Part shown: positions 1 to 64,000 of the stretch, piece after piece
Layout of the letters: every line of letters begins with the position of its first letter
How positions within the stretch are numbered: position 1 is the first letter of the stretch
From: an uncultured delta proteobacterium
GTDB taxonomy: Bacteria; Desulfobacterota; Desulfomonilia; Desulfomonilales; Desulfomonilaceae
Assembly (NCBI GenBank): GCA_963789265.1
Contig: CAWBKB010000001.1
Location: 800,001-864,000, forward strand
Length of the DNA: 64,000 bases
Reading direction: 5' to 3'
Notes under the pieces: model-generated
Told to the model about the DNA's origin: nothing
Databases searched by the model: none
The model's input: the letters and a program-made list of their open reading frames with translations, nothing else
Translations under genes and position numbers: made by a program

Positions 1-65
1 TGAAGCATTTTTCGCTGGGATGGTTCGTCATCTACGACGAGGATCTTTTCCTTAATATCTGTCAT
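1..65 (-). CDS. Response regulator, N-terminal fragment (ZraR/AtoC/NtrC-like receiver), runs off the window start
   Basis: Manual translation MTDIKEKILVVDDEPSQRKML (receiver ILVVDDE motif); lies directly downstream of the sensor kinase. Confidence 0.85.
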   Translation of the reverse strand, partial: MTDIKEKILVVDDEPSQRKML

Positions 66-124
66 TGAATTCCCTATGTACGAATATGAGCGCGGGTCGA
101 AGCCGGATGAATGAGCGACAGCGC

Positions 125-1946
125 TCAGATAGGAGAGGCTGCATCCGGTGATCTGCCCAAGTTCACGGTGGTCTCTTGGATTTCATTTTGATTGGACGCT
201 CGATACGCGGCCAGCGTAACAATGAACCGACTTCCCTTGCCCTTTTCCGACTCTACCTCGATCTCTCCATCGTGCCCTTGGATAATGCTCTTGACAATAG
301 CCAATCCCAAACCCGTCCCCTTCTTCTTGGTCGTAAAGAAAGGATCAAAGAGCTTGTCGAGATCTTCACGCGGGATTCCGCCGCCGGTGTCTTCTACGGC
401 TATCTGCACGCGGCCCTTGCCGTCGCTCTCATGGCCCACGATCACCTTTCCACCCTTGGGAGTTGCCTCGATGGCGTTGATGAGAATGTTGAGGAAGACC
501 TGGGTCATCTGATCAGTATCCATCATGACAAGCGGAAGATCGTTTCCACAGGGGTTCCGAACCAGTTCCACCCCTGCCTCCGCCGCCTCCCGTTCCACCA
601 CTCGGATACAGTGATCCAGGATTTCATCGGGAGATCTGATGCCTAAGCGGGGTTCACGAGGTTTGGAATAAGCAAGAAGTTTGGAAATCACTCTGTTCAG
701 GCGATCAACTTCCGTGAGCATCAAATCCGTATAACGATAATCCTCTACATCAAGTGGAAGCTTCTTCTGAAAGTACTGTATGAAACCGCGGATTGAATTG
801 AGTGGATTGCGTATCTCATGAGCCACTCCCGCAGAGAGACGGCCCAGCGCCGCGAACTTTTCGCTCACGATAACTTTCTGTTCCAGTTCGCGAATCAGCG
901 TGAGATCCCTTAGGATTACCACGGCTCCGCGAGTGATCGAGGATTCCGGATCTTTGAGCGGTGAGACTGAAACGCCTACAAAGCTTTTGCCTTTCCCTTC
1001 AGTGGACAGCTTTACTTCTTTCTCCAGAACCGCGTCGGTATCCGACAAAACGCGCCTGATCTCGTCGTCAATGGGCAAGAGTTCTGAAATCGGACGTCCC
1101 TCCACCTCTTCCTTGGGCTTCCTGAGAATTTCGAGCGCCGTGGGATTGAAGGTTGCCACCCTCAGAGAGCGATCGACCGATATAAGCCCATTTGCCATGC
1201 TCTCCAGGACGTTTCGCGTATAGGTCCGCATTTCGTCGAGAGTGCGACGAACCAGATACGCGTTCTGGACCACGAAAATGAAATATACACTGGCAGACCC
1301 GATAACAAAAAGCACGGCTCCCATAAATATCGCAAAAAGTACGTCCTGATGCTGGATCTGCTTGAAACGGTCCATTTTTAAACCAAGGAACAGGACCTGC
1401 TTTTGCTGGCGGTCAAATACATCCAACAACTCTTTGCCTATACGTGTGTGGCGGGCAATAAGATCCTTCTGGGCAATTTGATCCGGGAATGGGGTGAAAG
1501 GCTTCCAGATTTCGAATATCTGTCGTCCGTCCGGCAACCCCCGCTTGAAGGAAAGTGGTTCCCCGGTGCGTATCACTGTGTTGACCACATTCATTTCACT
1601 TCCCATCAAGAGGCGGAGGCCGATCTTGGCCGGTTCGCTGTGCGCGATGATGACTCCGTCGCTGTTGATGAGACCTACCCATTCGACGTCAGGATCTTTC
1701 GCCGCCTGTTCGATGAGCATCTGAAGATGTTCGATACCCCAGTCGCCTTCCATAAATCCCGTACCAGGTACCTGCCTCCAATGTACGTATGACTGAAACT
1801 CCCTGTCGGATGGTAAACTCTTCCATGCGCTCATTCTGGGTATTTATGTTGCGAAGGGTAAAGAGGATGACGATCACAAGAAGGATCCCCGCCACCAGCA
1901 CGATGGACAAAACGGGGAGATATTTTAAAAATACCCTGGACTTCAT
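125..1946 (-). CDS. Membrane PAS sensor histidine kinase (ZraS/HydH-like), +1 frameshift near 1765
   Basis: N-terminal TM ...IRTLEAGT in ORF 1689-1973 continues as TGFMEGDWG in ORF 125-1834; second TM, PAS, H-box AHEIRNPL, N-box, DTGGG, GTGLGL. Confidence 0.85.
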
Positions 1947-2464
1947 CTTATTCGGTCCGCGAGCGCGAATCACCTTTCATTCCGAACCCGCATAAGCGAG
2001 AATGCGCGCCGAAGCAGCGACATCACAAAATGAGACAATTGGGTGCGTCAGCGGATTTTTCTCCGAGGTCGGCGCGATTTGATCTTGGCGAATAACGGCC
2101 ATGATACGACCCGTGATTCGGGGTGTCCCGCAAGAGGACTATTGAAGTTTTACCATCTTCCGCGCCAACCTTCAACCTGCATACTCGAACCTACCGGACC
2201 GAGCGGAGTCTATAGGTGTGGGTACCACGGAGAACGGAAAGTTATCTTAATTTGGTCCGGGCACCAAAAGTGGTTGAAAATCTACCGGAAGTGTGTTAAG
2301 CATACACATTAGCAAGTGGGGTTAACTGACAAAACATATTAGTTAATTCTGTATTGCTGGTGTAAGTTTTCCCCGGCATGCCGAACTTCAAGCCCGGATT
2401 TACATCCGTTAGGCTCGCACAAGAGGCGAATCAACCATCCCAAGCAGATTGAGACGAGCAGCCC

Positions 2465-3074
2465 ATGATCCAAACCAATGCTGACGTGCCTGAAATCTCT
2501 TTGGTTGCCAAAGGACGCGAATTCCTGGAGAAAGGGGATATTCCTGCCGCCTTGGAATGTTACAGGCAGGTTTACGACCCTGATGCGCTCGATGAGACCG
2601 AAGCCCGCAACATGTTAATCGAAGCCCGCGCTCACCTTTCTCGTAAGCACCTTCTGGAGGCCCTGGAAAGCTTCGAGGAGGCGCTGATGATGGGGACGGA
2701 CGTCCAACGGCGGCAGGCCTTGGACGGGATATCTGCTCTCGGGGAAATCAGGGTCGGCCTGCGTTCCCTGACGGCGAGCCTGAAAAAGGGACTCAAAGAA
2801 GTCTTCGGCCAGCAAAGACTGAGTTCATGGGGAATCGCTCTCATTTCGGATGGAGAAAACTTTGTTCTTATCTCCGAGGAAGCTGTTCAGAGTCTGCCGG
2901 CTTCTCTGGCAAAGGTAGGGAGGATTAGTCGGCTTCCCTCACATCTGGCGGATTATCAATTACCCTTTGAGACGAATAAGTGTATCCCGTACGTGAATGA
3001 AGATGACGTACGGTTCGATTCTCGATGTGGCCGCGGCTCTGAGGGATTCACGACAGCCTGCGCGAACCCTGTGA
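2465..3074 (+). CDS. Hypothetical protein with TPR-like helical N-terminus; probable +1 frameshift near 3017
   Basis: ORF 2465-3169 runs into a REP; removing one base after VRF gives ILDVAAALRDSRQPARTL-stop at 3074. Confidence 0.55.
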
Positions 3075-3107
3075 AGGGGGCAGTGGCTTTCCCGGCGGAG
3101 CAGTTTG

Positions 3108-3212
3108 GTAGGGGCGGGTTTCAAACCCGCCCCTACATGTTGTCATGCCTGTGCATGCGGGCAATGTAGGAGCGACCGGCGGTCGCCCAGGGCGAATGCC
3201 ATTCGCCCCTAC
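3108..3212. repeat. Cluster of GTAG-type REP palindromes
   Basis: GTAGGGGCGGGTTTCAAACCCGCCCCTAC (3108-3136) and GTAGGAGCGACC...ATTCGCCCCTAC (3166-3212); similar composite at 33908. Confidence 0.85.
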
Positions 3213-3482
3213 AGGCCCCGGATCGAAGTCCGGGTCGATCTCGCGTTCCGCGCGGGATGCCTCACCATATCCTCGCCGGGATTGTTACTCCTTTGCCGGT
3301 GCATCGGTCTCACGTCATGTTCTTGGGCATGGAGGCCGTGGCGCGATTCCCGCGCCAACTTGAATTCGAGCGCGCTATTTCGACGCTCTCCCGCCAGGCC
3401 TGTCTGGCAGCCTTGACAGTGGCTCGATAATTAATTACATCTGTGCCACCCGACGATGGGCCGATGATTATACTTTATTGAT

Positions 3483-3929
3483 ATGAGGCAGCCTTCTTTG
3501 CGCATTCTTGGTTTGGACTTAGGATCGAAGAGAATCGGAATCGCACTCAGTGACGAATTGGGATTCACTGCTCAGGGAATGGAGACGCTGGTCTGTGGCA
3601 CCTTGGAAGAGGACGTCGATCGTATCGTGGAGCTTGCCACCAAACATGGAGTTCAAGAAATTGTGGTGGGGATGCCATACAATATGGACGGGAGTGAGGG
3701 GCCACAGGTCCGCAAGGTACGAGCATTTATGGAACTCATCAGCCGGCGGTTAAATATCCCCCTGCGTGAGTGGGATGAACGGCTGTCAACCGTGGCCGCG
3801 GAACGGACTTTGTTGGAAGCTGACATGAGCCGTTCGAAGCGCCGTAAGGTAATCGACAAGCTTGCCGCGGTTATAATTCTCCAGGGCTATCTGGATAGCC
3901 AATATTCCAGGGGAATGTCTCGATCATGA
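3483..3929 (+). CDS. ruvX: YqgF/RuvX family pre-16S rRNA nuclease / putative Holliday junction resolvase
   Basis: LGLDLGSKRIGIA, WDERLST and DKLAAVIILQ motifs. Confidence 0.95.
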   Translation: MRQPSLRILGLDLGSKRIGIALSDELGFTAQGMETLVCGTLEEDVDRIVELATKHGVQEIVVGMPYNMDGSEGPQVRKVRAFMELISRRLNIPLREWDERLSTVAAERTLLEADMSRSKRRKVIDKLAAVIILQGYLDSQYSRGMSRS

Positions 3930-4988
3930 GATCTCCGATTATTTCTGCGATAAAGATTGTGGTGGTCGTCTCGGTCCTGACAGGGTTGGGTGTCGCGGGG
4001 TACTGGGCTTATTCTCGACTGCCCGGCCTTCTTAATGAGTTGGCCTCGCCTCAAACCAAGGCTCCAACGCCCGCGGGCAAGGAAGTGATAGTAACAATTC
4101 CCAAGGGGGCTTCCCTTTCTCAGGTAGGGACTATTCTGCAGGCGAACGGGATAATCTCGAGCAGGCTTTTGTTCAAACTCGTGGCAATGATCCGCGGTGA
4201 GCAGCGCAAGATCAAGGCGGGGGACTATGCCCTGAAAACCGGTAGCGACGCCGGGGACGTGCTGGATCAGTTAATCTCCGGCAAAACCTTTGTGATTTCA
4301 CTCACCATTCCCGAAGGCTACAACATATTCCAGGTCGCCGATCTGTTTGAGAAAGCCGAGATAATGTCCAGAAATGACTTCGTGAATGTGGCTTGCGACG
4401 CTGCCTTCCTCAAAGAATTGGGAGTAGAAGGGACTTCTTTAGAAGGGTACCTTTTCCCGGATACATACTTCCTTCGGCCGTCGGAGATGAGTGATGGGAA
4501 GCTGATCATTCGCAAAATGGTGCAGAGGTTCCATGAAGTGTACGACAATTACGCGCGGGCAAAAGCCGAAGAGAAAGGGTGGACGACTCTCCAGGTGGTT
4601 ACGTTGGCCTCGCTCATAGAAAAGGAAGCCAAGCCGTCGGAGCACCGTCTTGTTTCCGCTGTATTTCACAACCGTTTACGCCACAACATGCGTCTCCAAT
4701 CAGATCCGACGGTCATCTACGGGATCAAGCCCATGGGTTCAAAGATCACGCGTGAGGATCTAAACCGGAAACAACCGTACAACACTTATCAGATCCTGGG
4801 GCTCCCCCCCGGCCCTATCGCGAATCCCGGCAAGGAATCTCTTATCGGCGCGGTAAATCCTGCCGACGTTGATTATCTCTACTTCGTCGCCAAAAATGAC
4901 GGAACGCATCAGTTTCTCATCGAGTCTTCAAGAGCACAACCGCTGGGTCAACCTTTACCAGCGGCAGTCCCGCCATATTGTTCGCTGA
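3926..4988 (+). CDS. mltG: Endolytic transglycosylase MltG (YceG), +1 frameshift near 4913
   Basis: N-terminal TM, LEGYLFPDTY, ASLIEKE, LQSDPT, GLPPGPIANPG, YLYFVA; shifted frame gives the expected HQF-SSSLQEHNRWV..-stop at 4988. Confidence 0.9.
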
Positions 4989-4996
4989 GTCGATTC

Positions 4997-5269
4997 TTAG
5001 AAGTTGTTCTCCATATTCCAGGGCTGCTGCCTTTTCTTTTGCCACTCATCCCATTTTGTTCTCGCTTCGCTGGGAGGCGGCACAAGGTTGGAGAGGGTTT
5101 TAAGCCCCGGAATGTGTCGTGAAGCCCAGCTCTCCTCGTCGGCGTCCAACGCGGACTTTCCAGCGTCAAACCCTGCCTTTATCGGGCTTCCGGTATGCAA
5201 GGCTGAACATGAGGCAAGGAGGGTGACAGCGAAGAACATTGTGAGGCAGCACGCTGAAATCCATTTCAT
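4997..5269 (-). CDS. Small putative lipoprotein
   Basis: MKW plus hydrophobic stretch plus LASC lipobox. Confidence 0.6.
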   Translation of the reverse strand: MKWISACCLTMFFAVTLLASCSALHTGSPIKAGFDAGKSALDADEESWASRHIPGLKTLSNLVPPPSEARTKWDEWQKKRQQPWNMENNF

Positions 5270-5560
5270 TAAAATTACCTCTGTTGGCAATTAGTTGATG
5301 CGCTACAGCCAACCCGAGGCGGGCTTATATCTCTTATTGTTTATCATCACAAGAAATTTATGGCGTACCTAAAAAAAATTATCAATCCCATGTACCTAAC
5401 TTCCGGTGCCCCATGATTCGTCTAAGAATATATTGGAAGTTGGGGAAAAAAAAGCCTTATGATGGGAGCAAAAGACGAAAGAACTCTATCCCGGGCGGTT
5501 ACGACTGACGTGCAATAGAAGGCCGAAATAAGGCAACTCGACAGGCCGCCGCTTATATGC

Positions 5561-6073
5561 TCACTTAGATTCGAACCTCTCGCGATCGGTGTTCGCTTCT
5601 TCACCGGCCCCCAACCACTTTTCCATTACCAATGCGTCATCCTTTGAGGCAGCGTAGTACTGTTTTCGAAATCCGATGGAGCGAAAACCTATTCTCCGGT
5701 AGAGCCGTCTGGCGGGTAGATTGCGTCTGCCCACTTCCAGAATGAGGCGCTTGACTCCCTTCTGCAAACACCAGAATTCCAGATATGCCAAAATTGCCGT
5801 GCCGTGGCCTCTGCCCCGTTGTTCAGGATGCACTGCTATGTTCATGATATGAGCCTCATCCAAAACCACCCAGAAACAGATGTACCCGACCATTTTCCCC
5901 TCCAGTCGGAAGACCAGGAGTCGTGCATTGCGGTTGCCCAACTCTTCCAGGAACATGTCTCTTGACCACGGGCTGGTAAAAGAAGCCTTTTCTATGGCTA
6001 ACACATCCTCCAGGTCTGATAGCTGCATCTGCACTGGCTGTAGGGGGGAGTTCAATCGCATCCTGTTGTCCAT
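5561..6073 (-). CDS. rimI: Ribosomal protein S18 alanine N-acetyltransferase
   Basis: IEKASFTSPWS, NIAVHPEQRGRGHG, RKQYY..DALVM. Confidence 0.9.
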   Translation of the reverse strand: MDNRMRLNSPLQPVQMQLSDLEDVLAIEKASFTSPWSRDMFLEELGNRNARLLVFRLEGKMVGYICFWVVLDEAHIMNIAVHPEQRGRGHGTAILAYLEFWCLQKGVKRLILEVGRRNLPARRLYRRIGFRSIGFRKQYYAASKDDALVMEKWLGAGEEANTDRERFESK

Positions 6074-6187
6074 TCAATTCGCTCGAAACAATGCTTTCTT
6101 GAATGTACTCCGGCGCAGGAAAAACGCAAGCTGAGCTTGAGGAAGTTGTATGCATTCAGTTACAGCCGGAATTTACGGGTGGCTTCG

Positions 6188-6260
6188 TAGGGTGGGCTTT
6201 CTAGCCCGCCATTGAACAGGGGTTTCCCCGGCAGGCTGTCCCGCGCCTCGCGGGACTGCC
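6188..6260. repeat. REP-like palindromes (GTAGGGTGGGC..GCCCGCC; CCCGCGCCTCGCGGG)
   Basis: GTAG-led hairpin; the second motif recurs inverted near 38778-38794. Confidence 0.55.
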
Positions 6261-6514
6261 CCACAAGACTGAATGGTTAGAAGAAGTTCCGGCAGGCGAG
6301 AAGAACCCGAGCCTTGCCGCCCACGCGAGTCGCAGGCTCACGGCAATCTAGGCGAGCAGACAGATGTTCCTTCAAGACCCGGTATTCCGCGGGTGACTCG
6401 TGCAAAGGATTATTCTTATGACTACGGGAATTTTGCGGATTTTAAACGGGAGAGAAAAGAGACTCTAAGGACCGTAGACCTCAACCGGCCGGTAATTAAG
6501 CCTAACGAGAGCCT

Positions 6515-6952
6515 TCAGCCTTGTTTTTCGCCTGCTGCTCGCTTAGCGAGCCTCTGTCTCAGGAATTCGCTTGCCAGATAGATATTCTCTTTGCCGGCTT
6601 CGGAAGCGATCTTCGCCAAAGCCCGAAGATCGTAGTCCGCTTTGCCGTTGATGGCCTTGATAATCATTGGGAGATTCAGACCGGTTACAACCTCGACTTT
6701 CCCGTCTTCCAGGAAGGAAAGTGATAAATTGGTAGGGGTCCCGCCGAAAAGATCGGTCAGAATGAGCACTCCGTTGCCACGATCAACGCTCTTGATGGAT
6801 TCGGCCACCTGATCCCGAAGCAGATCCGGCGAGTCAGTCGGATCAATGCCCAGAGCCAAGACGGATTCTTCCGAATTCAGCCCTATCAGGCGAGCCGTCG
6901 TGAGGAATTGTCGCCCAAGTTCTCCGTGAGTCAATAACAGGATTCCGATCAT
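6515..6952 (-). CDS. PTS mannose/fructose-family EIIA component
   Basis: GILLLTHG, LTDLFGGTP, TGLNLPM. Confidence 0.92.
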   Translation of the reverse strand: MIGILLLTHGELGRQFLTTARLIGLNSEESVLALGIDPTDSPDLLRDQVAESIKSVDRGNGVLILTDLFGGTPTNLSLSFLEDGKVEVVTGLNLPMIIKAINGKADYDLRALAKIASEAGKENIYLASEFLRQRLAKRAAGEKQG

Positions 6953-6988
6953 GATTGAGTTACCCGATAATAGGCGATTACAACCGAA

Positions 6989-7849
6989 TTACGGGGCTAA
7001 TTCCCTATGTCTGACCTCTACGCTGGTAAAACCGTTTCGCTTCAGGAGCTTGGCCACGTGCTCCGCCACCGCAACCGATCTGTGGCGTCCTCCTGTGCAT
7101 CCTATCGAAATAGTAAGGTACTGCTTACCCTCTCGTATGTAAAGAGGTAAAAGAAAAACTAACATATCCTCGAGTTTTTCCAGGAACCGCGTCGTTACCT
7201 CGTGTGAGAATACCCAGGAAGATACCTCGAAATTCCTTCCGTCCAACTGTTTGAGTTCTTCTACAAAATAGGGATTAGGAAGAAATCTGACATCGAGAAC
7301 CAGGTCAGATTCCATTGGCACGCCCCGTCCGTATCCGAATGAGGTGACCACAATTTTGAGCGCGTCGCTGCGGAGTGTCCCAAAGATCTTCTTTATCTCC
7401 TCGCGCAACTGGTGCACAGTCATGTCCGAAGTGTCCATTACCCAGTCGGCCGTCTCTTTTATTTCACTAAGTTGCAGGCGCTCTCTTTTGATCCCGTCGA
7501 TAGCATTTCCGGTAGGGGCCAATGGGTGCTGGCGTCGTGTCTCGCTGTAGCGGCGCACAAGAACTTCGTCCCTCGCATCCAGGAAGAGAATTTCCAGTGA
7601 GGTTCCTGAGAGTTCCAACGAGTTAAATATGGCCGAATATCGTGGAAAGAATTTCCTCTGGCGCAAATCTATTACGAGGGCCAGGCGGGACAGTTCGGTC
7701 GACTGCGAGTTTACCAGCTCCAACAGTTTGGGGAGGAGATCAACGGGAAGGTTGTCTACGCAAAAGAAGCCGGCATCTTCAAGAGTGTGTGCTACGGTGG
7801 ATTTGCCGGATCCGGACATGCCCGTGACTATAACGACTTTTCTTTGCAT
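6989..7849 (-). CDS. rapZ: RNase adapter RapZ (YhbJ/YvcJ) P-loop protein
   Basis: TGMSGSGKS, CVDNLP, RRYSETRR.HP, DVRFLPNP, GCTGGRHRSV; ATG overlaps the upstream stop (TAATG). Confidence 0.95.
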   Translation of the reverse strand: MQRKVVIVTGMSGSGKSTVAHTLEDAGFFCVDNLPVDLLPKLLELVNSQSTELSRLALVIDLRQRKFFPRYSAIFNSLELSGTSLEILFLDARDEVLVRRYSETRRQHPLAPTGNAIDGIKRERLQLSEIKETADWVMDTSDMTVHQLREEIKKIFGTLRSDALKIVVTSFGYGRGVPMESDLVLDVRFLPNPYFVEELKQLDGRNFEVSSWVFSHEVTTRFLEKLEDMLVFLLPLYIREGKQYLTISIGCTGGRHRSVAVAEHVAKLLKRNGFTSVEVRHRELAP

Positions 7850-8340
7850 TAAGGTGTGACCGTTCCGCTTTCTCTGAAATGCCATGCCAGAAGCTCGATC
7901 AGAAGTCCGGGGTCCACTCCGGTCGGCACCGGTACACGCACCGTCAAAAGGTCGTGTTCCAGTATGCGGAACCTCCCCGTTTCAGGGACAATCCGGCCCG
8001 CATCTGTGGGATGGTCATAGGTGTCCAGATCAACTATAAAGTCTATGGGTGCCGACGAAGCCACTGCATCGCGAAACAGGGTGTGGGCTGGAAAGACTCC
8101 CAAACCCCTAACTTCGATGCGAACTTCCTGTTCCACGGATCTGCCTATTGGCACCCCTTGGGGACCCCGGACCACTTCAACGAGATCATCCGATATCAGG
8201 CTGTGCCCCCGCCGCATAAGGCTGAGCGCTGCAAGCGATTTTCCCACTCCGGAGTGCCCGCGGATAAGCACCCCCACGCCGTGGACCTTTACCAGGACAC
8301 CTCTTATCTTCCTTTCATCCATTGCTTCGTTACATACCAT
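7849..8340 (-). CDS. hprK: HPr kinase/phosphorylase, short form (catalytic domain only)
   Basis: GVLI.GHSGVGKS Walker A, LISDD, IEVRGLG signature; 163 aa. Confidence 0.8.
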   Translation of the reverse strand: MVCNEAMDERKIRGVLVKVHGVGVLIRGHSGVGKSLAALSLMRRGHSLISDDLVEVVRGPQGVPIGRSVEQEVRIEVRGLGVFPAHTLFRDAVASSAPIDFIVDLDTYDHPTDAGRIVPETGRFRILEHDLLTVRVPVPTGVDPGLLIELLAWHFRESGTVTP

Positions 8341-8456
8341 GCCCCGCCGAGCCGATCAATTGCAAGCCCACGGCAAATGGTGTACAAACACATTGACATC
8401 CGTTGTTATATATTATAATGTTCATATCTATATTTAAGAATAAGGGCGGAGGCCAA

Positions 8457-9119
8457 ATGAGATCCTCGCATATCAATTCAGCACACAAATTCTTTGTATT
8501 CGCATTGTTCGCCTTCTTCTTCTCAGGAACCGCATTCGCTTCTGACCTTGCCTCGGACGCAAACATTTTTATGTACCCTAAGCCGTTCAAAATTGCGGAT
8601 CTAAGATTACAGAATACTTCAGGCCAAATGGTATCTTTGGCTGATTTCAAAGGAAAGGTAGTACTTCTACATTTCTGGTCCATCCGATGCCCTGCCTGCC
8701 GTATGGAAGAGCCGCTTCTCCGCGCGGTCAAGAAGAATTATGGGCCGGCCGGCCTCGAAATCCTGTGGGTTGATCTGGTCGATCCACCTCAGGCCGTCGC
8801 GGAGCACGCTGCGACTAACAGGATGCCGATCCCGGTCCTCCACGGGAGCAGTCATGGGGCTAGTTTAAGGGTGGTAAACGTCGGCAGCAAGACTACAGCT
8901 TTCGTGGTAAATCTGGCAATGGAGGCTATCCTTGAAGTTCCGGCCTTTCCGACTACCTACATCATAGACTGCACGGGGAGCGCTGTCGGGTACAGCGTCG
9001 GCAGTGCCAGGTGGAATGACAAGAGTGCCGTCGGACTTATTCAGGCGCTGCTTGCGCAGAGGAAAACCTGTGCCTCTAACAGTTTCATGCCTGTACAAAA
9101 GCGGTACTCGATGCGGTAG
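8457..9119 (+). CDS. Exported TlpA/ResA-like thiol-disulfide oxidoreductase
   Basis: Signal peptide, GKVVLLHFWSIRCPAC..E, FPTTYIID. Confidence 0.85.
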   Translation: MRSSHINSAHKFFVFALFAFFFSGTAFASDLASDANIFMYPKPFKIADLRLQNTSGQMVSLADFKGKVVLLHFWSIRCPACRMEEPLLRAVKKNYGPAGLEILWVDLVDPPQAVAEHAATNRMPIPVLHGSSHGASLRVVNVGSKTTAFVVNLAMEAILEVPAFPTTYIIDCTGSAVGYSVGSARWNDKSAVGLIQALLAQRKTCASNSFMPVQKRYSMR

Positions 9120-9300
9120 CTCTTTGGTGTTATGTTCTGAAACGATACTACGGTTGCTCTTCCATTGGCGCGTATGGGACCAGGAGGAAGCTCTGTAACG
9201 CGAGGGCCGGATCGGCTCTTGTATATCACTCATTGGGTTGATCCTCCTTGTTTTCGCTTGACTTTTCTTTGACGCATTGCTAGCGTCTAGCGCGGACAGA

Positions 9301-9375
9301 AGGCGCGTAGCTCAGGGGGAGAGCATCACCTTGACGCGGTGAGGGTTTGGGGTTCAAATCCCCACGCGCCTACCA
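9301..9375 (+). tRNA. tRNA-Val (GAC)
   Basis: Acceptor AGGCGCG/CGCGCCT, anticodon arm TCACC-TTGACGC-GGTGA, T-loop GTTCAAATC, encoded CCA. Confidence 0.97.
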
Positions 9376-9723
9376 ATCTAGGCAGAAGAGAGTTTTCCTT
9401 AGGAAAACTCCCCTCAAAGAGGAGGAGGGATATCGATTCGATGGCATTTAACGGGTTGTGGGACACACCCTCCGCCTTTGAAGCGAATCTTTTGAGAGCA
9501 TGAAGCCCTCCATCAAGATTCAGGTCCAAGGCACAAAGTTTTACCCGCCTGGCATCATTCCCGGAGAAATTCTAACGGAGCCGTCTGCTTCAGGTCTTCA
9601 GTGGGGCCACGCTCATCGTCTTTCTAAGAACTGTTATCGCAGGTTCCGGAAAAAGTTGATAGACATGTTTAGCAAAATGCGGCGTTTGTCCGCAGAATGG
9701 TTCTTTTTAAGGGGGCTTTTTAC

Positions 9724-10260
9724 ATGAAAGGTAGACCAAGAGGTCCCGTTGTGGCGGAACCTAAGGTCAGGGTGAACCAGAGGATACGAGCTGCGAAAGT
9801 GCGGGTAATTTCCCCGGATGGAGAGCAGCTTGGAATCCTGGAAGTTCCGGAAGCTCTTGCCAAGTCTGAAGAATTCGGCCTTGATCTCGTCGAAGTTGCT
9901 CCCAACGTGGATCCTCCCGTGTGCAAGATCATGGACTACGGGAAATATCGATATGAGGAGAGCAAGAAAGAACACGAGAGAAAGAAAAAGCAAGCCACAG
10001 TCGTGCTGAAGGAGATCAAGCTGAGGCCCAAGACTGAAGAGCATGATTTGGATTACAAGGTTAAAAGGCTCAAGCGCTTTCTTGCCGACGACTGCAAGGT
10101 TAAAGTCACCATCATGTTTCGGGGGCGGGAAATAACTCATCCCGAGCAAGCCCGTTTGCTAATGGATCGAGTCCTTGAAAAGGTCGGTGAAGAAGCGCAA
10201 GTGGAGCAGTCGGCTAAATTTGAGGGGAGGAACATGACGCTTGTCCTTGCCCCCAAATGA
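9724..10260 (+). CDS. infC: Translation initiation factor IF-3
   Basis: RVNQRIRA..VRVI, LDLVEVAP..PPVCKIMDYGK, KVTIMFRGRE, EGRNM. Confidence 0.97.
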   Translation: MKGRPRGPVVAEPKVRVNQRIRAAKVRVISPDGEQLGILEVPEALAKSEEFGLDLVEVAPNVDPPVCKIMDYGKYRYEESKKEHERKKKQATVVLKEIKLRPKTEEHDLDYKVKRLKRFLADDCKVKVTIMFRGREITHPEQARLLMDRVLEKVGEEAQVEQSAKFEGRNMTLVLAPK

Positions 10261-10483
10261 GCCCGAAGCTTTCTGATGCCGATTTTCAAGGGCTTCCACT
10301 TTCGATCTTCAAGATTTTGTCCCGGGTCTGTTACTTTTGTTCGGGTGGGGGCCTAAAATGCAGCCGGCATGAGGACAAGATCCGACTAATTGCATGTGGC
10401 CGATGGGGATCTGTTTATTGCTTCGATCTGAAATAGGTCTAACTGGGACTAGAATGTGATTTCGAGTCCATGGCAGCCAGGCG

Positions 10484-10885
10484 GTGACGCAGATGCCCTT
10501 TGACGAGAAGAGAAAATTTACACGTGTACTTTTCGAGACAGCAATCAAAGTCACCGCCGGCCCAACGGTCATAGTCTCCAATCGCTTACGAGATATCAGC
10601 CTCGGTGGGGCTTTCGTGTTCACATCTAGTAATGCATTGGCGGAAAGGGCGTCATGTGTCTTGGAGATAGAGTTAATAGGTCGCGCCAGTCTCTTGCGGG
10701 TACAAGTGGAAGGCGAAGTTGTGAGGGTCGATCGGGAGGGGATCGCGGTAAAATTCACGAAGATCGACCTTGACAGCCTTGTGCATCTTCGTCACATGGT
10801 CAGGATACACGCACGTGATCCGCAATTGGTGGATGAGGAGTACGCCACGGCCCTGCTGGAGCTTGACTCGGATCAAACGCATTAA
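10484..10885 (+). CDS. PilZ domain c-di-GMP-binding protein
   Basis: EKRKFTR (RxxxR) and DISLGG motifs. Confidence 0.9.
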   Translation: MTQMPFDEKRKFTRVLFETAIKVTAGPTVIVSNRLRDISLGGAFVFTSSNALAERASCVLEIELIGRASLLRVQVEGEVVRVDREGIAVKFTKIDLDSLVHLRHMVRIHARDPQLVDEEYATALLELDSDQTH

Positions 10886-11189
10886 GAGGTTGTAGTGTGG
10901 TGCCTTTTCTCGCGAAACTTTTCAGAATTCCGGCCGCGGTGGTCCGAGTAAAATCTAACTTGACCGACACTTCGATATCATTTATGCTTGAACCGGTTGT
11001 TTGGTAGTAGGCTGCGTTCGAATCCGGGGCTGATTCACCGACGTAAGGAGCCCCTTTTACCCTGCTTCTCCCGGTGCCGTAGACAATTACCAATCTTTTT
11101 TGGGGGTTGGGGCATGGCGTACGTTGGAACTTGGCGCAAACCTCAACGCGCTTCACCACCAATTTAGTAACAAATGAGGAATCTCATCA

Positions 11190-12662
11190 ATGAAAGCACT
11201 ACTAGTCTATCCTTCGATACCCGATACATTCTGGAGCTTCAAGCACGTACTGAAGTTCATCCACAAACGGGCCGCTCATGTCCCCCTAGGATTGTTGACC
11301 GTAGGAGGAATGATGCCCCACGACTGGGAAGTGCGTCTCATCGATATGAACGTGGAAACGCTTACGGATGAATGCATTGGGTGGGCCGACATGGTGTTCA
11401 TCGGGGCTATGGTGGTTCAAAAGGAATCCGTACGGGAAGTCGTAACGCGATGCAGCGCGTTGGGCAAACCCACCGTGGCCGGCGGCCCTCTTTTTGCGAG
11501 TTGCTCGGACGAATACCCTGAGATCGATCATTTCGTGCTTAATGAGGCTGAAATCACGCTACCAATGTTCCTTAAGGACCTTGCTGCGGGGAACCCGCGC
11601 CGACTTTACGCAACCCAAGAAAAGCCGGACATCACCCGTACCCCATTGCCCCGGTGGGATCTCATAAACATGAAGTATTACGCTTCCATGTCGGTGCAAT
11701 ATTCAAGGGGATGCCCTTTTGACTGTGAGTTCTGCGACATCGTCAACCTTAACGGCCGCAAGCCGCGGGTGAAATCCAACGACCAAATGATTCGGGAATT
11801 GCAACGACTCTACGATTTAGGCTGGCGCGGACGCCTCTTCATAGTTGACGACAACTTTATCGGGAATCATACGAAGGTGAAATCGTTGCTCAGGAGCCTT
11901 ATTCCCTGGCAAGAGGCCAAACGTTACCCCTTTTCGCTATTCACGGAAGCCTCGGTGAATCTCGCTCAGGACGAACAACTGATGAAACTCATGGCGTCCG
12001 CGGGCTTCGATGCTGTATTTCTGGGATTGGAGACACCTGCGGAGGAATGTTTGGCTGAATGCGGAAAGCACCAGAACTGCTCCATTGACCTCCTGGAGGC
12101 AGTTAAGACAATTCAAAGAAACGGCATGGAGGTTATGGGGGGCTTTATTATCGGTTTTGACAACGATCCACCCAACATCTTCGAGCGTCAAATCAAGTTC
12201 ATCCAGAACAGCGGAGTCGTCAAAGCGATGATCGGCCTCTTGAATGCCATCCCGGGCACCAGGCTGTACCAACGTCTGAAAGCGGAAGGGCGGCTGCTCA
12301 AGGATTGCACGGGGGACAACTGTGATGGGTCGTTGAACTTTGTGCCCAAGATGGATGCGCAAACTGTGAGAGAAGGGTACCAGGCAGTTTTGAATTGTGT
12401 CTATTCACCCAAAGAATACTATAACCGGATCCTGGAATTCCTTAAAGATTATAAGCCGATCCGTCGCAGACGGTTGAACCGGAATGAAATAATGGCTTTC
12501 TTGAAGTCTATAGTTTACTTGGGAATTTTGGACAAAGGTAAGAGCAAGATCTATTACTGGAAGCTCTTGATCAAGGCGTTTCTATTTCACCGACGATCTT
12601 TCGGGGAGGCTGTCTCCAGTGCGATTTACGGGTACCATTTCCGAAAGTTGCTGAGCAAATAA
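11190..12662 (+). CDS. Cobalamin-binding radical SAM protein (DUF4070-type, class B methylase-like)
   Basis: N-terminal B12-binding region (PLGLLTV, VAGGP), SRGCPFDCEFC, FIIGFD. Confidence 0.88.
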   Translation: MKALLVYPSIPDTFWSFKHVLKFIHKRAAHVPLGLLTVGGMMPHDWEVRLIDMNVETLTDECIGWADMVFIGAMVVQKESVREVVTRCSALGKPTVAGGPLFASCSDEYPEIDHFVLNEAEITLPMFLKDLAAGNPRRLYATQEKPDITRTPLPRWDLINMKYYASMSVQYSRGCPFDCEFCDIVNLNGRKPRVKSNDQMIRELQRLYDLGWRGRLFIVDDNFIGNHTKVKSLLRSLIPWQEAKRYPFSLFTEASVNLAQDEQLMKLMASAGFDAVFLGLETPAEECLAECGKHQNCSIDLLEAVKTIQRNGMEVMGGFIIGFDNDPPNIFERQIKFIQNSGVVKAMIGLLNAIPGTRLYQRLKAEGRLLKDCTGDNCDGSLNFVPKMDAQTVREGYQAVLNCVYSPKEYYNRILEFLKDYKPIRRRRLNRNEIMAFLKSIVYLGILDKGKSKIYYWKLLIKAFLFHRRSFGEAVSSAIYGYHFRKLLSK

Positions 12663-12701
12663 GAGACTTCAGAGAGTGGGAAGCGGGGCGAACATTCAAC
12701 T

Positions 12702-13385
12702 CTATGCCGTGTAGCCTTCTCCTCTCCTCACAAATACCTCGTGGTCCAACTCCATCCTCCAAACGTCGTTCTCAAGGTACGGGCGTTTGTCAATGTGCCA
12801 GGTTTCCCACAGCCCAGCTATGCCTATCGAGAGGGATTCATCCTCGATACGCACATGTCCGCCGGTGAGAGCGGTGTGCCGACTTCTGAAATCACCCTGT
12901 CCATTTGGCCGAATAACTATACGGGTTCCTGTTTTGCCCACCCATTCGCCCGCAAAAACAAGCTGATCCGGTCGGAGCGGAGTGCTCCTCCAAGTCCAGA
13001 CAAGGTCTTGGACTCGGTGCTGGGCGATGAGCCCCACGAAGATAAATGTTGCGGCGAACAAACAGGTTCCTACGATCCCGAGCGCTTTCCCCACTTTCAA
13101 GGTGCCGATCTTCCGCGATGACATTAGCCCCCTACGGATCCGCTTCAGATCGGAATTTCCCATGATCCAGGCCACAATCCCTAGCGGTCCGCACATGAAC
13201 AGCGAGATAATTCCTAGGAGGAGCACTAATTCCGCATGGTTACTCCGCAACTGCGGAGCCGCTCCGATATGGTCGCCGGGACTGAGCTCCGGGCCCCACG
13301 GATCATTTGGTGCCGTTGTAAAACCTGAGCCGCAATCGCGGGATGAAGAATCAGAACTTTTGTCTTCATTCATTATTCGTTCCAT
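12702..13385 (-). CDS. DUF4190-like membrane protein
   Basis: LVLLLGIISLFMCGPLGIVAWIMG..DL..I and GKALGIVG TM pair; start uncertain. Confidence 0.7.
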   Translation of the reverse strand: MERIMNEDKSSDSSSRDCGSGFTTAPNDPWGPELSPGDHIGAAPQLRSNHAELVLLLGIISLFMCGPLGIVAWIMGNSDLKRIRRGLMSSRKIGTLKVGKALGIVGTCLFAATFIFVGLIAQHRVQDLVWTWRSTPLRPDQLVFAGEWVGKTGTRIVIRPNGQGDFRSRHTALTGGHVRIEDESLSIGIAGLWETWHIDKRPYLENDVWRMELDHEVFVRRGEGYTA

Positions 13386-13865
13386 GCAAACCGGGACCTC
13401 AATTTTCCGGCTCATTGGATAGGAGACCGGCCGGGGAACCAACGAGCGGCAAAACCTGGTCTGGTGGGTCGTAACGCGAATTGGCTGGAAATCAACCGAA
13501 TACCCAAAAAGAAGCCCGACGGATGTGACAAAAGGGTATGGCTCCAAACAAGGAGGATACGGTCGTCCCGCCGGGCGAATTGCAAGGCTAGCGCGTGTAT
13601 GATAAACGTCGTCAAAAAGCATGTCAAGAACTAACTGAAAGACATATTGAAACAACGCGCTATCAGAAGACATATTTCCCGGAATCATTGCATATCGGAA
13701 CCTGGTCTTGTTTCTTGACTTGTTCCCTTCGCGCTATACAATCCCGCTCACTGTGGAGTAAAGGGAGTCCAACATGAGAGGCAATCTCCCTGCTGCAAGA
13801 AGCGAGACATAACCCCATGACACACATGGATCAGATGACGTGTTAGGTAATTGAGACTCTATGAC

Positions 13866-14405
13866 ATGAACATTATCCAAGCCTACGGGACCGTTGACGA
13901 ACTATTTGGGAAATGGAAGCCATATCTTGGACGGGACTATCATGCCTATCGGAACCATGCATATCGCGTCTTCAATCTTTCACGTGCATTAGCGGGGTGC
14001 TCAGAGGACGATCAAGAGAAATTGGCTCTAGCATCTGCGTTCCACGACATCGGCATCTGGCTGGACGACACCTTTGACTATCTGGATCCGTCTGTTCGAA
14101 GGGCGGTAGACTACCTTTCAAGAATTGGCCGCGAATCCTGGTCTGAATGCATTGCTGAAATAATTTATCAACATCATAAGATATTTCCATGGCATGGACG
14201 GGAACAGCATCTCGTCGAGTCTTTTCGAAGAGCCGACTGGCTTGATGTTTGTCTCTTCTCACTTCCAACGCGATTGGAAAGATCCTTCCTGAGGGAAGTC
14301 CTACATACGTTTCCACGACACGGGTTTCATGGTCGATTGGTCCTTCTCACTCTTTATTGGTCCCGTAAACATCCGTTTAACCCATTCCCTATGTTCAGGT
14401 TGTGA
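13866..14405 (+). CDS. HD-domain phosphohydrolase-like protein
   Basis: YRNHAYRV, AFHDIG, HHK, RRADW. Confidence 0.8.
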   Translation: MNIIQAYGTVDELFGKWKPYLGRDYHAYRNHAYRVFNLSRALAGCSEDDQEKLALASAFHDIGIWLDDTFDYLDPSVRRAVDYLSRIGRESWSECIAEIIYQHHKIFPWHGREQHLVESFRRADWLDVCLFSLPTRLERSFLREVLHTFPRHGFHGRLVLLTLYWSRKHPFNPFPMFRL

Positions 14406-14637
14406 GGCGCCTAATTTTCGTTCAAGCAGACGAGCAGGCACAGTTCATAAGTTTTGTCGCGATTCTCTGCTCTCGCTAGCTTGCCACCCAATCGGCACTT
14501 GATGAGAGATAGACGATACGGCATGTGCCCCGCGCGATTGTGTGAGGAAGTTCCTGTATCTTGACTTGTGCCTATTGCGTGAACGGTTCCACTCACCGCG
14601 GAGTAATTTGTGCCCCCATGACTATGAAGGCCCTCTA

Positions 14638-15393
14638 TCAGAAGACATATTTCTCGGAATTGCGAATCATTCTAACCAACACCGGATGAAGAAGGCCCAC
14701 CGATTGCCTGAAAGCCTTCAAGAATGACCACCAATTCAACATTGCCGCAAGATTTGTTCGCAACTCGAGAGGCCGGTGCAAGAATACTTTAGCTCCGGGC
14801 CAATGAGCTAGAGGTGGAGAATCGAGGTCGTCTGAAATCACACGTAGGGATGTGAAAGGCACGGTCAAGCGCCTGGCTTCCAAACCGATGGCGTGACTCT
14901 CCATGTCTACAGCCTCAGCCCCGGTGGTGTTGTGCAAACTCTGACGCTCCTCACGAGCGAATACTGCATTCCGAACTGTGACGAGGCGAGTAACTTTCCA
15001 GGGTAGACCTTCTCCGTGGCATGCCGCGGCAACGGCTTCGACGGCAGGTGAGTGCCATTTGCAGATGCTGTCCGGATCATGGCCGAATAGCGTTTCGGAA
15101 GAGATTACCAGATGACCGACCTTAAGATGAGAGACAAGGCCCCCGGCGGACCCGACGCATAGGATTGTTGAGGGTCTGACATCCAGGTTTCTGACGGATG
15201 CCGCTGCCTTGTCCGGGCCGATGCCGCATCGCACGATCAATAGTCGGTTGCCTTCGAAAAAGGCTTCCCTGTAGGTCGCCTTTCCTCTCTTCCACCGGCG
15301 CCGCACCTCCACTCTATGAATGAACTGGTGCGCCTCAATGCCCATGGGGAAGATAAGGCAGAGCAGACCATTTTCCTTGTTCGCTGCAGACAT
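14638..15393 (-). CDS. Nucleoside phosphorylase / MTA-SAH nucleosidase family protein
   Basis: CGIG, GSAGG, AVDMES, LRVISD. Confidence 0.85.
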   Translation of the reverse strand: MSAANKENGLLCLIFPMGIEAHQFIHRVEVRRRWKRGKATYREAFFEGNRLLIVRCGIGPDKAAASVRNLDVRPSTILCVGSAGGLVSHLKVGHLVISSETLFGHDPDSICKWHSPAVEAVAAACHGEGLPWKVTRLVTVRNAVFAREERQSLHNTTGAEAVDMESHAIGLEARRLTVPFTSLRVISDDLDSPPLAHWPGAKVFLHRPLELRTNLAAMLNWWSFLKAFRQSVGLLHPVLVRMIRNSEKYVF

Positions 15394-15435
15394 AGCAGTA
15401 TATAGTAGATGAATCATGAGCCGGAAGCTATAGCT

Positions 15436-15939
15436 ATGTCTCCCGTAGATCTGGACCCGATCGACAAAAAAATCTTGGTGGCGCTCCAGGGCGACTTAGA
15501 CAGTTCAACGGAACCGTATGCCAGGATCGCCTCGTACGCGAATGTGTCGGAAGCGGAAGTGATTCGCCGCATAAAGAGGATGCTGGAAGAGGGCATCATC
15601 CGTAGAATCGGGGCCATGATACGACATATCGAAGCAGGGATCGGTTTCAACGGGATGATAGTCTGGAAGGTTGAACCACACAGAATAGATGAGGTGGGGC
15701 ATGCTATGGCCGAGTTCCCCGAAGTTACCCATTGTTACGAAAGGCCTCCTTTCGGGAAGCACGGGGGAACCCTCTTCACCATGGTCCATGCCTCGTCGCA
15801 AAGAGGCTGTCTCGAGATTGTGGAGCTTATGTCGGAAAAGACAGGTATCAAGGATTACGAAATCCTTTTCAGTGAACGAGAACTGAAAAAGGTCAGCATG
15901 ACCTATTTTGGCAATGAAGACCCCGAACAGGATGACTGA
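15436..15939 (+). CDS. ahbB: Siroheme decarboxylase beta subunit (AhbB/NirH, Lrp/AsnC fold)
   Basis: LQGDL..EPYA.IA, GIIRRIGA..RH..AG, VTHCYER, LFTMVH, ELKKVS; adjacent to hemL. Confidence 0.8.
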   Translation: MSPVDLDPIDKKILVALQGDLDSSTEPYARIASYANVSEAEVIRRIKRMLEEGIIRRIGAMIRHIEAGIGFNGMIVWKVEPHRIDEVGHAMAEFPEVTHCYERPPFGKHGGTLFTMVHASSQRGCLEIVELMSEKTGIKDYEILFSERELKKVSMTYFGNEDPEQDD

Positions 15940-15978
15940 CACCAAAAATAGGCAGTCGTTGAGCAGGCAGGTGGGATT

Positions 15979-16166
15979 TACCGCGGAGGTCGCTGAGACC
16001 GGAGAGAGGAAGAATGTCTCGCACAACACCATGTAAGCCACGCCACCGCTGTGCGCGGTTAGGCCGGAATTGGATTCATTGTCGCAGACCTCAGTTCGCG
16101 AAATCTCATTTCACAGAAATGCAAACAAAACAGAATCCTCTGCGTTCTCGGCGCTCTCCGCGGTGA
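15979..16166. repeat. Imperfect inverted pair of ACCGCGGAG..GAG..GAG repeats
   Basis: accgcggaggtcgctgagaccggagagagga (~15980) versus tcctctgcgttctcggcgctctccgcggtga (~16136-16166). Confidence 0.55.
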
Positions 16167-16203
16167 ACGATTGCGAAAACAGAAGAATTAGGATGAGTAG
16201 CTG

Positions 16204-17484
16204 ATGAGCATCACCAAGATGTCCGAAGCTCTTTTTGATGAGGCGGAAACAATCATCCCGGGAGGGGTAAATTCGCCGGTACGTGCCTTCAAGGCAGTGG
16301 GGCTTCCGCCGCGTTTCATTCGATCCGGCCGAGGTTCAAGGATTGTCGACGAAGACGGGAACGAGTTTATCGATTATGTCGGCTCCTGGGGCCCGATGAT
16401 CCTTGGGCACGCCCATCCGGAAATCCTGGAAGCCGTCGAGACCGCGATGAGGAGCGGGACCTCGTTCGGTGCTCCTACACGCCGCGAAGTCGAAATGGCC
16501 AAGATCATCACCGAAATGGTCCCGTCCGTCGAGATGGTCAGGCTGGTCAATTCAGGGACCGAGGCCGCCATGAGTGCAATTCGCCTGGCCCGCGGCTACA
16601 CCGGCAGGGACACGATCATCAAATTCTCCGGTTGTTACCACGGCCATAGTGACAGCTTACTTGCTCGGGCAGGCTCGGGGGCGGCAACCTTCGCAATTCC
16701 CGATTCACTCGGGGTGCCGGGGAGTGTCGTGGAACAGACGGTAGTTGTCCCCTACAATGACTTGTCGGCTGTTCGCCTTCAGGTAGAAGAGAATCCGAAC
16801 CGGCTTGCTGCCGTGATAGTGGAACCAATAGCAGGCAACATGGGGGTAGTGCCGCCGCGAGAAGGTTTTTTGCGTGGCCTGAGAGACCTTTGCAGCCGGG
16901 ATGGAGCGCTCCTGATTTTTGACGAAGTCATCACCGGGTTCAGGGTGGGGCCTGGAGGAGCTCAGAAGCTGTACGGAATTAAACCCGATCTGACCTGCCT
17001 GGGGAAAATCATTGGCGGCGGCCTGCCGGCAGCAGCGTTCGGCGGGCCGAAGGCCATTATGGAATATCTGGCACCGGTCGGTGGGGTGTATCAAGCAGGG
17101 ACTCTCTCGGGAAATCCGCTGGCCGTCGCCGCCGGGCTAGCCACGCTCAAGGTCCTCCGGCGAGATAACCCCTACCCGGAACTTGAAAGGAAAGCGGCCT
17201 TGCTCTCAACGGGAATAAAGGAGATCCTTACGCGCAAGAGTGTTGCTCACACGGTCAACAGAGTGGGGTCTATGCTATCCCTCTTCTTCCATTCCGGTCC
17301 GGTAAATTCTTATGAGGAAGCATTGCAATCCGATAAAGAGGCTTTCAGGCAGTTCTTCGCTAAGATGCTGGACAACGGCATTTATTTGGCCCCATCTCCT
17401 TTTGAGGCATGGTTTGTAAATGCGTCGCACACGGAGGAGGACATCGAGAGGACGGTGGGGGCGGTCGAAAAGAGCCTCCAATAG
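16204..17484 (+). CDS. hemL: Glutamate-1-semialdehyde 2,1-aminomutase
   Basis: PGGVNSPVRAF, FDEVITGFR, LGKIIGGGLP, YQAGTLSGNP. Confidence 0.97.
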   Translation: MSITKMSEALFDEAETIIPGGVNSPVRAFKAVGLPPRFIRSGRGSRIVDEDGNEFIDYVGSWGPMILGHAHPEILEAVETAMRSGTSFGAPTRREVEMAKIITEMVPSVEMVRLVNSGTEAAMSAIRLARGYTGRDTIIKFSGCYHGHSDSLLARAGSGAATFAIPDSLGVPGSVVEQTVVVPYNDLSAVRLQVEENPNRLAAVIVEPIAGNMGVVPPREGFLRGLRDLCSRDGALLIFDEVITGFRVGPGGAQKLYGIKPDLTCLGKIIGGGLPAAAFGGPKAIMEYLAPVGGVYQAGTLSGNPLAVAAGLATLKVLRRDNPYPELERKAALLSTGIKEILTRKSVAHTVNRVGSMLSLFFHSGPVNSYEEALQSDKEAFRQFFAKMLDNGIYLAPSPFEAWFVNASHTEEDIERTVGAVEKSLQ

Positions 17485-17535
17485 TTGCACGCGGGCTGGT
17501 AGCTCGCGCTGCGTAGCATCAAAATAAAAAAAATG

Positions 17536-17550
17536 TGGCACCACCTTTGT
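17536..17550 (+). promoter_or_regulatory. Possible sigma-54 -24/-12 element upstream of the hydrogenase
   Basis: TGGCACC-ACCT-TTGT: correct spacing but GT instead of GC at -12. Confidence 0.3.
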
Positions 17551-17778
17551 TACTACAGAATTCCCTTGATTTCGGCTCTTATTCACGATAGTGTACAAAG
17601 ATGCGTAAGGATACGCTCTCTATAATAGTGTTGTGTTTGACGGCGTTTCTAAATCCACAGCTACAAATCAACTTTTGACCCAGGGGCTCGAACTGTCGAG
17701 AGGTGTACCTGACTCCTGATTGAGACCTCGCGCCGGGACGAGGCAGGGCAGTATCAAAGAGTCCATGCAAGGAGGTTA

Positions 17779-18723
17779 ATGATGGACAAGTCTATTGACG
17801 TTCCCGAAAGGTTGGCACTGAAGGGCGTTGGCCGCAGGGACTTCATGAAGTTCTGCGGATTCGTGGCGACCGTTTTAGGCCTTCCCATGACCTTTGCTCC
17901 GCGTATAGCTGAGGCTATGGCAACCAAGCAGCGTCCCACGGTGATTTGGCTGAGTATGGCGGAATGCACCGGTTGCACAGAATCCCTTCTCCGCACTGCT
18001 AATCCCTGGATAGCGGACATCATCCTGGATACCATCGACCTGGCCTATCATGAGACGGTCATGGCCGCGGCCGGGCAGCAGGCGGAGCAAGTTCTCGAAG
18101 ACACAATTAAAAAGTACAAAGGTAAGTACATTTGCATCGTGGATGGGTCGATCCCCACAAAGGACAACGGCGCGTACGGCAGGGTCGGCGGAAAAACGAT
18201 GATGGAGATCGTTAAGAATGGCGCGAAGAATGCCGCGGCCGTGATCTGTGTGGGAAATTGTGCCAGCTACGGCGGTATACCTGCGGCCAAACCCAATCCC
18301 ACGGAAGCAAAAACAGTAACAGAAGTAACCGGAGTTAAGACGGTCAACCTCGCGGGTTGCCCGCCCAATGCCGATAACATTGTGGCGACGATTGTTCATT
18401 TTCTCCTGCTGGGCAAACTCCCTGCACTTGATAAGCATGGGAGGCCTCTGTTCGCCTACGGTCAACTAATTCACGACAATTGCGAACGAAGGGGACATTT
18501 TGAAGCTGAAGAGTTTGTGAAGGAATTCGGTGATGAAGGCGCGGCCAAAGGCTGGTGCCTCCGGAAGGTAGGCTGCAACGGTCCTGAGACGCACAGCAAT
18601 TGTCCGAAGATCCGGTGGAACCAGGGGACCAACTGGCCGATCGGCGCGGGCCATCCATGCATTGGGTGCATGGAACCACACTTCTGGGACAACATGAGTC
18701 CTTTCTATGTTGAACGAAGCTAG
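17779..18723 (+). CDS. Periplasmic group 1 [NiFe] hydrogenase small subunit (Tat-exported, no C-terminal anchor)
   Basis: RRDFMK twin-arginine signal, ECTGC, GNCA, GCPP, HDNC..WCL..GC.GP, GHPCIGC. Confidence 0.95.
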   Translation: MMDKSIDVPERLALKGVGRRDFMKFCGFVATVLGLPMTFAPRIAEAMATKQRPTVIWLSMAECTGCTESLLRTANPWIADIILDTIDLAYHETVMAAAGQQAEQVLEDTIKKYKGKYICIVDGSIPTKDNGAYGRVGGKTMMEIVKNGAKNAAAVICVGNCASYGGIPAAKPNPTEAKTVTEVTGVKTVNLAGCPPNADNIVATIVHFLLLGKLPALDKHGRPLFAYGQLIHDNCERRGHFEAEEFVKEFGDEGAAKGWCLRKVGCNGPETHSNCPKIRWNQGTNWPIGAGHPCIGCMEPHFWDNMSPFYVERS

Positions 18724-18776
18724 GTTCAGTACAAATGTCACCCAATGAAGTGAGTTTTTAGAAAAGGAGCGAAACA

Positions 18777-20445
18777 ATGGCAAGAGTCGTCGTTGACCCC
18801 ATTCCGAGGATTGAGGGTCACCTGCGCATAGAGGTAGAAGTACAGAATGGCAAGGTGAAGGACGCTTGGAGCAGTGGAACGCTCTTCAGGGGGATTGAAA
18901 TAATTCTACAGGGACGTGACCCTCGGGATGCCCACCTGATTACCCAGCGTTCCTGCGGTGTTTGCACCTTAGTCCACTCGTTGGCCTCCGTCAGAGCGGT
19001 GGAGGATGCTCTCAAGATAAAGATTCCCCCCAATGCCAGAATCATACGTAACTTGACCCACACGCCCCAGAAACATGCACGATCACCCGGTCCATTTTTA
19101 TCAATTGTGTGCCCTGGACTGGGTGGACGTAGTATCGGCCCTTCACGCGAACCCAAAGAAGACCGCAGATCTCTCCAACGCGGTCAGCGGCCGGCCTCAG
19201 AGCGCGAAGTATTACGAAGCTCTCAAAGGGAAGTTGAAAGCTTTTGTGGACTCCGGCCAACTGGGTCCCTTTGCTAACGCCTATTGGGGCCACCCTGCTT
19301 ACAAGCTTAATCATGAGGCCAATCTGATGGCCGTGGGGCACTATCTGGATAACCTGCGCAACCAGGTTTATGCTGCTCAGCTCACTGCAATTTGGGGCGC
19401 TAAGAACCCACACCTGCAAGGACATCTGCCCGGCGGCGTGACTGTAGCTCAGCAACTTGCCAGCGTGGAATGGATTGCCAAGTACAAATACATGCTCGCC
19501 GAGCAGATCAAGTTCATCGAGCAAGTCTACATTCCGGACATCTTGGCTGTGGCCGGTTTCTACAAAGACTGGACTAAGATCGGGGGAAACAAGAACTTTC
19601 TCTCCTACGGAGATTTTCCTGAAGGCCCAGAGGAACCGGAGAGCTTCTACTTCAAAAGAGGCGCAATTCTGGACGGAAAACTCAATCTTGTGAAAATCGA
19701 CCCGGGGAAAATTACCGAAGAAGTGGCGCACTCCTGGTATGAGGGGGGGAAGCCGTTACATCCTTACTCAGGTGAAACCCTACCGCTTTCGGGTGACAAG
19801 CTCAAGGGAGCGATTCCCGACACCAAAGACCAGAACGGGAAGTACAGTTGGATCAAGTCGCCCAGGTACGACGGGAAGGTCATGGAAGTAGGCCCGCTGG
19901 CTCAGTGCCTGACGTCCTATGTCGGCGGCAACAAGGAGATCAAAGAGAATGTCGACATGGTGTTGAAGAAGCTCAATGCAAAGCCTGATGCGTTATTCTC
20001 CACCTTAGGACGGATAGGGGCCCGCGGTATCAAGTGCCTGGTTAACGCCAGGAGGGCCCAGAAATGGGTTGACGACCTCGTCGCGAACCTTAAGAAGGGT
20101 GACACAAAGACCTTCACATCATACAAGCTCGACGAGAGTTCCAACGGTGAGGGCATGGGTCTAAATGACGTCGCGTGGGGCTCCCTGGGGCACTGGGTCA
20201 TTATAGAGAAAGGCAAGATCAAGAACTACCAGCAAGTTGTTCCGTCCACGTGGAACCTTGGACCCCGGGATGCTAAAGGGCAGAAGGGACCTGTAGAGAA
20301 CGCTCTTATCGGAACCCCCGTTGCCGATCCGAAAAAGCCTCTTGAAATTCTCCGCACAGTCCATTCCTTCGATCCATGCATTGCCTGCGCGATACACGTG
20401 ATCGATCCCCACACAAACGAGGTCTACAAATTCAGGATCTCCTGA
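18777..20445 (+). CDS. Group 1 [NiFe] hydrogenase large subunit, +1 frameshift near 19070
   Basis: RIEGH and L1 QRSCGVC in ORF 18777-19277; [14 protein letters not shown]2 DPCIACAIH plus cleavable tail in ORF 19075-20445. Confidence 0.92.
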
Positions 20446-20466
20446 TAATAGACCGGAACCACTCGC

Positions 20467-20493
20467 AGGGCGGCCGAATGGCCGCCCTTTTTT
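20467..20493 (+). terminator. Rho-independent terminator after the hydrogenase operon
   Basis: AGGGCGGCC-GAAT-GGCCGCCCT followed by a T-run. Confidence 0.85.
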
Positions 20494-20537
20494 GTGTGTG
20501 GAACATGATGCGACCGCTCAGTCTCGCAGATGAGATG

Positions 20538-21311
20538 TTATCCCCATATACGAACGGCATCGGTTGGGCACTTCTTGTGGCATTCCAGACAGGAGATGCA
20601 CTCTTCCGGCCGATCGTCGGAGACCCCGAACTCATTGCTGTCGGGTGCAGTTTCCATAGGACATACCTTGTTGCAGGTCCCACACCCGATGCAGTCCTTT
20701 GTGCGTTCCGGGAAAATGGCTGCGAATCGGTTGAATACTGACAGACACGCCCCGAGAGGACAGATGACTTTGCAGAAGAACCGTCGATGCCCCATGATCA
20801 AGATGATCAATCCAAAGAGGATGGCCAGCCGAACAGAGAGGCTCACGACGTGAGTGGTTCCATTGATTACTGCCCAGGGAATCGCGGATTCAATTGTGGC
20901 CACGGGACAAAGCTTGCAAAAATAAAGCGGCGAGTTTGGGGAGAGGAAATAAGGGACGAGGACCAGAAGGCCCACAAATACTCCGTACTTGATGAATCGT
21001 GTCCAAGAAGGAATTTGAAACTTGACATAAGGCACCTTGTAAAGAAGCTCCTGAGCGAGTCCGAAAGGGCAGGCCCAGCCGCACAGGAACCTTCCCGCCA
21101 ATAGCCCGGCCACTGCTATCCCGCCTACTACACTCAATGGGACGATCCCCAGAGAGACGCACTGGCCGATTACCCCCATGGGGCAGGCAAAAACTGACAC
21201 AGGGCAGGAATGACAGTTAAGGACGGGAAAACATATAAAATGCCACTTGAACAGCCCGATATTGAAAAGGGCTGCCAGGACCACCTGGACCTTTAATCTG
21301 ATTCTTTCCAC
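20538..21311 (-). CDS. Membrane 4Fe-4S polyferredoxin (NapH/MauN/RdxA-like)
   Basis: LNCHSCP..ACP, GRFLCGWACPFG, FCKLCP, RFFCKVICPLG, two CxxCxxCxxxCP motifs, several TM segments. Confidence 0.88.
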   Translation of the reverse strand: MERIRLKVQVVLAALFNIGLFKWHFICFPVLNCHSCPVSVFACPMGVIGQCVSLGIVPLSVVGGIAVAGLLAGRFLCGWACPFGLAQELLYKVPYVKFQIPSWTRFIKYGVFVGLLVLVPYFLSPNSPLYFCKLCPVATIESAIPWAVINGTTHVVSLSVRLAILFGLIILIMGHRRFFCKVICPLGACLSVFNRFAAIFPERTKDCIGCGTCNKVCPMETAPDSNEFGVSDDRPEECISCLECHKKCPTDAVRIWG

Positions 21312-21455
21312 TTTTATGAAACCTTGTCCGGAGCCGCCGAGACTCTTGGAAGTCTTAGCAAACGGACTGGCACGCCTTGATGAAGCGGCTCACGGTCTTT
21401 CGAGATTTCTTGTCGTCGAAGCCGTTTCGAATTCCGGCTTCAGTCCGTAGACGGC

Positions 21456-21471
21456 ACCGCAGACCTGCGGT
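21456..21471 (-). promoter_or_regulatory. Putative bacterial SECIS hairpin
   Basis: Minus strand ACCGCA-GGTC-TGCGGT begins 12 nt after the in-frame TGA; lower stem TAGGCG/CGTCTA; no U-tract. Confidence 0.7.
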
Positions 21472-21476
21472 CGCGC

Positions 21477-21800
21477 CTAGGTTCAGGAAGGACATGGACG
21501 CCGGCCCTTGAGCATTCGCAAGTCCGGATAGTTGGAAATCAGACGCCCGTCCTTGTACTTGCCGATACCGTCAAAGGTTTCGGCATTGACTACTTCGGGC
21601 TCGGTAAACCACTGGGACTGGACCTTGAACTGACCTTTTTTCTGCTCATATCCCGGGATTTTGATGGTGATTCCAACGCCTTTCAGCTTATCAAACTTCT
21701 CGAGGTTGTCGAAAATGAGAAACTTCCGGAAAAAACCGCCATAAACTATTGCGGTGAGACTCATCACCAGCAGGATTGCGAAAAATACTTTTCTAATCAT
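21477..21800 (-). CDS. Small membrane-anchored protein with C-terminal CPSU motif; probable selenoprotein (TGA at 21485-21483 read as Sec)
   Basis: ...TGT CCT TCC TGA ACC TAG followed by a SECIS-like hairpin; N-terminal hydrophobic anchor. Confidence 0.72.
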
Positions 21801-21994
21801 CGTAGCCCTTCTCCGACAATCCGCATCTGCCTTGGCCTATTTTGAGAACTGCTGAGCGGAACGGTTGGTCTATCGACCTCGGATTCATAAAATCATTATA
21901 CCCGAATTACGATTGACCCACCATGGCAATCCGTGTCATTAAAGCGGAACTTCTCCAGTAGACGGCAAGTCGCGAACAGGAACGAAGAAAAGGA

Positions 21995-22555
21995 ATGGGA
22001 AAAGGCACCCTTTTTGTCATATCGGCTCCATCAGGGGCAGGAAAATCTACACTAGTGGCTAGAATCCAGCGGATATTTCCGGACATGCTGTATTCCGTGT
22101 CCTGTACCAGTCGGCCCCCGAGAAAAGGCGAAACAGAAGGAGTGGACTACCATTTTGTCAGTCCCGGCGAATTCCGGACGATGATAAAGCGCAGTGAATT
22201 TCTTGAGTGGAAAGAGGTTCACGGTAACTTGTACGGTACACCGGCCGCCCCTGTGAGCAGGGCGCTTGCCGCCTCTCGGCGCATAATACTGGACATTGAT
22301 GTGGAAGGAGCAAAAGAAATCTTCAAAAAAATCCCTCGGGCAGTTGGGATCTTCATCTCAGCGCCTAACATGAGCGCTTTGAAACAAAGGCTCGCTCTAC
22401 GAGGCACCGACTCGGAGGAATCCGTGAAGATTCGGCTGGCCAACGCGGTCCGGGAGATGAAACAGGCCGAAATGTTCAGGCATCAAATTGTTAACGATAA
22501 TCTGGAAGAGGCCGTTGAACAGTTGGCAGGTATTATCAGAAAGGAATCCGAATAG
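21995..22555 (+). CDS. gmk: Guanylate kinase
   Basis: SAPSGAGKST, SVSCTSR.PR.GE..GVDYHF, HGNLYGT, LDIDVEG. Confidence 0.97.
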   Translation: MGKGTLFVISAPSGAGKSTLVARIQRIFPDMLYSVSCTSRPPRKGETEGVDYHFVSPGEFRTMIKRSEFLEWKEVHGNLYGTPAAPVSRALAASRRIILDIDVEGAKEIFKKIPRAVGIFISAPNMSALKQRLALRGTDSEESVKIRLANAVREMKQAEMFRHQIVNDNLEEAVEQLAGIIRKESE

Positions 22556-22556
22556 T

Positions 22557-23753
22557 CTACTCGGGAGACTTGCCAATTCTTACATCCACTGTGCGAGCCT
22601 GCTTGCCGCGAATGATCGTCATCCTGATGCGATCGCCAGGCTTGGCGGCCGCGACTAAGCGGGAAAGATGGCGGCCGTCGCGGACAGCCCTTCCGTCGGC
22701 ATCCACTATCAAATCGCCTTTTCTCAAACCCGCGTTGTATGCTGGAGTGGAATTAAGAACTTCGTCCACAAGGGTGCCCCGGGGCATCCCGAGTCCATGC
22801 CGCCGCGCCTGCTCCTCAGTGACGTCTTCGACGTAAATCCCGAGCCATCCCCGGAAGATACTCTCGGCATTCATGGGTGCTCGCATGAGTTCGGCCACAT
22901 AGTTCACCGGGATGGAGAAACCGATCCCCTTGCCCGATGCGATGATCGCCGTATTAACTCCGATTACTTCTCCAGCCATATTAAATAAAGGCCCCCCCGA
23001 GTTGCCGGGATTGATCGAGGCGTCGGTTTGGATGAAATTGTCATCCGGGCCCAGGCCGATAAAACGCCCTTTGCCGCTCACAATGCCCACTGTCACTGTC
23101 CGGCCTAGTCCAAAAGGGTTTCCTACGGCCAAGACCCATTCTCCTACTTGGACCTTAGAAGAATCGCCTAGTTTGGCTTTCTGCAACGAATACGGCGGAT
23201 TGATTTTGAGGAGTGCAAGATCAACCTTGGGATGAACGGCAACCACCTTTGCCGACTCAACTTGGCCTGTTGAAAGCGTGACCAGAATTTTTCCGGCACC
23301 TTCTACCACATGGCTGTTCGTGACAATATGCCCCGCGGTGTCGCAAAAGAATCCGCTTCCCAAACTGTCGGCCTGAAATCTGTCTCTGCCCTTGGCATGT
23401 TCATCGAAATAGCCGGGACGAGAACGGAAGAGCGGTGGAGGTTCCGTGGAACTATTCTGAAGTACGTGTCTCTCTATGGAAATATTCACCACCACAGGTG
23501 TCAATTGTTTGATCAAATCTATGAGATCGGGGCACCCTCCAGGTGGTGGTTGGGTCTTCCGAGCCGCTTCATCTCCCGCATGTGCGGGCAACATGCCCAA
23601 ACTTATCGAGAACACAACTGCAAGGAAAAAGAGACCGCATCTGGAACGGATCGTGGCAGCCGCCACAGTGAGGGTATGGAAGATCTCTTGCATAACGCTG
23701 TCTGTATCAGCGTAATCCTTGCGTGTCAACTTCAAGTCTGACCCGGTAGTCAA
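22557..23753 (-). CDS. DegP/DegQ (HtrA) serine protease with one PDZ domain
   Basis: VTNSHVV, DLALLK, QTDASINPGNSGGPL, C-terminal PDZ; start uncertain. Confidence 0.93.
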   Translation of the reverse strand: MTTGSDLKLTRKDYADTDSVMQEIFHTLTVAAATIRSRCGLFFLAVVFSISLGMLPAHAGDEAARKTQPPPGGCPDLIDLIKQLTPVVVNISIERHVLQNSSTEPPPLFRSRPGYFDEHAKGRDRFQADSLGSGFFCDTAGHIVTNSHVVEGAGKILVTLSTGQVESAKVVAVHPKVDLALLKINPPYSLQKAKLGDSSKVQVGEWVLAVGNPFGLGRTVTVGIVSGKGRFIGLGPDDNFIQTDASINPGNSGGPLFNMAGEVIGVNTAIIASGKGIGFSIPVNYVAELMRAPMNAESIFRGWLGIYVEDVTEEQARRHGLGMPRGTLVDEVLNSTPAYNAGLRKGDLIVDADGRAVRDGRHLSRLVAAAKPGDRIRMTIIRGKQARTVDVRIGKSPE

Positions 23754-23790
23754 ATTTCTTAGATTATCAACTCTTCCCGGCGCATATCCT

Positions 23791-24654
23791 TCACCGGTTC
23801 ATTCCTAGAATGAGCAGCAATTCTCGAACAATCTTTGCCGCCGTTATGGTTCCCGCTTCCGAAGGGTCAAGACGGGGATTCAGTTCGACAACATCTGCCC
23901 CGATAACATGCATGCGGCTCAGAGCATGGTAGAATCGCTCCATATCGTCATAAAACCATCCGCCGGCCTCAGGATTCCCTGTAGCCGACAGGCAGGCGGG
24001 ATCCAACACGTCGAGATCGAGGGTAAGATAAACGGAGCAACCACCTACTCTTCGCAACAGGTTTTTTCCCAATCCCGGTCCCCATTGCATCCATGTCCCT
24101 TGCTCGCGCATCCAGGAAAATTCATCTTCGGTCCCTGCGCGCATCCCAAGCTGAATTAACCGATCGGGCCCTGTAATATCAGACACCCTCCGCATTACTG
24201 TGGCGTGGTTGATCGAACTCCCTTCGTACCGGTCCCTTAGGTCCGTGTGAGCGTCCAAATGGATGACGAACGCGCCGGGGTGCATTCTGTTTATCGCCCC
24301 GACCGCCGGGAGGGTAATCGTGTGTTCTCCCCCCAGGCACAGGGGGAGACCTCCTTTGCCCAACACCTTTGAGACAGTGTCTTCGATCCTTTCCAGCGAG
24401 GATCCCAAAGAATCATCGGATAAAGCAATGTTGCCGAGATCGCTGAAAGGGCTCTTTTCAAGATCCGCATCGAGGGATGGGGAGTAAGTTTCAATGGAAT
24501 TGGAAGCGATCCGAATCGCATCCGGAGCTGCTCCGGTACCACTGCGGTAGGTGGAGGTCATGTCCAAGGGGCAGCCGATGAGAGCAGGGCATCCAGCGAC
24601 AATTTCTCGATAAGAGCAGCCAAGAAAAACGTTATCTTGCATCCGATTGGGCAC
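23791..24654 (-). CDS. speB: Agmatinase (ureohydrolase)
   Basis: GGEHTIT, DAHTD, DLDVLDP, DVVELNP. Confidence 0.92.
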   Translation of the reverse strand: MPNRMQDNVFLGCSYREIVAGCPALIGCPLDMTSTYRSGTGAAPDAIRIASNSIETYSPSLDADLEKSPFSDLGNIALSDDSLGSSLERIEDTVSKVLGKGGLPLCLGGEHTITLPAVGAINRMHPGAFVIHLDAHTDLRDRYEGSSINHATVMRRVSDITGPDRLIQLGMRAGTEDEFSWMREQGTWMQWGPGLGKNLLRRVGGCSVYLTLDLDVLDPACLSATGNPEAGGWFYDDMERFYHALSRMHVIGADVVELNPRLDPSEAGTITAAKIVRELLLILGMNR

Positions 24655-24740
24655 TCTCTATTATTGATTGGGTAAGAGGGACTGCAAAACCAAAATGGGG
24701 ACTACAGCCGGGCTCGTTGCTCTTATGTAGTCAAACGGTT

Positions 24741-25622
24741 TTAAGTACTCGGCACGCCAGGAGCCGCCTCTTCAATCATTTTGCGCACAAAGACGGGTGG
24801 AACAAGAGCGGCCGAATGTACCTCGAAGTCGTAATACTTGAGAGTACGCTTCAGCTCCGGCATCAACTCTACTGTCCATCTCCTCGCCGGGTCACTTGTC
24901 TCGGAGCAGAAGGTGAAAGACCAGAGCCCTCCCGGATACGATGGGATCGTGGCAAAGTAGGGAGTGGCCCCGCCGAATCCGAAGACAAGCCTTAAGTCTC
25001 TGACCGCCTTTGAAAACACGTCTCCCATGAAAAGAGGGCTTTCAGTCTGAAAAATCGCAACCCCACCTTTCTTGAGGCTCTTCTTTATGGACCCATAGAA
25101 CGTGGTTTCGAAGAGCGACACGCCCGGCCCAACCGGATCGGTGGAATCCACAAGGACAAGGTCAAATTCTCGGGTGAAATTTTTTACAAAAGCCGCGCCA
25201 TCCTCATAAGCGATACTTACTCGGGGGTCGGAGAGTCCTTGAGATATCTCGGGGAAATACTCTCGACAGGAATCTACGACCACAGGGTCTATTTCGCAGA
25301 GGGTGACCGATTCCACTCCGGGGTATTTAACAACTTCGGTGACTGCCCCGCCATCGCCCCCGCCTATAATCAGCACGGTTCGCGGTGCAGGCAGTACTGC
25401 CATGGCAAGGTGAACGAGCATCTCATGATAAATGAAAGCATCTTTCTCGGTTACCATAAAGCACCCGTTCAGCAGGAGCACGCGGCCCAACTTGTCAGTA
25501 TCTAAAATCTCGATCCTTTGAAAATCACTGGTGGTATCGAGCAACTTGCGGGAATAACGAACCGAAAAGGCCGTCGCATCACCATAAATCTCAGTAAACC
25601 AATCAGACTCTGTCAGCGACAT
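24741..25622 (-). CDS. speE: Polyamine aminopropyltransferase (spermidine synthase)
   Basis: YHEMLVH, IIGGGDGG, CEID, DSTDPVGP, YPGGLW. Confidence 0.95.
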   Translation of the reverse strand: MSLTESDWFTEIYGDATAFSVRYSRKLLDTTSDFQRIEILDTDKLGRVLLLNGCFMVTEKDAFIYHEMLVHLAMAVLPAPRTVLIIGGGDGGAVTEVVKYPGVESVTLCEIDPVVVDSCREYFPEISQGLSDPRVSIAYEDGAAFVKNFTREFDLVLVDSTDPVGPGVSLFETTFYGSIKKSLKKGGVAIFQTESPLFMGDVFSKAVRDLRLVFGFGGATPYFATIPSYPGGLWSFTFCSETSDPARRWTVELMPELKRTLKYYDFEVHSAALVPPVFVRKMIEEAAPGVPST

Positions 25623-26083
25623 AATACCACCGCAGCGAAAACCGCTCCCACACGCTGAACCGTGAGGGTTGCAGAAATACTCTTGATTTCACGAATACGG
25701 ATGCCCCGTATGACCTCCATGCCTTCACGAACCATTTCGCGGGCAACGACTTCGCATGGGCCTGCCTCACCAATGCGGGAGCATTCCATGATAAGCCCGG
25801 CCGCCGACGGATCTACGGGAATGCCCACAGCCACGGACGCGGAAATAGTTTCCCCCTGTTCCGATGATATGCGATCGCCATACGCCAGCGGCACCAGACA
25901 TCCCTTCGGCAATTCGTAGGGCTCGATCTCTTCGGCTGAAGGCGGAAGTATGCTGCTCAACTTAACCAGGTTCGTGTCTCCTATCTTCGCGTCCAGAAGC
26001 GCTGCATCAAAAGCGTTTAGTCCTGTTGAAGCCTCCCCTCTCCCGGACGTAAGAAAAAATCGTTTCGGAAGGATTCCGAGCAT
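25613..26083 (-). CDS. pdaD: Pyruvoyl-dependent arginine decarboxylase
   Basis: LNAFDAALLDA.IGD.NLVKLSSILPP with the Ser-Ser self-cleavage site. Confidence 0.9.
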   Translation of the reverse strand: MLGILPKRFFLTSGRGEASTGLNAFDAALLDAKIGDTNLVKLSSILPPSAEEIEPYELPKGCLVPLAYGDRISSEQGETISASVAVGIPVDPSAAGLIMECSRIGEAGPCEVVAREMVREGMEVIRGIRIREIKSISATLTVQRVGAVFAAVVLCR

Positions 26084-26261
26084 TAACAGCCTCCTAAATT
26101 TGAGAGTGACGGTAATTGTTCCGGACTTCGGAAGGTCGGAATTCTACCCGGAGTGCTCCCTTCTTGTCTACAACTTCTGCATCTCCGCATGGATTGCTTG
26201 AGGCACCGCAACCCGCTTGACCGCCGAAATTGGGGATAATGGGCCTAAAGCGGCCGGACAT

Positions 26262-27584
26262 TCATTCTTGAGCAGAGTCCTTCTTTTGACACTGCCCCAA
26301 GATGTCCGTCTTGATCTGTTCCAATTCTTCTCGGATGGCCTCCCGGCTGCCGTGGATAAACATTTCGTTCTTGACCAGCCGGTCCTCGAGAACCTGGACT
26401 TTAGGAAGCATAAAGAAGACCGTGTACGCTGCAAGTCCCGCGAGCAGGACGAGACAAAAAATTAGGATGATCCATAACCAGAGGTTCCCTGACCGTCTGT
26501 TCGTCCGAGAAGGCACAGAGGAGGGGGCAGCTTCCCCTTGCCCGGGCGGCGCGGATGCTTCTACGGCTTCGGCACTGCGTGACGGTGCGACCGCAGGCTG
26601 GCTGGGACGCGCGGTCTCATTGGTCTGGATGGATTCTCCACCCCCGGTCGACTGTTTCCCCGAAGTCTGAAGATCGGGACTCGTCTTAATCGGAATCTTC
26701 TTGGTATCCTTGACCCGGTTTCCTTGAAATATCTTGATGACGATCGCTTTACCGTTAAGTTGAGCCAGTTGCTCAGGACTATGATCGGGAAATATCAGGA
26801 TGCCGATGCCGGAATCGGACGCGAGGGTGAATCGATTCCAGTCTGCACGGGGGATCGGTTTTTGTTCGGGCTTTCTCACTATTTGGGAATAAACGAGCTC
26901 TTTTTCCGGAAGCTCCACTCCGATTATCTGATCACTTCCCGAACGATTGTCCACATTGAGCCATTCACCTTTCATAAGATTATTTTCATCAAATGTGATG
27001 GAAGTCTTGTCCACATTGATCGAGATCTCTCGTCCGGCCCCCAGGTGTACGGTTCGCTCTTGTTCCGGGATTGCTTCGGCCGAAATCAACTGCTGACCGT
27101 CCACACTAATTGTTAAGAGGTCCGCGACACTCTTGCCCGCGAACAGCTTCACTCTGCTCTTGTCCAAGAGTTTGAGACCAACGGATCTAGTCATGGGTGC
27201 CTGGTAAACTTTCGTGGCCGGGGTGTACAGAGGGCCCGCAAAAGGAAGAGGCTTTCCGGGGCGATTCTGGGCATTCACCCACTCCACGTTCAGCGACGTG
27301 ACGTTGTTGATGAGCTTGTGGTATTTAGAGTTGAGTGTCAGAGCAATTGAATTAAACTTGGCCTGAGGGTCGGTTTTCTTTATAAGAATCTCTTTGCCGC
27401 CCACAGTGATTGTCACCTTGGGGACAAAATTGCCGCGCTGGTCCTTGATGCCGAAGGTTTCGCACGCAGCCTGTGTGGTGAAAGATAAAATACAAATGAG
27501 AACGAGGATGACCGGCAAGCCACCATGCCTGAACTTGCGAAGTCTTCCTGGGGGAGTTGAGATCATCGGGCCTTGCATAGACAC
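26262..27584 (-). CDS. Hypothetical exported protein with P/A/S linker, C-terminal TM and short coiled tail
   Basis: 440-aa ORF, signal-like hydrophobic segment, beta-rich body, LWLWIILIFCLVLLAGL anchor. Confidence 0.7.
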   Translation of the reverse strand: MSMQGPMISTPPGRLRKFRHGGLPVILVLICILSFTTQAACETFGIKDQRGNFVPKVTITVGGKEILIKKTDPQAKFNSIALTLNSKYHKLINNVTSLNVEWVNAQNRPGKPLPFAGPLYTPATKVYQAPMTRSVGLKLLDKSRVKLFAGKSVADLLTISVDGQQLISAEAIPEQERTVHLGAGREISINVDKTSITFDENNLMKGEWLNVDNRSGSDQIIGVELPEKELVYSQIVRKPEQKPIPRADWNRFTLASDSGIGILIFPDHSPEQLAQLNGKAIVIKIFQGNRVKDTKKIPIKTSPDLQTSGKQSTGGGESIQTNETARPSQPAVAPSRSAEAVEASAPPGQGEAAPSSVPSRTNRRSGNLWLWIILIFCLVLLAGLAAYTVFFMLPKVQVLEDRLVKNEMFIHGSREAIREELEQIKTDILGQCQKKDSAQE

Positions 27585-27735
27585 AATACATGCCTTGAAC
27601 GCAGCGGATTTTCTTACAGTTGCGGTATCTTATCAGTAAAGAGCAAGAAAATCAATGAACAAGTTTGAAGCCATAACATGGTCTTAACTATAATAGCTTA
27701 GGTTCGCGGACCGAAGAGTAGACGGAGACACCTTT

Positions 27736-28917
27736 ATGGAATCTCAAAACATTCCGATTTCGTTGAAGTCCGAAAAGATCCCCCCGTTCCTCGTAATGGA
27801 TGTGCTTGAGCGGGCCATGGAAATGACCGAGGATGGGGAGAATATCATTCATCTGGAGGTAGGCGAGCCGGACTTTGATACACCGAAAAATATCGTAGAA
27901 GCCGGTTTCGCAGCGATGCGCGCAGGCAAAACCCACTACACGCCCAGCACGGGAATACCCGAATTGCGCCGAGCCGTAGCCGCCCATTACTTTGAGACCT
28001 ACGGCGTAGAAGTGGACCCTCGAGACGTGGCGATAACTTCGGGCTCATCGCCGGCAATATTCCTGATCCTCTCAGCTCTGTTGGATCCCGGCAGCGAGGT
28101 TATACTGTCCGACCCCCACTATGCCTGCTATCCAAATTTCATTCGTTTCTTGGAAGGTGTGCCGGTCTTCGTGGCTGCACGGGCTGAAGACGGTTTTCAG
28201 ATAGATCCCGAGGACGTGGAGAAGGCCATCACGGGCAAGACACGGGCGATCATGATTAATTCCCCGTCCAATCCGACCGGCGTGGTGATGGAACCTGAAA
28301 GGATGAAGCGTCTTGCCCAACTGGGTCTGCCAATCATATCCGATGAAATATATCACGGTCTTGTATACGAGGGCCGGGAGCATTCGATTCTGGAATTCAC
28401 CAGAAACGCATTTGTGGTGAACGGCTTCTCAAAGCTCTACGCGATGACCGGTTGGAGGCTGGGTTATTTGATCAGTCTCCCGGACCATGTTCGGCCCATC
28501 CAGAAAATGATACAAAACTTCTTTATCAGCCCGGCGGATTTCGTGCAGTGGGCAGGGCTGGAAGCCCTCACGAATTCGGCGGATCACGTGCGCAGGATGA
28601 AGGAGGTATTTAACCATCGCCGCTTGACAATGATTGCACGGCTCAAGGAAATCGGCTTCGGCATTCAAGTTGACCCGACCGCGGCATTTTATGTTCTTGC
28701 CGACGCGAGGAGATTTTCGGCGGATTCTTACAGGTTTGCCTTTGACATTCTTGAAGACGCGGGTGTCGGAGTGGCCCCAGGGATTGATTTTGGCGGCAAT
28801 GCCGAAGGTTTTATTCGATTTTCTTATACCAATTCTATTGAGAATATCAGTGCCGGCCTGGATCGGATCGAGCTCTACCTCAAGACTCGGTTTGGGCCGG
28901 GATGCAAGACTCGCTGA
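27736..28917 (+). CDS. Class I/II PLP-dependent aminotransferase (aspartate aminotransferase-like)
   Basis: LEVGEPDF, NSPSNPTG, SDEIY, GFSKLYAMTGWRLG. Confidence 0.93.
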   Translation: MESQNIPISLKSEKIPPFLVMDVLERAMEMTEDGENIIHLEVGEPDFDTPKNIVEAGFAAMRAGKTHYTPSTGIPELRRAVAAHYFETYGVEVDPRDVAITSGSSPAIFLILSALLDPGSEVILSDPHYACYPNFIRFLEGVPVFVAARAEDGFQIDPEDVEKAITGKTRAIMINSPSNPTGVVMEPERMKRLAQLGLPIISDEIYHGLVYEGREHSILEFTRNAFVVNGFSKLYAMTGWRLGYLISLPDHVRPIQKMIQNFFISPADFVQWAGLEALTNSADHVRRMKEVFNHRRLTMIARLKEIGFGIQVDPTAAFYVLADARRFSADSYRFAFDILEDAGVGVAPGIDFGGNAEGFIRFSYTNSIENISAGLDRIELYLKTRFGPGCKTR

Positions 28918-29697
28918 GTGCGGTTCATCGCAATGGTGAAGTGTCCGAAATTATTTGTATCTCCAGAAGATTTCTCGGCAGACGAGCTTTTGTTATCCGG
29001 GAAAGAGGCACACTATCTCCACAGGGTTCTACGCCTTAAACCGGGAGATCAGTTAGAAATTTGCGACGGCACGCGGGACTACCTGATTCGATTAACCGCC
29101 TGCAACCGCAAAGCCGTTCAGGGAACGGTCATCGAGTCGCGGTCACTGGATACCCCCGATGGGATCGAAATCATTCTGGCCTTTTCGACTGTTCGCCCAG
29201 GGCCGGTCCAGGATATTCTACGGCATGGAACCGAGCTGGGTGTCTCGTGTTTTGTTCCCATATTGAGCCTCCGTGCTAATCGTCGGCCTCAAGTGAAGAA
29301 GGATCGGTGGAGCGCTATCGTGGCATCGGCGTCAGCCCAATCACGGCGGAGCATTATGCCGGAAATTGAGGCCCCGGTGACGCTTGATCGGTTCATTGAA
29401 CAGGATGCCCGCCGCAACGAGTCGCGACTGCTCCTTTCCATCAGCCCCGAAGCTACTCCTATTTTGGCAGCCCTCGAAGCGCTGGCGCCTCGAAAGGTGG
29501 CCATTCTGTCCGGCCCCGAAGGGGGCATGGATCCTTCAGAGGAAAAGAAGGCCATTGATGCCGGGTTTCAACCTGTCAGCCTTGGCCGCGGCATACTGCG
29601 ATCGGAAACCGCGGCAGTGGTAGCCGCCGGGACGATTCTCCTATGGAACGACTGGCTCCGGTTCCGCTGCTCCTCCAGCACACAAGAAGGAAGTTGA
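28918..29697 (+). CDS. rsmE: 16S rRNA m3U1498 methyltransferase
   Basis: HYLHRVLRL, TELGV, GPEGG, LGRGILRSETA. Confidence 0.93.
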   Translation: MRFIAMVKCPKLFVSPEDFSADELLLSGKEAHYLHRVLRLKPGDQLEICDGTRDYLIRLTACNRKAVQGTVIESRSLDTPDGIEIILAFSTVRPGPVQDILRHGTELGVSCFVPILSLRANRRPQVKKDRWSAIVASASAQSRRSIMPEIEAPVTLDRFIEQDARRNESRLLLSISPEATPILAALEALAPRKVAILSGPEGGMDPSEEKKAIDAGFQPVSLGRGILRSETAAVVAAGTILLWNDWLRFRCSSSTQEGS

Positions 29698-29975
29698 TAA
29701 TCCCGGCAGGATTGAATCGTTGAGACAGTGAGCGAGAAAGGCATTTCCACGGATTGACCTAGCGATAGCTTCATGGTATTTTTGAGTCATAGAAAACAGG
29801 CGACACGATCCGATTTCTAAAATGGATCAAACAAGTTAATTCATCCCGAAATTCACGGCTCAAGGGCTTGCCTGGGGTGGATGCCGGCCGACATCAGGTC
29901 GGCGTGCCCAAAACGGCCCACCGCCAATCGAGGCTTCTCATGGCACACGCTGAATCTCGTTGGACGAGGTAATGG

Positions 29976-31322
29976 ATGGCGACTAGGGAACTGGAGGATA
30001 CCTTTCGTTCAGTAGAAGAGTCTCTCATGCTTACAACCGCTCAGTTGCCCCCGTTCCCGACTGAGCGCGCTATACTTGCCGCGTTTCCTGAAATCGTTTC
30101 GTGTGGAGTACCACTTCAAAAGTCGGACTTTCTCTCCTGGGTCAATCTCACACTGGAAAACCCTGACGAGATATGGGAAAGTGACGGGCCTGCCGAGATA
30201 AGATTGTATCATTACTTGAATTACGTCGCAGACGAGGGCAAGGTGCCGTTGTTTGCAGTGGAAGTGGTCTGCGCGGATGAATTCATGGAGGTCAATAATT
30301 ACTCCCTGGTACTCCGGGAAGGCGAATTGAACCTGCTCCGAGCCGGCCATCTTGTGTATTCTCGTGCAATGGAATGGGAGCGAGAAAGAGTTATCAGCGC
30401 CTTGAACGAGAAGGCGCTTGCGAAATATGACGAACACCGTCTGGATGACGCGAGACAACTAATTGACGCGGCGATAAGGCTAAGCGGGGCGGGCAGTGCC
30501 TACTTGTTTAACAATCGTGGGCTTATCTGCTGGAAAATGGGCAAGACTGACCAGGCAAAGGCCGATTTTCGCGCCTCCATCAGTCTGGACCAGGGCAACG
30601 GAGATCCGTTCTTTAACATTGGTTTGATCTACTTCGACGAATCGGATTACAATCGAGCCCTCTATTATCTGCGGCGGGCGGTCGAGATTAACCCCGAGGA
30701 CAGCCAGTTCCTTACGGAGTTGGGGCACCTGTACTTGGAATTGGAGCGCGAAGAAGAGGCCCTGAAGTTGTTCAGGCAGGCATTTGAGAATGATCCCGAC
30801 GATGCGCAGGTCGATTTTCATCTCGGATACTACTTTCTGTACAAAAGGCGCGAACCCCGGGACGCGATAAAATACTATGCCAAAGGACTAAAGAAAGATC
30901 CGGAAGACCAGTTCGCATTGGCGGACCTCGCAGTCGCCCACTGGGTTTTGGGGAACACCCGAAAGACGCTGAAAATACACACGCGTCTTCAGCGATCCTC
31001 CCGCCTGATGCCATACACCATTAGCAGGCTAGTTTACCTAAACATGGAAATGGGAGATTACGAAGCCGCTCTGAAATATTATCGGCAGGCTTTGAGCCAG
31101 ACCGAACCGTTTGAGCCGGAATGGCTTCATTATAACGCGGCAATTGTTTATGCCAAGACGGGCCGTCCAAAGCAGGCCCTGGATATTTTGGACTTGGCTG
31201 TAAAAGCCGGCGGCGAAGCCGTGATCAAGCGCGCCCGGGCTGACAAGGCGTTGCAACCGCTCAAACGAATTCCCGACTTCAAGAAGTTGATCAAAATGCC
31301 TACGAAGCGCAGGATTCGCTGA
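29976..31322 (+). CDS. TPR-repeat protein with a distinct ~130-aa N-terminal domain
   Basis: Multiple TPR units (FNNRGL, FFNIGL, LGHLY, HYNAA). Confidence 0.85.
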   Translation: MATRELEDTFRSVEESLMLTTAQLPPFPTERAILAAFPEIVSCGVPLQKSDFLSWVNLTLENPDEIWESDGPAEIRLYHYLNYVADEGKVPLFAVEVVCADEFMEVNNYSLVLREGELNLLRAGHLVYSRAMEWERERVISALNEKALAKYDEHRLDDARQLIDAAIRLSGAGSAYLFNNRGLICWKMGKTDQAKADFRASISLDQGNGDPFFNIGLIYFDESDYNRALYYLRRAVEINPEDSQFLTELGHLYLELEREEEALKLFRQAFENDPDDAQVDFHLGYYFLYKRREPRDAIKYYAKGLKKDPEDQFALADLAVAHWVLGNTRKTLKIHTRLQRSSRLMPYTISRLVYLNMEMGDYEAALKYYRQALSQTEPFEPEWLHYNAAIVYAKTGRPKQALDILDLAVKAGGEAVIKRARADKALQPLKRIPDFKKLIKMPTKRRIR

Positions 31323-31657
31323 GTTCCTGAGAAACCGGTCCCCCAGACTCTGAGAATTGACCTCATGCCTCGAGACTCTCACGCTCGATGGCCTTCCCAT
31401 TTCGTCATTGGGCGATGCAAGCTGTCAATTTTGCTTTGATTCCTGAAGCGGATGGATCTGTTTCAACCACAACGGCCCGTTACGCGGACCGTCAATGTAT
31501 TCCCAGCTTTCCGTATCCCGGGTTCACGACAGCCCCAAGCTTCGGCAACAACGCAAAACCCTGGTATGGTCACGAGCGAAAAAAAGGCGCTTGCGCTGAC
31601 GGTAAAGAGAACTTTATAGTTGCAGTCGTGTCAGCGCTTCACAGGATATCCTGATTC

Positions 31658-33833
31658 ATGGAAAACGACGCTCACTCTCTAAGGGAAGACCTCTATCGCG
31701 TCATTCAACATTACGCTGATTTGGCCGAATTGGCTAAGAAGGGAGAAGTCGACCCGCTTGGGCAAATCGGGAAAATTCTCAAAAAGACAGCCCCTTATCT
31801 TCTCATGGTCATACGAGACTTGCTGCCTCGGCTGGAACGGGATGAATTGACCTATTATGACATGCTCTTCAGCATTGTCAGGGCGGCCCAACAGTTTTCC
31901 GCGCTGGACGTACTCATTGACAGCCGAAAAGAGATCCAGAAGATCGAGAGTGACCAGAAACTCTTTCTCTGTGCGGTCAAGTGGCTGGACGCCCCAAGCA
32001 GACTTAGGCCCTCCCCACAAGAAGTCCAGGTCATTCGACGAAACCTGAATCAGTTGAATGAAAAATATAAGGAACGCTACGCTCCCAATGATGAGGACAC
32101 TACGGCACTCATCCCATGGTTTCTGATTCGTCAAGAAGATGAATCTCAGGGAAACCAGCCTTGCGCGAGTAGCGGACCTTGTCCGGAGAGCTGTCCTTGA
32201 GCTTCATCACCTTATGATCGAATACGAGCCGGCACGATCATTCTATCTGTTTACCAGAAATTCCAGAAAAGAGATGGAAGAAGATCTCGCGGATCTGGCA
32301 TGGTTTCTGTTCCGCTGCGGCTACGAGGTGAGTCGGATTGCCTCCGGATATTACAAGGGCCTTCTTTCTGAATTCTTGAATGAAAAGTTGCTGGACTTCT
32401 TGATTGAGACCAATCAAGATCTTGATACCCTTCAGGGGCTTTCGAACCATCTCTTCGCTCTGTGCCTCCTTGACTTCCCAAGTTTTTTTGAGATTCCGGC
32501 CGATTATATAGACTTCGATGATTCGCGCGAGCTTTCCCGCCAAATAAAATTTATGAAAAGCAAGAATAGGCGGGGCACGAATCTTCTTAAGAAAATGTTG
32601 ACACTTGAGAGGTTGTACGGAGGCAGGCCGCATGGCCGGTTAGCTTGGAATTTCCTCTTGTCCAGGTACTATACCGCGTTCGGAGATTATCACGGAGAGC
32701 ATCGCCATAGAGACCCGCGGAGCTTGCTCGCAATCCAAGTGTACAAACCGGTGCTTGATCGATCCGCTATGGACAAGCGGGCCGAGGCGGATCTCAAGGA
32801 GAGCGGTCGCTACTTTAGCTCAAAGACCAGAGAAGAGATGGCGGGACTGCTCAAGCTGGTGATGGATTCCCTGGAGAACCCCGGCAAAGTCAAGGGTGAA
32901 AAGGTCAAGGTCCTGGGGGACATCTCCTCAGGCGCTATGGGCAAGGTCAGCATAGGAATTTTTCGCAATCAGATTGTTGCGCTAAAAAAAGTGAAGGCTC
33001 ACATTTCGCCGTCTCTCGGCAATCCGGTGACGCTCCTGGCCTATGAAGCGGAACTCCACGCGAGGGTCCAGTCACCGGAACAACACCCGTACATTGTAGA
33101 GTATCACGGCATAGTGGAACAGAATGGCGAAAAGCTGCTAATGAATGGCTACCATCCTAACGATAATCTCACGCAACTCGTTGAAAGAAATTGGCAAGAA
33201 AAATATAAGCCGCCATTCGCCACGGAAAGCAAATTGAATCTGGGGACAATGGAAATCGTAATTAATCAGCTACTGGAGTGTTTGAGAGTGTTTCGGGCAA
33301 AAGGCGTGGTCCATAGGGATCTCAAGACCGACAATGTCCTGTATATGGTAGATGAGAACGAAAGAGTCAACTGCATAAAAGTTATTGACTTTGGCGTGGC
33401 GCTTGCGGTGGGGCAGGGGGCTGTCGCAGACCTTTTTAGAGGGAAGGTTGTAGGCACGTTCTCGTACATGGCCCCGGAACAAGCCAGAGGCAAGAGTGTT
33501 TTCCAGTCGGACTTATATAGCGTAGGGGCCATTTTCACGGTGCTGCTGACAGGCAAGCTGCCTATTGTCTTCCCAAGAACCACGAGTCGCCAGGAACTCA
33601 TCAAGCAAATATTCAGGATAGAACGTGAACCTCGCCCCAAATTGACCGAGCTTAATCCATTATTGAAAAAACATACGAGCCTCGAGCATGTTGCAGCTAC
33701 AGTCGAGAGCATGTTGGACCTGGATCCTCTAAGACGCCCCAATCCGGAAGAAGTCCAGGCGGCATTCGACGGCGTGTTTCAGCACCTGGGAGAGGCAAAG
33801 CATTCGATCAGCATTTATTACCACAAAGTTTAG
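31658..33833 (+). CDS. Cytoplasmic Hanks-type Ser/Thr protein kinase with a long helical N-terminus; probably one gene with a +1 frameshift near 32125
   Basis: GAMGKV, VALK, HRDLKTDN, DFG, YMAPE, SDLYS in ORF 32139-33833; overlapping ORF 31658-32200 is one frame off. Confidence 0.8.
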
Positions 33834-33907
33834 GGCAGGCTGAGATTGCTCTTGATTCGGTGCATGGGCTCACACCGATTCGCTTTCGAGCAAGTGAATC
33901 GGCTCCG

Positions 33908-34233
33908 GTAGCGGCGGGTTCCAAACCCGCCTCTACATGTCGTCATGCCCGCGTACGTGGGAATTAATCGTAGGGGCAGACCTATGGAGACTGTCTCAAA
34001 ATTCCGCACAAGGTTCGAATCGTGCCACGATGGCAGCCCGGCGCTGAAGCACCGGTCTACTTTCTATCGCCCCAATGGGGCTCAAATGCATGCGTCCTGT
34101 AGGGACTGGGGATAGTAGCCCGGTAATTCATTGCCGGGGCAAAAGTCTATCGTGCCACGCATTTTACTCATGCCCTGATTTTGAGACAGTTTGTATGTGT
34201 CTGCCCTGGGCGGACACGCGGGTCCACACCTAC
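33908..34233. repeat. GTAG REP cluster
   Basis: GTAGCGGCGGGTTCCAAACCCGCCTCTAC; split REP GTAGGGGCAGAC../..GTCTGCCC; GGGCGGACAC..CCTAC. Confidence 0.85.
33987..34193. mobile_element. 207-bp non-autonomous element (MITE) inserted in a REP loop
   Basis: TIRs GAGACTGTCTCAAAAT / ATTTTGAGACAGTTTG flanked by duplicated TATG. Confidence 0.8.
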
Positions 34234-34588
34234 TTGAACTCAAAGCTGAAAAACTCCATCGGTCAGTCCCTGCGGTCCGCAATAGTCGGCGTCAACGCAG
34301 GCAAGGACAACCTCCAGTGGATCGCGGCCAACCGGATCAAGAGTGTGACGGCCGCGCCCCCCAACATGGCCCAGCTCTCCGGAACGAGTACCCTCAGCAA
34401 GATCAGGTAAGCCCCACCACCGACAAGACATGCGGTAGCGTATATCTCTTTGCGAAAGAACAATGGTATTTCCGCGGAAAATGCGTCTCGTATGATGCCT
34501 CCTCCCAACCCGGTGATCATTCCCATTATTATGGTAATGAAGGGGCTGGTATTCTTGGCCAAAGCGGTGCTGCACCCCAGGACTGTGA

Positions 34589-36198
34589 GGGTGCCGCTAC
34601 TTTCTGTCAGGAGTTATGCGGCACGCGGTAGTTCTTGATCCCGGATCTCGGGAGAGTTTGTATCTTCGATGCCGTAGAGGCGTCGCCTCTCCGATCTTCG
34701 TCTATAATTCCAAAAGAGATCCCAGTCGTTGTTGATGTGAACGGCCCTCAGGTGGATCATGCTTTCCGCTCCATGGATCGTCCAACTCATCCCCGTGAGT
34801 TCCAATCTGTCGTTGATGAGGTTGCGACATGCTCCTTCAATGACCCCGCTGCCGATGGGATAGCCTTTTGCCAAGCAGATTTCGTACCGCATGTGCTTGC
34901 GGTTTCGTTGGAGATACCCGATGACTTGTTCGATGCAATGTTTCTTGGCGCCGGAGAGTTCCTGCTTGGTTAGCATCTGCTTGAGCCCGCCGATAAGCCT
35001 GCCGGCCCTGCCGCCCAGGAGCATTCTCAATCTCTCCGTCACGAATTCTCTGGCTTGCGGGCTGCCCTCGTCATAAAAGCAAAGAGCGGCTTTCCCCAAG
35101 TGTTCCAGGACGTGAAAGATGTCCAGCACGAAAAAGGCTGCAGGAAAATATGCGCATACCAGTGCCCAGAGAGAACGCTCTCCGTCCAGGATACAGACCA
35201 GCTCGTTACCTTTCGGCAATCGCTGTTCGACAGCCTTCTTCAGGCGGGCCACCGTCTTTTCCGAACCATCGGTGAGGCTGCCCCACGTAAGCTTGTCCTG
35301 GAGTTTGGGCCTGGAATCGAAACTACCCTCGTCCGATACCTCACGGACAATGTCGTCCTCCGTGCGGACGTAACGTGGAGTGACGTAGGTGGAGATCACG
35401 GTTGCCATCTTCTTCTTTCCGGGCTTGTCGGGATCAACGGAGACCCTCTCGGGACCGGCCCCGCCTTCCTGGGGCTTACGAATAACCACCCCCTTCTTGT
35501 CTACGGTAGCGACCGTTACCACAGCATCCGGACAAAGATCCGGCGGGGCCTTCTCTGCGTAGTATCGATCCACCTCGTCGCAGACGTCTCCCACAATGCT
35601 CTCCAGTGAACGAATTGGCATCCTTACGGGAAAGAAGGAACGAAAAATCTCCTCCGCATCCTCGTAGCTCATCGAAACCGCAAGCCGGGAAGAGAACTCC
35701 TGAACCAGGTATGAATAGCCTCTCTCAGGCAAGTTGATCTCTCCATCCAAAGGAAAGACTCCCGGTGAGCCGGTTGCGTGATAGTAGGCTCTCCGGATGG
35801 ATATCGTTCCAAAGATGGACCGATATGCACATCCCCTGTCACGAACATATGGCAATCGATGGCCCTGGGGTTCGATGATCTCCTTGCCGGCATATCCGGT
35901 CCCCTTTTCAGACACAAATTCTTCAAGAGCCGCTTTCCCGACCGCCATCACCATGGGAAGAAGCTGCCTTTCTACTTCCCCGATTTCCATTCCTTGCGCT
36001 GACTCTCGCACAAAGGCGAGAATCTCATTGACCAGCGAGATTATGTTCGGTATTCCTTGTTCCATATCCGGTCCTCCCCAGCGGATACATCGTTCGCCAA
36101 ACGTCATGTACCCCATAAGAGGACCGGAAACCACTCCTTTCTCCGTGCTATCTACTCGTTTTTACTTGAGCCACTCATGACAAGAAATCGCGGCACCC
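34589..36198 (-). mobile_element. Complete 1610-bp insertion sequence, ISKra4-like
   Basis: Imperfect TIRs GGGTGCCGCTACTTTCTGTCAGGAG / GGGTGCCGCGATTTCTTGTCATGAG; 9-bp TSD GGACTGTGA at 34580-34588 and 36199-36207. Confidence 0.92.
34614..36065 (-). CDS. DDE transposase (ISKra4/UPF0236-like)
   Basis: VDKKGV, LDGERSLW, LDIFHV.E, YPIGSGVIEGACR..I..R. Confidence 0.9.
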   Translation of the reverse strand: MEQGIPNIISLVNEILAFVRESAQGMEIGEVERQLLPMVMAVGKAALEEFVSEKGTGYAGKEIIEPQGHRLPYVRDRGCAYRSIFGTISIRRAYYHATGSPGVFPLDGEINLPERGYSYLVQEFSSRLAVSMSYEDAEEIFRSFFPVRMPIRSLESIVGDVCDEVDRYYAEKAPPDLCPDAVVTVATVDKKGVVIRKPQEGGAGPERVSVDPDKPGKKKMATVISTYVTPRYVRTEDDIVREVSDEGSFDSRPKLQDKLTWGSLTDGSEKTVARLKKAVEQRLPKGNELVCILDGERSLWALVCAYFPAAFFVLDIFHVLEHLGKAALCFYDEGSPQAREFVTERLRMLLGGRAGRLIGGLKQMLTKQELSGAKKHCIEQVIGYLQRNRKHMRYEICLAKGYPIGSGVIEGACRNLINDRLELTGMSWTIHGAESMIHLRAVHINNDWDLFWNYRRRSERRRLYGIEDTNSPEIRDQELPRAA

Positions 36199-36601
36199 GG
36201 ACTGTGAACACCGCCAGCCCCACTGCGTCTGCAACATTTAGTATCTTGCCGGGAATTTCTTCGAATTTCGTGACGCGGATATAGATAAACGTGAGGAGGC
36301 CGAAGATTACCGCAATCTCCAGGGCACTGGCATCAGTAACCCAATTGACCGGCCGCACATCGAGACAAAGGTCCCTCAGCGTTCCACCACCTATGCCGGT
36401 CAAAACCGCGGCAACCACGACACCGAATAGATCCATGTTCTTTCGGGCAGCAGCCATAGCCCCGCCAATAGCGAAGACCGCCGTCCCGAACAAGTTCAGG
36501 TAATAGATCACCTGGTCCACCTCCTCGCTACAATACTACGAAGGCGGCAAATGCCTGACTCTGCTTTGGTGTCAGGGAGTATACGGGCCATAATGGGCGG
36601 C

Positions 36602-38581
36602 TCAACCCGTCAGCATGCTTTCCTCAATTTCTTCCAACTTCGTCTGCAACTCCTCCCATCGGCTTTCCAGTTCTTTGATCTCCTTATCCAGGAGAGGAGC
36701 TGCTTCCAGAAGGGGAACAATTGATTCCTTGTTGTCATAAACGGCCGGATCTGCGAGTCGACTTTCTATTTCCTTTTTGCGGGACTCTTTGGCTTCAAGT
36801 TCTCGTTCTATCTTGTGGATCTGGTCTCTGATTGGAGCCTGTCTCTTGAACAGCGCGATCCTGTTCTGGGCTTCCCGCCGTTTGCGCTCCTTGCGGGATT
36901 CCCCTTTGGGAGCCGATTCGACTTCGCTAATAGCGGGCGTCGCATTCAGGGCTGGAACTTCCGGCTCAGCTTGTGACTCGAGTCTCTTTTTGTACTGGTA
37001 ATCCTCATAATTTCCGAGGTAGTACTCAGCGCTCCCCTTCTCGACTTCCAAAATGCCGGTGCAAATCGCATTCATGAGGCGGCGGTCGTGGGTGATGAGC
37101 ACAAGCGTCCCCCCGTAATTTTTCAAGCCTTCCTCGAGGATTTCACAGGAGGGAATGTCCAGGTGATTCGTAGGCTCATCCATTAGCAGCAAGTTAGGCG
37201 GTGACAGAAGTATCTTGGTGAGCGCCAACCTGCTCTTTTCGCCGCCGGAGAGCACTTTGACCTTTTTTTGCACTTCATCCCCGGAGAAGAGGAACACGGC
37301 AAGGAGATTGCGAACCTCCTGTTCCGGGATGCCGGAAGAAGCGCTGGATGTTTCCTCCAACACAGACCTCTCCAAGTTCAGGTTTTCGTACTGGTGCTGC
37401 GCACAATAACCTGGCTTGACCATATACCCGTACTTCACGGTCCCTCCCTCGTAAGGCAACTGCCCGGCAATGATTTTCATCAAAGTGGATTTGCCTGCAC
37501 CATTTGGGCCGACCAGCCCGATGCGATCTCCTCGGTCTACGTTGAGAGAGAATCCGTTGTACACAGTATTTTGGCCGTACCTCTTCACCAAGTCCTTTAT
37601 CTCCAGGACCCGCTTGCCGGAAGAAGGCGGCTGGGGAAAAGTGAACTTGAGGGTTTTTGGCCGTGGAGGGAGTTCGACCTTGTCCATTTTGTCCAGCATC
37701 TTGATTCGGCTTTGAACCCGGCTGGCAGACCGTGCTTTGACCCTGTTCTGGTTGACGAATTTCTGTATGCGTTTGATCTTCTCTTGCTGATTCTTGTATG
37801 AGGCGATCAGGATTTGATCCTGCATCTGCCTTGTCCTTTCGTACGTGTCATAGTTGCCGGAATACAAAGAGACCTTGCCCCGATTCACCTCTGCCAGCTT
37901 GGTCACCAATCGGTTCAAAAAGGCCCGATCGTGCGACGCCAGCACGAGCGCGCCCTTGAAGCCCGCGAGGTATTCTTCGACCCAGAGGAGACTTTCCAGG
38001 TCCAAGTGGTTCGTAGGCTCGTCCAGCAGGAGCACATCAGGTTCCGAAAGAAGAATCTTTGCAAGGGCTACCCGCATGCGCCAGCCGCCTGAAAACTCGC
38101 TCCAGCGGCGTTGCTCATCCCGGGGTTGGAACCCCAGGCCCTGCAGGACCTTTAACGCACGAGCCTCCAACGTATAACCGTCGTAACGCTCGAACTCCAG
38201 TTGGAGACGCCCCTGCTCCTCTATGAGGGATTCCGCGTGAGCGCTGTGTTCGGAAAGGACGGCCATTTCCTTTTGCAGATGGTGAAGGCGTTCGCCCACA
38301 TTTCGCAGATCCTCCGAGATGTTCATGACTTCTTCCAGGATCGGGCCGTCATTTCCCTGTATCAGCTCCTGGTGAAGCACTCCCATCCGGATTCGCTTCT
38401 CGATAGAGACATCCCCATCATCCGGCGTGATAACACCTTCCATCATGCCGAGAATTGTAGATTTGCCTGCGCCGTTGGGGCCGACTATTCCTATGCGGTC
38501 GCCCCTCTGAACGCTTATGTTCACGTCCTGGAACAGAGGTTTGCCATTGAAGAATTTTGAAACGTTATTAAGAAAGATCAA
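36602..38581 (-). CDS. ABC-F family ribosome-associated ATPase (YheS/Uup-like)
   Basis: Two NBDs (GPNGAGKST, SGGWRMR / SGGEKSR, LDEPTNHLD), no TM, C-terminal coiled coil; TTG start. Confidence 0.95.
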   Translation of the reverse strand: MIFLNNVSKFFNGKPLFQDVNISVQRGDRIGIVGPNGAGKSTILGMMEGVITPDDGDVSIEKRIRMGVLHQELIQGNDGPILEEVMNISEDLRNVGERLHHLQKEMAVLSEHSAHAESLIEEQGRLQLEFERYDGYTLEARALKVLQGLGFQPRDEQRRWSEFSGGWRMRVALAKILLSEPDVLLLDEPTNHLDLESLLWVEEYLAGFKGALVLASHDRAFLNRLVTKLAEVNRGKVSLYSGNYDTYERTRQMQDQILIASYKNQQEKIKRIQKFVNQNRVKARSASRVQSRIKMLDKMDKVELPPRPKTLKFTFPQPPSSGKRVLEIKDLVKRYGQNTVYNGFSLNVDRGDRIGLVGPNGAGKSTLMKIIAGQLPYEGGTVKYGYMVKPGYCAQHQYENLNLERSVLEETSSASSGIPEQEVRNLLAVFLFSGDEVQKKVKVLSGGEKSRLALTKILLSPPNLLLMDEPTNHLDIPSCEILEEGLKNYGGTLVLITHDRRLMNAICTGILEVEKGSAEYYLGNYEDYQYKKRLESQAEPEVPALNATPAISEVESAPKGESRKERKRREAQNRIALFKRQAPIRDQIHKIERELEAKESRKKEIESRLADPAVYDNKESIVPLLEAAPLLDKEIKELESRWEELQTKLEEIEESMLTG

Positions 38582-39068
38582 GTCTTTTCTCCGGTGATTA
38601 CAGAATTCGAGGCCAACGCCATTATAGACCCTTAGGGTCTTCTTTCCCAACCGTTCAGACTGCATCCGCCGAGTTTCGCGGACAATACGGTCCAATCATC
38701 TTATTAGAGTTTGACAAGCGACAACACTTGCTCAACAACATAAAAGGATGTGGTGAATCCCCTGGCAGGGGCAACAGCCCCGCGAGGCGCGGGACAAGCT
38801 ATGATATTTTTTTTGGCGCCCATAATCCGGGAATTACCGCATCACGTCCGAAAGTCTTGACCCCGCCGCTCCCACCGTGCTACAAAAAAAAGAATAATTT
38901 CCGACCGGCCTGACTCGGCACTCTACAATCCGAGACCACGTCTCCTTATGAAAGCTCGCAATTCAGTCGACTTGACGCAAAGGACGCTTGCGGTTCTCGA
39001 CGGTGGTAGGGGCCGAGCATCGCATAATGATTACATCAAACCTGACGGATCGGTGAACCGAGGAGACT

Positions 39069-40392
39069 ATGGCAGAGATAAAAGCTTTCAGGGCCGTTCA
39101 TTACAGCGGCGGTTTCTCGCAGGAGCTCGACCGGATAATAACTCCGCCTTACGATGTTATCTCCGCTGAAGAACAGGAAGCGTTTTATCGCTCCCATCCT
39201 CATAACATGATTAGGTTGGTTCTTGGAAAGCAGTATCCGGACGATTCATCTTCGAATAATCGTTACACGAGAGCCGCGACCACGCTGAGTCAATGGCTCC
39301 AAGAAGAGGTCCTGGTTCGGGACGAACGTCCTGCGTTCACTGTTTATCAGATGGAATTCGAACTACCTGACGGGGGCCGAGACTCAATAGACGGCATTGT
39401 TGCATTAGTCAAGGTGGACGATTACGGTAAAGGCAAGGTGCTGCCTCACGAAAAGACATATAAAGGCCCCAAGCAAGACCAACTGAACCTTCTCAAGGCT
39501 TGCAGGGCGAGCTTTACTCCTATCCATGCACTGTTCAGTGACGAACACGATGTGGTGGTCCGGGAGTATGGCCGTTTCATGCAGCGACCGCCGGAACAAG
39601 AAGCCCGTGATGCCAACGGAAGCATTCACCGGACGTGGACCGTCAGTGACGACGAGGCGATCGCTAAGATAAGAGGCGTCCTTCAAGAGGAGAGTCTGTT
39701 CATAGCCGACGGCCATCATAGGTACGAGACGGCTCTGGCCTTCAGGAACGAAGAGCGCGCTTCCCGACCTTCGCAGACCGGAGGTCCGCATGAGTACGTC
39801 ATGATGTTCCTCACATCCATGTCCCATCCGGGCTTGATGATCCTGCCCGCCCACCGCATGGTGAAGGGGCTGGCCGGACTTGACCTCGGGCAAATGCAAA
39901 CAATTCTAGAACCTTACTTTTCGGTGGAAGCGCTGCCTTTTTCGACTGAAAGCCGGGAAGAGGTGTCCAATACGCTTATACAGAGGATTCGCTCGTATTC
40001 GAATGTGGGCGGGAAATTCGGAATGGTGGTTCGGGGGGAAGACTGTTTTCGACTGATTAGACTCAAAGACTTTAAAGCGGTCGATTCTCTTATGGATGTC
40101 GATATTCCATCCACTTTGCCGCGGCCTGGATGTGACCATCCTGCGGGAAATCATACTGGGGCATGCCTTGGGACTGGACAAGGATAATGCCGAAGGGCAC
40201 ATAGAATACACGCCGTTGGTGAGCGTGGCTTTGAGCAGGGTCCTTAAGGGTGAAATTCAGGTTAGCTTTATTCTTAATCCCACGCGGGTAGACCAGATGC
40301 GTGCGGCTGCGGAGTTGGGTCATAAGCTGCCGCAGAAGTCCACGTATTTTTATCCTAAAATTTCTTCCGGTCTCGTGTTGAACGTTTTTTGA
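39069..40392 (+). CDS. DUF1015 family protein, +1 frameshift near 40119
   Basis: PPYDVI, PHEKT, IADGHHRYETA; C-terminal LPQKSTYFYPKI.SGL in the shifted ORF 40096-40392. Confidence 0.88.
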
Positions 40393-40469
40393 CGTCTGGG
40401 GCAAGTTGTTTTCGCTGAGTTGAAACTTCAGCGGAACGGAATCTCGGGCTGTTGACACTTAATTCTCAA

Positions 40470-41219
40470 ATGAAAGAAGCAGACGATTCCGTCAACGGCC
40501 TGTTCGGAAACAAAGTCCAGGTTATACAGGCGCTAAAGGGTTACCGAGTCTCGGAAGACGCGGTTTTCCTCACTTGGTTTGCGTGCCCCTGTCCGGGCGA
40601 ATTCGTGTTGGACGCGGGGACCGGGTGTGGGGCCATTGCCTTCGGCCTAGCGGTGAGAGAGCCTTCAATCATCGTTGTCGGCCTCGAAATCCAGGACGCG
40701 CCGGCCGCGCGGGCAGCAAAAGGTGTTCGACTCAATCGGCTTTCCGCTAATGTCGGCATTGTTCGCGGTGACTTCCGGGAAGCTGACAACTTTTTCCGCC
40801 CCAACATCTTCGATTTGGTGGTTTGCAATCCTCCCTATCACGAACTGGGCCGCGGACGAATAAGCCGGCATCAAGAAAGAGCTGTATCAAGACATGAGAT
40901 GATGATGCCTCTGGACGATCTCTTCAGAGTGTCCGCCAGGCTACTGAAGGCAAGCGGACGACTCTCCTTGATCTACCCGGCCTCCGGCATCGAACGTATT
41001 CGAAAGTGTGTGAAAACGGCTGGATTTGAGCCCGAGCGTATGCTATGGATTCACGCCCACGAGGGAGTTGAGCCGTCCCTGGTCTGCGTAGAGGCGACGA
41101 AGGATTTGGGCCGTGTGCCTCTGGTGGAATCTTCGTTATTCCTCTATGATGATCGTGGAGAAAGAACACAGGCAGCAAGAGCGATTCTGTCGGGCGAAGA
41201 TCTAAGGCCGCGTACTTGA
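40470..41219 (+). CDS. tRNA1(Val) A37 N6-methyltransferase-like (TrmN6/YfiC)
   Basis: LDAGTGCG, EIQ, VCNPPY, SRHE. Confidence 0.85.
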   Translation: MKEADDSVNGLFGNKVQVIQALKGYRVSEDAVFLTWFACPCPGEFVLDAGTGCGAIAFGLAVREPSIIVVGLEIQDAPAARAAKGVRLNRLSANVGIVRGDFREADNFFRPNIFDLVVCNPPYHELGRGRISRHQERAVSRHEMMMPLDDLFRVSARLLKASGRLSLIYPASGIERIRKCVKTAGFEPERMLWIHAHEGVEPSLVCVEATKDLGRVPLVESSLFLYDDRGERTQAARAILSGEDLRPRT

Positions 41220-41356
41220 AGTTCCTGCCTTCATCAGGTAGAAATCTTAATAGAGCGCATTGAGATTTGCGCCGAAGATGAGCCTGAAATCGAATAGCTT
41301 ATGAAGAAGACCCATCCATCCTATGAAGTATCGCCGGGCCTCGGGCACCGCGGGAG

Positions 41357-42586
41357 GTGAACTTGGAAGAATTTGTGCGAATCAAAAGACTTCCCCCTTA
41401 CGTCTTCCAGGTGGTCAATGAACTTAAGATGAAGCTGCGCCATGCCGGAGATGACGTCATCGATCTGGGCATGGGGAATCCTGACCTTCCCACACCCAAC
41501 CACATTGTAAGCAAGGTGATTGAGGCGGTGCAGAATCCTAGAAATCATAGGTACAGCGCATCCGCGGGCATACCCAAGTTGCGTCAGGCTTTTGCCGCCT
41601 GGTGGGGGCGGCGGTATGGGGTGGACCTGGATGCCGATACGGAAATTGTGGCGACCATGGGCGCAAAGGACGCTTTGGCACACCTCGTCTTGGCTATAGT
41701 CCAGCCCGGTGATGTGGTTTTCGCCCCCTCTCCGACGTATCCTATCCATCCATATTCTGTGGTCATAGCAGGCGGGGATCTAAGACACATCCCCATCAGA
41801 CCTGACAGTGATTTTTACGAGGATCTAAGGGCCGCTGCCCGCTTGACGTGGCCGTTACCCAAAATTCTGATAATTTCATTCCCTCACAATCCGACCACAA
41901 TGGTTGTGGACCAGGACTTCTTCAAGAGAATCGTGGACTTTGCCCACGAATACAAGATCATGGTGATACACGACTTTGCCTATGCAGACCTCACTTATGA
42001 TGGATTTAAGGCCCCGAGCTTCCTTGCAGTTCCCGGCGCAAAAGAAGTAGGTGTGGAGATCTTCTCCATGTCCAAAAGTTACGCCATGGCCGGGTGGCGA
42101 GTCGGATGCGCCGCGGGCAATGCCCAAATGATCGAAGCACTCAGGCGATTGAAGAGTTACATCGATTATGGAATGTTCCAGCCGATTCAGATCGCGGCCA
42201 TCATAGCCCTGAATGAGACGCAGGAGTGTGTTGGACATATCGTGGCGGAATATAAGGATCGGCGGGACGCTCTGTGTTCCGGGCTGAACGATTGTGGGTG
42301 GGAAGTGATCCCGCCAAAAGGGACAATGTTCGTGTGGGCTAAGATACCCGAGCAATTCCGGGCCATGGGTTCATTGGAGTTTTCCAAGCTGGTCGCGGAA
42401 CAGGCCAAGGTGGCAGTGAGCCCGGGCATAGGATTTGGACCTTTCGGGGACGAGTACGTCAGGTTCGCCCTGGTTGAAAACCGGATGCGAATTAATCAAG
42501 CGGTTCGAGGCATCAGACATTTCCTAACTCGTGAGCGCTCGAACGGAAAAATCGCGGGGGGCGAGGTACGTTCCGCGGCAGTGTGA
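41357..42586 (+). CDS. alaC: AlaC-like class I aminotransferase
   Basis: [42 protein letters not shown]. Confidence 0.8.
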
Positions 42587-42980
42587 TCCTACCGCTCGCT
42601 GCTCCGGTAGGTACGGGCGATCCTGCCCGTCAGTAGGATGTCCCACGAAACGCGGGATTGCCCGTCGTTTTTGGACGGAGCGGGTATCTGTCCAACCCGT
42701 GGGCAGTGTGCCATTTGTTTGAAAGCGCATAAGCACTGGCTGGATTTCCGCGCGCGGCAATGGCGTGAGAGATTGCTCTTGCTGTTTGTGCGGTATTACT
42801 CTCTTTGCGGAGGAGGCGTGCTGCTCTTCGCCTTTGATGCCTTGATGTATGACGCCCCCTTTGCGGCGTAGCACCGAAACGTATCAAGGTCTGAAGTCGT
42901 GTCATGCTTTCTTCTGATGTTCTCCGCCCCTGAAGTTCGTGCCGGACTTGCCTAAGTTTCACATTAAATGAGGACAGCGT

Positions 42981-44297
42981 ATGCGTGAAATTTCCATCGG
43001 ACTGATAGGATTCGGCACTGTGGGATCCGGTGTCGTTCAGATCCTTCAGCGTAATCGAGACATTCTGGAAGCTCGGGCAGGTTTGCCCATTCGCCTCAAG
43101 CGTATCGCGGACAAGGACATTGTATCCGACCGGGGCGTGCAGGTGAATCCTTCGCTGCTCACGACAAATGCGCGGGAAATTCTCGAAGATCCGGACATAT
43201 CCATCGTAGTGGAACTGATAGGCGGGTATGAACCGGCTAAGAGCTTTATATTGGAGGCCTTTCAGAACAAAAAACAGGTAGTGACGGCCAATAAAGCCCT
43301 GTTGGCCGAACACGGACCGGAAATATTTCGCGCGGCCCATGAAGCCGGCGTTGACATAGCGTTTGAGGCGGCAGTGGCAGGCGGGATACCCATACTTCGG
43401 TCGCTGCGGGAAGGATTGGTAGCCAACCGGTTTGAAAAGGTTCTTGCCATACTCAATGGCACGTGCAACTTTATTCTGAGTGCAATGAGTGGGAACCCGG
43501 GTATCTCGTTTGACGAGATGCTGCGGCAGGCCCAGAAACTCGGGTACGCCGAGGCCGATCCGAGCCTCGATGTGGACGGAATCGATGCGGCACACAAGCT
43601 GGTTCTTGTACTAGGCCTGACTCACGGGATTAGAATGCCGGTAAACGGCATCCATGTGGAGGGGATCCGGGGAATCGAGCCGTTTGACGTGATCATGGCC
43701 AAGGAATTCGCTTACAAGATCAAGCTCTTGGCCGTCATTATCAGTCACGGAGACGCGGTCGAAGCGCGGTTGCACCCGACTATGCTTCCCGAACATCATC
43801 CTCTTGCACAGGTAGATGGGGTATTTAACGGCATATACCTTCAAGGCGACATGGTGGGAGAGCAGCTCTTTTACGGTCGAGGGGCAGGGAAGGAACCTAC
43901 CGCGTCGGCCGTGGTGGGAGACGTGATAGAAACCGCGCGGAATATTGTTCGCGGCGAGGCCGGTCGCGTGCCGCCCTTGGGCTACCCCGAGAATTGGAAG
44001 ACAGCCGGCCGCGTGCTGGATATGAAGGAGATCGTAACTAATTACTACATACGCATACAAGCCAGGGACCAACTAGGAGTGCTTTCGAAGATTTCCGGGA
44101 TCATGGCCGATCATCATATAAGCATCCACTCAGTGGTGCAGAAACGGCGGCAAAGTTCCGGAACCGTGCCGGTGGTGTTTCTTACCCATCTGGCCCGGGA
44201 AGCGGACATTCAGGACGCTTGCAGCAAAATCGGGCGACTGGACGCAGTCGAAGGTCCGTTGATAATAATGAGGATAGAAGACGAGGCCCTTGCCTGA
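42981..44297 (+). CDS. hom: Homoserine dehydrogenase with C-terminal ACT domain
   Basis: GFGTVG, VVTANKA, FEAAVAGGIP, GYAEADP..DVDG.DAAHK. Confidence 0.97.
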   Translation: MREISIGLIGFGTVGSGVVQILQRNRDILEARAGLPIRLKRIADKDIVSDRGVQVNPSLLTTNAREILEDPDISIVVELIGGYEPAKSFILEAFQNKKQVVTANKALLAEHGPEIFRAAHEAGVDIAFEAAVAGGIPILRSLREGLVANRFEKVLAILNGTCNFILSAMSGNPGISFDEMLRQAQKLGYAEADPSLDVDGIDAAHKLVLVLGLTHGIRMPVNGIHVEGIRGIEPFDVIMAKEFAYKIKLLAVIISHGDAVEARLHPTMLPEHHPLAQVDGVFNGIYLQGDMVGEQLFYGRGAGKEPTASAVVGDVIETARNIVRGEAGRVPPLGYPENWKTAGRVLDMKEIVTNYYIRIQARDQLGVLSKISGIMADHHISIHSVVQKRRQSSGTVPVVFLTHLAREADIQDACSKIGRLDAVEGPLIIMRIEDEALA

Positions 44298-44336
44298 TTG
44301 CCGGGAGACCGGCCAAATGACATTACCGGAGGTAGA

Positions 44337-45395
44337 ATGAATATCTGGAAGGGAATTATTAGGCAGTATCCGGAGTTCTATCATTTTGACAACCAGGACC
44401 ACGTCATCACGATGCTGGAAGGAAACACTCCGCTGATTCCCGTACCCCGGCTTGCCGCAAAGATCGATCCGGGGATCAAGCTGTTCCTGAAATTTGAGGG
44501 GCTGAACCCGTCATGCTCTTTCAAAGACCGGGGCATGACTATGGCTGTATCCCGAGCCGTAGAAACGGGCGCGAAGTCGATAATCTGTGCCTCCACCGGT
44601 AATACGTCAGCTTCCGCCGCGGCTTACGCTGCTCGAGCCGGCATAAGAGCTTTCGTGGTGATTCCCGAAGGGAAGATCGCACTGGGGAAGCTTGCTCAGG
44701 CAATGATACATGGAGCAACCGTGATCAAAGTCCTCGGCAACTTTGACCAGGCAATGAAAGTAGTGAAGGAAATCGCGGAGAATTATCCGTTGACGCTGGT
44801 CAATTCCCTCAATCCCCATCGGATCGAAGGCCAAAAATCGCAGGCCTTCGAAATCTGCGATGTATTGGGTGATGCTCCCGATTATCATGTGCTGCCTGTG
44901 GGCAACGCCGGCAACATAACCGCCAATTGGGCCGGGTACAAGGCTTACAGATCTGCCGGAAAGATAAAATCTCTCCCGAAGATGTTTGGGTTCCAGGCCG
45001 AAGGGGCGGCCCCTATTGTGAGGGGTCACGTGATTGAGAATCCCGAAACCATTGCGACCGCCATACGAATCGGCAATCCGGCATCCTGGAAACACGCTGA
45101 AGAGGCTCGCGACGAGTCGGGCGGTCTGATAGACATGGTTAGTGACGATGAGATCGTTGAGGCTTACAAGATGGTGGCTTCAACAGCCGGCGTGTTCTGC
45201 GAACCGGCCTCGGCCGCTTCCATCGCAGGGGTGATAAAGAAGAGCAAAGAAGGGCTCTTCACCAAAGGCGACAGGATTGTTTGCACACTTACAGGACACG
45301 GGCTCAAGGACCCGGATAATGCTATCAGGGTATCTGTTGAGGCGGTAACCTGTGAGCCGGAGATAAAGAAGGTGTTGAATGTCCTCGGACTCTGA
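44337..45395 (+). CDS. thrC: Threonine synthase
   Basis: EGNTPL, NPSCSFKDRGM, CASTGNT, PVGNAGN, TGHGLKDP. Confidence 0.96.
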   Translation: MNIWKGIIRQYPEFYHFDNQDHVITMLEGNTPLIPVPRLAAKIDPGIKLFLKFEGLNPSCSFKDRGMTMAVSRAVETGAKSIICASTGNTSASAAAYAARAGIRAFVVIPEGKIALGKLAQAMIHGATVIKVLGNFDQAMKVVKEIAENYPLTLVNSLNPHRIEGQKSQAFEICDVLGDAPDYHVLPVGNAGNITANWAGYKAYRSAGKIKSLPKMFGFQAEGAAPIVRGHVIENPETIATAIRIGNPASWKHAEEARDESGGLIDMVSDDEIVEAYKMVASTAGVFCEPASAASIAGVIKKSKEGLFTKGDRIVCTLTGHGLKDPDNAIRVSVEAVTCEPEIKKVLNVLGL

Positions 45396-46608
45396 AAAAA
45401 AATACATTATTCTTGTCCCTGACGGAATGGCCGATTCTCCTGTCTCTGAATTAGGTGGCCAAACTCCACTAAAAGCTGCGAGGACTCCCTGGATGGATAA
45501 GATGGCCTCATCAGGGGTTGTGGGGGTAGCCCGAACCATTCCGGATGGGATGGAGCCTGGTAGCGACGTAGCCAATTTGTCCATCATGGGATATCCTCCG
45601 TCGTCAGTTTATACCGGTAGGGCCCCTCTTGAAGCGGCCTCAATGGGAGTCGACCTGCGGCCGAACGATGTTGCTTTCCGGCTAAACCTTGTGACCCTGG
45701 AACGCAATTACACCATCATGGCCGACCACAGTGCAGACCACATTTCCACCGCGGAAGCACACGAAATAGTAGCTTCTCTACAGCCGGAAGCGGAATTAAT
45801 GGGGCTTACCATAGTGCCGGGGGTCTCGTTCAGGAATCTTCTCGTCTGGCCGGATGGTCCGAGTGGTTGCGTGACCCATGCCCCTCATGACTTTCCATCG
45901 GGGGAGCTTGCCAGAAAGTTTCCTTCAGGAGAAGGAGCCGACCTGCTGCTGCGCCTAATCATCAAGTCCTGGAAACTTCTTGAAGACCATCCGGTAAACG
46001 AACGGCGAATTAAACGGTGCCAGGGCCCGGCTAATTCAGTTTGGCCATGGGGGCAAGGGAAAGCTCCCAGAATTCTGACACTCGGAGACAGATTCGGCAT
46101 TACAGGCTCTGTCGTTGCCGCTGTGGACTTAGTTCGCGGCATCGGCAAGTATGTGGGTCTGGAAATAATAGATGTGCAAGGCGCCACCGGTTACATCGAC
46201 ACCAACTACCAGGGTAAGGTCGAACGTGCTCTGGACTCACTGAAGGAGAAGGATTTCGTGTTTCTCCATGTCGAAGCCCCTGACGAAACTTCTCACTCGG
46301 GCCAACTCGACCTGAAGATCAAGGCGATTGAGGATTTCGACGACAAGGTTGTCGGACCTATGTTGGCTGGGCTGTCGGCGTTCCCCAGGTGGCGTATCCT
46401 TCTGATGCCGGACCATCATACCCCGTTGGCCACCAGAACTCACTCCGCCGATCCGGTCCCGTTTATTCTGCTCGATTCGCGACAATGGAACTCTTCCGGA
46501 AAAGACGCTTCCCTTGGTTTTACGGAAGAGGCCGCGTCTGCTTCGGGTCGATTGGTAGAGGATGGATCAAAGATGATAGAGATGCTGCTGAACAAAGGAG
46601 TAGATTAG
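45379..46608 (+). CDS. apgM: Cofactor-independent phosphoglycerate mutase family protein (ApgM type)
   Basis: DGMAD, PGSDVAN, HVEAPDE..H, PDHHTP..THS.DPVP. Confidence 0.88.
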   Translation: MSSDSEKKYIILVPDGMADSPVSELGGQTPLKAARTPWMDKMASSGVVGVARTIPDGMEPGSDVANLSIMGYPPSSVYTGRAPLEAASMGVDLRPNDVAFRLNLVTLERNYTIMADHSADHISTAEAHEIVASLQPEAELMGLTIVPGVSFRNLLVWPDGPSGCVTHAPHDFPSGELARKFPSGEGADLLLRLIIKSWKLLEDHPVNERRIKRCQGPANSVWPWGQGKAPRILTLGDRFGITGSVVAAVDLVRGIGKYVGLEIIDVQGATGYIDTNYQGKVERALDSLKEKDFVFLHVEAPDETSHSGQLDLKIKAIEDFDDKVVGPMLAGLSAFPRWRILLMPDHHTPLATRTHSADPVPFILLDSRQWNSSGKDASLGFTEEAASASGRLVEDGSKMIEMLLNKGVD

Positions 46609-46699
46609 GGTACGTGAGGGACAAGGTCTCCTACCAATGCGCGTGCAACTGAGTGACAATCCGCCATAGTGCTGGTTAAGCTTGGCAACTTACCTCCTA

Positions 46700-46941
46700 T
46701 CCGTCACCCCGGACTCCGATCCGGGGTCCAGTCTGGATGCCCGCCTGCGCGGGCATGACGACAGGCAAGATGCCTGTCCCACGCGAAGCAGTGTCACTCT
46801 TTGGAAAGCGAATCGGCATCAGAAATCCTATCTTACTTTCTCGTTCCCCTGCCCGCCTGGGAACGAGAAAAAGCAGCTTCTTCTCCGGTGGGACGGGCAT
46901 CTTGCCCGTCGCTTAATAACGGGCAAGATGCCCGTCTCACT
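46700..46941. repeat. Cluster of intergenic palindromes between convergent genes
   Basis: CGTCACCCCGG..CCGGGG..CCCGCC..GCGGGCATGACG; ACAGGCAAGATGCCTGTCCCAC; GTGGGACGGGCATCTTGCCCGT..ACGGGCAAGATGCCCGT. Confidence 0.75.
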
Positions 46942-46947
46942 AAGAAT

Positions 46948-49905
46948 TCAGCGTGGCGCGACATCTGCCGGGGCAAAGCCCCTCCTTAATGTGTTTTCGC
47001 TTATGCTCCTTATATTCATAAAGCGCAAAAGATAGTCAGGTCCTCCTGCCTTGGAGCCGACACCCGACATGCCGAATCCCCCAAACGGCTGCCTTCCTAC
47101 AAGTGCACCGGTTATTCTCCTGTTTATGTAGAGATTGCCTACCTGAAGTTCACGACGTGCTTTTTCAATGTTTGCAGGACTCCTGGAAAATATGCCCCCT
47201 GTCAGAGCGTATTGTGTGTCGTTGGCAATGCTTATGGCCCTGTCTATATCCGGCGCCCTCATCACTGTAAGCACAGGGCCGAAGATCTCTTCTCGCGTGA
47301 TTGCAGAATCGGGGTTCGCGTCCGCTATTATGACCGGCCCGACGAAATATCCTTCGCCGGTCGTCTTCCTCACAAGAAGCGGCTTGCCTTCTTTCTCGCC
47401 TATTCCGATGTAGCGCCGGACCTTTCTCAGCGCGGCTTCATCCACCAGCGGTCCCATGCCATTCTGAGGGTTGTCCGGAGGACCGATCTTTACGCTTTCC
47501 ATGGCCTCTTTAAGCCTGACTGTAAATTGGTCGAAGATCTTGCCCACAATGATCGCCCTCGAACAGGCTGAGCACTTCTGTCCCTGGAATCCGAGAGCCG
47601 ATTCCAGTACCCCTTTTATGGCCTCGTCCAGGTCAGCGGTTTCATCTACGATGATGGCATTCTTTCCGCCCATCTCTGCTATAACGCTCTTCACATTCCT
47701 CTGTCCCGGCGATATCTCGCCCACGCGTTTTACAATGCCCAGCCCCACATCCTTTGAGCCAGTAAATGCTATGAAGTCTATTTTCGGATGAGAGACCAGG
47801 TATTCTCCAACTTCGCCACCCGGACCCGGCACGAACTGCAGAATCCCGGGAGGAAGACCGGCGGCTTCGAACACTTCCTGAAGCATTCGGCCACAGATAG
47901 GAGCCAGACCGGACGGTTTGAATATAACGCAGTTTCCCGTGACAATCCCTGCTGACACCATGCCTGTCGGTATGGCCAGGGGGAAATTCCAAGGGGATAT
48001 AACTACTCCTACTCCCTTGGGTTCATAGAGATACTGATTTTGCTCGCCGGGGTAATGCCCAAGAACAATCGGCCTACCAAGCCTTGTCATCTCCCGGCCG
48101 TCGTACTCGAGATAGTCGATCGCTTCAGCGACATCACCGTCCGCGTCTTCCCAACCCTTCCCGACCTCGTACACTTCTATAGCTGCCAATTCGAACCTAC
48201 GATTTCTCATCTCCTCGGCTGCACGGAACAAATAACCGGCCCTTTCCTCGGGGGAAGTCTTAATCCATGCGTCCTTGGCTTTTCGCGCCTCTTCGACCGC
48301 TTTCTCTGCATGGTGTCGGTCGCCGGACGCGACTCTACCTACAATTTCACTCGGCCGAGCCGGGTTTTTCGATTCTATCTCCACGTCGGTCCAAACCTCT
48401 TCTCCGCCCAAGACGATCGCATATCTCTCGTTGAAACGCTGCCGTAATCCCGCCAGGGCTTCGTTCATCTTTTCTCTGTTGAGAGACTTGGAGAAATCGA
48501 CAGGTGGTTCGTTCCTGAAACTGTTCGCATGGGTTTCTTTCTCAATCTCACTATCACCGGGTAGCGGGGCCTTGATCAACTCGTCGAATGGCTGTTGTTC
48601 GAGAAAGGATTTTGTGAGGAAGGATTCGTTCGAAGTGTTCTCGAGCAGTCTCCTGATCAGGTATGCCATCCCCGGAATAAGTTCTCCCAGCGGGGTGTAG
48701 ACGCGGACCCGATAATCCATCTTCCGCAGGGCGTGCCGCACGGGCTCCGCCATTCCGTAGATCATCTGGAACTCAAAGGAATCTCTCGGAAGATTGAGAG
48801 AATCCGCCACGGCTATTGCGTGACTGATGCTTCTGATATTGTGCGTGGCAATGGCGGGACGAATATACCTGGTATTCTCAAGCAATATTGCGGTGAGTTC
48901 TTCGTAGTTGAAATCAGTTTCCGATTTATTCACGAAGACCGGAACAGGCCAACCTTTTTGGCGATTTATTACCGTTTCATAGTCCCAGTAAGCGCCTTTG
49001 ACCAGACGGACCGTAATTCTTCTGTCATTCTTCTTTGCCCATCCGATTATTCCCTGGAGATCTTGCTTAGTTTCTCTGAGATAGCCCTGGAGTGCTATGC
49101 CCGCGAAAGAGAAGACCGAGTGTTCTTCAAGAAGGGCCTCGAAAATGGCGATAGAGAGATCCTTGAGGTAGTATTGCTCCATGTCGAGGGTAATGGAAGC
49201 ACCGGCTTCGCCCGCCATCTCGACTATCGGCCCCAGAGCGAGCTTCAGATTTTCAATAAAACCTTCCCAGTCCATTGGGTCAATCTGCGAGTAAAAGGAC
49301 GTGACTTTTAGCGAGACGTCCATAGATGGGATGTGGCCGTGATCGTCGCTATGGAGAATGGCCGGTCTGTTCCATTCGATAGGTTTACCGCCGAGGAAAT
49401 TCAAAAGCTCGCCATATCTTGCGGCATAATGACTTGCCTCTGTTTCGCTCAGCACCTCCTCACCCAAAAGATCGAGGCTTATATCCAAACCTTCGCTCCG
49501 GAGCCTTGCCAGGGATTTCAGAGAATCCTTTGGATTTGTGCCGGCTATGAATTGTGCGGCAAGCGATTCGACAGTGCTCCTGGTGACCTTCGCGGCCATA
49601 CGGGGAAGAATGCCTTTTCCCGGAATCAGCCCTAACCCCTGACGGAATATCATTGGTGTGCCTTCCAGGCCGGAGAAGTATTCGTTGAGCAATTTGACCA
49701 CAAGCTCATCCGTTTTCAGGCAAGGCAGAACGTCCACAAACCTGAAGAGTTGGATCCTGAAGGCTTCATCCTTCATTGCCCATTCCATGATCTTTCCCTT
49801 CCACCTCCGCCTGTCGAATACGGAGGGGACTTGCTCACCGATCAGCGAATAAATTTCACGGCCTGCATCTCTTGTCCTCTCTTCCAGGTCTTGATTCCGG
49901 TCCAT
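46948..49905 (-). CDS. putA: Bifunctional proline dehydrogenase / P5C dehydrogenase
   Basis: RLVKGAYWDYE, ATHN, YLIRRLLENTSN, PWNFP, FTGS, AEMGGKN, GQKCSAC, EEIFGP; no N-terminal RHH. Confidence 0.96.
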   Translation of the reverse strand: MDRNQDLEERTRDAGREIYSLIGEQVPSVFDRRRWKGKIMEWAMKDEAFRIQLFRFVDVLPCLKTDELVVKLLNEYFSGLEGTPMIFRQGLGLIPGKGILPRMAAKVTRSTVESLAAQFIAGTNPKDSLKSLARLRSEGLDISLDLLGEEVLSETEASHYAARYGELLNFLGGKPIEWNRPAILHSDDHGHIPSMDVSLKVTSFYSQIDPMDWEGFIENLKLALGPIVEMAGEAGASITLDMEQYYLKDLSIAIFEALLEEHSVFSFAGIALQGYLRETKQDLQGIIGWAKKNDRRITVRLVKGAYWDYETVINRQKGWPVPVFVNKSETDFNYEELTAILLENTRYIRPAIATHNIRSISHAIAVADSLNLPRDSFEFQMIYGMAEPVRHALRKMDYRVRVYTPLGELIPGMAYLIRRLLENTSNESFLTKSFLEQQPFDELIKAPLPGDSEIEKETHANSFRNEPPVDFSKSLNREKMNEALAGLRQRFNERYAIVLGGEEVWTDVEIESKNPARPSEIVGRVASGDRHHAEKAVEEARKAKDAWIKTSPEERAGYLFRAAEEMRNRRFELAAIEVYEVGKGWEDADGDVAEAIDYLEYDGREMTRLGRPIVLGHYPGEQNQYLYEPKGVGVVISPWNFPLAIPTGMVSAGIVTGNCVIFKPSGLAPICGRMLQEVFEAAGLPPGILQFVPGPGGEVGEYLVSHPKIDFIAFTGSKDVGLGIVKRVGEISPGQRNVKSVIAEMGGKNAIIVDETADLDEAIKGVLESALGFQGQKCSACSRAIIVGKIFDQFTVRLKEAMESVKIGPPDNPQNGMGPLVDEAALRKVRRYIGIGEKEGKPLLVRKTTGEGYFVGPVIIADANPDSAITREEIFGPVLTVMRAPDIDRAISIANDTQYALTGGIFSRSPANIEKARRELQVGNLYINRRITGALVGRQPFGGFGMSGVGSKAGGPDYLLRFMNIRSISENTLRRGFAPADVAPR

Positions 49906-50212
49906 ATTAATCCCTCGGTCTGTGGCGCATGCCTAGCGCGGTGGGTGCTAATTCGGAATTTGGAGGCAGATGGGGCACCTCATGATGAGGCGGGTGTTAC
50001 CGTAAAGCATTTGTCACAAGGTTTGCAACACCGGCAGTCGAGTGACCCCGTCTGTTTGACATCACCAAGCATAATAAACACTTTATGATAGAGGAATGGA
50101 CGGGAAAGGATTTTCGCTTCAACGAAGCGGCAATTGCGATCATTCAACATGATAATGCGAATATAGGCCGCTTTTGCGCCAAGCCTTTAGAGGCTGGCAG
50201 GGAGAAAGAATA

Positions 50213-50575
50213 ATGAGATACACAGCGATCATGTTATCAATCGGTTTGGCCGCTGCGGCAATAGTAGTCCTCGGTGTAGGATCCGGTTACGCGCAATCGA
50301 CTTCAGGAACCGCCTTCTTGCTCGCGTCCGCGGCAATTGGAGGCTCGGTGATTGGAACTGCGGCACCAGGGCCCTTCATGCTAGCGTTCGCCAGACACGG
50401 AAGAGCGTTCCGAGGCGGGCTTTACCGCGGTGGTAATTTCGGCAGAGGTTTCTACGGTTTCTACGGATATCCTGGGTATTCGTACTATTATGGTGAATAC
50501 CCCGAGTACTACGACACAACGCCAGCCCAATCTTGTGTGTGGAACGGATATTCGTACACCTGCTACAACTTTTAA
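50213..50575 (+). CDS. Small secreted Gly/Tyr-rich protein
   Basis: Signal peptide, RGG/YG-rich tail, terminal C..C pair. Confidence 0.6.
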   Translation: MRYTAIMLSIGLAAAAIVVLGVGSGYAQSTSGTAFLLASAAIGGSVIGTAAPGPFMLAFARHGRAFRGGLYRGGNFGRGFYGFYGYPGYSYYYGEYPEYYDTTPAQSCVWNGYSYTCYNF

Positions 50576-51072
50576 GTTAGATCGGTCGTTGGTCAAGGGG
50601 CATCGGGCCGCTAATGTCGTCCCGAAAATAATGCCTCAGATGCGTATGCTCAAGAGAGCAAATTTTTCATTTGACGCGCTCCGCTCGGTTAAAGATCCCT
50701 CTTGATCCCCTTGAAAGAAAAGCGAAAAGCGGCTTTTATCCCCTTTGTAAAGGGACACAGGAGGGATTGTCCTCTCGCTTGCTGCCGGTCTCATGTTGAA
50801 AGTGGAGTCAGGGTTGACCGGGCGGAGCTACCTAATGTATCCTAAAAAATTGTTGGGATCTCGGAGACTTTGCGGAAGTCTCCCATGGGGTCCGTGGGCG
50901 TCAACAGACATCGTGGCCAAAATCCCGTCTGGAGACCTCGGGTTTCGGAGCCACCTCCAATCCGGCATAGCTACGATAAACGTGAACTACCGTCGCTGGC
51001 TGGCCTGCGCGGACGGCTCAAGACACCAAACCCCTTTTCGAGATGTAACACCGGAAAGAATAGGAGCGTTTC

Positions 51073-51930
51073 GTGCCTAAGAAAATGTACCTGGGCATAA
51101 TCGGCGTCTTGGTGGGAATTACCCTTGTGATCATGTCAATAACCGCCAGGAATCGTAGCGGCAAGTTTGCTCAGGCTGCTCTGGACGGAAACACCGCGGA
51201 GGTCGCCAGGTTTCTCGCTGACGGTATGGACGTCAACAGCAGGGCGGCCCAGGGCTTGACCGCTCTCATGGCAGCGTCGAACAAAGGGCGAACTGAAGTA
51301 GTCCAGCGACTAATCAAAGCCGGAGCCGATGTGAACATAGCGAGCAATTCCGGTGGAACCGCTCTCATGGATGCTTCATGGAACAGTCACGTCGACGTGG
51401 TGAAGATGCTGTTGGCAAACGGGGCTGACGTGAATGCAAAAGACAAATTGGGTACCACCGCCTTGGCAGGGGCTATCGGCCAGAATCGAACCGAAGTGGC
51501 TAAAACGCTCATTGAACGAGGGGCTAACGTCAATGTCAGAGCTAATGACGGCAAAACCCCTTTGATATTAGCATGTCGTGATGGATTCACCGCAATGGTT
51601 CGATTGTTGCTGGAAAATGGCGCTAGCCCGAAAGTTGCGGATAAAGAGGGCTTCACCCCTCTCATGTACGCCGCTGTAAAAGGCCGTGTCGAAGCGGCCG
51701 GGCTACTGCTGGAAAAAGGTGCCAACGTCAACGCGGTCGAGAATTCGGGCGGCACCGCTCTTATGCTTGCATCTTACGAAGGTCAGTTTGAAATGGCAAA
51801 GCTGCTTCTTCAGAAAGGCGCGGATGTCAATATCAAGGAGAAGACCGGAAGGACGGCCTTGTCGATGGCTTCGGCAAAAGCTCGCGAACGCGTTGTGCAA
51901 CTCTTAAAGGGACACATGTCTCAGCCATGA
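51073..51930 (+). CDS. Membrane-anchored or exported ankyrin-repeat protein
   Basis: About 7 G.TALM.A...G...V..LL..GADVN repeats after an N-terminal TM. Confidence 0.93.
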   Translation: MPKKMYLGIIGVLVGITLVIMSITARNRSGKFAQAALDGNTAEVARFLADGMDVNSRAAQGLTALMAASNKGRTEVVQRLIKAGADVNIASNSGGTALMDASWNSHVDVVKMLLANGADVNAKDKLGTTALAGAIGQNRTEVAKTLIERGANVNVRANDGKTPLILACRDGFTAMVRLLLENGASPKVADKEGFTPLMYAAVKGRVEAAGLLLEKGANVNAVENSGGTALMLASYEGQFEMAKLLLQKGADVNIKEKTGRTALSMASAKARERVVQLLKGHMSQP

Positions 51931-51951
51931 CCCGGATCGCTGTTGAGCTGC

Positions 51952-52686
51952 TCACGAGACTTTGCAGTCGCTGTCCGGCACACTCTCGCAAAGATTAAGC
52001 ATGATTCCAATTGCGGCGGCCACTAGACTGGGGAATCGGTCCGGGTTTTGTCCGGGCCAGAGCAGGATCGCTTCCTTTTCATTCACAAGCAAAACATCGA
52101 TGTCTCGGCGATGCTCAACGCAGAAACGACGCAGTTCCGGACCGAAAATCCAAGGGGGCGAGGCCGGGCGGCCAAAGAGCGCAAACGACCTGGAGAATTC
52201 TTGGTCATAGGGGAAGCCGTATAGTCGCAAAGCTCGGTTCCAGCGAAATGCTTCCAAGAAAATGCTGGAGTATTTTAGCAACGCTATCTGCCCCGGCAGA
52301 TTGATTTCCTCAGTCGTGACCAGACATACTACTCCACGAAAGATCAAAGGAACGCGCATGAACAGGTTCCAGACGGCAAAATCGGTGATAACAATGTTAA
52401 ATCCCCGCACTCCGCTTTTCAGCGTATTCAATCCTTCGCCGTAGCAGAATGCGGACTCTTCCGGGTGGAAGCGAGATAACCTCGGCAAGAAAAATTCAGA
52501 CAAGGACGGATATCTTGTTTTGCGGTTATCGAACTCGAACCCCATTTTCTCGGCGGCATTTTTCCATCGCCGGGCCTTTCTGCTTTCAATGATGACCCCT
52601 GCGATATCTCCTGCGAGAAAGGCAACGACGAACACAATGCCACATACAACGAAATATATAGCGGAGTGCGCATCTTGGATGCCCAT
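51952..52686 (-). CDS. Hypothetical protein with N-terminal TM
   Basis: 244-aa ORF with RBS; TM followed by RRWKNAAEKMGFEF. Confidence 0.65.
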   Translation of the reverse strand: MGIQDAHSAIYFVVCGIVFVVAFLAGDIAGVIIESRKARRWKNAAEKMGFEFDNRKTRYPSLSEFFLPRLSRFHPEESAFCYGEGLNTLKSGVRGFNIVITDFAVWNLFMRVPLIFRGVVCLVTTEEINLPGQIALLKYSSIFLEAFRWNRALRLYGFPYDQEFSRSFALFGRPASPPWIFGPELRRFCVEHRRDIDVLLVNEKEAILLWPGQNPDRFPSLVAAAIGIMLNLCESVPDSDCKVS

Positions 52687-52905
52687 CTTCCCGCTCCCTT
52701 CTTCCTTCTTGGAATGAAGATATTCATTTAATCTCCTTTGGCCAGGTTTAGTTCAGGATTCGAGTCGGAAAACGAGACTGAAGCACCATCACTCAGAAAT
52801 AACAGGGGTTCCTTCAAAGGCTCCGGTGAGATACAATTAGAAGATGTTCCTTCGAATTGCTCCGGTCAGCAGGTCGCGCGATGGGAAATCGGCCTTCTTG
52901 GAGTA

Positions 52906-54384
52906 ATGCCTTGGGATCCAACGTTCGTAGAATTCGCAGAGCACCGAAAAGACTTTCTTCGACCCCTGATTGAGACCCTCATGTCCGAACAATCCTTTTT
53001 GAACATACCCTCCGAGTTGCTGAAAGCGCTGCTCAACAATCCGCACGAATCACTGATACTCGTGGACGCCCAAGGTGTCGTGCGTTACATCAGCACGTCC
53101 AACGATGGCTTCTACGGCCCCTCCAGCAACGAGGCCGTGGGCCGGCACATACTGGAACTAAATCCCGCCAGCGAGCTGACGAGAGTCCTTGAAACCGGTC
53201 GCGCAGAGATAGGCGAATTTTTCATGCTTGGAGGCAAAGAGCGCGTTGTCACGCGCATACCTCTTCGCGATAGCCGGGGCAACATTGTGGGGGCCATGGG
53301 CAAGCTGATGTTTTGGAATCCGGAGAAAGTCAAGCGACTTGTGCGCCAGGTGGAGGTTCTCCAGAGCAGATTGGATTACTACGAAAAGGAGTTGCAGCAA
53401 GCTTACCGAGGTCGCTATTCGCTCGACCGCATAGTGGGCGAATCAACTCTCATGCAAGAAGCCAAGCGGGTCGCTGTACAGGCCGGCGCATCGGATCTGC
53501 CGGTATTGATAACCGGTGAGACCGGAACCGGCAAGGAAGTCTTCGCTCACGCAATACACCAACTCAGTACCCGCGGAGAACGCCCGCTGGTCCGCGTGAA
53601 CTGCGCTGCTATTCCTCACGAACTGTTTGAATCAGAGCTGTTCGGTTATGAGGCAGGTGCTTTCACCGGGGCCAGCCCCAAAGGCAAACCGGGCAAGTTC
53701 GAGCTGGCCGACAAAAGCACAATATTCCTCGATGAAGTAGGAGATTTGCCTCTGCCCTTGCAGGTAAAACTACTACGGGTGATTCAGGAGCGGGAAGTGG
53801 AACGTGTCGGAGGGACTCGGACGGTCAAGATCGATTTCAGAGTCATCGCTGCGACCAACCGCGATTTGAAGGCCATGCTTGCTCGCCGGGAATTCCGACA
53901 AGACCTGTATTACCGGCTGAATATATTCGCGTTGAAAACTCCCCCCTTGCGCCAGATTCGCCAGGACATCCCCCGCTTGGCTTACCACCTCCTGTCGTCT
54001 CTGCAGGGAACCAAGCAGAAACCTCCACCGAGGATAGAGGCCGGGGCTATGCAGCGGCTGATGGCTTATGACTGGCCGGGCAATGTGCGCGAGCTGCGCA
54101 ACGTTCTGGAACGGGCTTCGTCCGTGGCAGGGGGAGGGAGTTCCATATCGGATGAACATCTTCCCATGGAGATCCGGGATAGTGTCAAGACAGCGCCCCC
54201 GGTCGAAGGAGACCTACGTACTCTGAGAGATGAGATGGCTCTCGCGGAACGTCGGGCCATAGAGCGAGCCCTCAGCATCGCGGGGGAAAACCGATCCGAG
54301 GCTGCTCGCTTACTGGGAATTCACCGTACAGGACTATATCAGAAAATGAAACGCTACGGCTTGAGCTCAGGGCGGAAGACCTGA
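52906..54384 (+). CDS. PAS-domain sigma-54 enhancer-binding protein (start uncertain, 52906 or 52981)
   Basis: GETGTGKE, ELFG..GAFTGA, FLDEVG, WPGNVREL.N, Fis-type HTH. Confidence 0.93.
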   Translation: MPWDPTFVEFAEHRKDFLRPLIETLMSEQSFLNIPSELLKALLNNPHESLILVDAQGVVRYISTSNDGFYGPSSNEAVGRHILELNPASELTRVLETGRAEIGEFFMLGGKERVVTRIPLRDSRGNIVGAMGKLMFWNPEKVKRLVRQVEVLQSRLDYYEKELQQAYRGRYSLDRIVGESTLMQEAKRVAVQAGASDLPVLITGETGTGKEVFAHAIHQLSTRGERPLVRVNCAAIPHELFESELFGYEAGAFTGASPKGKPGKFELADKSTIFLDEVGDLPLPLQVKLLRVIQEREVERVGGTRTVKIDFRVIAATNRDLKAMLARREFRQDLYYRLNIFALKTPPLRQIRQDIPRLAYHLLSSLQGTKQKPPPRIEAGAMQRLMAYDWPGNVRELRNVLERASSVAGGGSSISDEHLPMEIRDSVKTAPPVEGDLRTLRDEMALAERRAIERALSIAGENRSEAARLLGIHRTGLYQKMKRYGLSSGRKT

Positions 54385-54420
54385 GAATTGCTAACAGGTC
54401 AAGGAATGGCGAGCGGCCGT

Positions 54421-54561
54421 GTGTAGAATATTCTATACGCGCATATAAATCTCTACATTCTAATCCTGGCGACATACAGCTCAGAATTTGCGCCTGAACT
54501 CTGCATGATGTTCCTGGCGCTGTTTGCACATTACTCTCTTCAAGTGTAGATTAATTTATAC
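54421..54561. promoter_or_regulatory. Candidate upstream activator sites (three related dyads)
   Basis: GTGTAGAATATTCTATAC (54421), inverted TGTAGAGATTTATAT (~54443-54457), GTGTAGATTAATTTATAC (54544). Confidence 0.6.
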
Positions 54562-54846
54562 AGAGTTCCCCTTTGATAAAGCAAGGATTTAGGGCATAAG
54601 CGTCAAAATGAGGCTATCTTCACGTCCCTTTTCTAAAGGGGGTCGAGGGGGGATTTTAAGTTGGTTATCTTATAATCGTCAACTTCATTTAGGAAAGTGG
54701 AGAAATCCTCACTCCGGTATCCATTCACCTACGGGTGGCATCTTTCGTTCCTTGTCATGGCGAGTCCTGCGCCGAGTTCAATGGGTTTCAGCGTATGAAG
54801 CCCAAGTTACTTGACCTTCCCAGTTCAAGACGATGGCTCGTCTCTT

Positions 54847-54861
54847 TGGCACGCTCATTGC
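54847..54861 (+). promoter_or_regulatory. Sigma-54 promoter of the acyl-CoA operon
   Basis: Exact consensus TGGCACG-CTCA-TTGC, about 66 bp before the ATG. Confidence 0.9.
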
Positions 54862-54927
54862 TGTAACATGTGGCGACAGACCAACCTGAACCATGCCTCC
54901 ATTGGAATGGAATCAAGGAGAGCACTC

Positions 54928-56085
54928 ATGGATTTTGACATACCAGAGAACCTGCGTCTGATGGTGGAAACCGTACGGCGCTTTGTAAAGCAGGACTTGG
55001 AGCCCATTAGCCGTCAAGTCGAAGATGAAGACCGCATTCCCGAGGACGTGATCCGGAAGATGCGCGATCTTGGGCTGTTCGGGCTAGGTATACCCGAGGA
55101 ATACGGCGGATTGGGACTGGGACTGCTGGGCGAGTGCCTGGTTTACGAGGAATTATCCAAAGCCAATGCGTGCTTTCGCAGCCACATCGGTACCAATAAC
55201 GGAATAGGCTCCCAGGGCATCGTTTTGGATGGCACTTCCGAACAAAAGGAGCGATACCTGCCTCGGTTTGCCTCCGGGGAATTGATAGGTTGTTTCGCCC
55301 TGTCCGAACCCGAAGCCGGATCCGACGCAGCCAATGTCCAGACCACCGCGGAGTTGGATGGCGATCACTGGATCCTGAACGGACGCAAGCACTTCATCAC
55401 GAACGGCGACATCGCGGATGTGGCCACTGTCTTTGCACTGACCGACCGAAACAAGAGAGCTCGTGGCGGGATCACGGCGTTCATCGTTGAGAAGACATTT
55501 CCAGGTTTCTATGTGGGCACCATAGAGCGCAAGATGGGCTTACGCGGATCTCATACTGCCGAACTCATTTTCGACGACTGTCTGGTCCCGATGGAAAATG
55601 TCGTGGGCGGCGAGGCAAACGTCGGGCAGGGATTCAAAACAGCCATGAAAACCCTGGACAGAGGCCGCCTTACCATGGGCGCTTCGACCCTGGGGGCTGC
55701 CCAGAAGCTTTTGGATCTCTCCATTGACTACGCTAAACAGCGCGTGCAGTTCGGCAAGCCCATTGGCGAGTTCCAGGCCATCCAGCTCATGCTGGCCGAA
55801 ATGGCCACGCAAATTTATGCTGCTCGGCAGATGCTGTACCATGCCGCATGCCTTCGCGACTTTAAAGGCGTATCGGTCATAAAGGAAGCCTCCATGGTTA
55901 AGCTGTTCTGCACTGAAATGGCCAATCGAGTGGCGGACATGGCCGTTCAAATTCACGGCGGCATGGGATATATGAAAGACTTTCCTGTAGAGCGCTTCTA
56001 CCGAGATCTGCGCCTGACGCGAATCTACGAGGGCACAAGCGAGATCCAGCGTTTGGTCATCGCAAGGGAGCTGCTGAAAGACTAA
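54928..56085 (+). CDS. Acyl-CoA dehydrogenase
   Basis: FALSEPEAGSD, NGRKHFITNG, RVQFGKPI, QIHGG.G, IYEGTSEIQ. Confidence 0.96.
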   Translation: MDFDIPENLRLMVETVRRFVKQDLEPISRQVEDEDRIPEDVIRKMRDLGLFGLGIPEEYGGLGLGLLGECLVYEELSKANACFRSHIGTNNGIGSQGIVLDGTSEQKERYLPRFASGELIGCFALSEPEAGSDAANVQTTAELDGDHWILNGRKHFITNGDIADVATVFALTDRNKRARGGITAFIVEKTFPGFYVGTIERKMGLRGSHTAELIFDDCLVPMENVVGGEANVGQGFKTAMKTLDRGRLTMGASTLGAAQKLLDLSIDYAKQRVQFGKPIGEFQAIQLMLAEMATQIYAARQMLYHAACLRDFKGVSVIKEASMVKLFCTEMANRVADMAVQIHGGMGYMKDFPVERFYRDLRLTRIYEGTSEIQRLVIARELLKD

Positions 56086-56094
56086 GGAGGTACA

Positions 56095-56976
56095 ATGGAA
56101 ATCAAGAAGGTGTTCATAGCAGGCGCGGGGCTGATGGGATCCGGAATTGCCCAGGTCTGCGCTGGAGCCGGATTGAGTGTGACTGTTTATGACGTGGACT
56201 CCCAAGCGCTGGAGCGGGCAACAAAAAATATCGCCTGGTCCGCCGGAAAGCTGGTTGAAAAAGGGAAAGTACAGGGCCCGGTGGGAGCAATCATGGGCCG
56301 CATCACCCCGACCGGCGATTTCGCTTTCGCGGCCGAGGCCGACCTATGCATCGAAGCCGTCTTTGAGAAGCTCGATCTGAAGCTTGAGATCTTCAGGAAG
56401 CTCGATTCGGTTGCAACTCAAAAGGCCGTGTTTGCGAGCAACACCAGCGCCATCTCCGTAAGCACTCTGGCCGCGGCGACAAGCAGGCCGGATCAAGTGC
56501 TCGGGATACATTTCTTCAGCCCTGTGCCCATGATGGAGGCCGTTGAAGTGGTTCGGGGCCAATTTACAAGCGATGAGGTATTTGCCACAGGGAAGGCCTT
56601 TGTTCAGGCCATAGGTAAGGAACCTATCCTGGTGCATAAGGACGTACCCGGATTTCTTATCAACCGGATCAACTTTCCGGCAACCATAGAGGCCATGCGA
56701 CTGGTAGAGATGGGCGTAGGCACTGTAGAGGACATTGATAAGGGCCTTCGCTTGGCTGCGGGGCGCAGGATGGGGATTTTCGAGACCGGAGACATGGTGG
56801 GATTGGATGTGACCTGCGGGGCGCTGACCGCAATCTATGAGGAAACCAAAGATCCGCGATGGTATCCCCCTGCTATCCTGCGCCGCAAGGTTCTTGCAGG
56901 ACAGTTGGGTCGCAAAACAGGTAAGGGTTGGTACGAGTATAATCCCGATGGTTCCCGCAAGGGTCCAGCCAAATGA
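56095..56976 (+). CDS. 3-hydroxyacyl-CoA (3-hydroxybutyryl-CoA type) dehydrogenase
   Basis: GAGLMGSGIAQ, ASNTS, HFFSP, PGF..NR, LGRKTGKG.Y. Confidence 0.94.
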   Translation: MEIKKVFIAGAGLMGSGIAQVCAGAGLSVTVYDVDSQALERATKNIAWSAGKLVEKGKVQGPVGAIMGRITPTGDFAFAAEADLCIEAVFEKLDLKLEIFRKLDSVATQKAVFASNTSAISVSTLAAATSRPDQVLGIHFFSPVPMMEAVEVVRGQFTSDEVFATGKAFVQAIGKEPILVHKDVPGFLINRINFPATIEAMRLVEMGVGTVEDIDKGLRLAAGRRMGIFETGDMVGLDVTCGALTAIYEETKDPRWYPPAILRRKVLAGQLGRKTGKGWYEYNPDGSRKGPAK

Positions 56977-56990
56977 TAGGAGCTTAAGGC

Positions 56991-58169
56991 ATGAAACAAG
57001 CAGTAATTTTAAGTTCAGTGCGCACCGCCGTCGGAAAGTTGGGCGGTGCCTTAAGTCAGGTAACAGACCGCACTTTGGGAGGTCTGGTAATCAAAGAAGC
57101 CATGGCACGGGCCGGCATCACTCCGGATAAGGTAGAGGAAGTGGTCTTTTCCCAACAATACCGCACCGGTGAGCTGCCACCCAACATGGCTCGGCCCGTG
57201 GCAGTTGACGCGGGAATTCCAATTGCCGTCCCGGAATTCACCGTGGCCAAGGCTTGCGGCGGTTCATTGAAGACGGTTTTCCTCGCGGCCCAGGCTATCA
57301 AAGCCGGCGACCGGGACCTGATGGTGGCCGGTGGAGTGGAATCCATGTCGGGCGCAGCCTATCTTTTGCCAAAGGCCCGTTTCGGCTACCGGCTCGGTCA
57401 CGGCCAACTTATGGACCAACTAGTCCTGTTCGATCCAATAAGCGGAAATACAATGGGCGAAACAGCGGAGAACGTCGCGGAGCGATACCAGGTGAGTCGC
57501 GCAGATCAGGACGCATTCGCCCTGTCCAGCCAGAAGAAGGCAGGAAAGGCACTCGCAAAAAAGCTCTTTGCCGAGCAGATCGTGCCCGTACCCATACCGA
57601 CCAAAAACGGTGAACCCAGGATGTTCGATACCGACGAACATCCTCGACCGGATAATACGGCAGAAATACTGGCCAAGCTTCGCCCGGTTTTTCGCCAGGG
57701 AGGCTCTGTTACCGCCGGCAATTCCAGCGGAATGAATGATGGCGCTTCAGCAGTAGTGGTGGCCAGCCGGGAACGCGCCGCCGAACTGGGGCTCAAGCCT
57801 CTGGTTTCCATCGTTGGCTATGCCTCGGTAGGCGTAGAGCCTGCTTACATGGGAATCGGCCCGGTGGACTCCACAAAACTCGTCCTTAAGAATACGGGCC
57901 TAAGCGTGAACGATATCGACCTCATAGAGTTGAACGAGGCCTTCGCATCTCAGTCGCTGGCCTGCATACGGCTGCTCGGGCTGGACGAAGAGAGCGTCAA
58001 CGTGAATGGAGGAGCCATTGCTTTAGGTCATCCCATCAGCGCCACAGGTGGAGTCATCCTGACCAAGCTGATCTACGAACTGCGCCGGACAGGAAAAGAA
58101 CTCGGTCTTGCCACCATGTGCCTCGGCGGAGGCCAAGGCGTGGCAATGGTGGTGAAAAACGAGGGCTGA
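56991..58169 (+). CDS. Thiolase (acetyl-CoA C-acyltransferase)
   Basis: KACGG catalytic Cys, NEAFA, GAIALGHP, CLGGGQG. Confidence 0.96.
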   Translation: MKQAVILSSVRTAVGKLGGALSQVTDRTLGGLVIKEAMARAGITPDKVEEVVFSQQYRTGELPPNMARPVAVDAGIPIAVPEFTVAKACGGSLKTVFLAAQAIKAGDRDLMVAGGVESMSGAAYLLPKARFGYRLGHGQLMDQLVLFDPISGNTMGETAENVAERYQVSRADQDAFALSSQKKAGKALAKKLFAEQIVPVPIPTKNGEPRMFDTDEHPRPDNTAEILAKLRPVFRQGGSVTAGNSSGMNDGASAVVVASRERAAELGLKPLVSIVGYASVGVEPAYMGIGPVDSTKLVLKNTGLSVNDIDLIELNEAFASQSLACIRLLGLDEESVNVNGGAIALGHPISATGGVILTKLIYELRRTGKELGLATMCLGGGQGVAMVVKNEG

Positions 58170-58455
58170 TTCCGGTTTCCGTTGAAGCGAGCTACACCCT
58201 GCACTTGGTGGGGCAACCCCGCGTTCAACACAGGACCGCTGCGGTGACTGCCACAGCAGACACGAGAGAAGGGGGCAACGCTTTCGCAGGCAAGCGCAGG
58301 CCGACTTACCCGAACCGATAGTAAATTTCCTACGAAATCTGTCGGGACTGGCATTGACGCGCGTGATGTGATACGAGTTCTGCACCCAGACACAAGGCCG
58401 TAAACAGAATCATCCCTCCATACAAACCGCCGGAATTGGTCCGAGGCATAACCGG

Positions 58456-59239
58456 ATGACAAGAGTGCTGGAACATTCAACGGCTGAGCAGCGTGCGGAC
58501 ACGGGGCCCACGGTTCCGCTCATGCAAGTACGAAATCTTTCCAAACACTTCGGAGGCCTACGTGCGGTTTCCTCAGTTTCCTTTACGGTCGAACAGGGGG
58601 AGATTGTCGGTGTCATAGGGCCCAACGGAGCCGGCAAGACGACACTATTTGCTCTTCTTAGCGGCTTTCTTCCTGCAACTCGCGGGGAGATTTTGATTGA
58701 AGGAACTTCCGTTGTCGGCCTGGGCCCGAACCGTCTATGTCATCTCGGAATCGCCCGAACGTTTCAAATGGTCCGACCGTTCACCGACATGACCGTTTTT
58801 GAAAACGTGAAGGCCGGCGGAGTTTTCGGAAAGCCTGGCAAACGCCCTTCAAAGGAGGTTCACCACGAGGTAATCAAAATCCTGGAGAACACCGGGTTGG
58901 CTCCTTTCGCGAACTATTTTCCACCTTCTCTAAGCCTTCCTCAGCGTAAGAGACTGGAAGTAGCTAGAGCCTTGGCCACCCGTCCCAAGCTTCTGCTTTT
59001 GGACGAGGTCCTTGCAGGACTGAATCCCAGGGAAGTCAAAGAAGCATTGCCGTTCATCCGATCCATCAATGAGGACATGGGAGTGACCATCCTCATGATC
59101 GAGCACAATCTCCGCGCAATCATGGGCCTTTCTCATCGCATCCAGGTACTGAACTTCGGGCAACTTATTTTCGACGGGAAACCGGCGGATGCCGTGCAGC
59201 ATCCGGGAGTTATTCAGGCTTACCTGGGGAGTAATAAAG

Positions 59240-59253
<14 letters not shown>
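58456..59253 (+). CDS. HAAT-family ABC transporter ATPase (LivG-like)
   Basis: GPNGAGKTT, GIARTFQ, LLLDE, IEH, AYLG. Confidence 0.93.
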
Positions 59254-59944
<691 letters not shown>

Positions 59945-60079
59945 ACCTGCACCTCCCGTAAGCTCATCTCAGGTTCATGGGCAGGTTCGTCGCGGTAAGG
60001 TCACATACATATATAGGTCGTGAGAAGATTAGGCATTGTGGGACTCTGACAATCTGAAAAAGAAGGAAGGAGTGTAGGC

Positions 60080-61273
60080 ATGAAAATCAGGACGGGAATA
60101 GCTACCTGGACAATCTTCGCTTTCTGTTTCTGCGCGGCCATGGCGTGGGCCAAGCCTCCGATCAAGCTGGGAGCCCAGGCTCCCCAGACAGGGAACCTGG
60201 CCAAGCACGGGATGGAACAGATTAAGGGGATAAAACTGGCCGTAGACGAGTTTCAGAAAACGCACAAGACGCCCGTGGAGCTAACGGTGTACGACGACGA
60301 AAGCGATCCCCAGAAGGCTGTCGCTGCCGTGGAAAAACTCGCGGGAGTAGAAAAGGTCAACGGGATTGTAGGCGGGTACGGCTCGAACTTGGTGGGCCCC
60401 GCTTCGGAGGCGGCCGAGCGCTACAATACGCCGTACTTGACCACAGGCGCAGTGGATACAAAACTCTCGTCCAAGCATTACAAGAACTTCTTTCGATTGA
60501 ACTACATGCCGGGGTATGCCGCAGCTCAATCCGGCGCCATCAAAGAGGTCTTGAAAGCCAAAAAGGTCGGTATCCTGTACAACAGTGCGTCTGCGACCGC
60601 GGAGATCGCCGGACATGTGAAGGACCAGTTGACCAAGGCCGGTGTTGAGGTCCCTGTCTTCGAGAAATTTGAGAAAGGCACGACAAACTTCAAGCCCATC
60701 CTCCTAAAGCTCAAGGATGCCGGATGCGACATTCTGCTTGTCGAAGGATATTTCCCCGATTACGTGGGAACCATAAAAGATGCGAAAATCCTCGAACTAC
60801 CGGTGAAAGCGTACGTAGGTGCCTGGGGGATAGGAACACCGGAATTCACCCGGGAACTGGGCCCCATGAGCGAGTATGTATACGGCACGTCGATGTGGGA
60901 GATGGGAACCGCCCCAAAACAAGCCAAGCAAGAAGAGGCTGCCTTCGTGAAGGAATATAAAGCGAAGTTCAAAGGGGAGAGCCCCTCCTACTTAGCTATG
61001 CTCGGTTATCTGTCGACCAAATATATGCTGGACGCAATCTCCAAAGGGGGAGGAGCATCCGGAGCATACAGCCCTGAAAAGACTCGGGCGGTCCTTCGCG
61101 CGCTTGACACAATCAGCCCTATAGGCCGCGTCGCCTTTGACAAGAAGGGTGACCCCAAGTATTTCGTTGCAGTACTGTTTCAAACTCAGAAGGGAAAGCA
61201 AGTGGTCATTTATCCCAAGGATCGCAGTACCGGCAGCGTAGTGTACCCGGCGGTTCCCTGGGCCAAGAAATAA
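60080..61273 (+). CDS. HAAT-family ABC substrate-binding protein
   Basis: Signal peptide, YDDESDP, periplasmic binding protein type 1 pattern. Confidence 0.9.
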   Translation: MKIRTGIATWTIFAFCFCAAMAWAKPPIKLGAQAPQTGNLAKHGMEQIKGIKLAVDEFQKTHKTPVELTVYDDESDPQKAVAAVEKLAGVEKVNGIVGGYGSNLVGPASEAAERYNTPYLTTGAVDTKLSSKHYKNFFRLNYMPGYAAAQSGAIKEVLKAKKVGILYNSASATAEIAGHVKDQLTKAGVEVPVFEKFEKGTTNFKPILLKLKDAGCDILLVEGYFPDYVGTIKDAKILELPVKAYVGAWGIGTPEFTRELGPMSEYVYGTSMWEMGTAPKQAKQEEAAFVKEYKAKFKGESPSYLAMLGYLSTKYMLDAISKGGGASGAYSPEKTRAVLRALDTISPIGRVAFDKKGDPKYFVAVLFQTQKGKQVVIYPKDRSTGSVVYPAVPWAKK

Positions 61274-61364
61274 CACCAATTCGCTTTCAAGATTATGGGA
61301 AAATCCTCTCTAACCCCCTTTAGTAAGGGCGGTTGGAGGGGATTATGAAGGCGAATTGGTCTAA

Positions 61365-61454
61365 GCCAAAGGCCGCTCGCGTGGAGCGTGAACGTCGAAG
61401 TGAGCCGGCTCTGGCACGGTGACGGGCCAAAGGCCGCTCGCGTGGAGCGTGAAC
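61365..61454. repeat. Exact 29-bp direct repeat, two copies, 32-bp spacer
   Basis: GCCAAAGGCCGCTCGCGTGGAGCGTGAAC at 61365-61393 and 61426-61454. Confidence 0.9.
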
Positions 61455-61495
61455 AGACGCTCCAATCGAACCGAGATCGAAAAGAGGGTCAGCTC

Positions 61496-62368
61496 CTGGT
61501 TTCCACGACCACAATCATACAGTCGCTTCTTTCTGGCATCGCGGAAGGCACCGACTACGCCCTATATTGCCTTGGACTGGCCTTCGTTTTCGGCATCATG
61601 CGGATCATCAACTTGGCCCACGGCGAATTCCTCGTTCTGGGGGGATACGTTGCTTATTGGCTCTTGGTCAAATGGGGGATCAATCCGATCCTTGCGATCC
61701 CCATTGCGGCAGCCACGGCAGGCGGCACCGCTTTTCTCAGTTACCGAATCTTTCTTCAGAGGATTCGGACCAGTTCCGAGCTCAACACCCTTATATTGAC
61801 TTTCGGTCTGGGGATTTTCTTGGCCAATCTCTTTCTCCAGTTGTGGACCGCCGACATCCGGAGCATCGAGGTCGACTGGATACAGCGGCCCCTTACGTTT
61901 TTCGGCATTTACATCGGCCTGGGAGAGGTCATTGCCATCGTGATCTCGCTGGTAGTTGTCCTTGGGTTGTACTTATTCCTAACGCGCAGCAAAACCGGCA
62001 TGGCCATTCGCGTGACCGCCATCGACCGGGACTCGGCCGCCCTGGCCGGAATCAATGTGGAGAGGATTGATCTGACGGCGTTCAGTATCGGCGGGCTCTT
62101 AGCCGGAGTAGGCGGCCCGCTCCTTGCCATGCTCGCCAACATCGACCCCGGCGCCGGCATAACTATTACGATCAAGGCCTTCATCCTTACTGTCCTGGCC
62201 GGATTCGGATCCATTCCGGGACTACTCCTAGCCGGGATCATATTGGGGGTTGGTGAGGCTATGACAGTCACCTTCGTCAGCTCCTCGTACCGGGAACTAT
62301 TCGGCTTTGTCCTCTTTCTCCTGATTCTGCTGATCCGCCCGTCGGGGCTCTTCGGAAGGAGGCTGTAG
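61496..62368 (+). CDS. HAAT-family ABC permease (LivH-like); start uncertain
   Basis: GLAFVFGIMRIINLAHGEF, TGMAIR, AGIN, VLAGFGS. Confidence 0.9.
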   Translation: MVSTTTIIQSLLSGIAEGTDYALYCLGLAFVFGIMRIINLAHGEFLVLGGYVAYWLLVKWGINPILAIPIAAATAGGTAFLSYRIFLQRIRTSSELNTLILTFGLGIFLANLFLQLWTADIRSIEVDWIQRPLTFFGIYIGLGEVIAIVISLVVVLGLYLFLTRSKTGMAIRVTAIDRDSAALAGINVERIDLTAFSIGGLLAGVGGPLLAMLANIDPGAGITITIKAFILTVLAGFGSIPGLLLAGIILGVGEAMTVTFVSSSYRELFGFVLFLLILLIRPSGLFGRRL

Positions 62369-63358
62369 ATGGCGAGCTTTCCGAAGCCACAGGTGACCGA
62401 GGCTACAGCGGCTGCCATCGTACTGGGGACAGTTCTAATCATCCCATTCATTCTGTCATTCAATCCTTACTATGTCAGCATTTTCATTTCCGCGCTGATT
62501 CTTGGGGCGGTATCCATTGCGTGGAACCTTCTCGCAGGAGTGTGCGGCCAGGTTTCATTCGGACACGCCGCGTTTTTTGGAATTGGAGCCTACACCTCTG
62601 CCATTCTGGTCACCAAGGCTGGTTGGAACCCATATCTGGGGATTATGGCAGGAGGCGTTTGTGGAGCACTGGGCTCCCTCATCATCGGGATTCCCGCGTT
62701 TCGTCTTCGGGGTCCGTACTTTGCCCTCGCGATCCTCGGGTTTGCCGAGGTGGCCAAACTCCTGACGATGAACCTGACCTGGCTCACGCAAGGATCACAA
62801 GGAGTCTTCGGCATACCGGCTCTCCCCCCGATCCACCTGGGATATCTGACTCTGGAATTCCACATTTCCAGAACTGCAAATTATTACATGGCCGCATTGC
62901 TCATGCTTGCCATTTACTTGGCCGCCTATTTCATTCGCCGGTCCAACGCAGGGCTGGCAATGTCGGCCGTACGCGGAGACGAAGAAACCGCGGCCGGCAT
63001 CGGCGTCCACGTTATCCGGACCAAGGCATTGGCCCTGGTAGTATCCGCATTTTGCACGGCAATCATGGGAGCTTTTTACGCCCATTATGTCCGGTTCCTG
63101 TCACCTGACACGGCTTTTGAGGGATCATGGTCCATAATGCCTATCGTTGCATCCCTTTTCGGCGGAATGCAAACCCTCATTGGGCCGATGGCTGGGGCGC
63201 TGGTTATCACCGGCCTTGACGAGTTCGTATTCAAGGCGCTCTTCGAGACCGGTCACAAACTCTTTTTCGGGCTGCTTCTGGCCGTGGTCATAGTCTGGGC
63301 CCCCGCAGGGTTGCTCGGCAATCGAATTCGAAGAACCTCGCATGGAGAAAAGAGATGA
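62369..63358 (+). CDS. HAAT-family ABC permease (LivM-like)
   Basis: WNLL.G..GQVSFGHAAFFGIGAY, RLRGPYFA, GG..T..GP..GA. Confidence 0.92.
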   Translation: MASFPKPQVTEATAAAIVLGTVLIIPFILSFNPYYVSIFISALILGAVSIAWNLLAGVCGQVSFGHAAFFGIGAYTSAILVTKAGWNPYLGIMAGGVCGALGSLIIGIPAFRLRGPYFALAILGFAEVAKLLTMNLTWLTQGSQGVFGIPALPPIHLGYLTLEFHISRTANYYMAALLMLAIYLAAYFIRRSNAGLAMSAVRGDEETAAGIGVHVIRTKALALVVSAFCTAIMGAFYAHYVRFLSPDTAFEGSWSIMPIVASLFGGMQTLIGPMAGALVITGLDEFVFKALFETGHKLFFGLLLAVVIVWAPAGLLGNRIRRTSHGEKR

Positions 63359-64000
63359 AATCCATTCGCGTTCCGGTTCAGGTCCCATCTGAACCTCTAA
63401 CATTCCCGCTACGCCAGGCGGCTGACCGTTTTCCGAACAAAGTTGCTGTAATCGAACCGGAAGTTGACGGCCGCGAATGGACGTACCAGGCGCTGGAAGA
63501 CCGGTCTTCCGCGTTGGCAGCGTCGCTGGCTCACCTTGGAGTAATACCGGGAGATCGCGTGGCACTGTGGATGAAGAACAGCGCAGAGTACATGCTGTCG
63601 TTCTATGGAATCATGAAAGCCGGCGGAGTGGTAGTCCCGGTGAGCACTCATTACGGCGAACGCGAACTGAGCCATCAAGTTCGGGTGACCGAATCCGTGG
63701 GGATTATCGCCGCGGAAGACCGCTTATCACAGGTCTCGAACCGTGGAGCAAGCGCATTGGGCCTCCGTTTTGTGGTCTCGCAAGGCGCCGGCGCGTCTTC
63801 ACCGGAAGGCCGAATTCCTTTTTCTTCGCTGCTGGCCGAGAGCAAACGCTTGGATCGGTCCGTCGACAAAAAGGATTTGGATACACCGGCAGTTCTTCCG
63901 TTTTCCAGTGGTACCACCGGATTGCCCAAGGGGGTCGTGCTCACTCATTCCAATCTACTGCACAACCTCTATCAGGTAGTACAGGCCCACGGGGTGGGAC
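63355..64000 (+). CDS. AMP-dependent acyl-CoA ligase, N-terminal part, runs off the window end
   Basis: Manual translation MKSIRVP...GDRVAL.M.N...LPFSSGTTGLPKGVVLTHSNL; ATGA overlap with the upstream gene. Confidence 0.92.
   Translation, partial: MKSIRVPVQVPSEPLTFPLRQAADRFPNKVAVIEPEVDGREWTYQALEDRSSALAASLAHLGVIPGDRVALWMKNSAEYMLSFYGIMKAGGVVVPVSTHYGERELSHQVRVTESVGIIAAEDRLSQVSNRGASALGLRFVVSQGAGASSPEGRIPFSSLLAESKRLDRSVDKKDLDTPAVLPFSSGTTGLPKGVVLTHSNLLHNLYQVVQAHGVG

Follow-up and report, generated by a model that had tools for sequence, protein, structure and literature searches.

A candidate selenoprotein family of the Desulfomonilaceae with a predicted SECIS element beyond the stop codon and a NapH-like polyferredoxin encoded beside it

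Introduction

A short gene in the genome of an uncultured member of the Desulfomonilaceae ends at a TGA codon that is preceded by Cys-Pro-Ser and followed by a single sense codon, a TAG and a stem-loop. Does this TGA terminate translation, or is it decoded as selenocysteine (Sec), with the element that directs the insertion lying past the stop codon? The gene is part of a stretch of 64,000 nucleotides, here called the window (contig CAWBKB010000001.1, positions 800,001 to 864,000), and all coordinates given below are counted within it. An earlier note, made from the sequence of the window, had proposed that the gene encodes a hidden selenoprotein with a C-terminal CxxU motif. The deep-Sep paper (PMC12013277) states that published pipelines miss selenoproteins without Cys homologues, and the protein described here would be such a case.

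Results

The reading frame and its in-frame TGA

The reading frame lies on the minus strand, a detail absent from the earlier note, and runs from an ATG at 21800 through 105 sense codons to the TGA. The following features were assigned to it:

21480..21800, minus strand: coding sequence of the candidate selenoprotein, 107 residues (from the list of open reading frames and the translation with TGA as U)
21483..21485, minus strand: in-frame TGA, putatively read as selenocysteine, residue 106 (TGA in 48/48 loci; 0 changes on a 43-locus tree)
21477..21479, minus strand: TAG, the proposed true stop (in-frame stop exactly here in 48/48 loci; 12 changes on the tree)
21806..21814, minus strand: Shine-Dalgarno-like sequence GGAGAAGGG, read from the sequence, 5-13 nt 5' of the ATG, with its GGAG at 21814-21811

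The 3' end of the frame is CGT CCA TGT CCT TCC TGA ACC TAG, i.e. R-P-C-P-S-TGA-T-stop, with the ACC codon at 21482-21480. This agrees with the earlier description of a 105-residue frame that ends RRP-C-P-S at a TGA, followed by ACC and TAG. When the TGA is read as Sec, the tail of the 107-residue protein becomes P-C103-P-S-U106-T107, and the true stop would stand two codons past the position at which gene callers stop. A homologue search by protein sequence gave 190 matches, and the 120 matches listed all end PCP[T/S/A] (T in 97, S in 22 and A in one). As all of these 120 end at the same residue as the 105-residue frame, the suspicion that gene callers drop the last two residues is borne out by the database entries. 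With a loss of just two residues, such an error in annotation goes unseen.

The locus can also be taken at face value. In that case the TGA would be a real stop, the second stop would serve as a fail-safe tandem stop, and the hairpin would be an element of mRNA stabilisation, processing or translational coupling. The frame is complete without any read-through and the databases hold a protein of 105 residues, both of which fit termination at the TGA.

Conservation of the TGA in 48 loci

The window was compared with 47 further loci, for which one genome per species was scanned. All 47 belong to Desulfomonilaceae or Desulfomonile-type metagenome-assembled genomes, which are deposited under various older labels. 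TGA directly follows PCP[ST] in 48/48 loci, and in every one of them exactly one sense codon comes after it, encoding Ile in 31, Leu in 8, Thr in 6 and Val in 3 loci. The codons seen at this +1 position were ATC, ATT, ATA, CTC, CTG, GTA, GTT, ACC, ACA and ACT. The frame is then closed by a second stop whose identity varies (TAG in 24, TAA in 14 and TGA in 10 loci). Since the Pro codons that flank the TGA use all four synonymous forms, silent sites are saturated in this set.

Three neighbouring genes provided the control, their stop codons being tallied across this set of loci. The NapH-like gene located 3' of the reading frame ends in TAG 13, TAA 16 and TGA 16 times (n=45), gmk in TAG 12, TAA 16 and TGA 15 times (n=43) and htrA in TAG 15, TAA 11 and TGA 8 times (n=34). 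In addition, a maximum-likelihood tree was used to count the fewest changes needed per codon position; it comprised the 43 loci whose NapH-like protein is complete, four incomplete loci being left out. The TGA after PCP[ST] required 0 changes, whereas 12 were needed for the second stop, 15 for the +1 codon, 15 for the NapH-like stop, 14 for the gmk stop and 7 for the htrA stop. Taken together, the tallies and the tree counts indicate that the TGA behaves as a sense codon, with a constrained residue and then a genuine stop behind it. As the frame past the UGA consists of one codon only, held to I/L/V/T in 48/48 loci, there is little coding signal 3' of the UGA.

These data are difficult to reconcile with termination at the TGA. 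Real stops drift, as seen from the 7-15 changes in the neighbouring genes, while the TGA does not change at all; a fail-safe stop need not lie exactly one codon further on in 48/48 loci; and the intervening codon would not have to be held to I/L/V/T through 15 changes. The CxxU-T-stop tail and length of 107 residues that had been proposed from the window are supported by the 48 TGA codons and the absence of changes on the tree. Homologues had further been expected to keep both the TGA and the hairpin, and both are present in 48/48 loci; TAA or TAG, which had been named as contrary evidence, occurs at this position in none of the 48, all of which have TGA.

A SECIS-like hairpin past the stop codon

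Behind the TGA the RNA is predicted to form a two-tier stem-loop composed of the following parts:

21448..21479, minus strand: SECIS-like stem-loop (RNAfold; hairpin in 48/48 loci), no part of which precedes the true stop
21479-21474 with 21453-21448, minus strand: lower stem, TAGGCG with CGTCTA, including one G-U pair
21471-21466 with 21461-21456, minus strand: apical stem, ACCGCA with TGCGGT, beginning 11 nt after the TGA
21465-21462, minus strand: apical loop GGTC (GGUC), 17 nt after the TGA

RNAfold returned exactly this two-tier structure with -23.4 kcal/mol. The start of the hairpin 11 nt after the TGA, its TAGGCG/CGTCTA lower stem and the lack of a U-tract, all described in the earlier note, proved correct on the sequence and in the fold. 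Taken by itself, the fold of the window is no better than chance (z -0.71; 47/200 shuffles fold at least as well), which is compatible with the TGA being a true stop, as is the position of the hairpin between two co-oriented genes. The significance of the hairpin thus comes only from the comparison of the 48 loci and not from the single-sequence fold.

In this comparison a hairpin was found in 48/48 loci, and its loop starts 15-20 nt past the UGA (17 nt in 23 loci, 16 nt in 15, 18 nt in 4, 15 nt in 4, 19 nt in one and 20 nt in one). There are 36 distinct 5' stem arms among the 48 loci, and the mean dG is -9.6 kcal/mol compared with -3.7 +/- 3.1 kcal/mol in shuffles. RNAalifold, applied to a plain MAFFT alignment, gave five consensus pairs; compensatory changes occur in four of these, and the first G of the loop is invariant in the 48 loci. 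Paired cells amounted to 88.3% versus 70.8% in shuffles, with 0/500 shuffles as high, and 40 double changes were counted versus 12 in shuffles, exceeding all 500 of them. The covariation score was 0.52 versus 0.25 in shuffles (0/500 as high), with slid controls at or below 0.20.

Between the true stop and the start codon of the NapH-like gene lie anywhere from 35 to 320 nt (n=46), so that the hairpin is tied to the UGA and not to the next start. This conserved spacing of 15-20 nt from the UGA argues against an element that acts behind a true stop, as does the lack of a U-tract. Together with the codon data it makes termination at the TGA improbable in our view. A terminator was also considered for the hairpin and was ruled out, as no U-tract is present 3' of it and a terminator scan was empty at this site. 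A scan of 21300-21900 against Rfam at E <= 10 gave a chance match to Zeta-pan only (15.8 bits, compared with a gathering score of 56.7).

bSECISearch places the loop of bacterial elements 16-37 nt after the UGA. The loop lies at least 16 nt after the UGA in 44/48 loci, and the structure is a stem-loop with a G-containing loop. A likeness to the SECIS element of Escherichia coli fdhF had been asserted before and was confirmed on the E. coli K-12 sequence, where the TGA is followed after 18 nt by a GGTC loop on the core GCAGGTCTGC, which is common to the window; the loop of the window lies at 17 nt. In both elements the core GCAGGUCUGC is identical and the GGUC loop is closed by GCA...UGC. The window thus shares with fdhF-type elements a GGUC loop that is closed by GCA/UGC and placed some 18 nt from the UGA. 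The two elements differ in that the one of fdhF lies inside the reading frame, whereas that of the window lies wholly past the true stop in intergenic RNA. Furthermore, fdhF has a bulged U (GGUUGCA/UGCACC), whereas the stem of the window is a perfect 6-bp helix without a bulge, and the relatives of the window use many other stem sequences. The bulged U in the upper stem is important for SelB.

Selenocysteine machinery of the genome

The genome from which the window originates (9 contigs, 95.6% complete) encodes selB (386 bits, cut-off 242), selA (594 bits, cut-off 268) and selD (360 bits, cut-off 125), the last of these with one in-frame TGA itself, and tRNA-Sec(tca). The host's selA, selB, selC and selD had been named as a check on the selenoprotein reading, and selA, selB, selD and the tRNA-Sec were all found. 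In the family as a whole, selB scores above its cut-off in 66/70 genomes, and the four exceptions are 80-94% complete. Elements of the same kind, with a GGA loop, occur in known selenoprotein genes of the genome: in selD the loop tops a stem of 7 bp and lies 20 nt past the UGA, and in one MvhD-type gene the stem has 8 bp and the distance is 23 nt. Two further selenoprotein genes have weaker hairpins.

A UGA that is translated may be read by a standard tRNA instead (near-cognate Trp, Cys or Gly tRNA, or a suppressor), with the hairpin merely slowing termination. Stimulation of read-through by downstream RNA structure is known in principle, and the conservation data show selection for read-through and not the identity of the inserted residue. 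Against this, about one in three neighbouring genes has TGA as its ordinary stop, and the genome has a complete Sec system. In position, in size and in having a G in its loop, the hairpin matches the SelB-binding elements of the genome's own selD and of fdhF, and the Cys three residues before the UGA would complete the classic CxxU redox motif. We regard insertion of a standard amino acid as highly improbable. Decoding of the UGA as Sec, in a real and previously unannotated selenoprotein family whose SECIS element lies beyond the stop, is the reading we prefer on the strength of the compared sequences, with a probability of roughly 0.9.

The protein family

An alignment of 46 orthologues has a mean column identity of 78%, and C103 is the single invariant Cys, next to the invariant position 106. 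At the N-terminus of the protein, residues 2-23 make up a hydrophobic helix, and some 80 further residues belong to a conserved domain. An AlphaFold2 model (pLDDT 72.4) likewise predicts the helix 2-23 and a small alpha/beta domain, and is poor at residues 42-60 and in the tail. The charges flanking the anchor helix are nearly balanced, and the periplasm-facing orientation proposed in the earlier note stays an inference.

No family was found for the small protein in Pfam or NCBIfam, in agreement with the earlier description of an N-anchored protein of an unrecognised family. This lack of a match excludes the catalogued selenoprotein families for which such models exist, as far as these are given in Table 1 of PMC13188914. 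A sequence search of the PDB gave no match (best E 1.1). With the AlphaFold2 model, Foldseek against the PDB returned 0 matches at E <= 0.001 (best 0.21) and VIA-align wide a best Z of 3.3, with none at or above 5; a search of the ESM Atlas with the homologue P0105 gave no usable match. In the literature no description of the family was found, which supplementary tables could still list.

When 1.84 billion representatives were searched without a word index, one full-length cluster (50%-identity clustering) with 68% identity and three fragments were obtained; as there is only this one full-length cluster, the family is narrow. In the class scanned, the gene is present in 67/69 genomes of the window's family and in 0/52 genomes of the sister family. 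It is a core, single-copy gene of the Desulfomonilaceae. When 401 genomes of the phylum were searched with the loose pattern P-C-P-[ST]-TGA-NNN-stop, several hundred matches were obtained; the 30 loci listed were all chance, having neither a real reading frame nor a NapH-like neighbour, and this search has no bearing on the extent of the family.

A Cys form was detected neither among the 120 listed of the 190 homologues nor among the 1.84 billion representatives, and in the 68 genomes with a match none reached residue 107 without the TGA. The CxxC variants expected in the earlier note were therefore not encountered among the listed homologues, the representatives or the genome matches. Their absence would also fit a true stop at the TGA, and the customary alignment of Sec with Cys could not be applied because no Cys homologue was found.

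The NapH-like polyferredoxin

Directly 3' of the candidate selenoprotein gene a second gene is located in 47/47 loci:

20538..21311, minus strand: NapH-like membrane polyferredoxin, 257 residues (Pfam PF12801, Fer4_5)

About four hydrophobic segments and four CxxCP/CxxxCP motifs can be recognised in the protein, whose C-terminal part is a 2x[4Fe-4S] ferredoxin domain. It carries PF12801 (47.4 bits, cut-off 22), yet it reaches only 52.7 bits with the NapH/MauN model TIGR02163, below the cut-off of 213, and is for this reason termed NapH-like and not NapH. A sequence match to the PDB was limited to the ferredoxin domain. The cysteines C33, C36, C43, C77, C81, C135, C180 and C184 are each found in 13/13 polyferredoxin sequences, and so is each of seven of the eight ferredoxin cysteines. 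The neighbours of the gene pair are gmk, which lies divergently upstream of the selenoprotein gene in 43/47 loci, and a gene for an HtrA-type protease. From the gene order it is likely that the selenoprotein is functionally tied to the polyferredoxin.

Meheust et al. (2021, PMC8238504) describe the NapH-like proteins as transmembrane modules for electron transfer that are fused to or adjoin an extracytosolic FMN-binding domain, and the partner domain of the NosR/PceC type is thought to take electrons across the membrane. As in NosR, PceC and relatives, a PF12801 membrane iron-sulfur protein is combined here with a membrane-anchored redox domain, which in those systems is fused or adjacent. In contrast to them, the small protein of the window lacks both an FMN-binding domain and a flavinylation motif (no Pfam match), and one Cys and one Sec would be its sole redox-capable groups.

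Micropeptides beside polyferredoxins elsewhere in the phylum

Homologues of the polyferredoxin from outside the family, sought in 301 genomes of the phylum, share 35-44% identity (at most 44%), and 12 of their loci were examined. In 11/12 loci a small N-anchored reading frame, whose mature form has about 35-50 residues, lies directly upstream of the polyferredoxin gene. These 11 micropeptides have an N-terminal hydrophobic helix and end C-[LM]-x-C-[IVM]-G-[IVL]-[GIR]. In five of them (loci L069, L070, L071, L075 and L079) a TGA stands in place of the first Cys, and xxCIGxG and a stop come after it. In four of these five Sec-form loci the UGA is followed, at a distance of 18 nt, by the GGGU or GGC loop of a 6-7 bp hairpin; in the fifth the distance is 29 nt and the hairpin is weaker. 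The hairpins of the six Cys forms are weaker too (-1.7 to -6.6 kcal/mol), and only that of L078 places its loop at 18 nt from the Cys codon. With the NCBIfam model NF040920 ('CD1871A family CXXC motif-containing protein') two Cys forms scored 42.4 and 39.5 bits (cut-off 32), while three other micropeptides tested remained below the cut-off with 19-25 bits. Their presence in 11/12 loci suggests that a terminal Cys/Sec pair on a membrane anchor is a recurrent companion of this type of polyferredoxin.

No match to NF040920 was found in the genome of the window, and the 107-residue selenoprotein thus occupies the slot of the CD1871A micropeptide. The 107-residue protein itself did not match the NF040920 model at E <= 1, and hhalign gave a probability of 31% that concerned the membrane helix only. 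Both kinds of protein have the same gene position before a homologous polyferredoxin (35-44% identity), an N-terminal membrane helix that ends in a conserved Gly, and a Cys-x-x-Cys-type pair at the extreme C-terminus in which Sec may replace one Cys; the SECIS element of the Sec forms of CD1871A extends beyond the stop as well. However, the micropeptides comprise about 45 residues instead of 107 and lack the conserved domain of about 80 residues, their tail is C[LM]xC[IVM]G[IVL]G where the window's family has PCP[ST]U[ILVT], and Sec is the first of the pair in the micropeptides and the second in the protein of the window. The likeness is therefore one of architecture only, namely of helix, terminal pair and gene position.

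A selenoprotein of this kind may also use its tail for binding. The Cys-x-x-Sec tail could provide ligands to the NapH-like protein, for an iron-sulfur cluster or a metal site, with the small protein as a structural subunit, or could bind or transfer a soft metal, metalloid or related species (Hg, Cu, As, Se, polysulfide sulfur). CPxC motifs bind metal, and the tail resembles them. In 4/5 Sec-form CD1871A loci the polyferredoxin lacks the conserved C132 and C248 (window numbering), which would fit a ligand provided in trans; in the polyferredoxin of the Desulfomonilaceae, however, all these cysteines, C132 and C248 included, are invariant. An organometal link of several recently described CU/CxxU selenoproteins, as presented in the preprint by Haft and Gwadz (2022), would also agree with a binding role, whereas no metal-resistance or transporter genes are conserved beside the pair in the 47 loci, gmk and the HtrA-type protease being the neighbours. 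A binding function of the tail is a serious alternative, although we hold it to be less likely than not.

Discussion

We propose that the ribosome reads the UGA at 21485-21483 as selenocysteine and that the stem-loop 11 nt downstream, in intergenic RNA past the real stop, directs the insertion. After Sec a single residue would be added (Thr in the window; Ile, Leu or Val in relatives) before translation terminates at the TAG. The product would be held in the membrane by its N-terminal helix, with Cys-Pro-Ser-Sec-Thr as C-terminus, and its gene would be co-transcribed with the NapH-like gene. By analogy with NapH-like systems, the Cys103/Sec106 pair may be the redox group that is served by the polyferredoxin. 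On a flexible C-terminal arm the pair would cycle between the selenylsulfide and the thiol/selenol; the arm would be reduced by the iron-sulfur/cysteine relay of the polyferredoxin, the presumed direction of flow, and might hand the electrons on to a substrate located at the surface of the membrane, probably the outer one. The explanation as a whole, comprising a selenoprotein, a SECIS element past the stop, a NapH-like partner and a presumed redox arm, seems probable to us. The electron relay as worded here is an analogy that we put forward tentatively, with slightly less than even odds.

Sec near the very end of a protein is familiar from other systems. Eukaryotic thioredoxin reductase has a C-terminal Gly-Cys-Sec-Gly arm, and SelS and SelK are membrane selenoproteins with a single N-terminal anchor. 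In these proteins Sec stands 1-3 residues from the C-terminus, and the flexible tail shuttles electrons as a selenylsulfide. They differ from the candidate described here in that they belong to another domain of life, share no homology with it and use a different electron donor. Closer in kind are the KCU-star (NF033934) and UXX-star (NF041114/NF041211) families, in which, according to PMC13188914, Sec is also at most three residues from the end. Because of this position their SECIS element must sit past the stop, and they too are silently truncated by gene callers. None of their NCBIfam models matches the small protein, however, and the accessible part of the same source (PMC13188914) does not describe them as membrane-anchored partners of a polyferredoxin.

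The family adds a case that is invisible to pipelines that need Cys homologues or a family model. A SECIS element located entirely outside the coding sequence would be informative on how near a real stop SelB works, and might be useful for the engineering of C-terminal Sec tags. That the family was never seen with Cys implies a chemistry in which cysteine cannot replace Sec. The fixed pairing with a NapH-like polyferredoxin constitutes a concrete, testable two-gene system, as does the parallel to the CxxC/UxxC micropeptides, and it suggests a redox module, so far undescribed, in this single family of anaerobes. More speculatively, and with a good deal of doubt, the obligate-Sec protein and the NapH-like protein could form a new kind of transmembrane reductase that feeds a selenylsulfide arm at the surface from cytoplasmic [4Fe-4S] clusters; together with the CxxC/UxxC peptides of the CD1871A type it might then represent a widespread envelope-reducing route of anaerobes, doing the job that DsbD/CcdA has in model bacteria. 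The gene pair thereby bears on the question of how strict anaerobes bring reducing power across the membrane.

Gene neighborhood of the two-gene operon

The small selenoprotein gene and its NapH-like polyferredoxin partner are followed by a convergent hydrogenase gene. A hairpin that lies between the hydrogenase and NapH-like genes resembles a terminator, and no other such site occurs close to where the operon ends:

18777-20445, plus strand: [NiFe]-hydrogenase large-subunit gene, broken near 19055-19075
20467-20488, plus strand: terminator-like hairpin, 9 bp, GC-rich, followed by a T-run

The hydrogenase gene is present as two overlapping frames (18777-19277 and 19075-20445), with the frame shift located around CACACGCCCCAGAAACATGCAC, adjoining short homopolymers. 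The break could stem from a 1-nt error in the assembly, or the frameshift could be genuine. The C-terminus of the encoded large subunit reads DPCIACAIH, which identifies it as the Cys type and not the Sec type.

Among the compared Desulfomonilaceae-type loci, L055 and L012 come from a single metagenome-assembled genome, each on its own contig, giving two locus copies in one bin. In the L055 copy the small gene is frameshifted internally, while the TGA-ATC-TAG tail and the hairpin are still kept. Duplication during assembly or strain variation may account for the extra copy.

Sec-form micropeptides and their polyferredoxin partners

Elsewhere in the phylum, small ORFs of the CD1871A micropeptide family (NF040920) are found directly upstream of NapH-like genes. 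At five of these loci (L069, L070, L071, L075 and L079) the terminal CxxC motif has TGA in place of its first Cys codon, and the resulting tail is U-[LM]-[SA]-C-I-G-x-G-stop. A strong hairpin was detected 18 nt past the UGA in four of the five. The family does not appear in the consulted portion of the prokaryotic selenoprotein table (PMC13188914), and no mention of the name 'CD1871A' was found in the literature searched.

Cysteines were compared in an alignment of 13 NapH-like proteins (window and L068-L079), using the residue numbering of the window protein. In the polyferredoxins of L069, L070, L071, L075 and L074, C132 is replaced by Ser and C248 by a residue other than Cys. Both cysteines are lost in 4/5 polyferredoxins with a Sec-form micropeptide upstream, and also in L074, where no peptide ORF precedes the gene. 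Both are retained in the partners of Cys-form micropeptides and in L079 (Sec form). This pattern may mean that changes in the peptide and in its partner compensate for one another.

Selenoproteome and Sec machinery

Several Desulfomonilaceae genomes (e.g. G043, G017, G006, G064 and G018) encode a second full-length SelB-like gene above the family cut-off, scoring ~285-307 bits versus ~370-410 bits for the main gene. On contigs C3 and C7 of the window's own genome, four genes contain one in-frame TGA each:

C7:193442-194362: selD
C3:722868-723236: MvhD/FlpD-type gene
C3:727630-727998: MvhD/FlpD-type gene
C3:1001699-1002070: MvhD/FlpD-type gene

The organism therefore has a sizeable selenoproteome.
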